Source: Geosiphon pyriformis uo1
Lineage: Eukaryota > Fungi > Glomeromycota
Assembly: GCA_016748015.1 (NCBI GenBank)
Contig: JAAOMT010000176.1
Span: forward strand, 1 to 64,000
Direction of reading: 5' to 3'
Length of the DNA stretch: 64,000 nucleotides
Shown here: positions 1 through 64,000 of the stretch, one piece after another
Position numbering within the stretch: the stretch's first letter is position 1
How the letters are laid out: every line of letters starts with the position of its first letter
Notes under the pieces: generated by a model
The model's database searches: none
Told to the model about the DNA's origin: nothing
What the model saw: the letters and a program-made list of their open reading frames with translations, nothing else
Made by a program: the position numbers and the translations under genes

Positions 1-420
1 GCCAGTAACCACTATCTAAGTCTAACATTGAGAACCATTTGTTTCTGCCAAAAGCATCAAATAATTCCTGTATCTGTGGAGTTGGATAGCTGTCTCTACA
101 AGTTACACCATTGAGTTTTCTGTAGTTCACACAAAATCAGATCTTTCCATTCTTCTTATGGACGAGTACCACTGGTAATAACCATAGGCTTATTAATGGC
201 TAAATTAGCCCATTGTCAAGCATTCAGTTTATTTCTTGACGAATAATTTCGTGGCTGACTGGTGGCACTCTGTATGCTCTTTGTTTAATTGGCATTACAT
301 CTCCAGTCTTGATCTAATGCTGGATGATGTCAGTTTGGCCAAACTTATTTTCGCTGGCAAAGATGTCATTGAACTGGTTAAGCAACATCTTGAGTTGTAT
401 ACATTAAAGTGGATCTAAGT
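1..420 (-). pseudogene. Gypsy reverse transcriptase N-terminal part (partial)
   Basis: PVVLVHKKNGKI*FCVNYRKLN and DAFGRNKWFSMLDLDSGYW are Gypsy RT motifs. Confidence 0.9.
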
Positions 421-488
421 TTCCCATGTTTATTTGTTTTAATTGTTTTGGTTGGAGCAAAAATACATTCACTTCGTTCATATATTGT

Positions 489-1649
489 TTATGATGTGAT
501 ATTGACATATTCACAAAGTTGTGGAAAGTCTGGAATGGGGTTTGGTGGTTGATCCTTCATTTTAGTGTTTAAGTATCCAATAATAGTTCCGGCTGGTATT
601 TCTATGACATTTTCTGTATTGTTGTAGATGGGAATTTTGATGTGGCTGTAATTTTTGGCTGGTATGTGGAGATTGATGAGTCCAACTTCTCCTAATTCAC
701 AAAAACTGGCTTCTGCTTCAAAAATTTGTGCTTGGTCTTTTTCCTTCCTTTCTATTGCTAGCATGTATTGGTTGTATGGGAAAATGGAAATAGCTTGACT
801 GGTTGAGATAATTTCTCCTTGGCCAACAATTTCTTCTTCTGCCATATTAACTGGTACATTTATTCTACCCGTTGATCCGAATCTTTGTATTCCTCTCGCT
901 GTTATTCTTAATTCCTCCCTCTTTCTCACTGATATTAACTGAGCTACTTTAACCAGAGGCAAGAATATTGCCTGTGCTATCTTTTTATTGAGCCCTATTA
1001 TATAGGCCTTTTCTGAGTCATTTTGTAGCATAGTGATGATATTTCCTATATATCCCGTGTCAATTATTCCTCCTCTTATATTAATCCCTCTTTTCACTAA
1101 ACTACTTCTAGATGCTAATTGAACTATTGTTGTTGCCAGAATTTCTAGTGCTACTTTCAGATCAATGCAGGTGTGTAAATGTGGTTCCAATTTGATGGCT
1201 TTTTTTTCTGAATACCTTAGATCAAACTCTGCATCAGTATCATGCACACGTTTTGGCATAATACCTTCCCTATTGTCACTATACCATTTCAACTCTTGTT
1301 CCTTGGAGAGATCTGGTAGTGCAATGTATTGTTTATAGTTTAAATCGGAGTTTGAACCTAAGTTTGAATCATCTTTGTTGTTATTGCCATTTTGAACAGA
1401 GCTGGAATCAGTGTTTTTGTCGTTGTCATTGGAGTCTGGATTACGATTGATCAATGATTCTGATTCCGATGCACAGCTACTGATTGGTTCTTCTTTTTCA
1501 AGGACCATGTAGATCATGCATAGTGGTGGATTGTAAATGAGGTCACAATTGTCACAATATTCAAAGTCACTGAGAATTAAACAATGGTAACACAGTCTTG
1601 TATTTAACTGTGCTAGCCATTGTTCTTGTTCTTCTTTAGTGAGTGCCAA
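489..1649 (-). pseudogene. pol segment: Cys-cluster, trimeric dUTPase domain and beta-rich linker
   Basis: dUTPase motifs DAEFDL (AGxDL), QLASRSSL, GGIIDTGYIGNI, KIAQAI and RGIQRFGSTG. Confidence 0.88.
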
Positions 1650-2499
1650 GTTTTAGTAGTGTTCATGAAACTCTTCTGGTTCTAGAAAATTTATGACTGG
1701 TTTTGCGTCCCAGTTAAGCTTGATGGGTTCTGGTGGGTTGTTTTTAATTGTCCTAATTTCTTCTGGTGATGCGCCTTCAATTTTGGCGATTGCCATCTGC
1801 CATAATTCATTGTTATTGTGTGGACAACTGTCCAATTGCTGTACAGCTCTTTTCCAGGTGGCTTCGATGGGTGTTCCTTTCTTGACCCAGTCACTAATGA
1901 GAATCATGTATTGGCAGAACATGTCACATGTTCCTCCTCTCCCCGGAATGTTGTTCTACATTCCTTCGTCGAGAAAAATTTCTCTACAGACTATACATGG
2001 TGTATTATCCCATTTTTCCACTCATTTTGGTTTTCCAAAACGTTTAACATAGCATGCGCAGCAATAGAACTTGGTTGCCATCTGATATTCTTTATCGTTG
2101 CCACAGTATGCATCCATTGACAACAATTTCTTGCCACAATCAACATATATCAGTTTGGGTCGGTGATAGGTTGATGATTGTTGTTAACTGTAGATGTATG
2201 GGATATAAGTGTTGTTGGCTTGAGTGTTTTCTTCCTCCCTTTTTTTCTCTTTGCTCTTTTCTTTTTTCCATTCTCAACTCAATGGTTCTTCCTGTTTGTT
2301 GTTGGTCCAGGTCAAATTGTCTGTTTCCCAGGTCAGTTCCTCTTTTTGTTTTCCCTTAAAGTTGTCATTCTACGAGAGTATTGGTGGTAGTTTGTTGTGG
2401 TCAGCATCGGCCCAGGAAACTTGGTAAGCTTTCCAGGTAGGTTTCTCTTTCTCCTCCTCCAGTTCGATCAATAGTTTCTCTCTTGGAAGAGTCTTGAAA

Positions 2500-5250
2500 T
2501 GGCCACATGTGGCCAGTACATATATGTGTTAGTCCTGATATGTTAGCTGGAGTTCCTAGGTGTTCTAGTCTAATGTCACATTGACTTTGGATAGCCAGTC
2601 ATTACTAACGAGAGCTTGGTATTGAGTGGCTTCCATTACTAGAACTTTAATGGGAGTCATGATGCCATTGACTTCAAAAGGGAAGTCATTGATTTTGCCG
2701 ATTGGAGTTTTGGTCACTCCATTGGCTGTGATGATTCTGGTGCTGGCAGCTTAATCAACTTGGTGACCTAATTGATCTATGAGTTGTCATGTGATGATGC
2801 TGCTTGTTGAACCACTATCAAGGATCAATTTGATGGATTGTCCTTTGGCTTTGGCATCAGTGTACATTGTGGTGATTGGTTTGGCTTCAAGAGCGGCTCC
2901 ACTAAATAATAGTGTTGCAGTTGTTTCTTTGAATTCGAATGGAAATATAGCAGCCAAAAACTCATCTTCAGTGATAGTAGCAGGTGGGATATTACTGGTG
3001 AGTGGTTGTTTTTGGGTGAATGCCAGGTTATTGGTTGAGGCATCTTCTGGAGTGACCAGAAGACTTAAATAGTTCTGGGAATTCGGGTTCTGGGGTTGAC
3101 CGGCACCCAAATTCTGCTGGCATAATCCAGATGGTTGCTGTGAAGAACTGGGAATCAGTTAATGAACTACCATCGCCAATCTCCAGCCCTGTTGAGTCAT
3201 TCTCAGTCTTTGGATTCCATTGGGTGGTAAGCTTTGGGGTGGTGTTTGGATTTGTTGGGGCTGATAGATTATTTGTGGCTGCAGTTGTTGATAAATTACT
3301 TGTGGCTGCAGTTGATAGATTGGAGCTTGATACACTAGAGATTGATAGACTGATGACTGTGTTACTGGTAGGTAAACAGGTTGGTTTTGATTTGGGTACT
3401 GATTCAGAGTTTGGAACTGGCAATCGGGGTTTCAATATTGATTTTCCAATTATTGGTTATTTAAACGCTGGTAACAGTCAATTTGGATATGTCCTTGTTT
3501 ACCACAATAATGGCAGATATGCATTTCCTGTTGTCACTGTTGATTGGTCGATGAAAATAGATGTGGTTGATTTTGGGCATGATTAGAGTTTCCTTGATTA
3601 TTGCATCGTTGTGGAGGCTGATAAATGGTGTAATTGTCAGCTAAGTATCCTTTCAGTCTCTTATTAATTGATTCACTAAGCTTCTCCAATTTGAAATCCA
3701 ATTCAGATAATCTGTTCATTACTAGATTAACAGCTTAGACGTGGTTAGCCTTTGATTCAGCAGATTCAAAATCTCTGGCGTATGTGATTGTGTCTTGAAA
3801 GGTAACAGACATATATGTTGCAAGATGCTGCTATGCAGGCCACAGATAAACTGGTTGAGTATCTGTGGGGCTGTGAAATAGTTGGCGTCAATTGCTTGAA
3901 TTTGGTGCAGGTTTCGATGGAAGTGTCTCAGGTAAGTGGTGACCACTTCAGTTTCTCTTTGTTTCATGGTGGTGAATGTATTGATTAGGTGATTGATGCT
4001 GTTATTGTTGCTGAAGTATCTTAGGAATTCTGCTTTGAAGACATTGAAATCTTGTGGTTTATTAACCAAGCTCTGATACCATGAATTGGTGGTATTTTTG
4101 AGAAAGTAGGGAATGGCTTGTATTGCTCAGATGTTATTCCATCCATTGGCTGTGATGGCCTTTTCTACATCATTCAGCCATACTTAAGCATTATCCTCTT
4201 CGCCAGTAAAGTTGTCAAGTTTTGTGATTGGTGCATAGGCCATTGGATCTAAGTTAGGTGATTGTGGTGGCTGTTGAAGCAGTTGTTGTTGTACTAGTTG
4301 TTGAGGTGGTAGTTAAAGTGGCTGTTATATGGATTTGGCTATGGGATTAATCGGCGGTTGATTGATAACAATTACTGGAGGTAAGTTTTGCTGATTAATT
4401 AATTTGGAGTTTGAATTGTTCTGCTTTTGATGATTCGGAGTTTTGATTTCTGAATTTTCTAGATTTAGATTTTGCTGAGTTTGAAAATTCAGGGTTTCAA
4501 CTTCCGGGTTTTCAGTGATCAGGTGCTGGTAAGTGAATTCTTGATTCTCTGATTTTTTTTCCTCTTTTTCTGATTCTGCTGCTTTCCACAGATCAGAGAT
4601 TCTGAAATCTGGTGAAGATGATGGTGATCGAAGTCCTGATGAAGTTGATAATCATGAATTAAATCCCTCAAAGTATTCGCCATATGGTTCTAATAATTCT
4701 GTTTTTTTTTGTCTACTTTGAAATAAGAATCGTCTAAATGCTGATGTCGCAATTGATGAGAATGCATCTGTTGATAATATGTTGATGGCACTTCCAGGTG
4801 TATAATGGTAGGATGGGTTGCTTGGGGATTCAATTCTGTTTTTCTTCCAAGTAGGTGGCTGTATTTTTCTGGGTGTTACTGCTGGTATTTGTAGTTTTTC
4901 CTTGCCTTTACTAGTGTATGTAATTGGATATCTTTGTTGAGTGTGATGTTTAATTTCTTTGTTGATCTCAGTGATGATGGATGCAAAATTATGATTTGTT
5001 GGCAGGTTGGTGTTTTGAATTAACTCCCTATAGAAAGTTTTTCTTGCTAATTCAGTATTCACTGGTGTTTTTAATAAAGAAGAAATCTTTTCGTTGATGT
5101 AAAAATTAAAGGCTGATTCAGTGGATATATGATTGTGGTTTAATCCCAAATATTAACAATAATGTTGAAATAAGGATTTTGTGAATCTTAAATGGTTTGC
5201 TCCTATATTTTCTGATTCTGCCACTTTTGAATGGTGTTTGTTGGTGCTGG
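2500..5250 (-). pseudogene. Gypsy gag (long N-extension, capsid-like domain, CCHC knuckle) and aspartic protease
   Basis: APITKLDNFTGEED, FKAEFLRYF, QILNQFICGL, CCHC knuckle and LILDSGS protease motif, interrupted by stops. Confidence 0.85.
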
Positions 5251-5267
5251 TTCTCTGTAGGATTATA

Positions 5268-5284
5268 CCTCACAGGAAGCACCA
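5268..5284 (-). promoter_or_regulatory. Primer binding site of copy 1 (TGGTGCTTCCTGTGAGG)
   Basis: TGG-starting motif 2 nt from the LTR edge at 5287; same geometry as the PBS at 18144-18154. Confidence 0.75.
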
Positions 5285-5286
5285 AA

Positions 5287-6166
5287 TATTACAGGTGATT
5301 ATTTCTGTTGTCGAATTAAATAACAAACCCATAACTTGGTGCTCAAAAGCTATTTCTGTGGATGAGGTTTTGCAAATATTGTATCTAAAGGTTTTGATAG
5401 AGTCCTTTGTATAATAGACAGAGATTCAATAGTGTTGATAGTAGATGTATCTTTCCAAGAGTTTTCCCAATTTCTTTCTCAGCATGGTGGCCAGATTTAG
5501 TCTGACAGTTATGCCTTTCTAGTAAGCTATCCAATAATATATAAAATCCTACCCTTATTTTTGGGTCTTTTACCAGACTATCCTTGACATCAATAACTCA
5601 GTGCTTAATTTTTTAATCAATTAGTATACAACAACAAAATCAAAAAAGAAAAAAAATAAAATAAAGAAAATAAAAATAAAGAAAATAGAGAAAATAAGCC
5701 AAGGCAATTTGGTACGTTAGTATCTTGTCAATAGCCATAATCAAGAGCTATTGTTCTAGCATGGTTAAGTATCAATTACTACCAACATAAAGTGTTGATA
5801 GTAGAGAGTGGGTTGAGATATGGAATAATTATTTATTTGATAATTGGGAACTGGAATGTTTCTTAGATTAAATCTAAACTGGAGGGTCTGTTTTTTCAGC
5901 TTCTAATCCTGCTGCTATATATACATAATTGAGATTCTTCAATTCCTCAATTCTTTACAACAGGAATCCTGGAATTCCTGGAATCCTGCAATTTCTTTGA
6001 GAAGAATCCTGGAATTTTGGAATCCTGCGATTTCTCGTCAAGGAATCCTGAAATTCCTGGAATTCTGCAATTCCTAAGAGGAATCTTGGGATTCCATATT
6101 TACTATGCCTACTTCTAATTGGCTACTACTCATGCTAATATATTTTTTATATTTCTATAAGTAATA
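5287..6166 (-). repeat. LTR family A (5' LTR of copy 1)
   Basis: Termini tattac...gtaata (mutated TGTTAC...GTAACA). Homologous to 8511-9200, 45249-46115 and 49513-49950 (shared aataacaaacc(c/t)(a/g)taacttggtgc, ttttaccagacta). TATA-like ctatatatac near 5915. Confidence 0.8.
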
Positions 6167-6187
6167 TCACCCTATTTTTAAATAGTA

Positions 6188-6318
6188 ATTAATAACTTAT
6201 TTATTAACCTGATTATTAACTTAATTATTGACTTAATCAATAATTTGATTATTAATTTGATTATTAACTTGATTAATAACCTAATTATTGATCTGATTAA
6301 TAATTTAATTATTAACCA
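6188..6318. repeat. Degenerate 12-bp tandem repeat (~ttattaacyt(g/a)a, about 11 units)
   Basis: Visible 12-nt periodicity. Confidence 0.6.
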
Positions 6319-6899
6319 CTTTTAATAGCTATATAAATAATAAATTTTTTAGCTGTAGAATAATATAATTAAAGTAACAAAATAAAACTTACTATCAATT
6401 ACTTTTTTTTATATCACTTATTTTCTTTTTTTTATCTTTAAGTATTTGAACATCTTAGAATAAAAGATTATTTGTTGCTATTTACATATTTTATTTTATT
6501 TTTTTCTTGATTTGTATTATTAAAAATTAGTCTAAGCAATTGCTTGTTTTTATGATTTATTAAATAAAAAAATGATTGAAAAGCACAATAATATCTGTTA
6601 TTGATTCAAAAATCACTAAGTTAAGACATAAAATAATAGCAGTAATATTATTTTATTAACAATTATAGACTATTTTTCTACCTTCAAATTCTCAAAAAAA
6701 ATTTACAACTGTAATTTTTATGAAATTAATTACACACATTGAATTCTTACTTATTTAATTTACTCTCTTATTGTAATTTTTTCTTTGATTAATTTTATTA
6801 TTCTACAATTCTGTTCTTTCTTGCTATCTATTAGCTTGTTACTTTAACTTATAACATAAAAATAGTGTTTTCTATAAGATTGTCAAAATCTATTTTGTT

Positions 6900-8500
6900 T
6901 CTTATTATATAAGTGATTATTTATATTTGCCATAACAATTAGAAAAACATTTTGCAGTACACAACAAAAATAGTCTAGATTTTATTAAACTTAATCCTTT
7001 GCTCTTTTGCTTAATCTGCTTTTCTATTAAAGAATAATTCAGTAAACAATTCTAAGATTTTTGGAACTGGTTTTTAAATAAACATTCAGTTAAAATTTAT
7101 ATAGTCTATATAATTTATTTCTTTGATCAAGTTTATCTTAAAAAAACTTAAAAAAAAACAACATTATTAATCAGTTCTTATACTCAATAATTTTTGAACA
7201 ATAGCTTCTTAATTTCGAATATCTGAATTACCAAATTTATATTTGGATTGCCACTTACTATTTAATTGAAATACTTTTTGAAACAAAAGAAAAAAACTAT
7301 TAAACTGCTTTTGTTTTTAATCTTTTTTCAAGTGAATTAAATTATTTCACTTAAACAACTACTTTTAAACCAATAGCTATTAACTTCATATAAACTAATA
7401 TTCTGACTGCTCTCCAAGATATACATACTGCTTTAAGACAAAAAAACAACACCCCATTATTATTATTCAGAGACAATACACAAAATTTAATTAAATAATT
7501 AAACAATTTTAAAAAAGCAGCTACTATTAATTAGTATAATACAGAATACAAGTTTCAAATTATTGGTGACTATTTTTAAAACTCTTTTGCTATCTGGTTT
7601 TTACAAAAAACCAATGTTAATATCCAACAAATAATTATCAAATAGATATCAACAAATATTAAAGAAGAAAATATTTTTTTTACTATTTAGTTTGAAAACA
7701 AATTCAGAGCTTTTATCTTAATCTCTAAATGGTATATGAAATTAAAAAAAAGAACTTAAGATTTAGATAAAATTGTAATTAAATATGTTAAAGCAATTAA
7801 AAAGCTCATTAAACAAATAGATTTTGAAAAAAACTAGACAAAAAAACAAAAAATTTATTTTTTTATAAAAGAATTAAGAACTAATTTATCTTATGCTTTT
7901 TGGTCTCTCTTGGCTTTAAAAAATAATCTAACCATATATATAGCCATTAAACTTGCACAAAAAATTGAAAATAACCAAATAATGTATTTAAAAACTACAT
8001 TTTTAATTTTTGCTTCTGTTTTTATTATGGTTTTTGTATCTTAAATAGCTGCTATCTCTTTTACTGCTTAAATTTAAGATCTTAATAAACAATTAATAAA
8101 TAAACTTACAGCCAATTTTGTCTAATTATTAAAACCCTTAGTCTAAACAATTAGAGAAACTCAACAACCTTAAAGACTTAGATTTGAATTCTATTTTAAT
8201 TAGTCTCAGCAATCTTCTTATCAAAAACAACAAAATTATGGCTTATTTGTGTATTATTGTGGATTAATTGGACATTTTTCTAAAAATTACAACAATTTTT
8301 TTTTGCTTTTTCCAGTTTCTAAAAACAATAATAATCAGAATAATAGATTTAACAATAATAATAGTCCTAATCAAAGACTTAATTATGCCAATATCAATTT
8401 CTTTGAAAAGAATCTTTTAGTTAAAATCATTATTTATTAGTCTTTAAACTAGTAAGCACATTTTCAAAAAGTAAAAATACAAGCTAACCAGAAAAAAATC
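6900..8500 (+). pseudogene. Highly decayed Gypsy gag of a third element
   Basis: FRDNTQNLIK*LNNFKKAA (~7467, relic of FxGDxQDPxEWLxxFExAA) and decayed knuckle YYCGLIGHFSKNY (ORF 8249-8440). Confidence 0.65.
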
Positions 8501-8510
8501 TCTTTTATAC

Positions 8511-9200
8511 TATTATAAATGATTATTTGGAGTGTTAAAATAAATAACAAATCCATAACTTGGTGCTCAATAGCTGTTGATAATAATAATTTTTGAAAGT
8601 TTTATAATCTAAAGATTTTGATTAAGTCTTTTGTATAATGAACAGAAATTCAATTAATGATTTTTTCTGTGAATTTTTTTTTTAACATAATGGCCAGTTT
8701 ATTTTGGCAGTTGTGCTCTTTTGATAAGCTATTCTTAAGTTTTTTATTTTTGTTTTATAAGTTTTTTACCAGACTATTTTTGATATTAATTATTTAATAT
8801 TTAATTTCTTAATCAATTAGTAAACAACAAAGAAACAAAATAAAATAAAAATAAAAGAAAATAAGAAAAAAAATAAAAAATTAATATCTTGTCAATAACC
8901 ATAATCAAAAGCTATTGGTTTAGTGTGATTAAGAATTAAATTCTATTAACATAAATTGTTAATAATACAAAAGTAATTAATATTTCTTAATTAAGTAATA
9001 ATAACATGAATTGAATAGGAATAAATATTTTTAATAATATGAATATAATTTTATATCAAGTTATAAAAAATTATTTTTTAAAAGAAAAAGTAATTAATAA
9101 TTACTTATTGCTAACTACTGTTCTGTTTTTTTTGTTTTTAATACTTTTACTATATATACATAATTCATATTATATAAAATTCTACACATTTTTATTTTTT
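8511..9200 (-). repeat. Truncated LTR family A copy
   Basis: Colinear with 45249-45920 and 5287-5930. Confidence 0.75.
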
Positions 9201-9263
9201 TTCTATGCTACTTCTTAAAAATATGTTTATTTCTAAAAATATGCCATGATTTTTTGAAAATGT

Positions 9264-10233
9264 TGTTATCAGAGGTTTTTGGTCTCTTTTTTTGAATGTT
9301 GTTAATGTTGATTTGCTGTGAATTCACGTTCTCAGGAAGCAGTTAGACCTCCAGTAACTGAATTTATTTTCAAATTATTTCTTATAATTTGAACTGCTGA
9401 ACTTATAAGTAGAATGGCCAATTTTATGCCAGTTACTTTGTGTAGTTACGTTGTAGTACATCAACTCTTTCCCAGGAATTGCTTGTCTGGAAGCTTACTA
9501 AAAATGTGTAGTTATTTTGCTGTGAAAGTCAACTCTTCTACAGAAATCTTGTCTGTAAGCTACCCTAATAATTATGATAAGAAAAGAAAAAGAAAATACA
9601 AGAAATATAAAAAAAATAGAATTGTGTCAAGGAAAACGTTTTCTATCCAGATCTGGAGTCACTAACAGTTTATTAAAATTGGTAGCTAATCAATTTCAAA
9701 ATGTTAGTTGTGTTGAGGGAATTTCAAGAATAATAATCAAAAGATTTGGTTTCAAATATTTAATTTTTATTTGAAATATATAGATAGTGATTTGTTTCAA
9801 TTAAGATATCTGAAGTAAGATACTATATTATAATACTATGAGAAAATACATTTTTTTGAAGAAAGAAGCTCTTCTTTTATACAACTTGTTGTAATACTAG
9901 TCTTTGAACTTGCACTTTTCTCTTTGCTACAATTTTGGTGAACTAAAGATACATTTCAGCAAACTACAAGTTATTTTACTGAACTATTGATTATTTCGGC
10001 CAATTTTTATTAATTTTGGCGAATTTTAACTATATTAAATGGTTCAGGGTATTGTGTAATTTGATCATCTTAATTTCTATAGTACAAATCGAATTATTGA
10101 TTGAGTAATAATATTTGATAATTTGATTAAATAATAAGTGATAATCGAAATGATAATGATATATGCTAATTAATAATAGAAATTATGAAGGTAATTTCAT
10201 GCTAATTTAATAGCTAAAATTCTATTGGTAACA
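9264..10233 (-). repeat. 3' LTR (family B) of copy 2
   Basis: Direct repeat of 18157-19131; starts tgttatc, ends ggtaaca. Confidence 0.93.
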
Positions 10234-10246
10234 TAATCTCCTTCTC
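10234..10246 (-). promoter_or_regulatory. Polypurine tract (GAGAAGGAGATTA)
   Basis: Purine run abutting the 3' LTR on the element's sense strand. Confidence 0.75.
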
Positions 10247-10267
10247 ATGACTGAGCTCCATCAAAGT

Positions 10268-10921
10268 CTAAGCACTATCTGTGATGTTAAGATAATGGTC
10301 CAAGATAATTGAAGTAATTTGGTCTGAAAATTGTTGAAATTTCAGTTCTGTGAGCTTTCCAATGTATTGAATTTTCATTGAATAAAGTATTGGATTTTGT
10401 AGGACATTTTCACAAGTGTTAAATAAATCATAAAGTCTAAAAGCTGCTCTAAGTTTGTAGTGAGTGTTTGTTGGTCCAGCTGCTGTCTTGAATTCATTGT
10501 GAATTTTTTTTTGTATAGCTTCAGAAGTGATATTAGTTGCTTCAAGTTCCAGTTTTCGTTCATAAAGTGTTTTTCCAATATGAAAGTATCTATAGATAAG
10601 GATATATTCATTGTTCTGTTCATTAAGGAATAGTAAAAGTTTTTGTTGAATTGTGGCATTTGGTGAAATGTTAATAGGAGCAAATAAAAAGTTTTCTTTT
10701 AGTGTTTGTTTCAAAAGTTCTGGTAATTGATTTCCAAAGTAACTTATTGTTTTTTTTTTATAGAGGTAATAATTCTGAGAATTATTTACTACTGAAGCTG
10801 TGATTTTTTTTTGAACATAATTAATTTGACTTCCATTAATTGTTATAGATAAGTTAGGAAGTGTTTTCAAAGCTAACATTAATTTTTGGGATATTTGTTG
10901 AATATTTTGAGGAATAATCAT
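10268..10921 (-). CDS. Accessory ORF of the Gypsy element between integrase and PPT (217 aa, soluble, unknown function)
   Basis: Open frame in the env position. No signal peptide or TM segment visible. Motif YKLRAAFRLYDLF...IGKLTELKF. Confidence 0.7.
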   Translation of the reverse strand: MIIPQNIQQISQKLMLALKTLPNLSITINGSQINYVQKKITASVVNNSQNYYLYKKKTISYFGNQLPELLKQTLKENFLFAPINISPNATIQQKLLLFLNEQNNEYILIYRYFHIGKTLYERKLELEATNITSEAIQKKIHNEFKTAAGPTNTHYKLRAAFRLYDLFNTCENVLQNPILYSMKIQYIGKLTELKFQQFSDQITSIILDHYLNITDSA

Positions 10922-11089
10922 AATAAAATGACTAATTAATAAATAAAATTTGAAAAAGAATAATAAAAATTATTTTTGGATATAAGATTTTTATTTGTTT
11001 TTGGGTTTGAGTGTTTTTTTGTAATTATTTACTATTTTTGTTTTTATGTTTTGTGTATTTTAAAGGAGTTATTATAAAAATGTTAAATT

Positions 11090-13950
11090 AAGTGTTTAAG
11101 TTTGATTGTTTTATTATAACTATTGGTTTTTAAATTTTAGAGAATATTTTCAGGATTAATTAAAGAGGAATGTGTACTAATTTGTGGAATTAATAGTTCA
11201 GGATTATTTTTGAAATGATAGTATTTTAATCAATCTTTATGTGCAATTTTTGCTAGTACTTTGTCATCAAGTCTTAACTTATATGATTTATTGTCTAGAA
11301 TTTCGTGAATATAAAATGGTCCATCCTATTTGTTTTCAAATTTTCCACTTCATTGTTTTTCAGTCTTAGTTCTGTGTAAGAGAACTTTATTTCCAACTTT
11401 AAATTTATTAATAACTGGTGGTAATTTGTTATTATGTCTTTTTTTTTGTTGAGCTTGAAAATGTTCAATATAAGTTGCTGTTATCTATTTTTTTTCTTCC
11501 AGTGTACTAAAAAGAGTGTAGGCTCTTCTTTGAAATGTTTCTTGAAAGTTTTTTTCATTAATTGGTTGCACTAAATATGTTTCCACTGTGAAATTAATTG
11601 GTAATATTACTGTCTTTCCATAAGTAAGATCAAATGGTATGTGTTTCATAGTATCTTGTTTTAGTGTTTTGTATGCTAATAATACTAATAGAATAAAAAT
11701 ATTTTATTTCTGGTCAAAATTTGTTGAGACTTTGGCTAAGAATTCACACAATGTTCTGTTAAAATGTTCTACAAGTCTATTTGTTTGAGAGTAATAAGGT
11801 GATAATAAAGGTCTTTTGACATTGAATCATTCACAAATTTTTTGTATTAAGTTGTTTACAAAATGTGTTTTTTGATCAGATAAGAGTTCAATTGGACATC
11901 TATGTCTACAAATAATGTTTTCATAGATGAAATTTGCTACTGATTTTGCATCTGCTCTTTGAATGGCTCTAGTTTCAGGCCATTTGGTAAGATAATTTAC
12001 TGCAACTGCAATATAATAATTTTCTTGGGTTGTGATAGGTAATAGTTCGACTAAATCAATTCCAACTTTGTCAAAAGACTGTCTAACTTTGATTGGATTT
12101 AAAGGTTCTGTGGAGTGAGTTCTTTCTTTTTTTTAACAACTGTTACAAGATTTTACATATTGTCAAATGTCTTTTTGCATGTGAGACCAAAAATAATGTT
12201 CAAGAGTTCTTTGAATTGTTTTATCTCTTCCCAAGTGTATTAAAGAAAGATCTGTGTACATGTTATATAGAATTGTTTTTTTTTCATTTTCTTGTATTAA
12301 TCTGAATGGTTGATTTGGGTTTCTGTGATTTTTGTAATAGATTTTGTTGTGGTGTATAAAATATTGTTTGAATTGGTATTGTAATCAATGTTTTTTATTT
12401 GAAGACCAATTTTCTGGCATGATAAGAGTTTCCAAATAGTTTTTAATGTTGTTGTAATTCTTGGGATCTATTGTTGTTTGGTTGGTTTTGTTAATAGATT
12501 GGTAGTTGTAATGAGATTGCTGTTAGTGTTAATTTTGTCTCATTTTTGACAGACTATCAACATTGGTGTGTAGTTTTCCTTGTTTGTGATGTACAATATA
12601 CTTGTAATCTGTTAAAAAGTTATTTCATCAAGATTGTTTGGCATTTTGTTCAGTTTTCTTTTTATTGAGCTATTTGAGACCAATATTGTCAGTTATGATG
12701 TCAAATTTTTTTCCATTTTTTAGGTATTGTTGAAAATGTTTAAGAGTCCAAATAACTGTGACAGCTTTTAATTTAGTTGAGTTATATTTGAGTTCTGTTA
12801 GTTTGAGTGTTTTGCTAACATAGGCAATAACTTGTTCCTGGCCATTTTTATCCAATTGTGATAGAATAGCACCAAATGCTATGTGTGAAGTATCAGTGGC
12901 TAATTAGAACCATTTGTTAAAGTTTGAGTAAGCAAGAACTGGAGCTGTTGTCAATTTTGTTTTAAGAGTTTCAAAAGCTTTTTGTAGTTCTTTAGTCTAT
13001 TGATATAATATATTTTTGTTGGTAAAATAATTGAATAGTTTGGCAATTTCTGAGAATCCTTTAATGAATTTCTAATAGTAAAAGGCTAATTCCACAAATT
13101 TTTGTAGCTCTATAGTATTTTTGGAAGTTTGAAAGTTTTTGACAGCACTAATTGTTTCTGGATTTGGTTTGACTCCATCTTTACTAACTATGTGTCCCAA
13201 AAAGATTAAGCTTGTTTTTCCAAAGTAACATTTCTCAATATTTAATTTCAATCTTGCTTTTTGTAATTATTGAAAAACTTCTCACAGGTAAATAAGATAG
13301 GCTTTAAAGCTTGGTAAATACACATTAATGTTATCCAGATAAACAACTACTGATTGCCACAAGAGTTTTTCATATACAACATTCATAAGTCATTGGAATG
13401 TTGCTGATGCATTGCAAAATTCAAAAGGCATAACATTGAATTCATAGTTTCCTTCTTGGATAGTAAATGTTGTTTTGGATCGATCCTTTAGGTCCATTTT
13501 GACTTGTCAGTATCCACTTTCCAAGTTTAAAGTGGAGAAAAACTTGGCTTTTTCTAAAGCATCTAACATGTCATCAATTCTGGAAAGAGAGTAAAAATCT
13601 CCAATTGTCATGCTGTTAAGCTGATAATAATCTACACAGAATCTGATTTTTCCGTTTTTCTTTTTAACAAAGACTACTAGTAAGGCCTAAGGATTTTTTG
13701 ATAGTTGAATCAATTTATTATTGAGCATTTTTTGGACTTCTTCTTTGATAAATTGGTGGCTAGCAGATAGAACTTGATAGGCTTGTTGTTGTTTTGGTAG
13801 AACATCTCCTGTATAGATCTGATGTTAGACAATATCAGTTTTTTCAAGATTATTGTTGTCTTTTGCAAATATATCTGCAAATTCAGTTATTAGTTGTTTC
13901 AGTTGTCTTTGTTGTTGGGGTTCTAAGAAACTTATGTTGATTTAAAAGAG
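11090..13950 (-). pseudogene. pol of copy 2: RT, RNase H, integrase (many stops)
   Basis: FCVDYYQLN, FSTLNLESGY, YEFNVMPFEFCNASATFQ, YLDN, RNase H (ORF 12670-12855), integrase core, GPF motif and C-terminal ENILQNLxPIVI. Confidence 0.92.
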
Positions 13951-14349
13951 TTTTTCTTCCAAAAGGTGGTAGTTTTCAATAATAAAAATGATGTTTAGAT
14001 TTGGAAGTAAATTAGAGACAATTTAAGGATTTTCATTTTGGAAGATATTGCTGTATATGATTCCAATCTCTAATTTATTTAATAAGACAATAGAGTAATT
14101 ATTGGGGTTGTAGAATATAACTCAAAATTTTTTCATTTCTTTGGAAATATAAATGTTTGGGATTGAGATTTCATGCTTTAAACAGATTTGTTCATTGGAT
14201 TCAAAGATTTGTTGGGTAGTAGTGAGTTTTGAGCAAGTGTAAATTTCGTGATGTTCTCTAAAAGGTGAAATAATAATTGGTTAGAGAAGTTAAAGAATTT
14301 AATAAGATTCATTCTGTGCATTAAGAGCTATGTTTACTGGAACTGTAAA

Positions 14350-14955
14350 TCATCCAGTTGAACCAAAATCTTGTATTCTTCTTTTACTTTTGCCTAGTTG
14401 TTCTCTGTTGTTGACTGATTGTAAAACCAAAATGTTGATTAAGGGTAAGTAGATTGCTTGGGCAATCTTTTCAGCATGTTCAATCCTGAATAGTTTGTCT
14501 GTTTCATTCTGTAACATAATAGTGATGTCTCTAATATATTCTGTATCTATGACTTCTCTTCTAACATTAATTTCTTTGCTTGCCAATAATGATTGAGAAG
14601 CAATTTGTACTATTGCTCTTGGTAGTATTTTAAGAACAATTTTGAGGTTGATTTTGGTTAAGGATTTTGGTTAAAGAACCAAAGTGTCTTTGCCAAAATA
14701 TTTAAGGTCATATCTTGTGTCAATTTCATGGGCTTTTTTTGGTTTTATTTCTTGTCTATTGTTGTCAAAGTATTTGAGTTGTATAGCAGGCTGGTTTTTA
14801 GTTAGATAAATTGGTGTTGTTGCGATTTCTTCTTTTGTTTTAGGTTTTTCAAATTCAATTTCTTCTTGGTCATTTTTACTGGACAGGAAAATGCTAAGAG
14901 CATAACATTCTGAACACCATTTGTTATCACAAGGCATAATGTATTCTTCACACAA
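14350..14955 (-). pseudogene. dUTPase domain of copy 2
   Basis: AHEIDTRYDLKY, VIDTEYIRDI, KIAQAIY and RRIQDFGSTG. Confidence 0.85.
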
Positions 14956-15699
14956 TTGAATGTTTATCTGTTCTAATCATTGAATTTAAGCTTCTTGGGT
15001 TGGATAAGTATAACTTGTAATTTGGTAATATGTTTCTACTTTATTTTTATAGTTGAATTCAGCTAATTCTATTATATATTTAATGTATTCAGCTTCTTTT
15101 ATTTGTTGAACATCTTCTTGTGTGGCTTTATTGATTAAAGCCATTGCTAAGTCAAAGATTATTTTAGCATCATGAAGATAGTAGTAGAGTTTGTTAAGAA
15201 CACTGTTGTATATTACATTAAATAGTGTTCCTTTTTTGACTTTTTCTGAGATTGATAAGGCATATTGGCAGGTTTGATCACATACTTTTCCTCTCATTGC
15301 AACATCAATCCAGTTGTATTCTTCTAGTAGCATATTTTCACATGTAAGACAAGGAGTGTTGTTCTATTTTCCACTTTTTTTGGAATATCCAAATCATTCT
15401 CTGTGGCATGTTTTGCAAAAATAGCAGATGCAAATTTCATATTCCTCTTCTGAAAAAATACATGCTCCCATTGATGAAAGTTTTTTTTTACAATCTTTGC
15501 ATTTAAGTAGAATATAGGGTGGTTGTTTTTATGGTTTTGGTGTGGAATATCTAACTACATTCCATTTTTTAGTCTTCTTAAAGATTTCTTGTTCTGTTTC
15601 CTCAGCCCAATTGAATGTTGATTCTAGAGCCATAAAGGTTTCAGTAATTGATAGTTTTTTTTTCTTTTCAAATTCAAATACTGGGGCTTTTTCAGATCT

Positions 15700-18100
15700 T
15701 TTATTAAAAGTACCACAGATAGCAGGTACTCTGGTGTATTGTTCTTGGTATGAAATCTTTAATTCCTGGGTTTCCTAATCTAAATTTGCATTGGCCTTAA
15801 AAAGCCAATCATTTCTGATGAGAGCTTGGTATTGGAGTGCATCCATAACTAAAACTTTGACTAGAATGATGATTCCATTAATAGTGAATGAGAAGTTATC
15901 AATTTCTCCTACTGGGGTTTTCTTTATGCCATTAGCTATAACAATTACTGCTTGGGCTGGTCTGTTAACATTTCAGTTGAGTTGTTGTATTAGTTAGTAG
16001 GTAATAATACTTCCAGTTAATCCACTGTCTAAAATTAAGCAAATAAATTTTCCTTCTACTTTAGCTTCTGTATATATAGCTGTGATTGCTTTTTGTTTGT
16101 TGACAGCTACATTGCTAAGCAAGAATGGTAATTTATTTGCTTTAAATTCAAATAGAAATATATCTGAGAAATTGGCATTTTGAGCAATTTGTGCTAATGG
16201 AACAGTATTATTGGAAGAGTTTAATCTTGGTGCTATAACTTCACTTTCAGAAAGTACAGTTTGTTGAAAATTCGATTCTTCTGGCATTGTAAGATAACTA
16301 GATTAAGTATGATAGTAATTAGGTCTTTGCTGACCAGAATTTTGGGGAACCAACTGGTTGTTTGGATTAATTCTGTTGTTATTATTATGAAATTGATTTT
16401 GGGATGTAAATTGGTTTTGTTGAACCAATCTTTGGGCAGATACTTAATATTGTTGTATAGGTGGCTGTTGATACTGTTGGATTGGTAGAGGTTGTTAATA
16501 TTGTTACTGTAAAGAAAGTTTATAATAACTGTTTTGCTGTTAGGATTTTGGGGAATAGTAGACTGGTGGTAGAGGCTGATAATGAGATTGTTGTGTTAAG
16601 GAGTAATATTAATTACTTCTGTTTTGTTGGTCTCTTTGTAGCTTTTTGCAATCTCATTTCCAATGTCCTAGAATTTCACAATAGTGACAACTTTGGTTTT
16701 GACTGTTGAATAATGATGAGTAGTTGTTTTGGTTTCATTATTGTAATGGCTGATATCTTTGTGTTTGTTGTTGCTGTTGTTAGTTGGTGAAATAGTTTTC
16801 AATCTTCTTTGTAAGTTGGTCAATTTTCTCTTCAGCTGCTGAGCTGGTTTTTTCAATAGCAAGGTTCACAAGTTTGATATAATTTGCTTCTTCCATTGCC
16901 ATTTTATAGTTCTTTACATGTCTAATGGCTGTTGTTAAGTCTTCTAAAGCATGTGGGCGAACTTTCTTGATTAATTTGTCTTTTAATCTTGCTATAAACT
17001 GATCCAAAATTTGGGTATTAAAGTAGTATTCATTGGTTTCCAATTGTTAAATTCATTAAAGAAGTTTATTGAATCTCTCAAGATAAGTCATGACAGTTTC
17101 AAATGTTTCTTGTTTGATATTGCAAAAGCAATTGCAGAGAATAATAGAGGTGTTGTTGTTGGTGAATTGTTATAAGAAAGCATCTTTGAATGCTTGCCAG
17201 TTTTCAAATGGTTCTTCTAAGTTTTCAAACCATTTTTTTATAGTTCCTTGAAGAAAGTATGGAATTGCTTTAAGCATTCTTGCTGCATTCCATCCATTTA
17301 TATCTTCTGCTTTTTGAACTTTGTCAAGCCATTCTTGAAAGCTGGTATTATTATCTTTACCAGTAAATTCTGAAATTTTTGCAATATAAGCAGTTGTCAT
17401 TTCTTCTTCATTTTCTGTAGTTTCTTCTGGTTCTAATTCGGTTTCTTTACTTTCCAGGTTCTCTGAATAATTACTTTTGTATTCCTGTAAGTAATTAAGA
17501 AGATTGGTGCTGATTGATATTGGTTTTTGCTGTTGAGTAAGATTTCTGGATAACTGAAAATCTTCTGGTCTAGAGAAATGAATAAGTGGTAAATTTGGTA
17601 TTTGTAATTGAGCAAGTAAAATTAGAAATAGTATAATAGAAAGTGGTAATTTGATATTGGTTCCTTGTTCAGATGTTTGTAAGTGTTTGGCAGTTATCTT
17701 TGGTGTCTTTGAAGTATTTGGAGTGGTACTTAAGTGTTGTTTTTGTTTGCTTTTGTTACTTGTTTCTGTCTTTGATTCAAAATCAATAGAGTATTTAGAC
17801 TGTACTGGATATTTTTCTTCACAATACTGAATAATGTTAAAATTAAGTTCTTGAAAGTAGATAGCAAGTGTTTTACTGTTAAGGTCTTCAGTTCTCAACT
17901 GTAAATAGTGCACTAAATTATTGTAGAGATTGCTTCTAACTTTTAAAATGTTGTAATTTTTAAGAAGATAATTGTTGATGCAATTTTTAATATACTAGTA
18001 AAGTGTCTTCTTAACAATTTCAATTCCGTCTGGAATGTTGAATCTCTGCTTGCAATGGGTGTAAATTGACTGATAATACTCTAGAATTGTTGAGTCTAGT
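15700..18100 (-). pseudogene. gag and protease of copy 2
   Basis: AYIAKISEFTGKD...QEWLDKVQKA, QILDQFIARL, CCHC knuckle ~16640-16690 and LILDSGLTGSII. Confidence 0.88.
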
Positions 18101-18143
18101 GTAGTCACCACTTTGAAGTTGTTATTGCTGTGTTATTTTCATA

Positions 18144-18154
18144 GAAGAGCACCA
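18144..18154 (-). promoter_or_regulatory. Primer binding site of copy 2 (TGGTGCTCTTC)
   Basis: TGG motif 2 nt from the 5' LTR edge at 18157. Confidence 0.75.
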
Positions 18155-18156
18155 AA

Positions 18157-19131
18157 TGTTACTGGAGGTTTTTGGTCTCTTTTTTTAACTGTTGTCAATG
18201 TCTGTCTGTTGCTAATTTTACATTTTCTGGAAGCAATTTGAACCTCTAATAACTGATTTTATCTTCAAATTATCTCTTATAATTTGAACTGCTGGGCTTA
18301 TAAGTGGAATAGCCAATTCTGTACAAGTTACTTTGTGTAGTTACATTGTAGTAAACATCAACTCTTTTCCAAAAATTGCTCATCTAAAAGCTCACTAAAA
18401 ATGTGTAGTTATTTTGCTGTAAAAGTTAATTCTTCTACAAATATTTTGTTTTTAGGCTACCCTAATGATTATAATAAGAAAATAAAAAAAAATAAAAAAA
18501 AATAAAAGAAATAGAATTTTGTCAAGGAAAACATTTTCTATCCAAGCCTGAAGTTACTAACAGATTACTGAAATTGATAGCTAATTAATTTCAAAATGTT
18601 AGTTTGTGTTGAAGGAATTTCAAGTGTAATAATCAAAGAATTTGGGTTTTAAATATTTTAATTTTTATTTAAGATGTGTAAAAGGTGATTTGTTCCAATT
18701 AAAATATCTAAAGTAAAATACTATGATAAGATATTATGAGAAGATACATTTTTTTGAAGAAAGAAGCTCTTCTTTTATACAACTTGTTGTAGTACTAGTC
18801 TTTAAACTTGCATTTTTCTTTTTGCTCCAATTTTGGTGAATTAAAAATATATTTTGGTAAACTACAAGTTATTTCTATGAACTATTGATTATTTGGGCCA
18901 ATTTTTCATTAATTTCGGCAAATTTTAACTATATTAAATGGTTCAGGGTATTGTGTAATTTGATCATCTTAATTTTTATAGTATAAATCGAATTATTAAT
19001 TGAGTAATAATTTTTAATAATTTGATTAATTAATAAGTGATAATCGAAATGATAATAATATATGCTAATTAATAATAGGAATTATGAGAATAATTTCATG
19101 CTAGTTAATAGCTAAAATTTTACTGGTAACA
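18157..19131 (-). repeat. 5' LTR (family B) of copy 2
   Basis: TGTTAC...GTAACA terminal inverted repeat; direct repeat of 9264-10233. Confidence 0.93.
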
Positions 19132-21040
19132 TCATAAAATTAAGGAGACAAAGAGTTTTTTTATTTGTTATTTGTTTTAAATAATAAATAATTAACTATT
19201 AAAGTAAATAAATAAAAACTTAAAAAAGATAGAAATTTTTTTTATTTTTAATATTATTATTATAGATATATAAATTTTTATAATATAAAATTTCTAAAAT
19301 TTTTAATAATTTCTGTATTTTTTTAAAATTATTGTTAAAATTTCTGGTATTTTTGGAATTTTTAGCATTTTTGAAATTTTTTTCTGGTATTTTTGAAATT
19401 TTTATTATATAATTAGTTATTTATATTAATTTTAAACAAAATTTAAAATTAAATTATTTTATAAAATAAATACTTTAAAAAACTTTAAATTATATAATTT
19501 TTTGTTATAACCAAAACTTTTTATATATTTAAAAATAAAAAACTTAATTTTAATTATTTAAAACTTATAAAAATTTAAATATATAATAAAAATATTTTGT
19601 ATTAGATAAAACAAATCTAATATTATTAAAATTTATATTTTTATTTATTAAACTCTAAATATTTAAAGTCTTGGTTTAATTAAAAATCAATTAAAAATTT
19701 ATTAAAATTTATTATCAAATTCTAAATCTGTTGTTTTAATAATTTTAATTACTAAAAATTTTAATTTAAAAACTTAGATAACTCTTTTAATATGTTTTTA
19801 TTAATATTTGTTTTTATAAAACAATTAATTACATATTTAACAAATTATTTAAACTAATTAAAACAAAAACAAACTTATAATTAATATTAAAAAATTTAGA
19901 TATTTTTAAAATTATACAATTAATTATATATTTATAAAAAAAAACAGAAATAAAAATATAGTCAATTGTTTTTTTAATTTTTTTAAGTTTTTTTATATTA
20001 TTATTTTAATTATAAAACCATTTTTTAGAAAATTAATCAAATCTAAATCAAATTATTTTTTAAAGTTGGTATTTTTTTAAATTTGTTATTGTTAAAATTA
20101 TTATTCAAAATTACAAAAAATTCTTATTTATAGTTTTAACTATTAAATAATTAATTTTATTTGTTAAACAAACTGCTTATTTAAAAAACACTAATATATA
20201 GTTTTAAAATAATAATAAAAATCTTATTTTTAAATAACAACTTAAATAATACTAATTATTTAACTATTTTTAAAATTTTGTATACATATTTAGCTAAATT
20301 AATATTTATAATAATTATAATACCAGATTTAAAATAGCTAAAATCTAAGTTAAAAACAAAAACTTTAATTCTATTAATTTATTTATACTTTAAAATTTAA
20401 TTTAATCTTTTAACTTAATTTTAGTAATTATAAAAATCAAATTTTTATTATCTTTATATTATCTAATAATATTAATTTACTTGATAAAATTGTTTATATC
20501 TTTATTATTATACATAACAATTATTTAAATTAAACTAATTATTAAAAAAAAGTATATATAACTTATTTTTAAAAAACATTTTATTATATTTTAACAATAT
20601 AATATTAAAAAAATTTGAAAGTTTAATTAATTTGGCTTTAAAAAATTTTAATTTAAACATAATAAAAACAAAAACACCAAAATTTATAAATAATATATTA
20701 ATAGTATTCTTAAAAATATTGTTTAAAATCATATTAAAATTAAAAACTAATATTAAAAAAAAAGCAACAAATTAAAAAACAACAACAAATAGAAACAAAA
20801 TATTTAACTTAAAAAATATTAATAAAATTTAATCTAATAAAAGTTTTATATTATGTTTTAAAACATTTAATCTGAAGTTTATTAATAAAAAAACAAATAT
20901 AAAAAAAATATTTAATAAAACAAAAACCAAAATATTATCATAACCAAAAATTTGGACAAAAAAAAACACTTAAATTCAAATATTTACAATTTTTTTATAT
21001 TTGCTTTGGTTATAATCTTAAAAATAGAAAAAAAAAGTTT

Positions 21041-21071
<31 letters not shown>

Positions 21072-21335
21072 TTACAATTATAATAAAATTAAGTATTATA
21101 ATTAATATTAATATTGCAAATTAATAAGAAAACCAAAAAAAACCAAAACTTTATTATTATAACTAAAATACTATTAAAAATACCAGAAAAAACAAAGGTT
21201 TTTAATATCACAAAAAATTAACAATTAATTTGAAAAAAAAAGATTGTTTTGGCTTTTTTTACCTAAAAAAAGTTTGTAAAAAGAAATAATAGCTTGGATA
21301 TTGACTTATAATTAAAAATTTTAAGACTTTTTAAG

Positions 21336-21370
<35 letters not shown>

Positions 21371-21850
21371 TATATTAGAACTACTTCTGATGTGTTGCTT
21401 TAAAAGACTTTAAAAAAAGAAAAATTTCTATTTAAAGCCAAAAAAATGGTTTAAAATTAGCAAAAAACCGGCTTATTACAATATTATTTAAAAAAAAACA
21501 CAAAACACTATTAAGCGGTTTTTACAGCTATAAACGTGTCTTTAATAAAGATATTATCAATAATTTCAGAAACTACAGTTTACAGCATTTTTATTTTTTG
21601 CTTTAATTATAGTTATAAAAATATAAGAAAAAATCATTTAAGTATTTATAAAAATAATTTAATTGTTAAACAAATATTAAAATTTTAATTTAATTTATAT
21701 TTAACTGAATTAAGCTTTAATTTAAATGTAATTAATGTAATATTATATAATAATTTATTATAACTTTAAAATTAATGTATTAAATCAATAATAAATTTTT
21801 AATTAAAAAATATAATATTAAAGTGTTTTATATTGTGAAATTTACATTAT
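19132..21850. other. Extremely AT-rich decayed repeat relics (LTR-like piece ~19250-19410, then unassignable)
   Basis: Almost no C/G and no credible ORF. 19250-19410 resembles the U3 repeat part of the LTRs. Confidence 0.5.
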
Positions 21851-22024
21851 ATAACAAAAAAAAATGGGTAAAACCATTTTAAAAATTCTACTGGTCGAAA
21901 TCAAACACATTTTTCTTGATGCTCGAACCAAGTTACTAATTGCTACACGCTATATTTGTTAGTTCAATTGTGTATACCTTTTTAGCATGACTTAAAAGAA
22001 TGTTGATCTTGTTTATTATAATCA

Positions 22025-25000
22025 TTATGCATCATCTATAAGATCGGAGTTATTGGTTAAATAATGTATATTGGCCTGTTAGATTTGAAAATTTCACTCA
22101 AATTACTCACCTTTTTCATTAAAGTCTTCCCCCGATCCATAGTTTAAAATTTTAAGTAATTGATTGATCATGTCTCTAATAGAACGCGAAGATGTATATA
22201 ATTGATACTCCTTAACATTCTCCAATTGGGGAGCCAAAAAATCAAAGGACCATATTGGATTTTCCTAACCCAATCACAAGTTTTCCTTGATAAGTATCGT
22301 TTTATTAAAAATGACATTACCAAATGAGTGATTAATTACCTTTTCAAGATCTTTTTCAATTTTTCTCGTTATTCGAATTGCAGTTTGGGCAAGTTTTAAT
22401 AGTTCTTTCAATTTGTCTACTTTTAGTAGACGTTTGCCGGCATTCAAGGCTGTCACAGAAAATCGCAGTGTTCTCTCAAAGGAGTCTTGAAATTCAGGCA
22501 TGAATTGGAGGATAAGTTCATTGAGATTGCTTGATTTCTATCAATCCGAAATCGGTATTGATTTGGTTATTAGCGGTCGAAAAGAAGAAATAAGGGAGAA
22601 AAAATATAATCAAGTGTGGAACCTTTGCTGATAAATCTTTTAACAATCTCACTAAAAGCTCATACGTTTGAACATGACGATATCCATTCAAAGCTCTCTC
22701 GGGATCAGTAAACTCGATTAAAATATCCTTTAAACTCCATGCAACTTCTGGATATCGCGTGCTCAAATCAGCGAAGAATCCGACGTTTAACCGGCTCCGT
22801 GGTTTGGTCATAAATTCTCTCAAAGATGATGAATAGACTTCAATTATCTTGGAGCACGTAAGGAGTGCTTGCTGATCGCTTTTTATTTGCTCTTGTTGCC
22901 TGAAAAGTGCTTTAACAATATAGGCACTCAATTTACTGGAAGCGGTCAGTACCATCGAATTGGGACATTTCTTGACCAAGTTATGAACCTCTTCTAATAT
23001 TTTAAATACAGGGGCATTCTCAAAGTCTTTGGGAGATTCCTTATTCTTACACAATCTATCCACAAGGAGTCCTCTAGCCTTATTCGCGATTTGATCAGAA
23101 CTCGAATTGGTTTTGAGAGAAGTCTCAAGCAGAGGAATGATGAGTTCAAAAAGAAGCGGACTAGTAGGTTGTTTACGCATAAAAATTCCAAGCAAATCAA
23201 GAACTTTGTTCTTGAAATGGATCACTTGATGTTTGGCATCTAAAATATGTAAAGGATTTTAGTTGAAATTTGAAAAAAATTAAAAAATGATCTTATGAAA
23301 TCACCTTTTTTTCTGGTTTTTTCGAGTTGCTTTTGCTTAAATATTTCGGCCAATTTAGAATCAAATTCAGTCATTTCTTCATCTTGCTTACTATCTGGTT
23401 CATCAGATATATCGTCTTCATCCTCAGTGTTTTCTTTATCAGAGCTTGCTTGTTTATTTTTGCTTTTGATCGAATTATGATGATTATTACTCGAATTTTC
23501 TTCCTCGTCCTCTTCACCATCATCATCGTCATCATCATCGTCATCATCATCATCATCATCATCGTCATCATCATCATCATCATCGTCGTCGTCCTCCTCC
23601 TCTTCCTCTTCTTCCGTTTCATACAATTCTTCTTGTCCCGCAATACCTTCCTTTGTCTCCAAGACCTATAGACAGATGGGTTCTAAGTAGAGCTAAATCA
23701 AGTTTAAGACAGACATTCATGTGGCTTAATAACTTACATCTAACAATAAATCCAACGAAGTCTTGGTGAGTTGGTGGCAAAAAGTTTCAAAAACTTGTTC
23801 GGAAAGATGACGCAACATTGCTGAAGGCTTTCCAAGGAATCCCAATAATATATCGACTATAACTTCTATAGGTTCAGGTGAGTCCTCTTCCATATTTTCT
23901 TTGTTGACTTTCTTGCTCAACTTTTTAGGAGATTGCAGTACTTTTTTGTAGCATTCATGTAAATCCTTTTTTTATAAAAATAATTTTTTCTTCGAGTACT
24001 GATATAATTCTCTAATTAAAATATCAAAGAAAAATGACTAACCTGCAAGATGACTGTAGCTTCTTCTGGTTCTGAATACAGAAACAAAAAAGCATGGGAA
24101 TATAACCTTTCAAATGCTTTATACTGAGATCCGGCATTGCTAAAAAAGGTCGAACTGCTATATTTCTTTATCTTGGCCTCAATTTTATCAATAACCTTAA
24201 TTGCTCCCTTTTGCGCAACCTGGGCATCTTCAGGTAATATGACGACTGGCTCAAACATCGAATCTTGCTGTAGTTCTCGCACACACTTTACTGCGTAATG
24301 AGCCCAAGTTTCACCATCACTCATAGTTCCATTAAGTCGACGCCCAAATTTTACATGGCTAGCCTCTAGAAATTAAAAAGAGGACGATTAATATTTCGCT
24401 AAACTCACTGAAAAATGAAAACCCTTACCCGGAATTAAAGATCTCATGTTATTCAATTCTCCAAGCGTGTTAAAAAATTTCAACCTCAATAGTTCTCGTA
24501 TTGGGTAAGACAGTTCAGGTTTAGGAGATTCCCAAACACTTCCGTCTTTGATAACAATTTCTTCATCACTCAAGACTTGAGCTGATTTCCCATTACCAGT
24601 TTTTAGTTTTTTGGAGTGATCATTGAGTGGCTAAGAGCAATTTTTAAGTTTTTATTCGTTTTAAATTAAAATCAGATTACAAGGCTAATCCATACCTCGG
24701 GATATTTTCTCTTGAGATTATTTTCAAACTTTTTATGTTCAAAAAATCCGTAAAATAGAAAATTCTTCAAGATAGATTTCAGCCATTCTTCCTGACGTTC
24801 AATCTTGTAATTTTTTACAAGCCCATACATTTGATTGATGGCCCATTTACGGTTAACTTCCACTGTGTTACTGTAATTTACAATATATTTGGTAGTACAA
24901 CTTGTTAAGGAAAAAAACCATCAAAACTCGCAAATTCATCTACCCCAGTGAGTTTTCCTGATTTAAAATTGTTTTTTTCAAATAATCAACATAAAAGCTG

Positions 25001-27004
25001 GGACCTTCTACATCCAAATTAGATATGATCTGATCAATTGTCTTGGTCTTGGTTATATGATCAAAATGACGGGATCCATTTTCGCCGATAAGTTGGATAA
25101 GTAAAATATGAGAAAGATACTTATTTTCTTCCGCGAATCCTTGGATGCAACCTAGCTAGTGATTTTGAAGTAGAATACCTGGATTTTAATACGTTAATTT
25201 CCTATAACAGATGGAGAATCAGCTTACGGTATGTTTAGCAGCCTTATGTAAATATTTCTTATGGTCAATGAGATTGTTGATAAAGCACTTCATAAAGTTT
25301 TTTGTAAATAGCACGGAAATTTGATCTTTTGGCATCTTGGTTAATGTCTTTTCAAAGAACTGGAATCCCCAAAATCTTCGCTTATGAGTGGAGTCCGTAT
25401 CGAATAGACAATCTTTAGATAAAAATGAAGGAAAAAATTTAGTTGTTTTATCGATATTCAGCTTGAATCACTTTGATTAGAATACCATCAACAATCTTTT
25501 GCCAAAAGATATGAAATGGGAGATTTGTTATTTTTTTTTCGACGTCATGAGATCCCTGGTCAGGGAAATTTCCAAAATAGATGTTAAGAACCCTATCCCA
25601 AACAGAATGAATTCTTCCTTCCGGATGTTGGTCTTCCCCCGAGTCCTTTGGTGACGTCACCTTCCAATTTTAATCATTAATAAGTTGAAGGTGTTACGTT
25701 AAATCAAAAATAGCGAAATAAAGAAAATCCTATACTTCAAGAGTTTCTGCTAGCTTTTGTATATTCTTTGGATGTAAGAGAAGTTCCTTCGACCATCCAT
25801 GGCGATGAGTAGAATTACGATGGAGAATCTTCTTCCATCGCTGGCTATTCCGTAATAGCTCCTGTAAAAGCAGGTAAATTTATTTAGTCATATTAAAATA
25901 CCTAAATTTTTAAATAATCTCTTAATTTGAATTCATACTTGATAATGCTCTTGTAACGCTAAAGCGAAGTTAAGATCATCACAGGTTTGGATACCATGTT
26001 GAGAATCTTCAAAGACTTTTTCCAACAGATACTCAACAGCGCTATTTTCATACGGTTGGTTCTTCAACTAATAAATAAATGACCTTTTTTTTAGCAGCAA
26101 CATTGTTATACATAGATTTGTGTAAAAATAATTTGGACGAGTGGACTTACATGAGATATTGTTGATATAATGATATGATAACATGTTTCTTTGACATAGG
26201 ATTTACGCCGAGAACAAAGTAATAAACCTTGAATAACATCGCGATAATCTTGCTCATTTGAAACTTCACGCCAGAGAATCCCAGATCGAACAATACACAT
26301 GTACGCAAAAACGCGTCCAAAGATCGTATCGGAATTATCCTAGGAGATCGGGGAAGATGTATTTTAATATTTAATGAATCAATGGGAAATAAGAGATCTT
26401 GTATTCGAAAAACAATCACTTGTTCTTTCTTTGAAGAAAACGGACAAGCCTCATCGATAAAAGGAATTAATAATTTGTAGGAAATAAATTTCAGACTTGC
26501 AAGAAGCTAACCGAAAGAAGACAAAAGATGTGAGAAAAAGTGGAATACAAAAAATCGTGAGCAAAAAACCGATTAATAAAAACATGCCTCTATAAGTGCC
26601 AAGGCAAAACCGTGTCTTGCACCCTGACGCGAACTACTCAAACCACGGGTTAAGCGGATCAAAGAGTAGACTATGTCTGGTCCATAGTGTTTTTCTAGCA
26701 CCTCGGTAGCTCTAGAAGTAAAGACTTTCATTGTTAAAATGTCAAGAAAAGTTTGTTCTTAGCATACATCCACAAAGATCAAAAAGTATAGTATCAACCT
26801 CACAAAGTTTAGATTTTCATTTTCCTTATTTCCAGTGAAAAAATTCACGGAGGAACCCACCAACCCTTCAATCTTAAGGTGGTCGTTGTAAAGCGTCTGA
26901 AGGTGAAATAGAAGCTCGTTGGCGGCCGTTTGTCTTACTACAGTGTCCAACGAGGCTAATGACCAAAAGTAGTCATAGGTACTCTTTACGTCGGTATGCT
27001 CCAT
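22025..27004 (-). CDS. POL5: DNA polymerase phi / MYB-binding protein 1A family nucleolar rRNA-biogenesis factor (multi-exon)
   Basis: N-term YFWSLASLD..VRQTAA, YSLIRLTRGLSSSRQGARHGFALALIELL, PEGRIHSVWD, STHKRRFWGFQFF, EPIEVIVDILLGFL..PSAMLR, acidic tract, AKHQVIHFKNKVLDLL. Last exon 22025-22035 gives ...EKDDA*. Confidence 0.92.
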
Positions 27005-27200
27005 GCCGAGAAGGTCTGGAGTTTACTTTCGGGATCTTGACTGGTTTAAAAGATTTTGAAAATTTCCATTGAAATAATGTTTGAACATGATCTATCCAAT
27101 CAAAAAGATTTTCATGAAACTCAAGCTTGATTGGTCCTGGTATTTTATATAGTCCATTTGTTGGAAAAATTTCCATAATTTACAGTTCTGAAATTCCACG

Positions 27201-27797
27201 ATGGTATGTGTTTTTCGAATATTGAAAGGGGTAGAAAAATCACAAACCATAAACATTTTTCTTTTTTAATATTAGCCGAAACAACTTCACGACATTAAAG
27301 AATTCCTTGCTTTTGCCCAACGAAAGGATGCTAAAGGTTTGAAAGTTTTTTGCCTTTTATCTAAAAATTTATTTCATTTCACATCAAACTCATAAGTTTC
27401 GGATAAATCATCTCTCTGTTAACATATATTATCGGGATCCCCTCTCATTTGAACATAACATTAACTAGCAACTCGCATCAAGAAAAAGAAGAACGGTACT
27501 AGTGTAAAGTTTAAGCTTCGTTGCGCTCGGTACCTTTATACCCTCGTTCTTGAGGACGCAGAAAAGGCTGAGAAGCTTCGAAAATCTCTGCCCCCTGGTA
27601 AGTATTCTATGTGCTAAAAACTTGAAAAATAATACGCATTGATGATTATTTGCTTTTGATAAATTTTCTTTTTAAGAGTTATATTTGATCCAATTGTGAT
27701 TATAAAATTTTTGTTTTTGAAATTTTCGATTTTACAATGCATAAGGCTAAAGTTATTCTTTACATTGATTATAGGTCTCACGGTAACAGACGTCTAG
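27201..27797 (+). CDS. RPL38: 60S ribosomal protein L38 (4 exons: 27201-27203, ~27276-27336, ~27469-27597, ~27775-27797)
   Basis: Spliced product [71 protein letters not shown]. Confidence 0.96.
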
Positions 27798-29263
27798 AAT
27801 GGGTTTCACTAGTGTATAAGCATATTCAGGTGTACCAAAAAGAAATTGATCAACAAAGGAATAAATTATTATGTTGGTAATGATAGCATCAAAAAAAACT
27901 GATTTTCAATTCTAAAAATAGCATCAGATTCATTTCTTCTTGCAATGGTGATGGCATTGATTCAGTATTGAACAGATTTCTGTAAAGGATCGTTTCTAAT
28001 AATATGTTCATCTGAAATTCTGATTCCTTGACACACTTGTAACTCTAACCAGAGTGAAATAAGCTAATAATTGTTCAATCTATATCTATATCATGCTTCA
28101 GATTTTAAATTTTCTAATTTGTAAAGATAATCTATGGATACCCTTGTCAAAGGCTGGCCACCAATAAAATATTTGATAAAGGTTGAGCTGATCTCTCGGC
28201 AGAAAACAAAAAGCAAAGACATGAAAATCCAAAGAAGAAAGCAGCTGGATAGTAACTTTTGATCAAGAATGAGATTAAACATGAAAAAGATTCAATTGGA
28301 TCAAAAAAAGAAGATTCATTGGGTCAAAAAAGAAAATATCTCATTTATTGACAAGCTCATCATCGATAAACCATATGCAGGGATCCTAGGGTTACAAGCT
28401 GTTTTGAAAATAGTTTTGTATGATAAGAATTCTCGATAAATTGAAAAGAGAAAGAGAAAGAGAAGTAATTTTACTAATGGGTAAAAGAAGGAGAGAAAGA
28501 AAATAGATTAGTATGATACAAGATTATTACTTGTGTTGATTATTTAAAAATCTAAACGTACAAAACAATGAAATACATTTATTTATATAAATTTATTAAT
28601 CAAAACTTTTCAAGTGTATATGTTTATGAATTCGTATGTTTGTGGGAATGTGTAAATTTTTGATAAAATTATTATAAATACATATCAACCAAATCCCAAA
28701 TCTTTAACCAATTAAATAACTCAAAAAAATCCAATTAAACCCAAAAGAAAATATTGTCCAATTTCAAAAAGTTTTTTTTTTAGAAAAACAATCAGTTGGG
28801 AATTTGAGAAATGATCATACATTTTCGGTGTGATTACGCTAGTCGTTCGATCCATAAAAAATTAACCTAATTAAACCTATCGAAGCATCATCACCAAAAT
28901 AGACTGTTCCAAACAATGAATTAACCTATAAATTAAAAACCAGCTCAACTAACCAAGCGATTAACCTAAAAAATAAATAAATAAATACATATCAAAGAAA
29001 AATAAATAGTACTTTTTTGAGAGAAGTAACATGTGTACAGGGCCACAAAATTTTGTATATGTAAGTGTAGGTAAAATATAATAACAAGAGAAAAATCGGA
29101 ATTAAAAAAGAATTCTATACATAAAGAGTGTATGGTTCATATATAAATATATATATTAAAAATTTTCTACAAGTGTCTTGGAAAATTCTTTTCCTCGACT
29201 TGAGTGTCGATGGAGGAGTGGACAGATGGGTGATTTCACGGAATATACGATTATTTTTTTAGA

Positions 29264-31445
29264 TCAAATGTCATCATTGTTTTGGATTCGATCAGTTGTG
29301 CTCTTCCCGGTTGCAACAGTGAGCTTCTCACCTTCCACCGACAGATCTCGAATTTCCTCACCTTGAACCGTTTCCACGATTTCATTCGTAAAATTCTTTT
29401 TGTGGTCACTATTTTCGCTCATATCTTTGTCAGAAATTTCATCACCTTTATCATTGTTCACTTTTATATTTTTCCCAATTTTAATATCATGATTCTTGAA
29501 GTCACGATTTCTGATTCTCCTGGCTTTTTTTGCCGCTTTTAATTCTTCCGGACTAAGTGCCAGGATAATCGGGACTAATTCACCCTCACCCTCACCCTCA
29601 CCATCTTCTTCTTCATCATCTTCCTCATCATCATGATGCTCATCGTGATCAATATCATCCTCGGTCCCCGTATCCCTATCACGTTCTTCGTCAAGAACGA
29701 TCTGACCACGGGAGGCTGGTATCTCCAAAGAATCTGAGATATTTTCTCTGATAGACGATGTTTCTTCCTCGTTAAAACTCGAGAAATAATAGGATAGTGT
29801 CGAGGAATCAGTGATCACGCTTGTTGTTCTTTGACTGTTGCGTCCTATGGAAGCCGCTACTTCATCCGCATAATCGGGATCGAGTTGATCATCGTCCGAT
29901 AATTCGATGGATGGTTCGGGTGTAAAAGATTGCGAATTGGAAATAGCTTCTAGATTCGAAATAGATATCGAAATTTCGGACGTTGGTGTTGGTGGTAATG
30001 GGATAGTCGGGGGTCGTGATCGTGGTAGAGGCGTATACGGTAGCATGATGGGAATGTCTTGAAATCGAGATTGAGAAAATGATCGATGCGTGGAAGTTTT
30101 TGGTGAATGAGAGGAACGTGTTGATGGTGATGATAATGATGAGGAAGATGAAGATGACGAAGAGAATAGTAATGAGGAAGTGGAATGATTTGACGGAAAA
30201 CTTCCCACGCTCGATAAAGTCGTCGTTCGTCCACCATACGACGACGATAAAAATTGATGTGATGGTGACGTCATTGAAAAGTGATTACGATTTCCAGGTG
30301 ATACAGGAGCAGATATCGGAGTTGTGGGTCGTCTGTTACCATATGAAGTTCCAGTGAGGGTAACGGATAAAGGAAGATTCGGTGGTGGTGGATGACGTCG
30401 ATTATCCGCGGATGTTGTTCGTCGAGGTGATGATAATGGAGAAGGGGGTGGTGATCTAAGGGGTGAGCTAGGTGATGGCGGAGGCGTAACATTATATTGA
30501 GAATTTCGTGATGTTGACGTTGAGGTGGGAAAGTAAGATGTTTGTGTAGGAAGCGGAGATCGTGAAGAACGAGGTGGCGGCGTGGAAGACAGATGAAATG
30601 ATGATGGAATTCTGGGTGGGGGTGGTGGAGGACTCCTAGGTGGTGGTGGTAATGAATTTAATTCCAAAGCAGATGCAGATAGCAAGGCATTATGGGGTAA
30701 ATTAGTTGAGGTAGCATTAAAAGTGGATCGTTGTGTTCTCGTTGGCATGATTTGATTATTAGTATTTTCCGATATTCGGTTAGACCGTTTTTCCGATTTC
30801 GGAGGATGTGGTGGTAGTTGAATTGAAATATTTACGTTGGGCGAAGGAGGTGGTTGATTATTTATCGAATGTGAATGTGCTGTAGCTACAGATAATATCG
30901 AATTTACTGAACTAGATCTTGGTCTACCGGTCGAAACACTCGATGATATCAAGTCACGACGACTTCCCAAATTCAATGGAACTGTAATTTGGTTCGAGAT
31001 TGAAGAAGAATTGTGTTGCTCTTGATTGTCACCTAAAATAGATGTCATTGATGGATGTGATTGTTGTGGAGTATGAACACCGTGGGCATTCCTAGTTCTT
31101 GGCGGTGATAGTGTTTCCACGGGTGATGAAGGGCGTGGGGGTGGTAAATCCAAATCACTGATCCCTTCTTTGGTCATTCGTACTCCCACATCCTCCGGGT
31201 GTTGATCTTTTGAGGGGTATAATAATGATGTGGTATAGGTGGGAGACGGTGGAGCAGACGCGGAAGTACGTTGTTGATTTGGCCTCGGAGGTGGCGACAA
31301 TGAAGTTATCATTTGGGGGAATGGTCGTGGAGGGGGAGATAATGATGTTTGTTCGATGGCTAAACGATCTTTGATATCATTTATATGTGAAAATTAATAT
31401 TTGTAAAACGCATTGGAATTGATCGATTCATGATGATGATGATGG

Positions 31446-31496
<51 letters not shown>

Positions 31497-33670
31497 GAAA
31501 AGAGGAAAAAAATACCTGAAGAAAAGTGATGTGGCAATGGTTGTTTTCTCGAAGATATTGTGCCACCAATCATTGACCCCATTCTAGACGAACTTGTCAT
31601 CCTACTTGACATTGTCGAAGTAGGGGAGGAAGGTCTTCGTCGATGGTAATCATCTTGATTGACGAGAATTCTTTTTGTGGGTAATTTTGGAATATCCGGT
31701 AATTCTGTCATACTATATTTACATTTTACCACGGTAGCTTTTAACTCGTGTAACCAAGATTTCATATCATCCACATTTTCCGCTTGTAGATACCACTTTT
31801 TCTCACCTGACTTACTCACCTCCAAAACCCATAGTTTACTAGTGAAATGTTCAGTGACACAAACTATTGTATTTGCCGTCAATTCGAAATTGTCTGTCAT
31901 TTGAGATATTGAATCGGATGACTTGAAACAGTATAAAGTATTTTTTGCCAAAACAAAAAAACGTCTTTTCCACGATTTTGAAAATGTAAAACTTGGATTT
32001 TGATACCGTGCTAAATATCCAGTAAATACCACATTATTTTGAATACTCGCAACTGTCACCACTCCGTTAAAGGATGATGAGGAGATGGATGATAAACGTG
32101 ACGTATTACCAACCAATTCAGACACTCTTTCGGACACCTTTTCGACATACATTGAAGGAGATCGTCGAAGCGAATCACCCTCATCCAGTCCAAGAAGTCG
32201 ATTTGCCTTATTTGATTTATCCAAGTAAGTTCGATCATCCATTTGAGTTAGACCAAGAACTTTATTCGCTTTACTGTTAATCCCGATTGGCAAAGTAGTT
32301 GACAAAGAGTAATCCCTTTCATGAAATCTCGAGAATGATTTACTATCGGAGGGCAGTGATGATGATAAACCCAAGATTCGGCTCATTTTCCCTTGTGCTG
32401 TTATCATGACCGGTTTGTTTAGGATCTTATCTTCTTCCGGAGTGAGACCAAGGAATTTTCCGGCTTTGCTTAACTTTTCCGTTATGGGGTTTGCACCGTA
32501 ATCTGGCGAATTAGGCCTAGTTGAAGACTTTAAGGTAGTAGTAGTAGGTGGTGGTGACGTTGGTGTAGAATATTTTTCAGGGTTATTGACAGAAGAGTTT
32601 GAAGAGACAAACATAGTTTTTGTACGACTTCTGATTGATAATGATGAAAATTTTGAACGACCTAATATTCGATCCGCTTTTGAAGTGGAACCAGTGGATC
32701 GGTTAAGAGCTCTTTTTGACCAATCATCCTCTGGATCAGACAGGGAACCTTTTGAAATACGATTTGGTGAACTCTTTACGCCCGAAGATGAAGAAGATGA
32801 GGAAATGGAGGAGCGCAGAGATGATGCAGATAATACCGAGAAAATTGAACGAGACGAATTTTTTCGTTTAGAATCTCTTTTTTTGTTTTCAGTTTCGGCT
32901 GGTAGATTTATCGCCTGGTCAAAGGTTTCAGGAGCTGATTGAGTTGAAGCAGCGTCACCATTTGATGTACTCGTATTGGTCCCGGTCGATAGGCGATTAG
33001 CCGATACCATAGAGGTTGACTCAATTTCTCCGGAAGATCTTAAATTATTAATCCTTGATGTTGGTATTTTTTCACGAATTGGGGACACAGTAGCAGTATT
33101 AGATTCAGAGACGTTTGATTTAGTTTCTTCTTCTTCGGTAATTATTCCCAAAGTTTGTTCGCGTTCGTGAGTTACTTTATAATATTGATCGTCTAAATCA
33201 TCCAACAATTGACTGACTCGGGGTGAGATTCGTTGATTTTCCAACGAATCGAAATAAATGAAATTCGAATCTTCTTCAGTATCAAGTTTCTCGTCCAATG
33301 AGCTGCTCACGCTTGATCCAATTCCTGATTCTTTTGAAAGACGATTTTCTTTGGTTTTTGGCGAAGGAGCCAAAGGAAATACTAAATTATTTAAACTTGT
33401 TACAGTGTTTACAAGAAAGATTTCACCACCACCAACTTGTACAGTGGTACTATCTTCTGGGACTGCAGTAACAATAGCAGTAGCAGTAGCAGCAGGAGAA
33501 GGAATGCTCAATTTTTTTTGATTTTTAACGGTAACGTCAACTAGATTGTGAACACCTTGCTTATTTAAAGCCGTGACAACCTTTGCGTAAAAAGCTTTCT
33601 CGTCTTGTTTTTCTGGTTGTTGTTGATTGGAACTATTTTTAATTGGTGATAAACGATTCTTGCTATTACA

Positions 33671-33703
<33 letters not shown>

Positions 33704-33707
33704 GTCG

Positions 33708-33773
<66 letters not shown>

Positions 33774-34057
33774 TTATTATTATTATTGTTAAACTTTGAT
33801 ATAAAAGTTTTACTCGAAAGTTTTGCGGCAGCTTTTTCTCGTTCTACTTGAATGTCAGTTTTTTCTTTCAAGGTATTAGCTGTTCTCGAAATGATTGAAG
33901 TATTAGGAAGGAGGGTTGTTGTTGTTGTTGTTGTCTTATTATCAATAAAAGTTTGTTTGTTGATATTAATATTTTCCAAAGTTTGTTCATTCTTCTGGTC
34001 ACTTTGTGCGGTAAAATTTGAAGTTGAAACGACGCCTGAAGGATCTTTATCAAGCAT
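29264..34057 (-). CDS. Large (~1548 aa) low-complexity PH-domain protein; exons 34057-31516 and 31368-29264
   Basis: PH motif VFTGYLARY..SKSWKRRFFVL..NTLYCFK...WYLQAENVDDMKSWLHEL. A GT-AG intron 31515-31369 (phase 1) joins the two long ORFs in frame. Poly-N, Ser-rich, Pro-rich and acidic regions. Confidence 0.85.
31430..31496. repeat. (GAT/ATC)n microsatellite inside the intron of the PH gene
   Basis: Direct observation. Confidence 0.9.
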
Positions 34058-34154
34058 AGTGTTTAATAGCAAACTCTGGTGCCATGCAACCACACCCTAA
34101 TAAAGGTGCGTGGTTTTTTTTGTATAGTGACCGGCGGGGTGGGAGAAACGGTTT

Positions 34155-35763
34155 TTGGTATTATTATTATTAGTAATAGTAGTAGTAGTAGTAATAGTAG
34201 TAGTAGTAGTAATAGTAGTAGTAATAGTAGTAGTAGTAGTAGTAGTTGTAGTAGTTGTAGTAATAATAATAATAATAATAATAATAATAGTGGTGAGGGA
34301 AAGAGTATGAAAAAAGTTTGTTTTTAATATATAGATTTTAATGATAGTCAAAAAAAATAGACAATTAAAGAGCAAATGGATTAATTAAAAGTTGAATGGA
34401 GAGAGAGAGAGAACCGCAGATCTTTGACAAAGAATAAAAAGTTTTTAATAGTCAGAAAACAAAATGTCAAAAAAAGAAGAAACTTGAACTAATAAGGAAT
34501 AGGCTATCAAGTTTTTAAAAGTGAAGAAAGTATTACGTGTTGTGTTGTGTTGTGTTGTGTTGTGTTATATGCCTTGTGTACATCCACCACCACCACCACC
34601 ACCACCACCACCACCACCACCACCACTACTTAATTCTTTTGAATAAAAAGCTGCAGTGATTATTAAAATATTTTAATTTTGTGTTGGGTCGTGAATTGGA
34701 GGAATTTGGAACCAGAAAAAATGAAACGAAACGAAAAAGAAACGAGAGAGAACAAGTTAAAAAAAGTAGAACAGGATTGAACAAGAAAGAAGGGAAGGAA
34801 GTAAGGAAAGAAGGAAAGAAGGAAGGAAAGAAGGAAGGAAGGAAGGAAGGAAGGAAAATGTTTACTAATAAAATACAACCCTGCTTTTTATTTTTGGTAC
34901 AGATGACTAGCAGTTTTGAGTTAAGAGATATTAAAGAAAAAGAAAAATATATATGCATACATGCATTTATGCATATTTGGGAAATTGGAATATAAAAGCG
35001 GGGAAAGATTTAGAAAGAACTCAGGGTTTAGAATACAACGGTAACTGTCTCTGGTAAATCAAGAAACAACTTGTTTCCTTTTTCAAATCATGAAAAAAAA
35101 AAATATCATGATTTAAAAGAAGGTTGAACCATTCTACCAATAATAATAATAATAACCTTAAAAAGAAAAGAATTAGGAATACGAACCGTCCTTATTATTA
35201 CCATCGTTGACAATGCCAATATCGTTAAAGGGATTGTAAAAACAGCAAACCACCAGAAGCACATAATTAGTTATTAAAAGAGAAGGTTAAAGATTGAAAT
35301 ATATATTTTACTTTGGTTCGGCATTTTATTTAAAAAAAAATATATATTTATTATTATTATTATTTTCGGGAAACCAAATTGTTGATTATTTGGAAAATTT
35401 TGAGTTTATCAAACGTGGTTTATTTGCAAAATGCAAACTGCAAGTGATTTTAACCTTGTAGTAAACGATATTTCAGCTATCTTTTATGTGTATGTGCATG
35501 CATGTATATATATAAATATATAAATATATGTATGTATGTATGTACGTATATATTTGATGTATGTATTTATGTGTCTATTATGTTTTGTCTTGTAAAAAAT
35601 TCTACTCGCAAAAAATTTCTTGACACAGTACACGGAAAGAAATTAAATCTTATGCAAAATTTCAAATTTTTTTGTAGTTGTATGGACCCTAAAAATTGGA
35701 TCACAATAAAAAAGTATGATATACCAACATGCAATGAAACCGTTTCTTGAAAAACCCTTGAAA

Positions 35764-35807
<44 letters not shown>

Positions 35808-35945
35808 GATTTGTGTAATCATGATGTGATTTTTTCAATTCATGAATTTTTTTGTAGTCAGTTATTTTCTTTGAAATATTTTTATGAGAATTTTTAAATG
35901 TGATGTGATGTGATGTGATGTGATGTGATGTGATGTGATGTGAGT
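34155..35945. repeat. Cluster of simple repeats upstream of the PH gene: (AGT/AAT)n, (GTGTT)n, (CCA)n, (GAAG)n, poly-T, (TGTGA)n
   Basis: Seen at ~34155-34290, 34538-34565, 34583-34626, 34790-34855, 35766-35806 and 35898-35942. Confidence 0.85.
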
Positions 35946-37019
35946 GATATCATAAAAAAAATCTTTTTTATTTTTTTATTTTTTATTTTAAATAGAAAAT
36001 CATCATTAAAAAAAATAATATTATGTTAACTTTTTATACATAAATAGTTGGGAACCTTTATTTGAATATGGCGTTTTTTTTTAAACTGAAATTAAGTTTA
36101 AATTTTTTTTATTTATTTCGGTTTGAAAAATTTATATAAATAAATCATGATTTAGAATTTAAATCTTTTTCATGAAAATTATTTCTGAATTGATATTATT
36201 TTTATTTCATTTTATATACACAAATAAAAATAAAATAAAATAAAAGTTTTCTTTCCTTTTTTCTTTTTAATTATTATTTTTCTTCTTTTTTGTTCAAAGA
36301 TTGAAAATCCTATTGACTCTTTTTATATACTCGTTTTGTTCCAAATTTTCAAGTTTATATGAGATTATTTATAAAAAAATAAAAAAGATTTTCTTTCAAA
36401 AGAGTTTTAGCAACACTAAAAAAAATTAAAAAATTAAAAATTTTATTAAAGAAATTAAAGAGCAAAAAAAGTTATTTCTCGCTTTAAAAATATATTTATA
36501 TCTCTCTAATCTTTTTAATGAAATTTGTATCGCGAAAAAAGTTTCATGAAAAATCTATATTATTATGCCTGAAATAATCAAAGACCAGAGTGGCGACTAC
36601 CCTGTTAACAAAAAAATAAAATAAAAAGAACAAAAAAAAATAAAAAGAACAAAAAAAAAAAAGTATCAAGAAAATCGCGTGTCTTCACACCTACATTGTT
36701 ACTAGATAATCAATCAATCTGTGTCTTCTCACACAAAAATATTTGGTCTCAACATTATAAAATGACGAGAGTAGGACGTTAAGATTTTTCAAAATATTTA
36801 AAAATTGGATTTCCCAATAGTGTTTCACAATTTAAATTAATTCCCTACAATTTATTTTTATTCAAGCCAATCTGTTTATTTCCTTCTTAAACAATCATTC
36901 TGAATTCTAAACACTTATTATACCGGTCTGAACCTGTATCTCGATCAAGCTTCTCATGCTACTACATTACAATCTTTTAAATCCTCTTACTAACCCTTAA
37001 CCTTTAAATTTTCAAAAAA

Positions 37020-38469
37020 ATGGACACCTCAAGCAACGATAATTCCAACTCGGATTTCTCCAATGAATCTAACACTCATCTTGTTACCAATCTCAATAAT
37101 AAACTTGCCAAAAAATGTCGTAAAGAAATCCGTGCAGCTATGCGTTTCTCTCGCTCCGTTGGTGCTTCAGCTCCTGGGAAAGAACCGAATTTTCTTTCCG
37201 ATCCTGAACTATTTGCCAATCCTTGGAAATACGTAGCCCCCAGTCCCCAACTTGTTGGTCTTTACGTTCAAGGTTTACCTCAAGAGACTAAACTAATGTT
37301 ACGCGATGATTACGGTGTCTATCTCTCTGATCTCGAACTCAATTCTTCCTCTAATGAAATTACAAAGACTTTTTCATTTGCAAAATACCTGAAATCCTTC
37401 GAGTTCACATTAATTTGGGTCTCAATAGTTCAATTTGTTAAACGTCGTCTCATACCACAAGATGCGGGTTATTATGGCCCTACCTATTCAATCATGTTGG
37501 GAATTTTTTGGTGTCTTGCACCTGGCGAGGTTACTGCTTTGAAATTTCGTCGTCATTTAGATTCATTCCTTTTTCAACATCATCCCTTTCTCCTCTTTAC
37601 CAAGCCTTTGGTTCACTTTATGTTGGCACATTTAGTAGAGTTGACTTATGTTGGTGAGCATAGAAATTTGGAGCCTTTGATTGCTTTCGTCGGATTCTGT
37701 CGAAATTTGGTGGGTTTTTGTAAGAATCAGGATGTGTGTTTTTATTTATCTCTTTAAATTCCCACTCCCCTATCACTCTCGATTAATATTAACTTTTTTT
37801 TTCTTCAATTAATAGAGAGTCCTTGATATTGACCTTGGCCGTACCACTGATATTCATTCCTCTCTTTGGCAAATTGAACAAGACCATCTGGCACTCATTC
37901 ACTTAATCTCTAAAATTCTTCACCTCAAAATCTTTCTTCTTCGTTCTGTTCCCGCGTCACTTTTTCCTATAAACCTTTCACCAATTATTAACGCTCTTGC
38001 AACACATCATTCTAACACCTTAACAACTCTAATCCTATTAGGAATTGAGTTTCAAAACGGTGGTGACAAAGATTTACAGGGTATTGAAAACCTTCACCAT
38101 TTAAAAATGATTCAAATCACAGGATGTGCAAATATTGTGAAAATCAGTTGCTTAAAAAGAATTAGTTGGCGAGAGTTACAAAGGGTTGAGGTATATGCGA
38201 ATTTTGATTCAACGGATGAGTTGAGGGTTTGGTCTAAACGGATGAAGAAGAAAATTTATGAAAGGATCAAAAAGGAAAGGACGAATAATATCAAGAATAT
38301 AGAGAATGAGAATGAGAATGAGAATGAGAATGAGAATGAGAATGATGCGACAATTAAGGAAAAGGTAGAGCTAGACGTGGAAACTGAGCTAACGGAAAAA
38401 AAAAAGAAAAAAGAAAATGCATCGGCAACAAGAGGGAATCAAAAAGGAAAAGAAGTGATAAAAGATTAA
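37020..38469 (+). CDS. F-box/RNI-like LRR-family hypothetical protein; exons 37020-37709 and 37816-38469
   Basis: Intron gtgggt...aatag joins CRNL|RVLDID in frame. LRR-like units (LTTLIL, LKMIQITGC, LQRVEV) and FSFAKYLKSF resemble the expanded Glomeromycotina F-box/LRR family. Confidence 0.6.
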
Positions 38470-38966
38470 TTACGTTAGTCTTACACTTAAAGTTTGGGGT
38501 TTTGTTGATACCATTTGAGCTATAATTTCGAAAATGGAATTTTAAATTTTTCAGTTTGATAAATTGAGAACTTTTTTTAATTAATTTTTTATTTATGTGA
38601 CATGTTTTCAAAACTTTGATCGTGTTGTTAAACAAAACGTTTCAAGAATTTAATTTTTAAAGTTCAATCGAAGCATTTCTGTTTATTTACCGTATTTCTG
38701 ATATTTCAAATAATTGTAATTTTTCCTTTTAAATTTAATAAGGTTACAATTTAGGGTTCATTTCAAAACAAAGAATAAAAATTATATCGAGAATTGAAAG
38801 TTTTTAAAATTGGGTTTTTCATGAACCCTGTTACTCTCTTGAAAAAAAAAAAAAAAAAAACGATAATCCCTATTTACTTTATTTACTTTATTTACTTTAG
38901 ATGATTAAAGAAACACAAAAATATTTTGATTCTCAAATTATCTATTGTGTGACTTCCAATAATAAC

Positions 38967-39021
<55 letters not shown>

Positions 39022-39613
39022 GTAATTTGGCAAGGTTACAATTTAATATAAATAAATGATGATTAAGAATTGATTTAAATAATTTATATAAAGAAATTAT
39101 GATTAAAGAAGTTAAATTTAATAACAAAAAAAAATTTATTTTATAAAATTGGTAAATTATTATTATTATTATTATTATTATTATTGCAAAAAATTTAAAA
39201 TTTATCAAGTAAATTTTAATATTTTATATCGTATTATGATATTAAATTAATATCTTAAAATTTCTTAATATATTTTATTAATTTTTATCTTTTTATTTAT
39301 CAAGATTAAAATATATATATATATAATTTTTAAATTGTAAGATTTTAAAATTTAAAACTAATATTAAAAAATATTTTGATAAATATATTAAAAATAAAAA
39401 TAAGAATAAGAATAAGAATAACCAAATTATAGATATTTTTAATAAAAAAAATTTTAAAAAAATTTTCGTTTTTTAAATTATTTTGATTATAATACAAACT
39501 CGTATTTGTTTTCTTTACACTGTTTTTTTCTGGTATTTCTTTTTCATAACTTATTTCTGTTTACAACATGATTCTTTATAAACATTAAAAATTTTTAAGA
39601 AAAAGGTTTTTGA

Positions 39614-39645
<32 letters not shown>

Positions 39646-40190
39646 CATGGAAACTTGAAATTTTTCAAATTATCTAAATCATGTGTCAAAAGAATAAGAA
39701 GAAGTAAAAGATTTCTTAGGTAATCATGCACAGTATTAAGATGGATTAACTACCGTAGTAGCCTTTGATATCCCCCGAAAATGCTATACATTGTTTTTTT
39801 TTCAAAACTTCAAACTAATTTATTATTTTGCAATTTCAGAAATGAAGTCCACGCATTTAGAAAAAAATTTATTTAAAATTAAATGTGGCCTTGGAAAAAA
39901 GACCGCGATTCCTAAATAATATGTGTTGTAACAAGACATAAAACATGCTTAGATGGAAAGAAGTAATGACTCTGAGAGGATTCTACTGTTTGATGAAAAA
40001 GGGATAGTTAAAAAAAAAAAAAAAGAAAAAGTGTTTGGCTATAAAATACACTTTTCCCAAAATAAAATTGTTTAAATAAATAAGAAATTCTAACTGCTGA
40101 GACGCGACAAACAGTAAAAATCATAATTAAATGATCCGTCATCTGAATAAAGCCAAAAAATTAAATCGACCTGGCGTTTAATGATATTCC

Positions 40191-41812
40191 ATGAACTCAT
40201 TAAGCTATACTTCCATCCCAGCTATTTCTGTGTCAACAGAATCTCCAATTTCAGTGGCAGGAACCGAATTCTCAACACTGGAATCTTTTCTTCAGTGGGC
40301 GAAAGGCAAGAAAAGACTTTTTAGTGACACATTTGAGAAATTTTAAAAACTAACGAAATAGACTTTTTGTGGTCATTCAAAACTTGTACCGTCTCTCACT
40401 ACTTAGGACATGGAATCGTGTCTACTTCTACTGCCGTAAAACAAGTTCCTGACAAAGGTTTAGGCATCGTTAGTACAACTCCCCTGTTCCGTGACAACTC
40501 CTCTATAGTATCTGTACCATCTACCGTGTTGATTAACGCGTCCAAAGTTGGGAAATACGCAAAAGAAAACGCTCCAAAGCTTGAAAGCTTCTATCAAGCT
40601 CTATTGAGAGATGGAATATCGCTGACCGAGCGAAATGTTCTTGTATCGTTCATATTGTACGAACTCATTGGACGTCCCTCTATTGGAGACTCCACTTCAC
40701 AGGCCTCCATTTGGAAACCTTATTTAGAAATCCTACCAAAGGAATTGCATACTCCAGTTTTTTACAATAAAACACTGAAATCTTGTCTTGATGGAACTAG
40801 TATAAATTCCGCGGTAGATTCCAAACTAAATAAATTAAGACGTGATTATGAAACTCTAAAACCTTACTTCAACAAATGGACCACATCACCACCTACACTG
40901 CAGCCCGGTGCCGCTTCAGTTAATGATGTCGTTACTTTCGAAGACTTTAAATGGGCTGATGGAGTCTTTTGGTCGCGGGTAATTTCATTTGGTAGTAGGT
41001 TTAACATTTTAGCTATTGAAAAAAGCCTGAGCGAAGCTGATCTTGATGATTACCACATGGTGCCTTATATTGATATCGCTAATCATTCATTGACTCCATT
41101 GGCGCGTTGGGAGGTAACGCCTGAAGGGCTTGAATTGATATTAACAAAAACAACCAATCCAGAGCCGATACCAGCTGAAACCGAAATACGTATTTCTTAT
41201 GGGGAAAAACCTAACTCGGAATTGTTATTCTTACATGGTTTCGCTTTAAGAGATAATCCATGGTCGGCAATATCTATTCCCGTTCCTTTTTTTGACGAAG
41301 ACCCAATTGTTGATGAAAAATTAATGTTCATGAAATTTCACGGAATTAACTCTTTGGTCTCCTTATCACGTAAGAATGATGGTGTAGACTTGCCACATGA
41401 AGCAAACCGTGCAATGTGGCTATGCGTATTAAATGAAGATGATGGTCTAAAAATCACCCCATCCCTTATTAATAAGTCTCAGCCCGTAGAGCTTGCTATT
41501 GAAGATAAAGTGATACACAACATAGAGACTTTAGACAAAACCATTCAAGCTTTAGACTATTTTCCTGTCATTGAATTACGTGTTATGACTATGATCTTGA
41601 GTACTGTTGAAGACCTCCTATCCAATTTGAGCCATACAAATGAGCAGGTACTCAAAGTGATGGAAACTGTAAATTCACGTGAAATGGAATATTTAAGAAT
41701 TTATCGAGAAGATGAGCACCGGTTTTTGAGGTTTGCCATTCAAGAATTTACCAGAAAACGGGATGTTCTCATGGATAACGATATAGTAAAGAGATATTTG
41801 CAGATGGAATAA
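40191..41812 (+). CDS. SET-domain protein lysine methyltransferase (Rubisco-LSMT/SETD3/RKM-like); exons 40191-40305 and 40407-41812
   Basis: FLQWAKGHG, KGLGIV, WKPYLEILP, FKWADGVFWSR, MVPYIDIANHS and EIRISYGEKPNSELLFLHGF. Confidence 0.92.
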
Positions 41813-42901
41813 AATTCCTATTTATTGCATAACAATGATTTAGAATATTCCTACTTGGTATTAATCTGATAACCGATTCATTTAGTTGTTTTCACCTAAA
41901 AAATGGACATGTAATCTAAGAGCATTAATTAAATTTCTTCAGTGATTCACAAGTTGGTCTCAAATTATGTCACACAAGCATGGTGAACAGATCCAATTCC
42001 TGGACGAATGAGCCTAGCGTCAAAGAAATCTTCAAAAAGAAACATATATATTTAATTTTGTCGTCAAAGATGATCCCATATTAAGTCTAACATGTATGCT
42101 AATGGAGGAACCTGTACTATAGATAGTATCTAGATACCGTAATCTAAAAATTTTCAATGCATATGTGGATAATTTCCCCGAAATGCTATTGGTGCAATTT
42201 CTCAAATTTTTCTTTCAAAGAGATTCTAACACCAATCGATCATAAAGAAATCCATAAAGAGCGAAATAAAATCAAGAACCTTGAACGACCAATCTCGAAA
42301 TCATCTGGCCTCCTTTTTCGCCCTCCTGTGAAAAAGTCGTAAAAATTCAACTCTCGCAGTTTCTTAAAGAATTGATTTGAATTTATTTTGCCTCCTAATT
42401 ACCTATATAGCTCTTATGTAAGGGCCCGGTTCTACCTCTCTTCGGTTCCAATGGCATTCTGGTAGTGCACTATTTGAAATTTACTCCACTTGTAATATAT
42501 CCTTGCGGCCTTATCTCCGATTTTGATCATCAAATGGAAGTTTGAATTTTGTATTCAATCATGTCAATCAGACATTAAATTGCCCGCTACCTCTTATCTG
42601 ATCATATTGAAGAAACCTTCCCTTTTTGAAAACTTGATTAATTTTTTTTGTAATTATAGAATTAATTAATCCCACCTTAAATCGATACAATATCAAGATA
42701 AAATAATTTTCTGGTTATGTAAATCTTGATACTCAATTCGAATAATCTAAACTAAAGAAATTCCCAAATGTGCATAAAATTTAAGTAGCAATAAAAAAAA
42801 TGGAAAAGAACATTTCTTTCTGCCAATTTGCAATTAACACTCATCTTATTGGAACAGAATTTGTTGAATCCCTCTCCAAAAACCTTTTCGGCGGATGATT
42901 C

Positions 42902-43544
42902 TTAACCAGGTCCAACCTTTCGAATAAGAGAAATTTGTTAAAATAAATGCATAAAATGCTTGTATTTGAGACAATATTAAGTGTACCTTTGGAATATCGT
43001 AATGCTCAGTCATTTCTTCGAGTTTTCGGTTGAGTTCCTGAAGTAAATTCAGGTATGAGTCCGAAAACTTTTTTTTTTTCAAAATGCAGAATGTGGATAA
43101 TGCTGAATACATACCGCAACACGTTCTTTATGAGACTTCTGAGCAGCTTTCACAACCTTTTCGTCCAACTGTATAACAAACCATAAGTTGAACGTTAATT
43201 CTTAAAAACTTAAAGTTTTTTTAGAAAGAACGAAAGGAATAATTACTCTTTTACGCTGAATCTCTTCAAATTTCAATTCTGCCTGGGTTTTTGTTACAAC
43301 TCGGATCGGCTGCTGTTTTTCCTGTGAACTAAGGTCTTGGGCGAGTGAAATTAGTTTTTCCTTTTCTTTGAAAGATTTCTTCTTTTTCCTCAAGTGAAAA
43401 GATAATTCATTTAAAAGATGAGAGCAGGAGAAAAAAATCAAAGAGAAAAGATCTGAGATCTATATTGGTGCAGTACTTTTTAATCTTGGACGAGTCGCCT
43501 TTTAGTTTGAGCGCCCCTCCAGCGACGTTGTCGTAGTCAGACAT
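42902..43544 (-). CDS. FAM32A: FAM32A / DUF1754 family small nuclear protein (multi-exon)
   Basis: Spliced MSDYDNVAGGALKLKG...KTQAELKFEEIQRKRLDEKVVKAAQKSHKERVAELNRKLEEMTEHYDIPKVGPG*. Confidence 0.9.
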
Positions 43545-43649
43545 CTGGAGTATTTGGATTTTCCAGACATGGACAATTTTCGATTTAATTTATTAAAAAT
43601 TAACTTTATTAGGATACATGTGTATTATGTGAATTTCATTTTATTTTAT

Positions 43650-45248
43650 TAATCAAGAATTCTAATCGTTAAATGAATTAATTTTAAAGTCAATATAGAT
43701 TTAGAATTATAATGTAATTATTAATTTCATAGTTTTTAGATGTAAATAATAAATAAATTATACTCAATAAAATATTCAAAAATGGTATCAAGTTATTTTA
43801 AAATATGTTTATACATAATTGAAATAATCATATTTTATTTCTCAACTTTTAAATTTTGTGAATTTTATTTTTAAACATCTTAAATTTAATAATAATAATA
43901 TCAATATCAATATCAACAACAATAATAATAATATCAATATCAACAACAACAATAATAATAAATTAAAATTAAAATTAAAATTATTTTGATACCATTTTTG
44001 TTTCAAAACTTAATTAATAAGAATAGTTTCTTAACTTAAGTTACAATTAATTAACAATTTTGAAATTATTTATTTGTAAATAATTGGTTTAAAAATTAGT
44101 AATAATTAAAAATTTGGTTTTAAATAATTATATAATATAATATAATATTTATATAATATTTGCAATTTTATAATTATACTCAAAATAATTATTATGATAT
44201 ATATATAATATTTAAAAATAAAACATAAAAAAAAAATAATTTTAAAAAACAATTTACTTTTTTATATTTTATTTATTATTTAATACAAATTTATGTTTAT
44301 AAAAATTCAAAAAATTATAATTTTGTAATATTTTAATTATTGTATATATTTTATTTTTAAAAAATAATATCTGAATAAGTTTTAGCAACTGGACTGCACT
44401 CGTTAAATTAAAAAAAAATAAGCTTTTTAAACATAAAATTTTGAGTTTATAAATTCTGAAATAAAAATTTTTGAATTTATTCTTTTATTTAATTAGACTA
44501 AAAATCAATTTAATAAAATTTTTTTTGGTTAAAATTGTTAAAATATTAATTAAATATTACTTATCTTTGAATAATATTGTTGTAAATATGGTTATTAACT
44601 ATACAGAAAAGTTTTTATTCAAAATTTTTTGGAAAAACTAATTATTTTTTAGTTGTAAAATAATTAAAATAATTTAATATAAGTTTTTATTAATTAGTTT
44701 ATAAATAAAAAAAGTTTGATTTTTAATTAAATATTAAAAAAACTTGATTTTTATAGATTAATATCTGTATAATTTATAATATAAAAAATAATTATGTATT
44801 ATTTGGTTTTTTAATTATAATTTTTTTTTAATTTGGTTTATAATTTAAGTATTAAAATTACAGATAACAAAAGTTATTTCTTTTTTTTTACATTCTAAAT
44901 TCTTAAAAAAGTGTTTTATTTTAAAAAAAAAAAAATTGTTTTTGTTTATTTTTATTATTTAATTAAATACTTTAAAAATTTTTTTGTTTGAATACAAAGC
45001 TATTAATATTAACAATAATTTAGTATAAAAAAATCCAAAAAAAAATTTAGTGCTAAATTTGTAATTTTAAATTTGTCTATTAAGAAAAAATACAAAGATA
45101 ATGTTTTAAAAAATTTTTTTGTTAAAACTAATGTTAAAATATCTTAGAAATTATTTAAAACTAGTGGAATAATTAGTTTAAATATTAATAATAATATTAA
45201 AACTAAGAGTATAAATATAGATAAAGAGTTTTTAATTAAAAAAACCAG
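43650..45248. other. AT-rich decayed repeat relic (possibly non-LTR element)
   Basis: Very low GC with coding-like texture but no assignable motif. Confidence 0.3.
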
Positions 45249-47059
45249 TATTACAAGTAATTATTTGGAATGTTAAAACAAATAACAAACCTGTAACTTG
45301 GTGCCTAATACTTGTTAATAATGATAATTTCTGAAAGTTTTGGAGTTTAAAAGTTTTGGTTGAGTTTTTTGTATAATAAACAGAGATTCAATTAATAATT
45401 TTTTCTTCAATTTCTGTTTTTAGCATAATGGTTAGTTTATTCTGGCAATTATATCCTTCTGGTAAGCTATTCTTAAGTTTCTACTCTTGTTTTACAGGTT
45501 TTTTACCAGACTATTTTTGATGTCAATTATTTAGTGCTTAATTTCTGAATTAATTAATAAACAATAAAGAAAACAAAACAAAACAAAATAAAATAAAATA
45601 AAAATAAAAAATTAATATTCTGTTAATAGTTATAATTAAGAACTATTGATCTAATATAATTAAGTATTAAATTCTATCAACATAGATTGTTGATAGTATA
45701 GAAATAATTAATATTTTTTAATCAAGTAATGTAAATATAAATTTGGATAATAATAAATATTTTTATTGATATAAATATAATTCTATTTCAAGTTATAAAA
45801 AACTATTTTTTGAAAAGAAAAGTATTGAATAGTTACTTATATTTAACTATTGTTTTGTTTGCTAAAATTGTTTTTTTCTGTTTTTAATACTCTTACTATA
45901 TATATATAATTCATATTATATGAGATTTTTTGAAATTTTTTAATTTCTTTAAAAAAAATATTAAAATTCTGAAATTCTGAAATTCTGTAATTTTTTAAGA
46001 GAAATCTTAAAATTCTGCAATTTTTTAAAAAAAATTCTGGAATTTTTTTTTTATTACACTTTTTTCTTATTGGTTATTTTTTTATTTATTATAATTCTTA
46101 TTTCTATAAATAATAATATTTTTTTTTTTAATATTAAGCTTTTTTAAATTTTTTTTGAATTAATTCCATTACTTTTTTTTCTAAAATTACTTGGACAATT
46201 TTGGTTTGTAATTTTTTAAATTGAATATTGGTAATTTTTTCTAATTAATTAATAATTACTGTATTAATTATTAGATATAGCAATATTTCTGAACAGTTCT
46301 GAAATCCTGTTTGTAACTAGTAGATTGCTTATATCTATGTAAATAGATTGTTTTTTTTTTACAAATTGTTTTATTTATTACAATATTGTTGTGTTAAATA
46401 TCTGTTTTGTTTTATTTATATATAAGTTTTGGATATTAAGCTTTTGTTCTAAGTAGTAATAGCAAAAGTTTTTAGAAAATTGTTGTGTTTACTATTTCCA
46501 ATTTTTTTTCATTAATTTTTTATATAATACTATTATTTTTGGTAGTTTTAATAACATTTTTACTTTTGCTATCATATTTTCTACTATGTTTTTAGGCTTT
46601 ACATATATTTTATATTGTATTTTATATTAAAGTTTTGATTTTTTTTTGTGTTTTTGTATTAAATAGTTTGTTAATTAATTGTAATTTTTATGTTTAGTTT
46701 TTGATGTTTGATGAATTAGAATAATTGTTAGGCTAAAAAGTAAATATTGTCTGTAATTTTCATTTTTTCTGTTGTTTTTGTCATATGTATTGGTTTTTTA
46801 TATACTGTTCTAATAAATTAATTTAATATGTTTGTGTCAATAATTATAATTGGTTTTAAATCTTATAAAATCTTATTGGGTTGAACTAGTATTTGTTGTA
46901 CTTCTAGTTATAGAATGTTATTGGTAGATAATAATAATATTATATTATAGTATAGTTTTAATTAATTATTATATATTGCTTTAATTAAGATTTAGTTATT
47001 CTATTTTAACTTATATGTTCTATTTTCCAGAATTTTTTCAATATAAAATGAACTATTCT
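45249..47059 (-). mobile_element. Decayed Gypsy 3' end: 3' LTR family A (45249-46115), PPT relic, accessory-ORF relic and integrase C-terminus
   Basis: LTR homology to 5287-6166. Minus-strand KIL*DLKPIIII (~46845-46875) and FYIEKILEN (GPF region) match the integrase tail of copy 2. Confidence 0.7.
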
Positions 47060-49510
47060 TAGAGTTTTAATTAAACTAAATTAAACTAAACCAATTTTTC
47101 AAAGTAAATTTAATTTAAATTTAATATTGAATTTTTTTGATAAGTCTGAGTTTGGTTTAAGTTTGGTTTAAAATTTATAAATTTGTTCAAGTTCAATAAA
47201 ATTAAAAAAAATATAATTTGTATTACTTATTTATTAATTATTACTTTATTTAATTATTATAATTAATTAAAGAAATATATAAAACTATATATATATAACA
47301 ATTTTACTTTCTAACTTACCAAAATAAATTTATTGCTAGTATTATTTAATGTTATCAAAGATTTAAAATCTGAAATAACAAAATTTGATAATTCAAATAG
47401 TTCAAATATTAATATATTTAGTAAACATGGTTTTTAGAGTAAAATATAAAACTATTTTGATAAATTTGAGTAAACAAAAAAAAAACAGTTAAATATATAG
47501 TTTTAAAATGTGTATATAAATCATTTTTTTGTAGAATTATAAGTACTACCAAATCCTTATAGCACTATTTAAAAACTTTTCACTAGACAGTATATATTAC
47601 AACAAAAGAATATTATAAAAAAAGACAAAATGTTTAAAAAAAGTATAAATTAATTGAAAAAGTGTTTCAATAAATGTGATTAATATTTTTTTTATGATTT
47701 TTGACCAATTTAACTAGAAAACTGCTCTAGTTTTTTGTAGTAACTGTTATTGACATTGATAATAAAAAACTTTGTAATATAATTACTATTTGGTTTATCA
47801 ATTACCAATAACCACTTCTTATAGTAAAAGACTTTAAATTAATCAAAATATTTCAATATTTGAACTTTATTTCTTAATTTATTTATGGTGATACAATTAA
47901 GAATAGAATTATAGAACTCTATGTCTTAAATAAACAAAAATTAAAAGTAAATACTATTTTTATTATAAAATGCTCTTTTTTTTACTTATATTTATAATAT
48001 AATAGACATACTTAAGTACTATTAAATTCAAAATTTTTTTTACATTAAATCTCTAAACATCTCTTAATAACAAAGTTTTTGTTTTCATTATTATTTATTA
48101 TATTAATAACAATTAGAATCTTTAACAAAAAATAATTGATTTTGGATTAATAAATAGATAACATAATAAAATAAATATTGTGAACAGGTTTTTTAAAATA
48201 TTAAAAGATTATAAAATTATATCAAAAATATGTATATATATTCTTGTATAAATTTGGATTAGTTAATAGCCAATTATGTAATTGGCATATCATGTAATAT
48301 ATTAGTATTATCTAAGACTCAAAATTACTATAATGTCTATATTATTAAAAATTGTATTTTCTTAATATTAGCTTAAATTGGTTTTTATTATTACTCCAAA
48401 GCTAAATTTTTGATATTAGTATTATCTAAAACTTTGAATTACTACAGTGCTCATATCATTGAAAATTATATTTTCTTAATGTTAACTTAAGTTAGTTTTT
48501 ATCATTGTTTCAAAGCTGAATTTTTGGCATTAGTATTATTTAAGACTTAAAGTTATCACAGTGTCTATATTATTGAAAACCACATTTTTTTAATATTAGC
48601 TTAAGTAGTTTTTATTATTATTTTAAGCCGAATTTTTAGCCAAAAAGTTTAAAAAAAAGTTATACTTATTTTTTTTTATATAAGTTAACTATTAATTTTA
48701 TTAGTTATAGCCTAATTTTTTTTCAACAGCTTTTTATTATTATCTTTAATAATACTACAAATAATAGTACTTTTGTAAGAAAGTTAATAAAAAAATTAAA
48801 AGAGAAAAACATTTAATAAAACTTAAAGAATCTTCAATTTTAATGCTTTGATTATATTTTAAACTTAATAGTACAAATAGTTTTAGATAAAATAAAAGAG
48901 AATGTTTTTAAGATATTTGTTAAAAACCCAAACCAAATATATTTATCTAAAATTTTTTTAATATAAACTTTGTATAAATTAAAAATTAGGAAACTTAACT
49001 CTGCAATTCATACTTTGTTTCAATATTTTGAATTTTTTGAATGCACCTGTAATACATATTAAATTAAATACTATAAACTTATTCTGGATTGTTTCATTCA
49101 GTGGAATTCTACTTATAACATGGTCAAAAATAGGTTATCTCTTAAATTAGCAAGTTATTTATTTCTAATTTTATATATTTTGAATATAAAAATTTTATTT
49201 GTAAATTTATAGGCATTAAACATTCTTATTAGCACTTATATTAATCTCTATTAATATATTATTTCACATGATTAGTGGATTGTCTTTGATAAAATTGCTA
49301 ATTTCTTAAATTATTTAAAATATTATAATCAAAATATCAACCAATTTAAATAATACTGCCTTCTTAATTATTTTTCTCTTTAATATTATTCTTAATTATA
49401 TCAAAAACACAATTGATAATAATAAATCTAATAAAGCATTATAATTTTGATTGTATTTATTTAGTTATTTATTTAATACATTTAATATTAGATCTATTAT
49501 TTGTTATAAT
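47060..49510 (+). mobile_element. Decayed hAT-superfamily DNA transposon (BED finger and transposase), inserted in the Gypsy relic
   Basis: Starts TAGAG with subterminal aaac(t/c) repeats. BED-like SKI*NYFDKF (~47440) and KLILDCFIQWNSTYNMV (~49075-49125), matching hAT DxxTRWNSTyxM. Confidence 0.72.
48301..48641. repeat. Three tandem 114-bp repeats
   Basis: Units start attagtatta at 48301, 48415 and 48529. Confidence 0.9.
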
Positions 49511-49512
49511 GA

Positions 49513-49950
49513 TGTTATAGATAATTATTTAGGATGTTGATACAAATAACAAACCTGTAACTTAGTGCTTAATAGCTTAATAATGTTGGTAATATCTGAA
49601 AATTTTGGTAATCTAAAGGTTTTTGTATCTGAAAATTTTGGGTTGAAGTCTTTTGTATAATGAACAGAAATTCAATAGTTGTTTTTAGTAGCCTTCTAAA
49701 ATAATTATTCTGTCAAATTTTTTTTTTCAGTGTGATGGCCAGTTTATTTTGACAGTTATGCCCTTTTGGTAAGTTATCTATTAATTTATAAATTTTATAT
49801 TCTTATTTCTGAGTCTTTTACCAGACTATTTTTGACATCAATTACTCAAAACTTAATTTTTTTAATCTATTAATAAGTTAATACAACAAAATAAAATAAA
49901 AAAAATAAAAAATTAGTATTCTGTTAATAGCCATGATTAAAAGTTATTGT
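49513..49950 (-). repeat. Partial LTR family A
   Basis: Starts tgttatagataattattt; colinear with other family A LTRs. Confidence 0.7.
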
Positions 49951-49954
49951 TAAG

Positions 49955-52900
49955 TTTTTACTATTTACTTTTAAAACATGTTTTTTATAATTAAGAATTA
50001 GTTAGTAAAAGCTTTTAATTATCTCAAATAATAATTTATTAAAGCTTTAATTAATATATCTAGACTTTAATAAAAAATTTATTGTAGTCACAAATGTATT
50101 TAAAAATGTTCTTAAAACTATTTTATCTCAAATTGAATCTAATAATTAAAAATATTCTATTGCTTATGTTAATTATAGCACCAGTATAACTGAAAAAATA
50201 TATAACACCACAAATTTAGAATATTTTACTATTTATTAAACCATACAAAACTAGAGACATTATCTTTACTGACTATTTAATCTGTATATAAATTATAAAA
50301 AATTAATTTGATTGCTTAACAAATTTCAATTAAAAAAAAATATATATAAAATAGAGTACTTATTTTCAATAATTTCTATACAAAGTACATTACAAAAAAA
50401 AAACTAAAAACACCAATATTAACAGTCTATTAAGAATAATTTAAATTTAATATTGTGCTAATAAACATACTTTACCTATTAATAATTATATTAATATTTG
50501 TTAACATTTTAGTTCAAAAAAAACCATCTTAATAGAAACAAAGTACTATATAAAAACATATTTAAAACTACTTTATTTACAATAAATATTTATATTAATA
50601 GGAATACCAAAACCACAAAACATTATAATAAGTTATAAAAAATACAAAAAAAGAAACAATTTTGTTTAATATGTATTTTGATTCAACTATTAAACATTTT
50701 AATAAAAATGTTATTTTAAAAAAAACAATTAATTAATAATATATAAAAATATTTTTAAATATATTTACAATTATAATTCCTATTAAAAAAATAACAAAAT
50801 TATTTTAATATATTTTAATTAGAAATTTATTTAATAAAATTAAAATTAATTTGGTTAGATTTTTTTAAAAAAAATTAATATATTGTAATAGCTATATATA
50901 TCTTATAAAATGATTAAAAACCCAAATTATTCAAGTTGTAAATATCAAAACAACAGCTAAATTTATATATTAAGATCTGATTTATTAACATAAATATCCA
51001 AAAAAATTATTATTTGATCAAAAAACTTATTTTGTTAATAGTATTTTGATAGAGTTAAGCCAACAATTTAAAATAAAATAATTTTTGTTATTTTCATATT
51101 ATCTTTAAACAAACAGATTGATAAAAAAATTTAACCAAACATTATGTAAAACTTTAACAAAAATAAGTTACAAAAATATACAAAAATATAATTTATTTAT
51201 ATTTTTAATATTATTTGTATACTGAATATTAAAGCAAAATACTATCTAATTTACACTATTTATACTAATTTATAGAAAAAAAATCATATTGTTAATTGAA
51301 CTAAATTTTTTTTTAATAGAAACAATTATTAAAAATTTTTTGAAATAACCTTATACTAAAAAGCATATTAGCTTATAAAAAAATTAAAAAACAATTATAA
51401 AACAACAGTTAACAATATTTGTAATTCTTAAAATTGACAAAAAAAAATTAAAATAATTATTTACTTAATTAATCAATTAAATTCAAGATTAAAAATAAAA
51501 TATTATTATATTATAGAGTAAAAAATTTAATCTAAAATAGAATAAATTATTTTATATATACAAAATTCTTGGCAATAAAGCTTATAAACTATAATTAAAA
51601 AACAAAAATTTAAAAAAAGCTTTACATAAAAATTGTCTAAAACTTTATTATACAATACAAAAATTATCATTAATTATATTTTAACTAAGAACACAAATTC
51701 TATTAATCAAATTTGAAAATATTTTATAAGATTTAGAACCAATTATTATAATTGAATACAGCTTATATACAAAAATTTGAATTATATAAATTAAATATAT
51801 AAATACCAAAAAATAAAGAAAAAAAACTGCAAAAAAACTATACCTAATATAAACTTTTTAAACAAAGTTTTAAAACTTTTATAACAACTATTTAAAACTA
51901 TTTAACAATTTATAATATCAATAAAAATCACAATTAATAAAAAAGAGATATAATATAAAATTACAAACAAAAAAAAATAAGCAAAAATTCAATTAAAACT
52001 GAATATTCTTAGTCTTATATAGAATTAAAAGAAAAAAAAATACAACCATCTAAACAATAGAAAAAATTAAAGAAGTTTTAAACAATTTAACTATAAAATT
52101 AAATATTAAAAAATAGACACCAGAAATCTCTATAATATAAAAAAAAACTTCTATTAATATATTGGTTCTTTAAAATTGGCAAAAAATTAGATCTATAAAC
52201 ATTATATAAAAACAATAACAAATAAATATTCAACAAAAAAGAGCTAAAAAAAATAAAAAAATTTGTTAAAAAAAATAATCTAATACTATATTATAAAACA
52301 ACATATTAATTATACTTAATATTTAAATACTATTTAATCATACTATTAGACAATTTATTAAAGACTATTATAATTAATAACATTAAATAAATAATAAATT
52401 TCCAGTTTAAAAAATTACAAAAAGCAATATTTAACATAACAATTGAATATTATACTAAAAAAACCACTTTTAAAAATACATACAATTTTACAGAAGCTTA
52501 ATTCTAAAAGAAAAAAATAATATTATCTGAATAAAAAAACCAATTTAAAAACTATTAAAAAAACATAATTACTATATAATAATATAAAAAAAACATAATA
52601 ATATAAGATAAGATAAAATAATACAGAATAATGCAAAATAATTTAAAATAATACAAAATAATACACAATAACATAAAATAATACAGAATAACTAATAAAA
52701 ACATAGAAAAATTAATTATAATATAAAAAAATAAAGCAATAATTAAAATAGCAAGTAATAATTAATAATAATATACAATTGAAACCAATCTTATAAAATT
52801 AAAAAATATGTATAAAAATAAGTAGTTTTAATAAATAAAAAGAAAACATACCAAAATTCAATTAATATTATTATTTTATTTTTAATCTTATTAATTTTTT

Positions 52901-53513
52901 TATTTATTATATTTTAAATTTATTAAATAAAACATTATTGTTTAATTTACAAGTTAATAATTTAAATTTTTTAAACTGTTAAGACTTAATTAACTGTTTT
53001 TTACTTATTTTATTCCAAATCAAATGTTTTTAGCATAAATATTTTTGAAATTTTAACAACTTAAACCAATTATTTTTAATCATAACAATTAATAAAATAT
53101 TAATTTTTTATTTTTATTTTTTTATTTTCTCTTATAAAGCAGCAATATTAGAAATTAACTATCTAAAAATAGACTTTATAATAACTTTATAAAAAAGAGA
53201 AGTTTTCTTTAGATTTGAATATTAATTTTATTTTGTTAACTTATTAAAAAGACAAAAAAACAATATTAAATCTTAATAACTATGCTTATTAATTCAAAAA
53301 AAAATATAACTATAGCAATATAATTAAAGAAACAATATTTTTGTATCTTATAACAAAAAAACTTAATAAGTAGAACTTTAAACAGGAAAACCTTTAAAAA
53401 TTAATAACTTATAATATAATTAAAGCCAATTTATTTATTTTTTATACTGTTTTTAGTATTAAATCATGAATACTAAATATTACAATTATATTCTACCAAG
53501 TTTACTTATAACA
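49955..53513 (+). mobile_element. Extremely decayed Gypsy 3' half (RNase H, integrase, accessory-ORF relic, PPT, 3' LTR ~52521-53513)
   Basis: FIVVTNVFKNVLKTILSQ (RH, ~50078), PKKLLFDQKTYFVN (IN, ~51000), ENIL*DLEPIIIIE (~51715). A-rich PPT relic precedes tattat at 52521. Confidence 0.68.
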
Positions 53514-55700
53514 GTATTTATATTTTATAAAAGTTTTGTATTATTGCTTACCTATTGTTATTTGTAAATACTTGTATAATAAAAAATATTTTAGTGTTTT
53601 ATGTTTTTATTATGAAAAAATAGAATTTTTTAATTGTTTTTTTACATGTAAAATAGATTTTGCTGTTTATAAAAAGTTAATTAAATTATATATGATTTTG
53701 TAAAAATTTTTGTTAAGTTTGAATTTGTTATTTTTTTGTGTTTTACAGTTGCTTTTTTTATATGTATTTAATGACATAATTTATACTGTTTTATGCAAAA
53801 ATGTTATGTTTAGAAAGTAGTATTTAGAGATTTTGTTTATTTTTAGTTGTTTATAAGTTGTTGTTAAAAAAATTGTTGGTTTTGTGCATAGTTTAGATAT
53901 GACTTACTGTGAAAAAATATAACTAGTACAATCAAATATAGAGTAGTTTTAAAAAAAAGTAATCTGGTTTTTTGTAATAATTTTATGTTTTTAATAATTC
54001 ATGATTTAATGTCTGTGTTTTTTGATAATGTTATCAAATTGCTTGAAATTGTAAAAATACATAGTATTAATTTTAATATATGCAAGTTTTGTGTTTTTTT
54101 TTGGTATTAATTTTAATGTTTCTGTTAAAATAGATCTATAATATTGTTTTAATAGACTTAAATAACTAGCTATATGTAAAAAGTATATGATTTATACTTA
54201 ATTTAGATTACTTAATTTGATGTATTATGTTAAATAACATTATAATTTTACTTAAATAATATAAAAAAAATTACAAATTTTTTATTTTTTATTATGTTAA
54301 AATTTTAAGCAATTGTTTTAATTTTAAAAATTATTTTATATAATAGTTTTATAAATTTGTTTTCAATATTTGTTAATTAAAATTATTATTAAATAATTTT
54401 AACTTTATAATAAGTATTAAGTAAAAAAAAATAGTATATTATTATTATTAAAAAAATTTACATATTATATAATTTAAAATTCAAAAATATTTTAAAGTTA
54501 TTAGTAATAAAATTGTTAATTTATTGGTTAAAAAATATGCAAAATTTGTATTAATTTTGTTAATATAAATAAAAAAACAATTTATCAAAATACTTAATAT
54601 ATAATTAAAATACTTTATAATTTTGTAAATAATATTTTATAAAAGTTATTTTGTGTATTTAAATTTATTAATTACAATATAATAAAATATGTTTACTGAT
54701 TTTATTAATACAAATATAGTATTTTAATAATACATAAATTTTGAATTTATATATATAAAATAATTGTTTTATATATATTTTTTATTAAAGTCTTTTAAAC
54801 CATTTAAATAAATTTTGTATTTAATATAAAAAAAAAGATATTGAATTGTTTTTTTGAATATATATTAAATATAACAGAAAAAAAATTAATTATTAATAAA
54901 TATATTAAATAAAATATTTTTATATAATTATTAATTACGAATTTAATAATATTATAATATTAGTTTATAACTAATAATAATAATATAACATATATAATTT
55001 ATATTAAAAAATTAGTTTTTAAAAAATAATATAAAAAGTTTTTAAATTTTTTTAAGCTTTTTAAATTGGTTTTATTTAAAATTGTTGTTTTTGTTTAAAA
55101 TTTGGTAATAGTTATAAAGAAAAAATATAGATATTTAATTCAAAATCTCAAGTCAAATAATTTGGTAAATTGTAATTTTGTAATGTTTAATATATTTGAT
55201 TACTTAATTTTAATAAATATACATAATATTTATTTGATTGGTTTTATTTTTGGTTTGTCTTTTTTGTTTTTAGTAATAAGAATTATTATGGTTTTGTATT
55301 TGATTTTAGTTGGATTGTTAGATTTTTTAATATTAAATATTAGATAAGTATTTAATGTAATTTTGACTAGCTTAAATAGTAAAAATCTATTGTATAATTC
55401 TAGATAATGATTGGACCATATTTTGTTAAAGCGAATAAAAAAAGTAAAATATTCTTATTACAAGATTTAATTTTTAAAATTAATAACATTTTTTTTATTA
55501 CTAATTTGAATTTTTATAATTCAGATATTTTAAAGTTTTTTAAAAAAAACAATTTATTTAAATAAAAACAATAACAATATTTTAAAACAAAAAAGTTTTT
55601 CAACCACAATAATTTTATTAAAAATTAAACACGAATTAGGAAATACAATTAATTAATTAGTATTTTGCTTTTTTAATTTATATAAAATAAATTTTAACAG
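53514..55700. other. AT-rich decayed repeat relic (possibly LINE RT region)
   Basis: Very low GC; only faint coding-like traces. Confidence 0.3.
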
Positions 55701-56234
55701 TTTATTATATAGATTTTTCTCAAGTCACAGCATTTTTGCTCTATTCTCTGCGTCATTTTAGGATTCAGTAAAAATTGTTAGATAGAAAAAGTCAAAGACA
55801 ATCGGATCCAGTATAAAATAGAGGGCTTGGTTCGGGATCAGGCTCGATCGATTTTGACTTACTTGGCGAAGCTTTCAATAATTTATCGGAAGAGAACGGA
55901 ATATGTATCACATTAATTAGGTTTCTTATGAAATCAAAACTGACGTGATTGGGTTCAAGAAAATTAAAAAACAGTGCCATATAAAAGATTTAAAACGCCA
56001 ATCCAATTCGAGTGAAGAACTAGGAAACTATAGATTTTTCTAGAGCACCACCTCATTTTTAAGTGTAAACAAAAAGGTGTGTTCGCCTGTTTCTTCCGTA
56101 CGCGGTGTTTTCGTTAGAATTATGTATTATCTTCTTTTAGGACAATATATATAGAGGCTTGCAATAGATCAGTTCTTAACGCTTTTATTTATAGAAACGC
56201 CTTAACTGTTCCCCTGCAAGATTCTCTTTTTAAA

Positions 56235-58285
56235 ATGAATTTACCCTCTTTTGACACCCTTGAAGTGTTATCTGAGTTCAAACCCAATTCTCAAACGAAT
56301 ATCTCTCCTAATTCTTCGGAATTCATTCAGGACGAGGATCAAACTCGGGACAAAAATAATGAAGGGCAACGTGTCGCTCAACCTCCTGATAAAGATATTT
56401 CTGTTGATGATATAGAGAAATCTCGGGTTTCTAACCCCTCCAAAAGGTTACACAGTTTGACGAATGCCAAAAATTGGGTTCAGGAAAATGGAATAGATTC
56501 CGGGGTAAATTGTGGAAAAAAGGCTCCCACTTTCAGAGACAGAATCTCTGAATATGGGGCTAATTTGAAAAGGTTTTTGGGATTTGTAGGCCCTGGATAT
56601 TGTAAGTAATTCATTATGAAACCTATTCATCGTGTTGTTTGGATCTTCCATTAGCTTAATTCATGGACTGTAAGATGAATTCATTTTTCATAATATCCCT
56701 ACTTATAACAGTGATTGCCGTCGGGTATCTTGATCCCGGTAATTGGGCAACAGATTTATCAGGTAAGTCTCATATATTGTCACGAAAAAGTGCTTCAATA
56801 ATTTCAATGCAACCAACCCTTTATTGCTATTAAAACATTGTATAGGAGGTGCAAAATTTGGTTATTCCCTCCTGTTTATTATTCTTTGCTCAAATTTCAT
56901 GGCGATGTTGTTGCAAGGCCTTGCAATAAAGTTAGGAGTTGTGTCTAATATGGGTAATATTCTCGGGAACTTTTTCTTTTTTATTTGTAGAAGGATTTAG
57001 CTCTAATATCCTATCTAAACTTTTTTTAGATCTTGCACAAGCATGCCGTCATGTTTGTCCAAGATGGGCAAATATAGTCTTATATGTTTTTTGTGAAATT
57101 GCCATTATCATGTGTGATCTTGCTGAAGTCATTGGTAGTGCCATTGCTCTGAAACTCTTATTCAACATTCCTCTACCATGGGGAGTTGCTATGACTGGGC
57201 TTGATATCATGATCTTGCTGCTTTTATACCGTGATAACAGTTTGAAATCTGCACGAATACTGGAATCCCTCGTTATGTTCCTCGTTGTATCTGTCGGCCT
57301 TTGCTTTATGCTTGAATTGGTTTATTCAAAGCCGGACTCGGCTTCTGTTTTAAAAGGCTATCTGCCAAGTTCTGGAATATTTACAAACGGCGGTCAATTA
57401 TACATAGCAATAGGGATCATCGGAGCCACCGTGATGCCTCATAATCTTTATCTACACTCGCATCTGGTAAAGGTTCGAAAACAACGCGACGAGATCAGTT
57501 TAGAGGCTGAAACGAATAATATGCTCGAAACTGGCAATTCAAATCATTCCCCAAAACAACTTTTTGAAAACTTAATTCGTCGAACAATAAAATTGTCAAC
57601 TTGGGATTCCACAATTGCCTTGACATTCGCTCTTTTTGTAAATTCTGCGATTCTAATCGTCTCCGCAGCCAATTTTTTTTACAATTCCCAAGTAGATCCA
57701 GATAAAGTAGGTCTTTTTGACGCTTATGAGCTGCTCAGCCACTATCTCGGTTCCTTGGCCGGATTCCTTTTCGCTTTGGCATTACTAATTGCCGGGCAAA
57801 GTTCCACCCTTACGGCCACAATGGCAGGACAAGTTGTAATGGAGGGCTTCCTCGGGCTAAAACTTCGTCCGTGGTTAAGGAGACTTATTACACGCAGTTT
57901 GGCTATAATACCGGCATTGGTAATTGCAATCGTGAAGGGATCCGATGGATTGGATGGGATGTTGATCGCGAGTCAAGTTGTTCTCAGTTTACAGTTACCG
58001 TTCGCGGTGGTTCCTTTGGTATACCTTACCAGCTCTAAAAAGATAATGCGAATTAATTCTCGGGACTTTCAACGCAGACAGCACGACGGGAACATCCACG
58101 CGGAGGGGGAAAAAGACCAACTACCTTCGGAACCCGAATCCTCAGAACCACAGCCACATTACATTGACTTTTCTAATCCCAAGTGGCTTATAATAATTTC
58201 CAGTGTTGTAAGCTTTATTATTATCGGTTTAGATTTGTTTCTCGTGGTTGCCACTATTAAAGACGCTATCAATGGCGAGTTGTAG
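56235..58285 (+). CDS. NRAMP-family divalent metal (Mn/Fe) transporter, SMF-like (4 exons)
   Basis: GFVGPG, IAVGYLDPGNWATD, CEIAI..CDLAEVIGSAIAL, GIIGATVMPHNLYLHS, AGQSSTLTATMAGQVVMEGF and SQVVLSLQLPFA. Confidence 0.96.
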
Positions 58286-58809
58286 AGTTCTGGGCAACCT
58301 TTCTGTAGTTCTTTTCATTCTCACCCTATGGCTGGTTGGTCAGTCAGAAATATTGAATTTTCAATCGGCTGACTTCAATTACTCGACAATATTGGACCCT
58401 CTAAAAAACACTAATTCAGTTTTACAATTGTATAAATATATAATGTTTAATTTACATCTAAAATTGAGATCAATGTATGATTATTAGGACTGTTTGGTCA
58501 TCCTCAAATTTTAATTACATTCTCGGAAAAACAGGCATCAGTTTATTGATAATTACATGTAATCAATGAGTGGATTATTGAAATCGATAATAAATCATTA
58601 AGACATGATAACAGATAAATCTATTTAAGAATAAAGTATTAACAGATTCTTCCTCTAAAGTTGGGTGGGAGCCAATATATTAATACACGGACGGGATTGA
58701 ACTGTTGGACGTAAAAAGATCATCAGGTTGATAAGAAATACATAAATGAAAAGAAACATTCAAAAAGATTAATGCTTGAGATTATATATCAAACCTTATA
58801 TTGTACAAA

Positions 58810-60748
58810 TCATTCGGCTTCAATATCCTTCTTTTTGTCACCTTCCAGCAAGGCCTGTCGATTTTTCTCGGCCCTCTCCTGTTTTTCTCGCAATTTTTCT
58901 AATGCCTCGGTAGTTGCAACATCGGATAAGCGCCGTTGTTCTTCGGCGACTTGTTTGGCTCGGGCCACATCGGCAGCAGCTTTCTTTACTCGATTAGCCT
59001 CAGCTTGCTAAAGGTGCATCAAGTTAAATAGATGGGAGAATTAAAACTGAAAAGGCGGAGATTAAATTATCTTATTGAACCTTTCTCTTTTCTTCTGCAG
59101 CGGCAAGTTTGGCATCTATTGATCCTTGTTCCACCCTTTTATGATGAAGATAAATAAAAAATAAAAAATTTTTAATTTAAGAAAGTCAACGCATGTGACG
59201 CGTCGACAATTTAACAATGTTAGTTGTCTAGATTCAATTCATTATCATTGGCAATAATTTTTATGTGTGTGTGTGTATGTGTGCGTTTGTATGATTTTGC
59301 TCGACCGTGACCTTTTCTAAAAATAGATGAAAAGGAGTGGGTTGAAAAGAATTTCAAAGAGTGAATTCTTACGATTTGCGATTGTTTCCCTCAACGCCAT
59401 TCTTTCTGGGACTCTGAGGCTTTTCAAGTTCGAGCTGTGCCAAACGATATTTTTCGGCTTTATCAAGCTTTTCACGAGACTTTTCGAGTGTTTGCTCGGC
59501 AGCCGCGTCGGATTGTCTACGAACTCGTTCCCCTACTTTTTTAGCACGTGCTACTTCAGTAGCAGCTTTTAGAACACGTTCGACCTCTGCTTGCTGTGAT
59601 ATGGAAAGATGACCAAGAGTGTAGGATGAACAAGAGATTGAGGTTATATCGAGAAAAGGGAACTTAAAGACCTAGTGCATTACATCAAAAGTCTAGCTTC
59701 ACAAAAGTTACCTTTCTTTTGTTTTCAGCAGCAAAAAGCTTTGCCTCAATTTCTTCTTGACAAAGTCTTTTGTTCCGATTAAACCCAGGTGAGATAGATG
59801 TTTAGCAATCAAGCAAATGAATAGCAAGCAAGCAAGCAAGACAAAAATCACATCGAATCAGAAGCAAAACAAAGCGAAGCGATAGGCAGCAAAAAAAACA
59901 TAATATCCAAGAAAATTTAAATCAAGTTTGAAGGTAACTACGGTCAAGCAAATGCATACAAACGCGCACATACACACACATACACACACAATGAATCATC
60001 AGCCAGGCTAGATAAAGTGGTACCCAAAATAACAAAGTCAATCGAAATAAAACCATCAACGTGCAAACGAAATTGAAACGACTTACGCTGGATCGGAAAG
60101 ACGATGTTGTTCCTCATATACCTCTCTAGCGTGCTGAATTTCTAATGTAGCTTTTTTTACTCGTTCAGCTTCAACTTGCTATTCGATGAAAATCAATAAT
60201 GTGATTCGTGACGAAAGTCACGAAAAATCATGCAAGTAATTTTAAATATTGTGTTTACCTTTCTTTTTTCTTCCGCAGCGGCAAGTTTCAAGTCCAATTC
60301 TTCTTGGGTAAGACTAATATTTTATATGGCAAAGGGTGGTTTTTAGAAAAAAGGCCAAAAATATTGATTAAAAAAAGCGTCGCGTAAAATATGAGAATAA
60401 ACCGACGCGTTTTTCTAAAATTGAGATAAACCCCACTTTTTCATCAAAATATATATTAGTATTTAGCTTCATGCGAGAAACCTCTTGAAAACCGTATTTA
60501 TCATAGACGCGTGCAAATAACAATAGCTCAAGTAAAACTCCAGTCTTTTGAACCGTGTTCAATTTTCTTTTTTGCCTAAACCCCACCTAAGGTAGTAAAA
60601 ACGCGACTAGAAAAAATTCGTCGCGAGCTTACCCTTTCTCTTTTTCTTCGGCAAACCTCTTTAAAATATGTTCTGGTGTAGGTGCGTCCGGGTTCTTTTT
60701 AATATCGACTTCAAACGCGACAGCTGGTTTGTTCGGGCTTTCGCTCAT
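58810..60748 (-). CDS. Stathmin-like protein, 263 aa, 7 exons (60748-60633, 60313-60259, 60178-60087, 59766-59712, 59593-59373, 59135-59081, 59007-58810)
   Basis: All introns GT-AG and the exons join into one 792-nt frame. N-terminal AVAFEVDI...PTP, then three LxQEE(L/I)xxKLxAAE(E/N)KRKQxExxRV repeats resembling stathmin AFELIL and [24 protein letters not shown]. Confidence 0.78.
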
Positions 60749-61029
60749 AGTTTCTTAGAGTAGTTGGGTATTTTGGTAATGAAATTCTTAATGATACGTA
60801 AAAAACGGTTGGGAAAGAGTTTAGGAAGAGAACATACTTGATCTAAAGTGCTAAACTTGATGTATATGCATTATTCGTAGGGGTACCTACAGCTGTACAA
60901 CAAAAAGGTCTAACGTTTCTAAGAACATTGGGAATTTGGGCAAAATTACATGTTTGATGCAAAGTTAATGTATAAGGTCACATGGCTTTAAATAATTTTA
61001 AAAAATAGACGAAAAGTATCAGGAGACCG

Positions 61030-61102
61030 GCCTTCTTGGCTCAGTTGGCAGAGCGTCCGCCTAGTAAGCGGAAGGTCACTAGTTCGATTCTGGTAGAAGG
61101 CA
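61030..61102 (+). tRNA. tRNA-Thr(AGT)
   Basis: Acceptor GCCTTCT/AGAAGGC+A, anticodon arm TCCGC-CTAGTAA-GCGGA, GTTCGATT T-loop. Confidence 0.93.
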
Positions 61103-61245
61103 TGGCACGTATAGAATTACAGGATTTTTTTGCGAGTTTACAGTTAGATCGGCAAAATTTAAAATTTAAGTGTCACCTCAATTTGCTACTTTTTATACCC
61201 CTCAATTCCTTTGACAGAGCGTTTGGGTTGAACTTCACATTCAAA

Positions 61246-62947
61246 ATGAAACAATCAAACAAATTGGAAACGTGGGGAAATGAAAATACAATGAATCTGA
61301 ACAATATATTATTTCAAAACATCCAAGCCTCGCCATATTTCAAGCAACTTTAGTAAGAGTGTTACTTTTTTGATTTTCCCTTTGAAGCCAGATCGCTCTA
61401 ACAAAGATTGCTTTCTTTTATTATAACAGTGAACTGAAAACTTATCACGAAGTTATTGATGAAATATATAACGAAGGTAAGACGAGGAATATTAAGTTCT
61501 TTTTGCTATTTCGCTTGAGAAAGATAATTATGTCTTGAATTAATTTGGGATTATTTATATTCTGTAGTATCGTCCCTTGGTAGGTAAAAGAGATGTATAA
61601 TTATCCTTCAATAAATTTCTTAAATTTTCATTTTGATAATTAGATTTTAATCCTTATTTTCAACTCTGATTTAGAGCCTTTTCTCAAGGGAACAACAGCC
61701 TCCACGGCATTTTGCTTACTTTACAAATTGTGGACTTTGCGATTGACCATTAAACAAGTCTCTGGCTTGATTGATCACCCCGATTCGCCGTATGTATTAG
61801 TAACTATCTGCCTGGAAATTTTTTAAAGTTATTTCTACATTTAAAACATTGCTATTTCCTAATAGGCATATACGTGCTCTCGGATTTCTTTATCTTCGCT
61901 ATGTCTGTAAACCTGCCGATTTATGGGAATGGTTCGAGGATTACTTAGATGATGAAGAGGATCTCCAAATTCAGGCAGGTCCCAGGCCTGTCACAATGTA
62001 TGTATGTTCTATGAAGTACTCTTGCGTACTCCGACTTTTTAATCGTGAGTTTGTCTATAGTTGCGTGTGCATATTTTCTATTATTCTTTCTGGAAAAATC
62101 TTTGCATTTATGTACTCAGTTTCTATACTGCATAAAATCTAAACGCTTAATATAGTACAATCGGAAGAATGTGTCGTCAGTTATTGACCGAAACAAAATG
62201 GCTAGGCACCTTCTTGCCACGAATTCCTGTGCCGATTGCGCGTGATATTGAACTAAAATTGAAAGAAAAATTGCAACCCCCACCGCCACCTCCTAGGTAA
62301 GCATTATATGATATGCGGCATATTATTTTTCTCGTTATGTTATTTTTTGTCTGCCATCAGATTATGCCCTGGTACCTCCTTTTATAAATTATTATCGACT
62401 GGATTGTAAAAGTGATGAGCATTCTAGGAATGAGGTAGAAAACCAAAAAAAGCTCAACCTTTTCGTTTTTACAATACCTGTCCCAAGGTTCTTTTATTAT
62501 TAGTATTGAATAATTTACATTTTCACAAATTTAAATTAATTCAGGAGGGAATCACCTATATATGACCTGGAACCTAGAATAATCGCTGACAGTGGTACCC
62601 CATCTAGACATGGCGATGATGAGGGAGATTATCGTCGTAGTCGTACCCGTAGTAGGAGTCCCGATGGATCTTCTAGATCACGTAGACATCGTGATAATGA
62701 TCGCAACCATCGGGAATATAGAAGAGACCGAGATAGCGAGCGCGATTATGGCCGTCGACGAAGCCGAACCCCAGATCGTGATCGTTCTAGAAGACATAGA
62801 GGTTCTGGTCATGATAAAAGAGATAGAGAACATGAAAGACGTGAAACTCATGAATACGATCGTAAGCACGAGGATCAAGATAGAAAGTCAAGACGCTCTG
62901 ATGATAAGGGAAATGGTTGGCAACAAAGTCGAAGTCCAAGACACTAG
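61246..62947 (+). CDS. PRPF38B: Pre-mRNA splicing factor 38B-like (Prp38 domain plus RS/RD-rich tail), multi-exon
   Basis: WGNENTMNLNNILFQNIQASPYFK, ELKTYHEVIDEIY, STAFCLLYKLWTLRLT, DSPHIRALGFLYLRY, TFLPRIPVPI and an RS-rich C-terminus. Confidence 0.93.
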
Positions 62948-63252
62948 ATAAGAGAAAGTCAGAAATTAATAATTGATCTTGGGGTATATCTTTGAGGAAT
63001 TGTATTTTTTTTTAGAATAACAGAATTAACAAATTCTTTGTGACGGGCCAAACCTAATATCAGAGGCATTAAAGATTTCAAGGTGATATATCATTCGGTT
63101 TTATTTGAAATTAGGCTTAAAATAAATAATTGCCTTCATAACAAGGAAAAATTCATGTGGAAATATTTTAATTACGGAGGTTTTTGATAGTTTTGCTAAT
63201 TTTACATTTTAATTTAAATAATAAATATGCACCTTCATTATAAGTTATGTCA

Positions 63253-63324
63253 TCTCGGTTAGTATAGTGGTGAGTATCCCCGCCTGTCACGCGGGAGACC
63301 GGGGTTCAATTCCCCGACCGAGAG
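63253..63324 (+). tRNA. tRNA-Asp(GTC)
   Basis: Acceptor TCTCGGT/ACCGAGA+G, anticodon arm CCCGC-CTGTCAC-GCGGG, GGTTCAATT. Confidence 0.95.
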
Positions 63325-63644
63325 AGATAAATTTATTTTATACATGGACTAATTAAACGACTTTAAACTCATTTTTCGAAAAATTAATTGTAAACGCAGT
63401 CTTTTAATTATGATTGGTTTTGTAAGTCATAAACAAAAATAGGTTTCTCTTATATCAGACTTTTTTTATATAATTTTTGGTTTTTAATTATTGATTTTTA
63501 GGGTTGAAAAAAAATCATCCATTTGAATTACTTAATTAGCACACTGGTTACACTCTTGGCCGCGTCGAGATAATTTTTCCAATTTTCATTAGACGCGATA
63601 TTCTCCGAATTAGGCCGCTTTGGTGTGTGCGTATTTTGACAACC

Positions 63645-64000
63645 ATGTTTGATAATTGGTCCGATGAAGAAGTTTGGGATGAGGAGTCTTTGAAACTGAT
63701 TAAGCGTCGTTCTCAGGGACAATCACCTGGCACTTCAAAAACACCTCTTCCGTCAAAAAGTCGAACGAGGTCACGAAATTCTCCTGGAAAACGCGTTCCC
63801 TCACAAGTCAAAGAAAGTCCTTTGAAAACCTCTAACAAGCATATAGGAGTGCTCTCACTGTCCCAAACAACTTCATATGCCCCGCTCAACACAAATGGCA
63901 CTCCTTCGAAGAGCCTTTCTTATTTTAATAAATCCCCACGTGAAACTCTCTCACTGCGGGCATCCACCACCAAGGTTGCTTCTAAAACCTTATTCAACTA
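63645..64000 (+). CDS. 5' end of an unknown S/T-P-rich protein (open to the window end)
   Basis: MFDNWSDEEVWDEESLKLIKRRSQGQSPGTSKTPLP... with no stop before 64000. Confidence 0.6.
   Translation, partial: MFDNWSDEEVWDEESLKLIKRRSQGQSPGTSKTPLPSKSRTRSRNSPGKRVPSQVKESPLKTSNKHIGVLSLSQTTSYAPLNTNGTPSKSLSYFNKSPRETLSLRASTTKVASKTLFN

Follow-up and report, generated by a model that had tools for sequence, protein, structure and literature searches.

A stathmin-like gene of Geosiphon pyriformis with a skipped and probably circularised internal repeat module

Introduction

Stathmin-like domains cap alpha-tubulin with an N-terminal hairpin and hold two tubulin dimers in a curved state along the helix that follows (PMC7491153). 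In Drosophila, the stathmin gene stai includes or skips a cassette exon, exon 6, and the resulting isoforms bind tubulin at 'high and variable stoichiometries' (Lachkar 2010, as quoted in PMC3694009). Outside the animals, the accessible text of Deng et al. 2024 includes fungal stathmins from InterPro in its tree with the species unnamed (PMC11238091); these could include the Geosiphon protein described below. That protein resembles STMND1, the choanoflagellate stathmins and these fungal sequences in being a non-vertebrate PF00836 protein.

That skipped exons can also be back-spliced is known from the lariat-route circles of S. pombe (PMC4479058) and from circDS-1 of Talaromyces (PMC11928065). 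In C. elegans, reverse-complementary matches between introns (RCMs) promote skipping as well as back-splicing, and in the zip-2 RCM circRNA the skipped exons are back-spliced and both flanking introns are complementary (PMC8330042). Intronic inverted repeats have been called rare in lower eukaryotes, where the lariat route operates (PMC4479058). The Geosiphon locus shares the combination of skipping and back-splicing with the zip-2, S. pombe and Talaromyces circles, and the complementary flanking introns with zip-2; it differs from all three in that skipping deletes an entire protein repeat module in frame.

Results

The gene lies on the minus strand of the window, by which we mean the whole 64,000-nt stretch of DNA that was analysed. 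Seven GT-AG exons between 60748 and 58810 were joined by script into 792 nt, encoding 263 aa and a stop codon. The gene consists of a short cap exon followed by three duplicated two-exon modules, A, B and C, all on the minus strand. The coding part of exon 1 (60633..60748, aa 1-38) carries SPNK, the FEVDI cap-strand motif and the TP linker. Module A (49 aa, one repeat) is opened by exon 2 (60259..60313, 55 nt) and closed by exon 3 (60087..60178, 92 nt). Module B (92 aa) is opened by exon 4 (59712..59766, 55 nt) and closed by exon 5 (59373..59593, 221 nt), which carries RRQS and SPRK. Module C is opened by exon 6 (59081..59135, 55 nt) and closed by the coding part of exon 7 (58810..59007), with RRLS and a TGA stop. 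Of the features listed in the first-pass annotation, the N-terminal motif, all three helical repeats and the words RRLS, RRQS, SPRK and SPNK were recovered in the joined 263-aa sequence. In the 5' UTR, RNA coverage reaches 60835 and an in-frame stop stands three codons ahead of the ATG. A 93-nt GT-AG intron of the 3' UTR (58702..58794, minus strand) lies 15 nt past the stop and is spliced in an RNA contig; the first-pass annotation does not list it. The acceptors of exons 4 and 6 (59767-59769 and 59136-59138) are AAG and not YAG, and RNA joins confirm both.

The opening exons 2, 4 and 6 form a repeat family: each is 55 nt long and entered in phase 2, and they are 64-69% identical. Modules B and C have 59% amino acid identity with saturated synonymous sites (pS 0.78, pN 0.26). 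Judged from these substitution figures, module B is an old in-frame duplicate that is still under protein constraint. Since it was long translated under selection after the duplication, a form that includes it would exist or have existed until recently.

The stathmin gene is single-copy in the 128-Mb Geosiphon pyriformis assembly. It is flanked by a convergent, intron-containing Nramp metal-transporter gene (56235-58285, plus strand; PF01566, E 2e-96) and by a tRNA-Thr(AGT) gene (61030-61102, plus strand). Farther out are a spliced PRP38-family splicing-factor gene (about 61290-62950, plus strand), divergent from the stathmin gene, and a tRNA-Asp(GTC) gene (63253-63324, plus strand). tRNA was the sole match of the Rfam search. 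Between 54000 and 55600 the window is extremely AT-rich (7-18% GC) and shows self-inverted similarity; this stretch may be a repeat in decay.

With exon 5 as query we retrieved KAG9302739.1, a 305-aa model of the same gene from Geosiphon pyriformis (Glomeromycota, Archaeosporales). The source, related to the mycorrhizal fungi, is thus the early-diverging coenocytic fungus that the first-pass annotation had supposed. Its description of the gene as hidden does not hold, because NCBI already stores this model with a precomputed PF00836 match. The model itself is mis-built, with two intron-derived inserts (residues 89-104 and 123-148) that the RNA contigs do not support. We rejected both, the 16-aa and the 26-aa insert: the RNA splices intron 4 at 118 nt, and the other insert derives from the repeat arm of intron 3. 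The RNA contigs thus correct the public 305-aa gene model.

Pfam and PDB matches were obtained with this stored 305-aa protein and its parts. A match to the Pfam Stathmin profile, proposed at the outset as a check, was found for KAG9302739.1 (PF00836, 45.3 bits against a gathering score of 24.7, E 1e-11). Residues 1-88 (exons 1-3) alone scored 29.8 bits and matched no further Pfam family at E<=10, exons 6-7 alone (residues 222-305) scored 27.2 bits, and the cap region contributes about 5 bits to the PF00836 score. In the PDB search with residues 1-88 the best 12 matches were stathmin-4 or stathmin chains, at E values of only 0.056-0.47, with the cap strand and the helix aligned. Language-model features (atlas) led to Stathmin clusters at 0.90-0.91. 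Neither exon-by-exon searches of Pfam and PDB nor a six-frame scan of the genome for PF00836 produced a match, because the exons are too short. Matches to gp41 and DUF4023 were short and were discarded as chance.

The order of residues along the helix also resembles that of the vertebrate proteins. The motif K-x3-AE-x2-R recurs at spacings of 49 and 51 in a 171-aa form described below and at 49, 51, 41 and 51 in the 263-aa form; the 51-residue step lies within modules B and C, and the step of 49 leads from module A to the next module. The two repeats of RB3 are likewise offset by 51 in the PDB alignments. With the stathmin-like domain of STMN1 and RB3 (PF00836; T2R complex) the Geosiphon protein shares the FEV-I cap strand, the proline linker and the EE..KL.AAEE.RK helix as well as this repeat spacing, and it is a small soluble protein without a lipid motif; over residues 37-80 it is identical to RB3 at 18 of 44 positions. 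It differs in its first repeat step of 49, which contains a proline, and in its extra partial or duplicated repeats. Profile score, PDB ranking and 51-residue spacing together uphold the proposal of a stathmin-like protein, and the gene is very probably a stathmin homologue.

The capping hairpin that had been proposed was recovered in part. Its second strand aligns with SFEVIL of RB3, and the first strand is unmatched: in contrast to STMN1 and RB3 the PF00836 match begins at position 15, leaving profile positions 1-14 without a counterpart, and the Phe has only 11 residues ahead of it. A single-sequence AlphaFold2 model of residues 1-88 has one long helix (residues 42-83, pLDDT 83-96) without a free hairpin, and structure searches with this lone-helix model returned nothing specific.

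The suggested switch by phosphorylation is weakened. At the positions of stathmin S16 and S63 the Geosiphon protein has Pro8 and Gln58, neither of them serine as in STMN1 and RB3, and the linker has only Thr24-Pro25. The conserved inhibitory serines of STMN1-4 (16, 25, 38 and 63) are not retained as a set. RRLS, RRQS and SPRK are located away from the stathmin serine sites, and two of the four candidate sites originally named, RRQS and SPRK, fall within exon 5, which the RNA skips. The protein begins MSESP behind the in-frame stop, and in this it is unlike STMND1, having neither the MGCGPSQ/MGCxxS lipidation motif nor the N-terminal extension.

Homologue searches returned only KAG9302739.1 itself, two metagenome scans were empty, and a 50%-cluster search with exon 5 gave KAG9302739.1 plus one unrelated repeat protein. 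The tools used are length-limited and weak on charged helices, and these empty results therefore do not demonstrate absence from other fungi. Our literature search found no paper on stathmin in Rhizophagus or a chytrid and no characterised fungal stathmin. The novelty claimed for a fungal stathmin is nevertheless reduced by Deng et al. 2024, whose accessible text already takes in fungal PF00836 sequences (PMC11238091).

RNA evidence came from the assembled contigs of one public run, which the tool marked as 'probably DNA'. One contig, of 652 nt, starts at 60835 and comprises exons 1, 2, 3, 6 and 7 with the 3'-UTR intron removed; the donor of exon 3 is spliced to exon 6, so that 951 nt are skipped. 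The reading frame of this transcript continues across the skip and encodes 171 aa, comprising two complete repeats and part of a third. Introns 1, 2, 4 and 6 are exactly confirmed by RNA contigs, and the splice sites bordering introns 3 and 5 are in use. The two joins required for the 263-aa product, exon 3 to exon 4 and exon 5 to exon 6, were absent from the contigs of this single run. The seven-exon gene structure first put forward therefore stands for its exons and these four introns, and the product supported is the 171-aa protein; the three-repeat multivalent form that had been envisaged loses its middle module in the RNA contigs. As assemblers drop rarer joins, the 263-aa form is unconfirmed and not excluded.

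The skipped exons were found in a contig of their own. This 306-nt contig holds exons 4 and 5 only, with intron 4 spliced out, as 276 nt plus 30 nt of identical ends. In it the donor of exon 5 (59373) connects backwards to the acceptor of exon 4 (59766) with zero microhomology, a junction that the window DNA lacks. The contig is broken in the middle of exon 5, the pattern expected when a 31-mer assembler outputs an isolated cycle of 276 nt. When we simulated a k=31 graph, the skipped transcript plus a circle yielded an isolated 306-nt cycle, and the skipped transcript plus the full-length transcript yielded none; the 652-nt match in this simulation was fixed by construction and is not evidence. 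Mean contig depth was 168 for the 652-nt and 40 for the 306-nt contig, a poor measure that serves as a hint only. The frame through the circle has no stop and no in-frame ATG; it is open because the exon phases are symmetric, and hence it is no evidence of translation. We consider it likely that the 276-nt exon 4-5 RNA is a true circle. Intronic RNA was found solely as a low-depth contig covering 59787-60081, most of intron 3, which may be lariat, pre-mRNA or error. This contig has one G>A difference at 59948, within the intron-3 arm of the inverted repeat described below, which would turn a C-G pair into U-G on the transcript.

An inverted repeat brackets precisely exons 4 and 5; neither it nor the back-splice features in the first-pass annotation. 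Its arms, 45 nt each on the minus strand, lie in intron 3 (59940..59984), 174 nt ahead of the exon 4 acceptor, and in intron 5 (59264..59308), 64 nt past the exon 5 donor, and they are 89% complementary. Half of the repeat is a TG/CA microsatellite and the other half is unique. Across the 128-Mb assembly the arm matched only its partner, in a search that skips simple repeats, and the remaining nearby inverted repeats inspected in the window were AT-rich or simple repeats. When the 951-nt skipped stretch is folded, the stem forms in the MFE structure as well as in the centroid (z -3.8). The duplex between introns 3 and 5 has a predicted energy of -115 kcal/mol against -69 +/- 6 for shuffles; for the repeat, the core duplex comes to -65 kcal/mol and the unique half to -28 kcal/mol. 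Introns 1 and 3 likewise reach -103 kcal/mol, via many short stems.

Discussion

We propose that pairing between the arms in introns 3 and 5 places exon 4, intron 4 and exon 5 in a loop. Such looping would favour both the exon 3 to exon 6 skip and the exon 5 to exon 4 back-splice that yields the 276-nt circular RNA; this causal role of the inverted repeat is what we infer from its position. The lariat and intron-pairing routes are not exclusive, and both could act at exons 4-5. The 171-aa protein would be stathmin-sized and, with its two complete repeats plus part of a third, probably binds about two tubulin dimers, as vertebrate stathmin does. Where pairing fails, the 263-aa form would be made, with five repeat motifs and the additional RRQS and SPRK, and could bind more dimers. 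Given that the module B cassette is symmetric, in frame and under constraint, this inclusion form is probably minor or conditional and of higher valence, and the choice of splicing could set the number of tubulin dimers bound. We regard the whole of this model, an expressed single-copy stathmin gene with a pairing-driven skip and circle of module B and a resulting control of valence, as on balance probable.

For the protein itself, homology makes tubulin binding probable, and tubulin genes are present in the Geosiphon genome. Most likely it would be a soluble, mostly unfolded tubulin sequesterer whose long helix runs along dimers arranged head to tail and whose FEVDI strand caps alpha-tubulin. 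We take Geosiphon to be a fungus without a flagellum, and a cilium role is therefore excluded for its stathmin. Like Drosophila stai (PMC3694009), it would be a single gene whose cassette is included or skipped. Unlike that of stai, the Geosiphon cassette consists of two exons duplicated within the gene, lies between the arms of an inverted repeat and turns up as back-spliced RNA, and the multiplication of repeats is probably independent of stai.

A bolder extension appears doubtful to us, namely an intron-pairing switch between a 171-aa two-dimer form and a 263-aa form for up to four dimers, with an abundant 276-nt circle that is perhaps read endlessly into a poly-module tubulin sponge. Translation of the circle is its weakest step, given the lack of an in-frame ATG.

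Among other explanations, the one that fares best concerns the origin of the gene: it would be no orthologue of animal stathmins and would instead derive from the N-terminal helix region of the fungal IQ-TCP11 family, set free and multiplied, and may bind tubulin weakly or have another partner. The genome has an IQ-motif plus Tcp11 gene (PF05794, E 5e-80; contig C604, about 190120-193330, plus strand) whose V-I-D-V...P-x-H-L-x-K-R lead-in is similar to that of the stathmin gene. Module C resembles the N-terminus of this TCP11 protein (33% identity over 67 aa, pairwise E 2e-5), and it is possible, judging by sequence, that this N-terminus is a second, diverged stathmin-like domain. Its helix agrees with the SLD+TCP11 architecture in the accessible text of Deng et al., where SLD+TCP11 proteins occur in red algae (PMC11238091), and the absence of the S16 and S63 sites and of the first cap strand would fit the same origin. 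Against it, the TCP11 N-terminus scores just 8.8 bits on PF00836 compared with 27-45 bits for the stathmin gene, which, unlike the SLD + IQ + TCP11 proteins, stands alone without an IQ or TCP11 domain; common ancestry with a stathmin-like domain (SLD) would in any case leave tubulin binding possible. We therefore hold this origin to be unlikely as a replacement for stathmin homology, and it is partly compatible with the model of a stathmin gene controlled by intron pairing.

Three alternatives bear on the exon 5 to exon 4 join. Trans-splicing of paired pre-mRNAs (exon repetition) could have placed it in a linear RNA; 276 nt are in frame, so this would yield stathmins with additional copies of module B. 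The arms are able to pair between molecules, the RNA library may be poly(A)-selected, the same junctions can be common to circles and trans-spliced RNAs (PMC5042038), and after pruning a simulated graph yields identical contigs. Yet no contig connects exons 4-5 with exon 3 or exon 6, and the cycle is broken mid-exon and not at a branch point, which leaves trans-splicing improbable beside a circle. It is still less probable that the back-splice is a chimera of reverse transcription or PCR and that only the skipping is biological. Template switching often mimics non-collinear joins, canonical sites included (PMC5042038), and exons 4 and 6 are paralogues; however, these two exons diverge at their very first base and share no more than 8 nt, the join falls at an exact donor and acceptor with zero letters in common, and the exon 5 to exon 4 product made an entire separate contig.

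We give slightly less credence again to genomic tandem copies of exons 4-5 that were collapsed in the assembly, so that the join would be ordinary splicing between copies. The gene did grow through module duplication, and after pruning the simulated graph would look identical, but the assembly has a single copy, the contig carries no variant letters, so that the copies would have to be identical, the entry and exit joins are absent, and the flanking inverted repeat is left unexplained. Least probable of all is a generic charged helix, a coiled coil or single alpha helix matched to stathmin by composition. The protein is indeed rich in E, K, A and R, and the fold searches gave stathmin no support, but with residues 1-88 no Pfam family other than Stathmin reaches E<=10, stathmin chains fill the top 12 PDB ranks, and the 51-residue motif spacing and cap strand depend on residue order.

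The reading we prefer thus remains a stathmin gene in which paired introns would drive both the skipping and the circularisation of one module. This skip-plus-back-splice arrangement of a fungal stathmin is unreported. For a circRNA of an arbuscular-mycorrhizal-type fungus itself our literature search found none, the papers retrieved being plant-side by their titles and abstracts, and the locus offers a clean candidate for skipping driven by an inverted repeat together with a circular RNA in such a lineage. The resemblance between module C and the TCP11 protein hints that stand-alone stathmins and TCP11-linked helices are of common origin. If the long form is real, it would be a parallel, reached by a separate route, to the variable-stoichiometry stathmin of Drosophila. 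The expressed Geosiphon gene is a concrete candidate for the first tubulin-sequestration biochemistry in the coenocytic Glomeromycota.
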